DNA from: Candidatus Heimdallarchaeota archaeon
GTDB lineage: Archaea > Asgardarchaeota > Heimdallarchaeia > Heimdallarchaeales > JAJRWK01
Assembly: GCA_027001645.1 (NCBI GenBank)
Contig: JALTMP010000137.1
Coordinates: forward strand, 1 to 20,443
Direction of reading: 5' to 3'
DNA: 20,443 bases
This document shows, piece by piece, positions 1-20,443 of the stretch (its first letter is position 1; each line of letters opens with the position of its first letter). Made by a program: the position numbers and the translations under genes. The notes below the pieces were generated by a model. It saw nothing but the letters and a program-made list of their open reading frames with translations. It was not told where the DNA came from and ran no database searches.

Positions 1-340
1 TCCCTTCTGTACTGTATCCGGGTATTCCTACCATTGACCAATTTCGCAAGGTCGTGTTCATTGAAAGCAATCTATGCCCGATTGGCTCAAAATAAGCCGA
101 ACTTGGATCATATTGTTTTTCAACCCAGTAAGGACGAGGAAGGCCTTGGCTAACTTCAAACACAGCTGTATTGGCCCAAGCACGAGCAATAAGCAAGGAA
201 GCAGCTGGTATCAATTCTTTAGGAATATTGATTTCAGAGGGAAGGCCCATTTTTTCTGCCACGTCCAAATACGCAAAGCTATGAGGATGCAAGTTTCCAA
301 TTCTTGCTACTAAATCTAAAGCCCTTTTTTTCAATCCCAT
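1..340 (-). CDS. Hypothetical protein, N-terminal 113 codons; the gene runs off the left edge of the window. It is not in the supplied ORF track because there is no stop codon inside the window.
   Basis: ATG at 340-338 on the minus strand. I translated the frame by hand to position 2 and found no stop. The product reads MGLKKRALDLVARIGNLHPHSFAYLDVAEKMGLPSEINIPKELIPAASLLIARAWANTAVFEVSQGLPRPYW..., which has protein-like composition, unlike the overlapping plus-strand ORF 74..313. Family not recognised. Confidence 0.5.
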   Translation of the reverse strand, partial: MGLKKRALDLVARIGNLHPHSFAYLDVAEKMGLPSEINIPKELIPAASLLIARAWANTAVFEVSQGLPRPYWVEKQYDPSSAYFEPIGHRLLSMNTTLRNWSMVGIPGYSTEG

Positions 341-475
341 GGGGAAAACAAAAGATCGTAGATATTAGAATTTAGCGCGTAATCACGGAAAAACAATAAA
401 TTTGGAATTGTCTTGCGTGATAAATTTCTGTAACAATAAACAGAGTCCAAGAGACGTATTTCGCGAAAGTGAAAT

Positions 476-485
476 AGAAATTATA
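476..485 (+). promoter_or_regulatory. TATA-like box (aattataagg) upstream of the RHH ORF.
   Basis: A/T box 27-36 nt upstream of the ATG at 512, matching the usual archaeal TATA-to-start spacing. Confidence 0.3.
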
Positions 486-511
486 AGGTAAAGAAACACA
501 GTTGGTTCTGA

Positions 512-655
512 ATGAAACTCATAAGTGTGAAGCTTAACGAAGAGCAACATCAGGGGCTCACCAAGTTAATTAAGAAAGGGCTGTATCCCTCTAAATCTGA
601 AGCTATTCGGGTGGCGATTCGTGACCTAATCCTTCGAGAAAAAGGAAAATACTAA
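512..655 (+). CDS. 47-aa ribbon-helix-helix (CopG/Arc/MetJ-like) DNA-binding protein. It is not in the ORF track because it is under 60 aa.
   Basis: Hand translation gives MKLISVKLNEEQHQGLTKLIKKGLYPSKSEAIRVAIRDLILREKGKY. An N-terminal beta-strand (KLISVKL) followed by two helices with the SKSEAIRVAIRDLI signature is typical of RHH regulators and antitoxins. A TATA-like box at 476-485 lies about 27 nt upstream and there is no Shine-Dalgarno motif, consistent with a leaderless transcript. Confidence 0.55.
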   Translation: MKLISVKLNEEQHQGLTKLIKKGLYPSKSEAIRVAIRDLILREKGKY

Positions 656-679
656 TCGGATCGTCTAAAATCTCTGGGC

Positions 680-725
680 TCGCCCCGCATGTTTCAATCA
701 CTTATAAATTGGCGAGCGCTTTTTA
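680..725 (+). terminator. Inverted repeat (GCTCGCC ... GGCGAGC) followed by a T-run, downstream of the RHH ORF.
   Basis: gggctcgcc ... ggcgagcgctttttatt at roughly 676-727; a stem of about 7 bp with a loop of about 30 nt, then T5. Confidence 0.3.
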
Positions 726-999
726 TTACGGTGTGTGATATGTCATGAATCTTAAAAAATCTTGGTTGTCGCTTCTTAGAATTGATAAAATATGAGTTAT
801 GAGGCCATTCTCCACTCAAAATGCATAGTTTCCAGAGGAATACTTGTTTTTGGATCGTTTCTCATCACAATTCTACGTCTCAGTGATTAGTCGTATAGTT
901 AAATCGAATAAGTTAAATAGGGTTGAAGCATTCTTATTATGCACGGATAAACCCTTCACAATGATAAGGATATAAAAAACAATTAAAAAAGGTGATCAC

Positions 1000-1269
1000 A
1001 TGGAATTCTGCGAAGAATGTGACGGTCTGCTCGTCCCTCGCCGAGACAAGAAGTCCAAGAAGATGATGCTCGTATGCCAGGTCTGTGGCAAAAAGTATGA
1101 TGCCGAGAAGAAAAAGGAAGAATACGAACTCCGAGAGCAAATCAAACATAAAGAGAATGAAAAACTCGAAGTAGTCGCAGACATGGACGAAGAATTCAAG
1201 ATTTCCGAGGAAGAGCGAGAAGAATTACTAGAGCAGTATAGAGAAACATTAGAACTATTTGAATACTAA
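1000..1269 (+). CDS. Small zinc-ribbon protein with an RPB9/TFS-type N-terminal C4 ribbon and an acidic helical tail.
   Basis: MEFCEECDGLL ... CQVCGK gives CxxC-x17-CxxC, with an FCxxC motif as in RNA polymerase subunit M/TFS N-terminal ribbons. The C-terminal half is E/K-rich and lacks the second (TFIIS-type) ribbon. A strong Shine-Dalgarno motif, aggtgatca, sits at 990-998. T-rich tracts lie downstream at 1293-1350. Confidence 0.7.
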   Translation: MEFCEECDGLLVPRRDKKSKKMMLVCQVCGKKYDAEKKKEEYELREQIKHKENEKLEVVADMDEEFKISEEEREELLEQYRETLELFEY

Positions 1270-1410
1270 AAGGGCAACCACAAAACAAGATGTTATTTTT
1301 GTTTTCTTCGCATCTTTTTTGCCAAGCTCAGAGCAATTTTCCCACATTTGTTCCTTTTTTTTCCATTTCTTTCATTTGTTCTTGAGAACATTAGCTGACA
1401 ATAGATGGAA

Positions 1411-2349
1411 TTAGAGTCTAGGAATATACAAGAAGACAATCAATACTGCCGAGATCACAAAAGGATATACAGAGCCCTTATTGAAGGCATTTAATGCTTG
1501 TTCCAAGGACGGAATTCTAATGAGGCGTAGTTGGGGAAGAAACATGAACCAAATTCCTGCAATAGTAGAAACAATGGCGTAAAATAAGCCGAGATCCGCA
1601 TAATATGCTACCATAAGGTTGGCAATGATTACAAGTAATGAAAATAAGCAAGTAACCCAAGCAGCGATTTTTAGACCCATGACGCTAGGAAGGGTCTTAA
1701 TTCCTAGGGACTGGTCCTCTTCAATATCTGAGAAATCATTCACTATGTTTCTTCCACCAATCTCCCACGCAAAGAAAAGTAAGAACAGAGAGCCAACTAC
1801 GCCCAGACTGACTTGTTCTGAACTAACTACTGCAAAGTAGCCGGCAAGAGCCCCACACGCAACCATCGCTCCTGTGGCGAGGAATTTCAAATACGTGATT
1901 TTCTTTAGCTTACAGTAAACTGTCTCTAAAGCAACCGATATCCAGAAGAGATACATGCTTATTGGATTCAATAAATACGCAAGAAAGGAAGCCACCATGA
2001 AATTGAACAGTATCCACACGACTTGTTGTCTAAATGAAATAATCCCTTGAGCATAAGGATGTCTTACTATGAAAGTGTCAATGTCGAATCCTTCTATTGT
2101 TCTTAAGTTTGAAAACCGATCTCGATCAACATCGATATCCCAAAAATCATTCAAGGCGAATACAGCAAAAAAACCTGCAGCAGCTGCTGGTATGGCAATT
2201 GTGAGAGTAAGAAGATCCGGAAAATGCTTCAAAGCAACTAGAGCTGCAAAACCAGGTTGAGCAATTGAAAGAATTGCCTGTATTGGTCTTGATGATGCAA
2301 AGACAGCCTTTACCTTTGTAGGCTTATGATCTATGAGAGTTTTGCTCAT
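1411..2349 (-). CDS. UbiA-superfamily aromatic prenyltransferase (integral membrane protein).
   Basis: The first Asp-rich motif is NDFWDIDVDRDR and the second is NDFSDIEED; there are multiple hydrophobic helices. The ORF track starts at TTG 2376. I prefer the in-frame ATG at 2349, which has GGAGG 7 nt upstream (cctGGAGGaaaaaccATG), giving 312 aa. The stop is TAA at 1411-1413. Confidence 0.85.
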   Translation of the reverse strand: MSKTLIDHKPTKVKAVFASSRPIQAILSIAQPGFAALVALKHFPDLLTLTIAIPAAAAGFFAVFALNDFWDIDVDRDRFSNLRTIEGFDIDTFIVRHPYAQGIISFRQQVVWILFNFMVASFLAYLLNPISMYLFWISVALETVYCKLKKITYLKFLATGAMVACGALAGYFAVVSSEQVSLGVVGSLFLLFFAWEIGGRNIVNDFSDIEEDQSLGIKTLPSVMGLKIAAWVTCLFSLLVIIANLMVAYYADLGLFYAIVSTIAGIWFMFLPQLRLIRIPSLEQALNAFNKGSVYPFVISAVLIVFLYIPRL

Positions 2350-2525
2350 GGTTTTTCCTCCAGGATAGGAAGACAAGATTGTTGAATCGTTTGATTTAGG
2401 GTAAGCATTGTCCTTAAGTCATTTCTTCATATCTCTTACTTTGTCAGAAAAAAGTTACTACACAATGTAATCATGAGATAGTGAGAGGATTAACAAGATG
2501 GTTAAAAAACTCAAGCTTAGGCGTT

Positions 2526-3365
2526 TTATTGACGCATTTTGCGTTTTTTTGCCATGTATTGGTATTTCTTTTTTCTTGCATTAAGAGTCAGTAATCCTGC
2601 AAGAGGGACAAAAACCCCTCCAGCTAAGCTTCCCATCAAAAATCTTGGAACGAAGACCAAGAAGCGTTTGAGAGAAAAAGGTTCTTTGACATCTTCCTTT
2701 TTGGGTCCTAGTTCAAGTGGTGATTTGCCTGGTTTTGGTTTTCTCCCAACAATAGCAATGCCGTAACCCTTGCCCTCGTACCATTCTGGGGCAATGAATT
2801 TGATTTTGATATCGACAAATCCGGCGCGCTTGTACCATGTGAGGTAATCTTGTACAGTGGGGAAAAGCATGAAAATATTGGAAATAGCCCGCGTAAATGC
2901 ATTGCTTGTAATAATGGGTCCAATAAGGAGGGCAAATCCACCCGGTTTAATGACGCGATAAGCTTCGCAAATCCCGCGTTGGGGTTCTGGCCAATACTCA
3001 ATGCTTCCTGCAGACACATACCGGTCAAATGAGTCGTCAGGGAATGGCAAGTCTTCAGCATCGCCTATTTTTTTCTTCACTTTGTCAAGGGATTTCTTTT
3101 TAAGGGCTTTTTCTAATTGGTAGGGATTCTGGTCTACCATGACAACGTTTTCTGGCTTTACGCGCTGAACAATTCCTTCAGTTGTAAACCCAGTACCTGC
3201 TCCTACATCAATAACAGTTAACTCTGGATTATCAAAATACCCTAAATCCAAAGCTTCCTCTCTCATTGGCTCATTCCAGAAGAAGGGATTTACCCATTCA
3301 TCGTAGATTCTTGAAAGAAACCTGTAAAACCAAAATGCTTCTTTCTTATGTTGAAGATATCGCAT
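2526..3365 (-). CDS. Class I SAM-dependent methyltransferase, a close homologue of plant-type VTE3 (MPBQ/MSBQ prenylquinol C-methyltransferase), with a C-terminal membrane anchor.
   Basis: SAM motif I VIDVGAGTG, post-I VMVDQNP, motif II DRYVSAGSIEYWP, and motif III VIKPGG. The N-terminal block QHKKEAFWFYRFLSRIYDEWVNPFFWNEPMREEAL and the C-terminal SPLELGPKKEDVKEPF...hydrophobic tail match, from memory, the Arabidopsis VTE3/APG1 sequence along its whole length. Confidence 0.85.
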   Translation of the reverse strand: MRYLQHKKEAFWFYRFLSRIYDEWVNPFFWNEPMREEALDLGYFDNPELTVIDVGAGTGFTTEGIVQRVKPENVVMVDQNPYQLEKALKKKSLDKVKKKIGDAEDLPFPDDSFDRYVSAGSIEYWPEPQRGICEAYRVIKPGGFALLIGPIITSNAFTRAISNIFMLFPTVQDYLTWYKRAGFVDIKIKFIAPEWYEGKGYGIAIVGRKPKPGKSPLELGPKKEDVKEPFSLKRFLVFVPRFLMGSLAGGVFVPLAGLLTLNARKKKYQYMAKKRKMRQ

Positions 3366-3504
3366 TCAATATGTTTTTCTGGGTTCTCTTGAAATTCTTT
3401 TCCATGGAAAAATATTTTCGAAGCCTTCGAAAAAGGGCTTCACCAATAGGCAAAAATATATCTGATTTAGACATATCCCAGATTAGAACAACCGGTGATT
3501 TTTA

Positions 3505-4218
3505 TTGATTGAAAACTTATGGATAATTAGCAAAGGTGGCCTGCCCTACTTTGAACTGCGGCCAGCTAAATCTGGAACCGAAAAGGTTTTGCTTTCAGGA
3601 TTTTTAACTGCAGTCGAATCTTTTGTCAGAGAGGCTACAGACAATGAAATAGAATCAATTAATCTGAGCAAAAAACGGTTCACTTATTCAATTGACAAGG
3701 ATCTCATTTTCGTTATTTGCACCGATGAGGACGCTAATCAGTTGATGATCAATAGATTTGTAGAAGTTGTGAAAAAGGAATTCTGGAAGAAGTATCGCAA
3801 AGAAATTAGCACAGATCTAATCGATTATGCTGTTTTCGACTCTTTCTCTGAAGTTGTTGAGAAAATGATTTCAGAAACAGATTTTATTCTTCATTGTGAC
3901 ACTTGCGGAAAACTGATCCCAGACGAGTTTATCTCACTTTCAGAAGGAAACGAGAGGTATTACTATTGTTGTCAGTCATGTTATACTGAAGGTCTCAGAA
4001 ACCATTCCAAGTCTTCATCGATGATTGCTGGTTCTTTCCTTATGTGTCAAAAATGCGGGTACACAAAGCCTGTTCCAGTACATTGCGATACGCCCATGCA
4101 TGTGGAAATCATTGATGAGGAGCCAAAACTCGTCTGTCATATGGGGCCTTCTTGTGCAGTGCAAGATGTTCCATCTCACTGCGGTGTTGGAATGAGACTC
4201 ATACTCACCACCTCATGA
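3505..4218 (+). CDS. Fusion protein: N-terminal roadblock/LC7/MglB-like alpha/beta domain plus a TRASH-type Cys4 metal-binding motif and a second Cys/His cluster.
   Basis: Residues 1-125 have the roadblock-like pattern ISKGGLPYF...LLSGFLTAVESF...INLSKKRFTY...LIFVICTDE. The TRASH motif is CDTC-x20-CCQSC (C-x2-C-x20-C-x3-C) at nt 3895-3984. The second cluster is CQKC-x10-C-x16-CH-x4-C at nt 4045-4158. The start is TTG 3505 with GGTGA 6 nt upstream; the frame opens just after TGA at 3496-3498 and the first in-frame ATG would delete half the N-terminal domain. Confidence 0.75.
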   Translation: MIENLWIISKGGLPYFELRPAKSGTEKVLLSGFLTAVESFVREATDNEIESINLSKKRFTYSIDKDLIFVICTDEDANQLMINRFVEVVKKEFWKKYRKEISTDLIDYAVFDSFSEVVEKMISETDFILHCDTCGKLIPDEFISLSEGNERYYYCCQSCYTEGLRNHSKSSSMIAGSFLMCQKCGYTKPVPVHCDTPMHVEIIDEEPKLVCHMGPSCAVQDVPSHCGVGMRLILTTS

Positions 4219-4518
4219 ATGCGTTGATGGGTTTGTAGAGGTAATTTTCCTATTTCATTAACCCTTAAACTGAGCATGTGTGAGTTTGGATATATTCTTT
4301 GGGTTTTGCTTTAGCAAAAATATTGTAAATACTGTCACCAAGCTTTTTCATTTTGCTGCATTCATATTCCAAAGCTCCATCTCATTATCCCTAACTACAG
4401 CGATCAAGTCTTCCGAGGAAATAACGGTGAAGGTTTGAAAAGAAATAGTGTGTCTTGTTCCACATTGTCAACAAGAATATAGCGAGAATATTTTTGGATC
4501 AATGAATAATGCCCTACT

Positions 4519-5517
4519 GTGAAGAAGATTACCCGAATTGAGATATAGAATTTCAAATCTCTAAGAAAAGTGGAACTTCAGCCTAGAAGAGTTAATGTTG
4601 TGATTGGGGAGCCAGACACTGGAAAATCAAATCTTGTTGAAGTCTTCAAATTGATATATTATCTTAATGAGGGAAGAGATCTTAGAGAATTGGTAAGATT
4701 TAATGATGTTTCTGAGCTGTTTTATAATCTTGACCTCAGCTTAGGTATCAAAATAAGAGTCAATCATGGAACCATAATTCAAGGAGGATTTAAGGATCCG
4801 TATTTACATTTTCAAAGCTTCATTGCTGAAGATGGGAGCAAGCGAATCCTATTCCGACAAATATTGGGTTCAGTAGGGAGAGCTACTAGGGTACAGAACG
4901 ATTCTGAGTTTGAGGAATCTGTACTAACCGGAATAAAGCCTTACAAGTTTTCCCATGATCAGACCATCTCCAGGTTGAAACCAATAGGATATCTTTTACC
5001 TGTGGAGGGCAGTAATTTATATTCTGTCGTATTTAACAATAAAAAATTGAAGGACTTCATTAAAGATCTCGTTAAAGAATTCGGCTATGAACTAATATTC
5101 GACAAAAGAACTAGGTCTTTTGCAGTCGAAAGAAGAATTCAAGATGTTCGCGTTTTGTTCCCATACTCTGTTCTTCCAAATACCCTTCAAGCAATGATCT
5201 TTCATACTGTAGCAGTTTATTCCAATAGAGATAGTTTTATCGTTCTTGACGAACCTGGAAAACTTCTCTTTCCAACATATATCAAAAGGTTAAGCGAACA
5301 AATTGCGCGCGATAAGGCGAATCAATATTTGATCACAACACATAATCCTAATTTTCTAATCCCGCTAATAGAAAAAACTCCAAATAGGGATTTGAATGTC
5401 CTTGTTGCGGTTCGTACCCGAGATAATGCAACATCATTCAAAGAATTCGATGTAGAGAAAATGATCAATGAACTGGACACAGATCCATTCTTTAACCTAA
5501 ACAGATATACCAAATGA
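4519..5517 (+). pseudogene. ABC-type (AAA_21/AAA_15-like, SMC/RecF-fold) ATPase whose conserved N-terminal strand is interrupted by an in-frame TAG at 4546-4548. The uninterrupted ORF (4570..5517, GTG start, 315 aa) lacks that strand.
   Basis: Reading from GTG 4519 gives (M)KKITRIEI*NFKSLRKVELQPRRVNVVIGEPDTGKSNLVE. This is the canonical I-x-NF(K/R)S N-terminal beta-strand followed by Walker A (GEPDTGKS). Walker B is FIVLDEP and the H-loop is LITTHNP. TAG is used as a real stop by several other genes in the window. Non-coding flanks are about 300 bp on the left and 330 bp on the right. The same frame reopens after the stop (TGA TTG TAA) for 41 protein-like codons (5524-5646). Confidence 0.55.
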
Positions 5518-5847
5518 TTGTAAGGAGAAACAATCGTAGTCGAAGCACCAGAATATGGAGTATTTGTAGAATGGTATGACGGTGAATTTTTCATAAAGCA
5601 GTTTGATAATCAAGGATTGGCTATTGAATACCCACTACTTCAAGGATAAAGAAAGAATTATGCCTGAATCAAAAGAGGAGAACCTACTAATCATCGCCCT
5701 ATCTTGGCTAGAGTCCAAAGTGGCATGTGTGTTTTACTTGCAGTCAGCAAACATGATTTTGGATTTAAAATCGCATGAATCTCTTCTTCTTTGCTGAAAC
5801 GATAAATGCAAAAACTATTCCTCGAAGAATGATTTAGTTGTGGTATT

Positions 5848-8037
5848 ATGAAGGCAGGGCTTAGCGGCGTTGATATTAGAGCATGGATTGAAGAGAAGAG
5901 AGAAGAGATTGAAGGATCATGGATTACAAATATATATCAATTGCCAAATCGAATATTTCTCTTAAAAATAAGAATCCCAGGTGTGTCGGGCTCCCATTTC
6001 TTATTGTTGGAACCAGAGAAAAGAATGCACTTTACAAATTATGCCCGTCCTGTTCCAAAAACGCCCCCTAATTTTTGTACAACCTTACGAAAACACTTGC
6101 GAGACAAGCGCATCAATGCTATCAAGCAATTAGGCCTTGACCGAGTTGTTGAGTTACAGATAGGGCCCGAACCCTCTTACCGCTTAATCATTGAATTAAT
6201 GCCTCGGGGTGCCCTAATACTTGTTAGCCCAGAGGGAAAAATCATTGCATCTACTTCTTATAAGCGAATGAAAGACCGAGACATTCACCCCGGAAAACGC
6301 TATTCGCCACCACCTTCTGCAAGCAGTGATATCCTCACTTTGAGCATGGACGAAATCAGAGAAAAACTTGAAAGCGAAACAGGCAAGATAGGGATTCTTT
6401 TGAATCGGCTTCTCAATGTTGGTCCGCAGTGGTCAAAGGAACTTTTGGCCAGAGCTGGAGTCCAGAATAAGCCTTTGAAGGAATTAGAACCTCAAATGTT
6501 CCAAAGAGTTCTCCAAGTGGTTGAACAATTTAAACACGATCTTGAAGTTGGCAGTTTCTCTCCGGTTGTCATTTTGGATAAAAGCATTTCACAAGAGGAG
6601 AGCAGGCAAGACACGGATGGTGAACTCGCTTCTGAGTTGTTAGAAGAGACACTAGACGATGTTGGCGGAGATGAAAAAACAGTTGATGGCGTGTATGAAT
6701 TTGGCGCTCGGTTCTCCCCGGAGGATATTTTGGAAATCGCACCATTTCAGATGACGTTGTACAGCGATCTTGTTCAGATCAACGTTGATTCGTTTAATGA
6801 TGCTTTGGATTATTTCTTTTCCGCTCAAGAAGAAGACTACGAAATCGAAGAAGAGGCTGAAATTGTTATCGCCAAGAAGGTGGGACTTGAAAAACGACTG
6901 GAAGAACAACAAAAACATCTAGAGACCCAAAAATTACTCGCCCGGGAAGCAAAGATAAAGGCAGATCTGCTCTATCAGTATTTTAATGATGTAAACGAGC
7001 TACTCCATGCAATTAGGACTGCTTCAGAAAAGAAAATCCCCTGGGAAACAGTTATCGAGAAACTAGAGGAAGCGAAAAAGAAAGGCAATAAGTCTGCTCA
7101 GATCTTTTCCAAACTTCTCCCAGGAGAGGCAACCGTTGTTGTTGAATTGACTGCAGATTCCGGCGAGAGGTATGAAATTCCACTCGATTTTCGCAAAACA
7201 GTTGCGGAGCTTGCTGATATCATGTATGCCCAGGCAAAACGCGCCGAGAAGAAAGCAATTGGAGCAGCAGCTGCGATCGAAGAAACCATGCGAAAGCTGG
7301 AGGTTGAACGTCAAAAGGGAGAGTCGTTGGAAGCAAAAGCAGTTCATTCGAAGCTTCTAATCAGAAGAAAGAAGAAGTGGTATGAGAAATTCAGATGGTT
7401 CTTTACAACTGAGGGATTGCTCGCAATTGGTGGATTAGATGCAAGCACAAACGAGCGAATCATCAAACGATACCTTGATTCTAGCGACTTATACTTTCAC
7501 GCTGATATTCACGGTGCACCCTCTGTTGTTCTTAAAGGAGGAAAAGAGAACGCGGAAGAGGATTCAATAAGGCAAGCTGCACAATTCGCAATTATTTATT
7601 CGAGTGCGTGGAAGGCAGGCATAGGTGCCGCCGATGCGTATTACGTGTTGCCTGACCAAGTTTCCTTCACTCCTCCATCCGGCCAATATCTAGCCAAAGG
7701 CGCAGTGATGATTTATGGAGAAAAGAAATTTGTTCGACATTTGCCCGTTCGGGTAGGAATCGGTCTTATTATCAAAGAACAATGGGTAGAAATCATCGGT
7801 GGACCTCCCGAAGCGATCAAAGCAAGAAGTGATATCTATGTCGAATTAAGCCCTGGAGACAGTCCTCCGGGAAGCATTGCAAAACAGATCTTAGGTATTT
7901 TCTCCAAGAAACTGAATCCTGAGGATCAAGCCAAGCTTAAAGCCGTGAATCCTAACGAAGTGATTAGATTTCTTCCAGGATCAGCACGGGTTGAAAAAGT
8001 AGAAGAGATTGGAAAAAATAAAAAGATTAAGGATTAA
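5848..8037 (+). CDS. NFACT-family protein (FbpA/Tae2/NEMF/RqcH homologue; ribosome-quality-control type), 729 aa.
   Basis: N-terminal NFACT-N pattern (MKAGLSGVDIRAWIEE...ITNIYQ...IFLLKIR), a central E/K-rich coiled coil, and a C-terminal NFACT-R/DUF814 block (FFTTEGLLAIGGLDASTNERIIKRYLDSSDLYFHADIHGAPSVVLK). ATG start at 5848. Confidence 0.9.
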   Translation: MKAGLSGVDIRAWIEEKREEIEGSWITNIYQLPNRIFLLKIRIPGVSGSHFLLLEPEKRMHFTNYARPVPKTPPNFCTTLRKHLRDKRINAIKQLGLDRVVELQIGPEPSYRLIIELMPRGALILVSPEGKIIASTSYKRMKDRDIHPGKRYSPPPSASSDILTLSMDEIREKLESETGKIGILLNRLLNVGPQWSKELLARAGVQNKPLKELEPQMFQRVLQVVEQFKHDLEVGSFSPVVILDKSISQEESRQDTDGELASELLEETLDDVGGDEKTVDGVYEFGARFSPEDILEIAPFQMTLYSDLVQINVDSFNDALDYFFSAQEEDYEIEEEAEIVIAKKVGLEKRLEEQQKHLETQKLLAREAKIKADLLYQYFNDVNELLHAIRTASEKKIPWETVIEKLEEAKKKGNKSAQIFSKLLPGEATVVVELTADSGERYEIPLDFRKTVAELADIMYAQAKRAEKKAIGAAAAIEETMRKLEVERQKGESLEAKAVHSKLLIRRKKKWYEKFRWFFTTEGLLAIGGLDASTNERIIKRYLDSSDLYFHADIHGAPSVVLKGGKENAEEDSIRQAAQFAIIYSSAWKAGIGAADAYYVLPDQVSFTPPSGQYLAKGAVMIYGEKKFVRHLPVRVGIGLIIKEQWVEIIGGPPEAIKARSDIYVELSPGDSPPGSIAKQILGIFSKKLNPEDQAKLKAVNPNEVIRFLPGSARVEKVEEIGKNKKIKD

Positions 8038-8059
8038 ATCTAAGAATCAATACTGAAAA

Positions 8060-8617
8060 ATGTCTTCAAATTGTGATAATAAGAAGACCGTTATTCCCCC
8101 AAAGTTTATACTAGATGGTTCCCTCGGAGACGTAGCCAAGTTTTTGAGAATTATGGGCTTCTCAGCTGAGCTAAGAGTTACAAATCTGAGGAGAGAGAAA
8201 ATTGGTCCAGACTATATTGTAATCACTAGAAGCGAGGAGTTGGCGAATCATTTGAGAAAGAATGGAAAAGAAGCAATCGTCCTGCCAAAGAAGAAACCCA
8301 AAGAAGGAATTATTCATGATCTACGATTGATTGTGGAGAAAGTATCACCAAAAAGGATGCGTCCATACATGTTTTGCACTCCATTTTGCCAGCACTGTAA
8401 CTCGGCTCTCATGGTTCGAGATGCGAAAGAGCTTTCTTCTTTGATTCCAGAGAAGAGCTTGCATCATCTTGATTGGGCCTATTACTGCACTTCATGTAAT
8501 AAGACCTATTGGCTGGGAAGTCATTGGAAGCGAATCCGAGATGTTTTCGAACGAGCTTTGGAAGGTTACGATATTGTCATTCCACGTCCTTGGCAAAAGA
8601 GTCCGCCGTGTCAGTAG
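8060..8617 (+). CDS. Mut7-C RNase domain protein (PIN-like fold, PF01927/DUF82) with a C-terminal zinc ribbon.
   Basis: FILDGSLGDVAKFLRIMGF... N-terminal pattern; the C-terminal residues are CTPFCQHC...CTSCNKTYWLGSHWKRI (CxxC...CxxC plus the YWxGSHW motif). It starts 22 bp after the NFACT gene on the same strand. Confidence 0.8.
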   Translation: MSSNCDNKKTVIPPKFILDGSLGDVAKFLRIMGFSAELRVTNLRREKIGPDYIVITRSEELANHLRKNGKEAIVLPKKKPKEGIIHDLRLIVEKVSPKRMRPYMFCTPFCQHCNSALMVRDAKELSSLIPEKSLHHLDWAYYCTSCNKTYWLGSHWKRIRDVFERALEGYDIVIPRPWQKSPPCQ

Positions 8618-9365
8618 CACTGACATTAGAATTACTGTTAAAGATAGCAAAGCCGGTAACTGCTAAATCTATGAGTGGGTTAAGACTATCGATAATGAGG
8701 TCTGGAGAATTATCCGCAAATAGTGTCAGTATCAAGTCTCCCCATTGCCTTAGAACGAGAACTGACTTACAGCCAACGTTTTTTGCGCCTTCTATATCCT
8801 GTGGCATGTCCCCCACAAAAATCGCTTGATCTGTATCGATGTTCAATGCATCCAACGCTTTTTGCATGGGTTCTGGATCTGGTTTTGTTCTAGTTACATC
8901 ATCTCGAGAGACAATGACATCGAATAGACAGAGCTCGGGAATGGCGCTAATTGCTGTTTCTAAAGTCTTCTTACTTGCGGTGGACACAAGTGCGAGTCTA
9001 TAGCCCATATGGTGAAGGGTTTGTAAGACCTGATGGGTTTCTTCGAAGGGGGTGATGGTGTAGAACTGCTCTTTCTTTTTTCTAAGGCGCAAGAGAAGTT
9101 TAATTGTTTGTATTCTGGAAAGACCAGCCTCTCTTCCTATAATCCACGCGGCACGTATATTGAGAAACATAGAGTACCCGCTGCCAGCCTGAACCAATCG
9201 GGGCATTGCGCTGGTAAATCGTTCTCGTAAAATTTCAGCATTCAGGCGTGGTTCGATCTCTATAATGGTTTCTCCAACGGGCTTGATCCATCTAGGATAA
9301 AGATCGGAGAGGGTCCCGTCAAAGTCAAAAAGAATTGCTTGAATGCTTGTCTTGCTGAGAGTCAT
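8577..9365 (-). CDS. HAD-superfamily hydrolase (subfamily IA phosphatase-like).
   Basis: Motif I is ILFDFDGTL. The motif IV region is FVGDMPQDIEGAKNVG. The length of 262 aa includes an extra C-terminal tail of about 40 aa. The last 41 nt overlap the converging Mut7-C gene. Confidence 0.85.
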   Translation of the reverse strand: MTLSKTSIQAILFDFDGTLSDLYPRWIKPVGETIIEIEPRLNAEILRERFTSAMPRLVQAGSGYSMFLNIRAAWIIGREAGLSRIQTIKLLLRLRKKKEQFYTITPFEETHQVLQTLHHMGYRLALVSTASKKTLETAISAIPELCLFDVIVSRDDVTRTKPDPEPMQKALDALNIDTDQAIFVGDMPQDIEGAKNVGCKSVLVLRQWGDLILTLFADNSPDLIIDSLNPLIDLAVTGFAIFNSNSNVSATDTADSFAKDVE

Positions 9366-9401
9366 AAGTGTGTCCCTAGTAAGGAGATTTGATCTGTTAG
9401 A

Positions 9402-9617
9402 TTATTGTTGGGACGTGGCCTTTTCGTAATCCCAGTCAACGAATAGCTCAACGGGTAGCTCTCTCCCGTGACCGGGGCGGATTGCTAGTTTCCCCTTGGT
9501 TCTACAATCTATGCATTCTATGATAAAGAATCTTCCGCCGTCTTCGTCTTGGTTTTCCCAAAGCATGAATGCATTATGCCGTTTGGGGCACCGAAATCCT
9601 TTGCCTTCGCTCTTCAC
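9402..9617 (-). CDS. Small (71-aa) putative zinc-binding protein; GTG start.
   Basis: RCPKRH-x17-CIDCRTKG gives a C-x3-H...C-x2-C arrangement. It sits in a co-directional run between the 602-aa gene and the HAD gene, with gaps of 90 and 36 bp. Family not recognised; the start is uncertain. Confidence 0.4.
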   Translation of the reverse strand: MKSEGKGFRCPKRHNAFMLWENQDEDGGRFFIIECIDCRTKGKLAIRPGHGRELPVELFVDWDYEKATSQQ

Positions 9618-9707
9618 AATATTGAATTGGTATTTTGTCGAATAAGAGGATTTCCGTTAAAAGGTGTAAAAAAAGAATTAAAAAAAGGAAGACAGAAAGA
9701 CAGAGGC

Positions 9708-11516
9708 TCAGGTTAGTTTCAGGACCGCGTGATCGAGCTCAGTTGTAAAGACTTCAGAGCTCAGCTCTTCTCCGTAGATTCGCTGGACAGCTTCATCAAG
9801 GGGAGTGTGTCTTCTCGAACTCAAGAGCTGTCCTGTTCTCATGTGGAGGGTTCGGCGCTGAAGAATGTATTCTTCTCTCTTATTTTGCCATTCCGTGATA
9901 TCCTTCTGAAACGTTGCTCCAATAGTACCTACTAATCTGTCTTCGTTTCCTGCCATGCAAAAGATATATTTGAGGTTCTCATCATGTGCTAAGACAATTT
10001 CTTCAGGCAATAATTGGAACTCTCCAACAAAGAAATGATTAACGCATTGCTCGATAACTTCATCAAGACCATCCAGCATGCTCGCGATTGCTTCAGGATT
10101 TTCCAAAACAGGCGAAGTTAAGAATACCGTCCTATTTTGACCAAAATCGGATTCAATGACGCCCTCAATCACGTATTGGCTTTCTCTGAAGGTGTCGAAC
10201 ATCTCAAACAGCTTGAGATCCCCGACTGCGTCAATAGCAATGGCTTTGGCTACAAAATCAGGAATGTAGGGATCTTTCGTCTTGATTCTTTTAGACTTCA
10301 TCGATTTTGGTCGCTTTGGTGTTTTGGGCTTAAGTGCTGATGTAGATTTTTCTTTTTTGCCGAAGAATCTGCCGAATAGGGATCTTACTTTCTTTACAAT
10401 TGATTCCTCTTCCTCTTGACGGTGCGGAGTGCTGGCTTTTGGAACTGAAGATGGAGCAGATTCTTCAACCATTATGATTTCTTCAAGCTCAGGAGCAATG
10501 TTGCTCCAGCCCTTTCCTTCTCCCCCTTTGAGGTAAAGAATTGAAAGAATCTCCGAAACGTTAACTTCATCGGCTTCTGTTCTTAGCAAAACGAAGGGTT
10601 TCTTTTGATGGAAGGGGTTTCTTATCAAGATCAAGTTGCTTTCTTTTTCAGAGCCAAGGAGCTTCCCTCTTAAATAAATGAAATTGGTACTCTTATCGTG
10701 GTCTCTTAAGAAATCACGAAGGGGAGTAATCGCCTTTTGATCTTGCTTGTAGTCTCTTTTTTCTAGCGGAATATTCCATCGGGAAATAAGTCGTTCGTTT
10801 GCATCGAGCACCAATAAGGAACTAGTGGAGTCTATATTGGGTATTACTGGATTATCGTTAACCTCCACCTTGTGCACATTGCTGTACTCTGTGAGAACAT
10901 TCCAGATTGGCTCAACTAAGGAGCTCAGCTTACTGATGTTGCTCAATGCACCGCGTTGTTTGATTTCTTTGTCAGGCAACTGCCTTTTGAGGGCAGCAGA
11001 TAGAACCCCTAGCTCCCATCCGACATTTCCTGGGCCCAGTACTTGCTCACACAGTGTTAAGTAGGGGATTATTTGCGCATCCATTATTCTGACAAGAGTT
11101 GTTTCTCGATCAAGTCCCCTTCCAGAGAGGAACAGATCCTTTCTGCGGATTTGCTGGGCAAGGTTGTAAGCTAGATAAAATACTCGCATCAACGCATCGC
11201 TTGATCCACAACGAGAGGTTAGACCATCAATGAACGATGTAATAACGGATATTCTTCGCTCCTCGTCGTCGACTCCAGTTGGAACCTCTGAAGATGTTAC
11301 GATAAAATCTGCTATGAATAGAGCACGACTAGCATCTTGGGGGTCTATCAAACCTTTATCTTTGGCAAGGTCTAAGAGTTCTGGAGCCATCGTGGCGTAA
11401 CGCCCGAGACGCGACTCCATATCGTATTCTTTATCAATTTGCTTTAGCAATCCCTCAATCTCGCTTATGTTTGGTAGCTCTTTCAAAGAAATCATCCGTC
11501 CTTTTGGGATGTTCAC
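9708..11516 (-). CDS. Large multidomain protein of unknown function: helical N-terminal region, Lys-rich disordered linker, possible roadblock-like C-terminal domain.
   Basis: Long ORF of 602 aa with consistent coding composition. The linker is KKEKSTSALKPKTPKRPKSMKSKRIKTK. The C-terminal segment IVLAHDENLKYIFCMAGNEDRLVGTIG is preceded by a helix (PEAIASMLDGLDEVIEQ), resembling a roadblock/LC7 core. GTG at 11516 is the longest start; the first ATG is at 11495. Confidence 0.75.
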   Translation of the reverse strand: MNIPKGRMISLKELPNISEIEGLLKQIDKEYDMESRLGRYATMAPELLDLAKDKGLIDPQDASRALFIADFIVTSSEVPTGVDDEERRISVITSFIDGLTSRCGSSDALMRVFYLAYNLAQQIRRKDLFLSGRGLDRETTLVRIMDAQIIPYLTLCEQVLGPGNVGWELGVLSAALKRQLPDKEIKQRGALSNISKLSSLVEPIWNVLTEYSNVHKVEVNDNPVIPNIDSTSSLLVLDANERLISRWNIPLEKRDYKQDQKAITPLRDFLRDHDKSTNFIYLRGKLLGSEKESNLILIRNPFHQKKPFVLLRTEADEVNVSEILSILYLKGGEGKGWSNIAPELEEIIMVEESAPSSVPKASTPHRQEEEESIVKKVRSLFGRFFGKKEKSTSALKPKTPKRPKSMKSKRIKTKDPYIPDFVAKAIAIDAVGDLKLFEMFDTFRESQYVIEGVIESDFGQNRTVFLTSPVLENPEAIASMLDGLDEVIEQCVNHFFVGEFQLLPEEIVLAHDENLKYIFCMAGNEDRLVGTIGATFQKDITEWQNKREEYILQRRTLHMRTGQLLSSRRHTPLDEAVQRIYGEELSSEVFTTELDHAVLKLT

Positions 11517-11599
11517 TTATCTTCCCTATGCACTCTTGAAAAGATTTTCCCCTACTTTTGATAAAATCAAGGATTGATTGCTAGCAAACGTGTTCAAAA

Positions 11600-12145
11600 T
11601 TAAAGAATATCGTTGAGTGCCTTTTTGAAGACTTCATAAGTGGGCTTGTCAAAAAGAACGATTTTAACAACTCTAAGAGCTGAACCAGAAGGTTTATGCT
11701 TCAGAAACGAAACAATTTCTCCGAGAATTGCATGGGCTGCAGACTCGACGGGATAGCCAAAAATCCCCGTACTAATCGCCGGAAATGCTATGCTTTTGAT
11801 TCGTAACCTTGATGCTTCTTCGAGTGCCGATTTCACAGCACTTCGAAGTAGAGCTTCTTCTCCCTTGTTTCCACCTTGCCACCGCGGTCCAACGGCATGA
11901 ATGACATATTTTGCATGCAATTTTCCCCCTGTGGTCGCTCGTGCTTGCCCAGTTGGAACCCTTCCTAAGCGATCAGACTCTTCCTGAATGATATTGCCAC
12001 CCTTTCTAACGATTGCAGCGGCAAGCCCTCCGCCGTGAATGAGATTCTCATTTGCAGCGTTTACGATAGCATCAACTCTCTCCTCAGTAATATCTCCCGT
12101 CGAAATAATCATTTCTACTTCATTGATTTTCCTCGCTATCACCAT
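11600..12145 (-). CDS. Macro domain protein (MacroD/YmdB-like ADP-ribose / O-acetyl-ADP-ribose processing).
   Basis: GDITEERVDAIVNAANENLIHGGGLAAAI ... YVIHAVGPRW ... SIAFPAISTGIFGYP are canonical macro-domain motifs. The ORF track extends to 12196. The ATG at 12145 (MVIARKINEVEMIISTGDIT) or at 12112 gives the usual N-terminal length. Confidence 0.9.
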   Translation of the reverse strand: MVIARKINEVEMIISTGDITEERVDAIVNAANENLIHGGGLAAAIVRKGGNIIQEESDRLGRVPTGQARATTGGKLHAKYVIHAVGPRWQGGNKGEEALLRSAVKSALEEASRLRIKSIAFPAISTGIFGYPVESAAHAILGEIVSFLKHKPSGSALRVVKIVLFDKPTYEVFKKALNDIL

Positions 12146-12484
12146 AGTAATCAGCAAGATTCTAGATTTACAATTGAAAACAATTACGCTGGACAATTGT
12201 CTTTCTCCAAGACAGGAACAAAAAGAACATCCCCTCAGTCCGTGTTTGTCATCAAGTTTCAGTCTGGTGCATGTTCTTCACGGGGGACAAGAACGATTCT
12301 GCGGAATGGGATAAAGATCTTTCTAATGAGAGAAAGATAGAACCGCGGACTTAATATTGGGCAAAAGAAACATCTAGCATGCCCCGATGACCCATCTGGT
12401 ACCAGCCTGACTGATGATGACTGAGGTTTCAAGGAGAGGGGCCACCATTATTGAATTTGAAATCTTGGGTATCGCTGAGGAAAT

Positions 12485-13552
12485 CTATCCTGCTAGCAAT
12501 TTTCGATGGCGGTTAATCGCAGCACTAGCAATCTGTGAAGAATAAGCAATCAGTTTTTCTAAGAGATGTTGAATCACAAGCATAGTTGGGTCGGTTTCAG
12601 AAGCGATGCGTATGATCTCGTCCCATCGATTATCTGCTTGAGCCTTTCTTTCTCTATGGATTCTCTTCAGTCTCGAGGCTAGTTCCGGATCCTTGCGCCG
12701 AAAAGCAATCATGGCTTTTGTATAGAAATCCTGCACCAATTCCAAATCTTCTAGAATTGGCTTTGTTAACTCATCCAGATCAAGAGAGCTCGAGATTGAT
12801 GCTCGTAACAAAGCAATTTCTTCGAGAAGATCACCGATTCTTTCACAAGCTAGAAGGACGGTATGAAAATCAAGAAGTTCCCATGTATGAATCTTCAACT
12901 CCTGAGCTAAGGAGGGATTATTAGCAATAGCGTATAGGGCTCTGAGCAACAAGAAGAAATTTCTATCAAGGACCGTTTCAAAATGATGAATTTTTTCCAA
13001 GGTTTCGTTCTCGGTTGCAGTCACTTTGAAATAATTAATGACCTGTTTGAAAAGCACTTCAACTCTTGCTTGAAAGCTTATGAAGAAACGCTCGAAGTCA
13101 AATGCATGTAGCGGCATGATGCCTTGAATTACGACTGCTTTTTCTGTTTCACCAAGAACCTCGTAGCCATTTAGAATGGCAGATGTTAACTTTTCCAAAT
13201 GAGTTCTTAAAGCCAAGGTGATTTTCTTGTTTGATCTAATGATAATTCTAGAATAGCCGTCAAGATATGCGGATACTATGAGTTCGTCCATGAGTTCTCT
13301 GGAAACAGTGTCTTGAAGTCTAATAACTGCTTTTGATGGCTTCAAGCCATAGCTGACTCGCGGAGGATGAATGACAAGCTCCCCGGACTCAATTGCTTCC
13401 ATTCGGACTTCGTCAATTTGATCGGCTTGTTTACCGACATTGTGTTTCCTGATCCACTCTCGCGGGAGCGAAACAACAACTGTCCCATTACCTACGATTT
13501 GCACTTTGCGAGTGTACATTTTTCTCGGGATCAGATTCTTCTTGAAACTCAT
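12485..13552 (-). CDS. Transcriptional regulator: N-terminal AbrB/MazE/SpoVT swapped-hairpin domain fused to a PhoU-like helical domain (archaeal phosphate-uptake-regulator type).
   Basis: RKVQIVGNGTVVVSLPREWIRKHNV is the AbrB-type DNA-binding hairpin. The remaining roughly 280 aa are helical and PhoU-like. The A/T box tttttatataatatattta (13566-13586) lies about 25 bp upstream, so the transcript may be leaderless. An alternative ATG is at 13519. Confidence 0.8.
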   Translation of the reverse strand: MSFKKNLIPRKMYTRKVQIVGNGTVVVSLPREWIRKHNVGKQADQIDEVRMEAIESGELVIHPPRVSYGLKPSKAVIRLQDTVSRELMDELIVSAYLDGYSRIIIRSNKKITLALRTHLEKLTSAILNGYEVLGETEKAVVIQGIMPLHAFDFERFFISFQARVEVLFKQVINYFKVTATENETLEKIHHFETVLDRNFFLLLRALYAIANNPSLAQELKIHTWELLDFHTVLLACERIGDLLEEIALLRASISSSLDLDELTKPILEDLELVQDFYTKAMIAFRRKDPELASRLKRIHRERKAQADNRWDEIIRIASETDPTMLVIQHLLEKLIAYSSQIASAAINRHRKLLAG

Positions 13553-13565
13553 AGAACAACTAGTA

Positions 13566-13586
13566 TATTTTTTATATAATATATTT
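13566..13586. promoter_or_regulatory. Near-palindromic A/T-rich TATA region shared by the divergent genes 12485..13552 (minus) and 13634..14527 (plus).
   Basis: tttttatataatatattta sits in the 81-bp gap between the two divergent starts. Confidence 0.35.
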
Positions 13587-13633
13587 ACCGAATCGATATC
13601 TTGTCTTTCTCCAATTCTAGCCCGGTGAAGAAA

Positions 13634-14527
13634 ATGGTATTGGTAGAACTATTACCAGAATACATGTGGTTTGGAACTGCCCTCTTTTCACTTGTCTTCG
13701 GCGGAATAATGATCTTTTTCTACTTGTACAGTGCACTTGGTTCTTCCGAGGCCGGGGAGGCAGGTGAAGGAGTTGATTCCGAAATAGGAGCGGAAGCAGA
13801 CCTAGATGCGGACATGGACACTGACTTATCTGCAGATGGAGCTTACGATATTGATGCAGAAATTGAAATGGATCTTGAAAGTTTATCATCTGTTGAATCG
13901 ACGGATATAGGAGCTGAACTTGTCGATGCTGAAGCAGGGGGTGGCCTTTCCTTAGAACACGGCGCTCACATGGGTGGCGTCGAAACCATGGGCCTATTTG
14001 AAGGGTTTGAAGCCCCTCAGACCGTAATTGTTGAAGGAAGTAGTGTTCTGCTACCCTCGATTAGTGGTGCAACCTTCACATACGGATTAACAGGAGTAAT
14101 GCTCTGGTTTGATTCTGCCCCAACAGATCAATCTGTAACTTTTGCACTATTGGTTGCAATTATTGGAGGATTTGGAATGAGCAAGGCAATGAAAGAACTC
14201 ACGAAAGGCCACATGACACCAGTAACTGGAATCCAAAGAGGCAATTATGCGACTGTGATATATGAGGTAACCCCAACAAAATCGGGATTAGTTAGAATCA
14301 TGCAAGGAGATGGTTCTTCAAGAAAAGCAATTGCAATAGGAGCGTTTCCACATGACTACTTCAGCCAAGGAGAAAGAGGATTGGTCTGGGAAACCAATGG
14401 AACCATAGTTAAGATCACCCGAGAATTCCAGCCCTCATCCCCCCACATAGTTGGTCATCAATCGAACAAAGTGAAAACTCAGAAAAGCGAGAAGGCCTAT
14501 AAACAAAAGAGGAAAAAGAAGAATTAG
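13634..14527 (+). CDS. Membrane protein with a long acidic (D/E/G/A) repeat region and a C-terminal NfeD-like beta-barrel; the usual partner of SPFH/flotillin proteins.
   Basis: The ORF track starts at TTG 13601. The ATG at 13634 has GGTGA 5 nt upstream. There is an N-terminal TM helix, then SSEAGEAGEGVDSEIGAEADLDADMDTDLSADGAYDIDAEIEMDLE, a second hydrophobic segment, and a C-terminal GLVRIMQGDGSSRKAIAIG...GERGLVWETNGTIVKI segment resembling the short-NfeD OB-fold. Confidence 0.6.
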   Translation: MVLVELLPEYMWFGTALFSLVFGGIMIFFYLYSALGSSEAGEAGEGVDSEIGAEADLDADMDTDLSADGAYDIDAEIEMDLESLSSVESTDIGAELVDAEAGGGLSLEHGAHMGGVETMGLFEGFEAPQTVIVEGSSVLLPSISGATFTYGLTGVMLWFDSAPTDQSVTFALLVAIIGGFGMSKAMKELTKGHMTPVTGIQRGNYATVIYEVTPTKSGLVRIMQGDGSSRKAIAIGAFPHDYFSQGERGLVWETNGTIVKITREFQPSSPHIVGHQSNKVKTQKSEKAYKQKRKKKN

Positions 14528-14593
14528 CGCTTTCAATAAGTCCTCTTCTTCCTTCTTTAAAATGATAAAGGATGACAATAAGTGCTTGGCCAG

Positions 14594-20443: not shown

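What the first reader, a model, noticed from the sequence alone, without database searches (positions are those of the whole stretch)
4219..5847. ABC-type ATPase with an amber codon inside its conserved N-terminal strand, isolated in a gene-poor island
Reading upstream of the tracked ORF in the same frame recovers the canonical ABC/SMC-like N-terminus, (M)KKITRIEI-TAG-NFKSLRKVELQ...GEPDTGKS. The TAG at 4546-4548 sits where homologues carry K/E/R, so a single AAG to TAG change is enough to explain it. Standalone AAA_21-type ATPases of about 350-450 aa are core parts of many antiphage systems (Gabija, Septu, PARIS, retron-associated PtuA) and normally sit beside a nuclease partner. Here no partner is present. 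Instead the gene has about 300 bp and 330 bp of non-coding sequence on either side, unusual for this dense window. The reading frame also reopens after the double stop TGA-TTG-TAA for 41 protein-like codons (VVEAPEYGVFVEWYDGEFFIKQFDNQGLAIEYPLLQG). A 45-codon ORF (5660-5797) follows. Together this looks like a decaying defence or accessory module. Alternatively the gene may be expressed from GTG 4570 as an N-terminally truncated ATPase.
Basis: seen in the sequence. Interest (0 to 1): 0.7.

Follow-up and report, generated by a model that had tools for sequence, protein, structure and literature searches.

The report
Dead ATPase–nuclease defence-like gene pair
This is a broken copy, in an Asgard archaeon, of a two-gene module (an ABC-type ATPase plus a small Toprim-like nuclease partner): the ATPase carries a fixed premature stop and the partner survives only as a stub, which is ordinary gene decay.

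Summary
The sequence facts hold. GTG 4519 to TGA 5517 encodes a 332-codon AAA_15/AAA_21 ABC ATPase. TAG 4546-4548 interrupts it at codon 10, where all four aligned homologues carry Lys and two checked at DNA level (41% and 31% identical) read AAG.

The TAG is not an assembly error: it is present in all five assemblies that cover it (four haplotypes, several samples). It is not recoding either, because TAG ends 5 of 15 large ORFs here.

Strain differences pile up in the ATPase (8 times the flanking-gene density, 8 nonsynonymous to 2 synonymous) and in the stub (24 times, with frameshifting indels). A sister lineage kept the ATPase under purifying selection, then lost its 3' end and the partner in a separate roughly 530-bp deletion.

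Verdict: a recently inactivated PARIS/AbiL/HEC-01-like module. Low interest. The flanking gaps are not unusual for this window.

The parts
4219..4518 (.). Intergenic region between the TRASH/longin gene (stop at 4218) and the ATPase start. It presumably holds the old promoter of the module. No RNA family, tRNA or significant repeat was found.
   Evidence: An in-frame TAA at 4507-4509 bounds the ORF. One strain SNP at 4356.
4519..5517 (+). ABC-type ATPase pseudogene (AAA_15/AAA_21; 332 codons once the stop is restored). The GTG start is homologous to the start of its relatives.
   Evidence: Pfam AAA_15 2.7e-11, AAA_21 2.2e-8. PADLOC AbiLi over the full length at 1.7e-13, and HEC-01A at 7.4e-18. 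Homologues P0002 and P0003 at 43% and 41% identity over 99% of the length.
4546..4548 (+). Premature amber codon at codon 10. It replaces an invariant Lys (AAG in L004 and L006).
   Evidence: Present in L002, L003, L093 and L094.
4570..5517 (+). Residual 315-codon ORF from an internal GTG. Gene callers annotate this. It lacks the first beta-strand motif (I7 to S14).
   Evidence: all four cluster members are 315 aa; invariant columns.
4606..4629 (+). Walker A motif GEPDTGKS (residues 30-37), still intact.
5236..5253 (+). Walker B motif FIVLDE (residues 240-245). The next conserved Glu of DEPE is Gly here (DEPG). Homology with the sister-lineage contig L008 stops at 5253.
5518..5646 (+). N-terminal stub of the partner gene (small family whose model resembles Toprim domains). 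TTG 5518 directly follows the ATPase stop. TAA 5521-5523 is CAG in the three other haplotypes, and TGG 5572-5574 (W) is TGT (C) in them, which restores the family's VEC motif. The DxD motif and the C-terminal three quarters are missing.
   Evidence: haplotypes; local alignment against shuffles gives p=0.0005 with the L087 partner and p=0.002 with P0087 for the other-haplotype version, and 0.0065 and 0.046 for the window version. HMM match at the N-terminal profile positions, E=0.83 among about 1100 pieces.
5660..5797 (+). 45-codon ATG ORF with no evidence of being a gene. It lies in decayed spacer between the stub and the NFACT promoter region.
   Evidence: No similarity to the partner (p about 0.3). 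The ATG is ATA in haplotype L094. Positions 5254-5784 are absent from sister lineage L008.
5785..5847 (+). Upstream region of the NFACT gene, conserved with the sister lineage. It belongs to the neighbouring gene, not to the module.
   Evidence: blastn: L008 244-947 matches window 5785-6488 at 72.7%.

Best explanation
The locus is the dead remnant of a two-gene operon.

- Gene 1 was a 332-aa ABC ATPase of the RecF/Rad50/OLD-like AAA_15/AAA_21 type.
- Gene 2 started right after the stop codon of gene 1. It was a protein of about 175 aa whose family keeps an invariant Glu after strand 1 and a DxD after strand 3, and whose model resembles OLD-family Toprim nuclease domains.

By analogy with PARIS (AriA/AriB), AbiL, RloAB and HEC-01, the intact pair most likely acted as a sensor and effector. 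In that model the ATPase holds or controls the small nuclease and lets it act on nucleic acid when an invader is sensed. This step is inferred, not shown.

In this Asgard archaeon the effector gene has been cut down to a stub of at most 43 codons with no catalytic DxD. The ATPase has an AAG-to-TAG nonsense mutation at codon 10, inside the most conserved strand of the family. Both lesions are fixed in the sampled population, and the island is now drifting. It has excess polymorphism, mostly nonsynonymous changes, frameshifting indels in the stub and, in this window's haplotype, an extra TAA and a Cys-to-Trp change.

The module was an old resident between the TRASH/longin gene and the NFACT gene. 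The sister lineage kept it under purifying selection and then destroyed it separately by a deletion of about 530 bp.
For: Shown:

- **Nonsense codon.** It sits at an invariant Lys in a region that matches AAA_15 from profile position 2.
- **Reproducibility.** The TAG is present in all five assemblies that cover it (four haplotypes). All four members of the 90%-identity protein cluster were called as 315 aa. No intact 332-aa allele turned up in the 5.8-billion-protein search.
- **Conserved pairing.** ATPase then partner is found in L006, L086, L087 and L090, and in the P0002/P0087 pair reported on a contig of the same length (4315 bp).
- **Partner stub.** Its similarity is at the right genomic place and the right profile positions.
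- **Polymorphism density.** Flanking genes 1.2 per kb, ATPase 10 per kb (p=2e-4), stub region 30 per kb (p=3e-8). The ATPase N:S of 8:2 fits omega=1 (P=0.63) better than omega=0.1 to 0.3 (P=0.0007 to 0.07).
- **Sister lineage L008.** The ATPase fragment has pN 0.22 against pS 0.73, which indicates long-term purifying selection. Window positions 5254-5784 are then deleted.
- **Defence-type neighbourhood of intact pairs.** Fic and HipA/HTH in L006; an Eco57I/MmeI-type methylase in L086.

From the literature: ABC ATPase plus separate Toprim is a recognised defence architecture (PMC10568477, PMC11464382, PMC13064643, 10.1101/2024.01.29.577857).
Against: - The 315-codon remainder of the ATPase is still open in all four haplotypes, so the stop is recent. 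Residual expression from GTG 4570 is not excluded.
- The stub's similarity to the partner is short, about 20 residues. It is not significant in an unrestricted search of the whole window (E=19 by phmmer; the large family HMM misses it). It rests on the prior expectation of position.
- Six of the strain SNPs cluster within 91 bp (4801-4891). The stub's polymorphism also exceeds the synonymous-site density of the flanks. Recombination with diverged alleles may therefore contribute, not neutral drift alone.
- No defence activity has been shown for this family. HEC-01, the best PADLOC match of the ATPase, gave no protection when tested (10.1101/2024.01.29.577857).
Confidence: 0.85

Rival explanations
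1. The ATPase is still made as an N-terminally truncated 315-aa protein from GTG 4570. It keeps some function, such as a standalone ATPase or a regulator.
For: The 948-nt frame is open in all four haplotypes. Walker A, Walker B and the H-loop are intact. Gene callers annotate it.
Against: It would lack the invariant I7, I9, K10, N11, F12, K13 and S14 of the first strand. In ABC ATPases that strand forms the hairpin of the nucleotide-covering beta-barrel (Krishnan et al. 2020, as summarised in 10.1101/2024.01.29.577857). Its effector partner is gone. Strain changes are 8 nonsynonymous to 2 synonymous, at 8 times the density of the flanking genes. The conserved DEPE is DEPG.
Confidence: 0.08
2. 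The TAG is decoded, either by pyrrolysine insertion or by programmed read-through, so the full 332-aa ATPase is produced.
For: Some Asgard lineages do encode the Pyl machinery, and amber codons can be ambiguous in Pyl-using archaea (PMC9723677, PMC12626013, titles and abstracts). The replaced residue is Lys.
Against: TAG ends 5 of 15 large ORFs in the window and is not depleted: 481 TAG against 652 TAA and 841 TGA over both strands. The macro-domain gene ends with TAA here and with TAG in L008, at the homologous C-terminus. The ATPase is the only large ORF in the window whose upstream in-frame TAG is preceded by homologous coding sequence. Even if the TAG were read through, the partner gene is still destroyed. 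The rest of the genome could not be searched.
Confidence: 0.03
3. The TAG is a sequencing or assembly artefact and the gene is intact.
For: None found.
Against: The identical TAG appears in separate assemblies: Logan SRR10312491 (L002), Logan SRR10312498 (L003), GenBank GCA_027016885.1 (L093) and ENA ERZ23495063 (L094). These differ from the window at other positions.
Confidence: 0.01

Closest known systems
PARIS (AriA ABC ATPase plus AriB Toprim nuclease; proposed class 4 OLD family)
   Same: A two-gene layout with an AAA_15/21-type ABC ATPase followed by a separate nuclease-like protein. The PADLOC AriA models hit the ATPase N-terminus at 9e-13. The partner model resembles OLD Toprim domains and keeps a Glu plus DxD.
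   Different: The ATPase has 332 aa, whereas AriA is described as 53-55 kDa. The partner has 173-180 aa against 35 kDa for AriB, and shows no DUF4435, AriB or other Pfam or PADLOC match. The AriA hit covers only residues 3-83. The copy in this window is inactivated.
AbiL (AbiLi/AbiLii) and RloAB-type ATPase plus Toprim/OLD pairs
   Different: The partner family gives no AbiLii hit, even at E up to 10 for two members and up to 1 for 67 members. The score of 48.9 bits is modest. The hosts are Asgard archaea and Bacteroidota, not lactococcal plasmids, and the partner has no match in the plasmid or phage collections.
HEC-01 (Hma-embedded candidate: ABC ATPase plus TOPRIM protein)
   Same: It is the best PADLOC hit of the ATPase (HEC-01A, 7.4e-18) and has the same architecture (10.1101/2024.01.29.577857).
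   Different: The match covers mainly the N-terminal 65 residues. Only 1 of 67 partner members touches HEC-01B, at E=0.026. HEC-01 itself gave no protection in the published assay.

Membership tests
ABC ATPase, Pfam AAA_15 / AAA_21 (RecF/Rad50/OLD-like) | Score above the Pfam gathering thresholds, including the N-terminal strand | tested here: met
   AAA_15 scores 44.1 bits (cut-off 32.1) over residues 3-81. AAA_21 scores 34.9 bits (cut-off 27) over residues 25-280. Both were run with Lys restored at the TAG.
ABC ATPase, Pfam AAA_15 / AAA_21 (RecF/Rad50/OLD-like) | Walker A GxxxxGK[ST], Walker B hhhhDE and the H-loop His | tested here: met
   GEPDTGKS (residues 30-37), FIVLDE (240-245) and TTH (273-275) are all present.
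ABC ATPase, Pfam AAA_15 / AAA_21 (RecF/Rad50/OLD-like) | Uninterrupted reading frame, that is, a functional gene | tested here: not met
   TAG at codon 10 in all five assemblies that cover it.
PARIS (AriA/AriB) | Full-length match of the ATPase to AriA | tested here: not met
   PDLC02979 hits only residues 3-83. PDLC02980 is the generic AAA_21-like span.
PARIS (AriA/AriB) | Partner is a DUF4435/AriB Toprim protein | tested here: not met
   No Pfam or PADLOC hit for the partner family.
AbiL (AbiLi/AbiLii) | ATPase matches AbiLi | tested here: inconclusive
   Full-length alignment at E=1.7e-13 and 48.9 bits. No curated cut-off is available.
AbiL (AbiLi/AbiLii) | Partner matches AbiLii | tested here: not met
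   No PADLOC AbiLii hit for any of 67 partner members.
HEC-01 | Both HEC-01A and HEC-01B are matched | tested here: inconclusive
   HEC-01A at 7.4e-18, but mainly the N-terminus. HEC-01B is touched by 1 of 67 partner members, at E=0.026.
Toprim / OLD-family nuclease domain (partner family) | Conserved Glu after strand 1 and DxD after strand 3 | tested here: met
   E11, D57 and D59 are invariant in 67 sequences. In the model, strands 5-10 and 50-57 end at these residues. In the window stub only the Glu survives.
Toprim / OLD-family nuclease domain (partner family) | Fold similarity to solved Toprim domains | tested here: inconclusive
Toprim / OLD-family nuclease domain (partner family) | Metal-dependent nuclease activity | not testable with these tools
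   This needs biochemistry on an intact member such as P0087 or P0036.
Pseudogene (decayed module) | Disabling lesions relative to intact homologues, fixed in the population, with relaxed constraint | tested here: met
   A nonsense codon and a truncated partner. Four haplotypes carry them. Polymorphism is 8 times (ATPase) and 24 times (stub) the flanking density, with N:S of 8:2. The sister lineage has an independent deletion.

The most novel reading that the evidence does not exclude
The intact form of this pair may be an uncatalogued antiviral system of the PARIS/AbiL type, shared between Bacteroidota and Asgard archaea. It consists of an ABC ATPase of about 325-350 aa, followed directly by a 173-180-aa protein with invariant E-C..D..H..DxD, a model that resembles Toprim domains, and no Pfam, PADLOC, NCBIfam or PHROG model.

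The effector seems to break first. It is broken in L004, L007 and L089 while the ATPase ORF stays intact. That would fit a toxin (nuclease) held in check by the ATPase.
Probability: 0.45. Interest if true: 0.45.

Novelty: new variant of a known kind. Interest (0 to 1): 0.25.

Why it matters
For this window it mainly matters for annotation.

- The 315-aa "AAA_21 ATPase" that gene callers report should be flagged as a pseudogene.
- The two small downstream ORFs should not be called as genes.

More broadly, the locus is a clean example of defence-type gene turnover in an Asgard archaeon. An old resident module was kept under purifying selection and then lost independently in two sister lineages.

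It also pointed to a family of roughly 390 small proteins whose model resembles Toprim domains. They sit behind ABC ATPases and are absent from current domain and defence-system libraries. That family, not this dead copy, is the part worth testing.

Tried and rejected
- **Whole-window searches for the partner.** A large partner-family HMM and phmmer with P0087, run against all six-frame pieces of the window, found nothing significant. My first match by eye of the 45-codon ORF to the partner's "YFYLIEISPRLEQWLVKCF" segment failed the shuffle test (p about 0.3) and is withdrawn.
- **Profile libraries for the partner.** Pfam, PADLOC, NCBIfam, PHROGs and a PDB sequence-profile search gave no consistent family.
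- **Structure searches.** Foldseek against the PDB gave no hit. The AFDB library was not available.
- **RNA and repeats.** Rfam, tRNA and repeat scans of 3900-6100 gave no RNA element, integration site or terminal repeats. There is therefore no sign of a mobile-element boundary.
- **Wider homologue searches.** The metagenome scan found only distant pairs (33% identity or less) and no closer intact relative. The viral-contig scan found only N-terminal motif matches. The partner has no match in the plasmid or phage collections.
- **Contig look-ups.** P0002 and P0087 are not on record, so their shared contig could not be read.
- **Pyrrolysine.** The rest of the genome is not available, so this was judged only from TAG usage in the window and in L008.

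Full report
**1. Observation**

The frame that starts at GTG 4519 reads V/M-KKITRIEI, then TAG (4546-4548), then NFKSLRKVELQPRRVNVVIGEPDTGKS, and continues to TGA 5515-5517. An in-frame TAA at 4507-4509 closes the frame upstream, so GTG 4519 is the only possible start.

With Lys put back at the TAG, the 332-aa product passes Pfam's thresholds for AAA_15 (residues 3-81) and AAA_21. It also matches many PADLOC ATPase models: HEC-01A at 7.4e-18, and AbiLi over the full length at 1.7e-13, along with AriA, GajA and PtuA.

The closest full-length relatives are P0002 and P0003 (43% and 41% identity, 351 and 338 aa). They begin MEFIKEIKIKNFKSL, with the same nine residues before an invariant Lys. They end at the same "DTDPFFNLN.Y" C-terminus.

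At the DNA level, the L004 homologue also starts with GTG. The homologous codon is AAG in L004 and L006. A single A-to-T change therefore explains the stop. The double stop TGA-TTG-TAA, the 41 open codons at 5524-5646 and the 45-codon ORF at 5660-5797 are all as described.

**2. Artefact and recoding are both unlikely**

The window sequence recurs in separate assemblies. L002 (Logan SRR10312491) is nearly identical and carries the TAG. Three further haplotypes differ from the window at 8 to 18 positions and all carry the TAG:

- L003 (Logan SRR10312498)
- L093 (GenBank GCA_027016885.1)
- L094 (ENA ERZ23495063)

No 332-aa allele exists in the 5.8-billion-protein collection. All four members of the cluster were called as 315 aa.

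TAG ends 5 of the 15 large ORFs in the window and is not depleted. The macro-domain gene ends with TAA here and with TAG in the sister contig L008, at the homologous C-terminus. Some Asgard lineages do use pyrrolysine (PMC9723677), so the idea is not absurd. Nothing here supports it, and the full genome could not be searched.

**3. Organism and locus history**

The neighbouring genes are a UbiA prenyltransferase, a methyltransferase, a longin/TRASH protein, NFACT, Mut7-C, a HAD hydrolase, a macro-domain protein, a PhoU-like protein and a Band_7 protein. The NFACT relatives place the window in Asgard archaea.

The only close relative is L008 (MAG Dive96_bin2.176, NFACT 79% identical). Its contig starts inside the same ATPase. 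L008 positions 3-227 align with window 5029-5253 at 63% amino-acid identity, with pN 0.22 against pS 0.73. The gene was therefore under purifying selection for most of the time since the split.

Directly after the Walker B "ILDE", L008 jumps to the sequence that lies 63 bp upstream of NFACT. Window 5254-5784 is missing. The module is thus an old resident between the TRASH and NFACT genes. It has been destroyed independently, by a nonsense codon here and by a deletion of about 530 bp there.

**4. The partner**

In L006 the ATPase homologue P0006 is followed with no gap by a 180-aa ORF that has no Pfam domain. A profile search found about 390 relatives of 173-180 aa, mostly from Bacteroidota. 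They include P0087, which is reported on a contig of the same length (4315 bp) as P0002.

A family HMM finds this protein directly downstream of the ATPase in L006, L086, L087 and L090. It finds a start of it at the end of contig L088. It finds broken versions in three loci:

- L004: frameshifting deletion.
- L007: large internal deletion.
- L089: deletion plus a stop codon.

In the sequences read here (L004, L007), the ATPase ORF beside the broken partner is intact.

**5. The downstream ORFs**

In the three other haplotypes, the codon after TTG 5518 is CAG rather than TAA, and 5572-5574 is TGT (Cys) rather than TGG. The frame then reads LQGETIVVEAP(E/D)YGVFVECYDGEFFIKQF..., starting one codon after the ATPase stop.

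This matches the partner N-terminus: "KIIVECYGDSLLIKQL" in L087 and "RIYVECHNDELFARK" in P0087. Local-alignment scores beat shuffles at p=0.0005 and p=0.002, and at 0.0065 and 0.046 for the window version. A small HMM places it at profile positions 8-22.

Unrestricted whole-window searches do not reach significance. The call therefore rests on position plus motif. The stub has no DxD and no C-terminal domain. L094 has extra frameshifting indels in it.

The 45-codon ORF shows no similarity to the partner (p about 0.3). Its ATG is ATA in L094. Most of it is absent from L008. I treat it as non-coding.

**6. Relaxed constraint**

The distinct strain differences number:

| Region | Length | Differences | Density per kb |
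|---|---|---|---|
| Flanking intact genes | 3226 bp | 4 (3 synonymous) | 1.2 |
| ATPase | 999 bp | 10 (8 nonsynonymous, 2 synonymous) | 10 |
| Downstream region | 330 bp | 10 (including three indel events) | 30 |

The ATPase and the downstream region differ from the flanks at p=2e-4 and p=3e-8. The 8:2 ratio fits neutrality (P=0.63) better than the long-term omega of 0.1-0.3 (P=0.0007-0.07).

One caveat applies. Six of the SNPs cluster in 4801-4891, in the variable insert of the ATPase. Recombination with a diverged allele may therefore contribute.

**7. Claims that do not hold**

- Gaps of 300 and 330 bp are not unusual. The window has others of 342, 288, 272 and 212 bp.
- The island is only slightly more AT-rich than its surroundings, and the TRASH gene is equally AT-rich.
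- No tRNA, Rfam family or flanking repeat marks a mobile element.

**8. Mechanism and comparison**

ABC ATPase plus a separate Toprim protein is a recognised defence architecture. Examples are PARIS, AbiL, RloAB and HEC-01 (PMC10568477, PMC11464382, PMC13064643, 10.1101/2024.01.29.577857). In PARIS the ATPase acts as the infection sensor and antitoxin for the Toprim effector AriB, which cleaves tRNA (PMC13064643, PMC12409363).

The intact relatives of this locus sit next to Fic and HipA/HTH genes (L006) and next to an Eco57I/MmeI-type methylase (L086). I infer that the ancestral pair worked in the same way.

It is not a member of PARIS or AbiL by sequence, because the partner fails those tests. 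It is best described as a new variant of this known kind. The copy in the window is dead: the effector is truncated and the sensor is truncated at codon 10. A product from GTG 4570 would lack the invariant first strand that forms part of the ABC nucleotide-binding barrel (Krishnan et al. 2020, as quoted).

**9. Verdict**

There is one correction (a partner stub is present) and two deflations (the gaps are ordinary, and the 45-codon ORF is not a gene). Interest is low at 0.25. The by-product worth following is the uncatalogued small partner family whose model resembles Toprim domains.

Noticed in passing
L004:3132-3519, L007:1062-1150, L089:3847-4212: In three unrelated loci of this two-gene family the small partner gene is broken, by a frameshifting deletion, a large internal deletion, or a deletion plus a stop. 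In L004 and L007 the neighbouring ATPase ORF is intact. No locus with a full-length partner beside a broken ATPase was seen. This could mean the effector is lost first, as expected if it is toxic without the ATPase.
   Followed up: partly
window 4801-4891: Haplotype L003 differs from the window at six positions within 91 bp (five nonsynonymous) and nowhere else in the ATPase. The cluster lies in the variable insert between Walker A and the rest of the fold. It looks like a recombination tract or a former hypervariable sensor region.
   Followed up: no
window 3505-4218, 15988-17601, 17874-19523: The window carries proteins with eukaryote-like signatures, consistent with its Asgard origin. These are a longin-like domain fused to TRASH zinc-binding motifs, a Band_7/flotillin-like protein with a long charged coiled-coil, and a HEAT/adaptin-like protein (faint Adaptin_N hit).
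   Followed up: no
window 9708-11516 (-): A 602-aa ORF with no Pfam hit at E up to 0.01. It is conserved in sister lineage L008 (599 aa, same ends), so it is a real gene of unknown function.
   Followed up: no
window 5848-8617: NFACT (Rqc2-like, 729 aa) is followed 22 bp later by a Mut7-C RNase-domain protein. The adjacency is conserved in L008. The Mut7-C gene and the convergent HAD hydrolase gene overlap by 41 bp (8577-8617).
   Followed up: no
L004:1474-2078: The intact ATPase homologue P0003 is preceded by about 600 bp with no called gene (gene table). This is a longer upstream gap than the 300 bp in the window. The sequence has not been examined for coding content. Long leader regions may be a feature of this module.
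   Followed up: no
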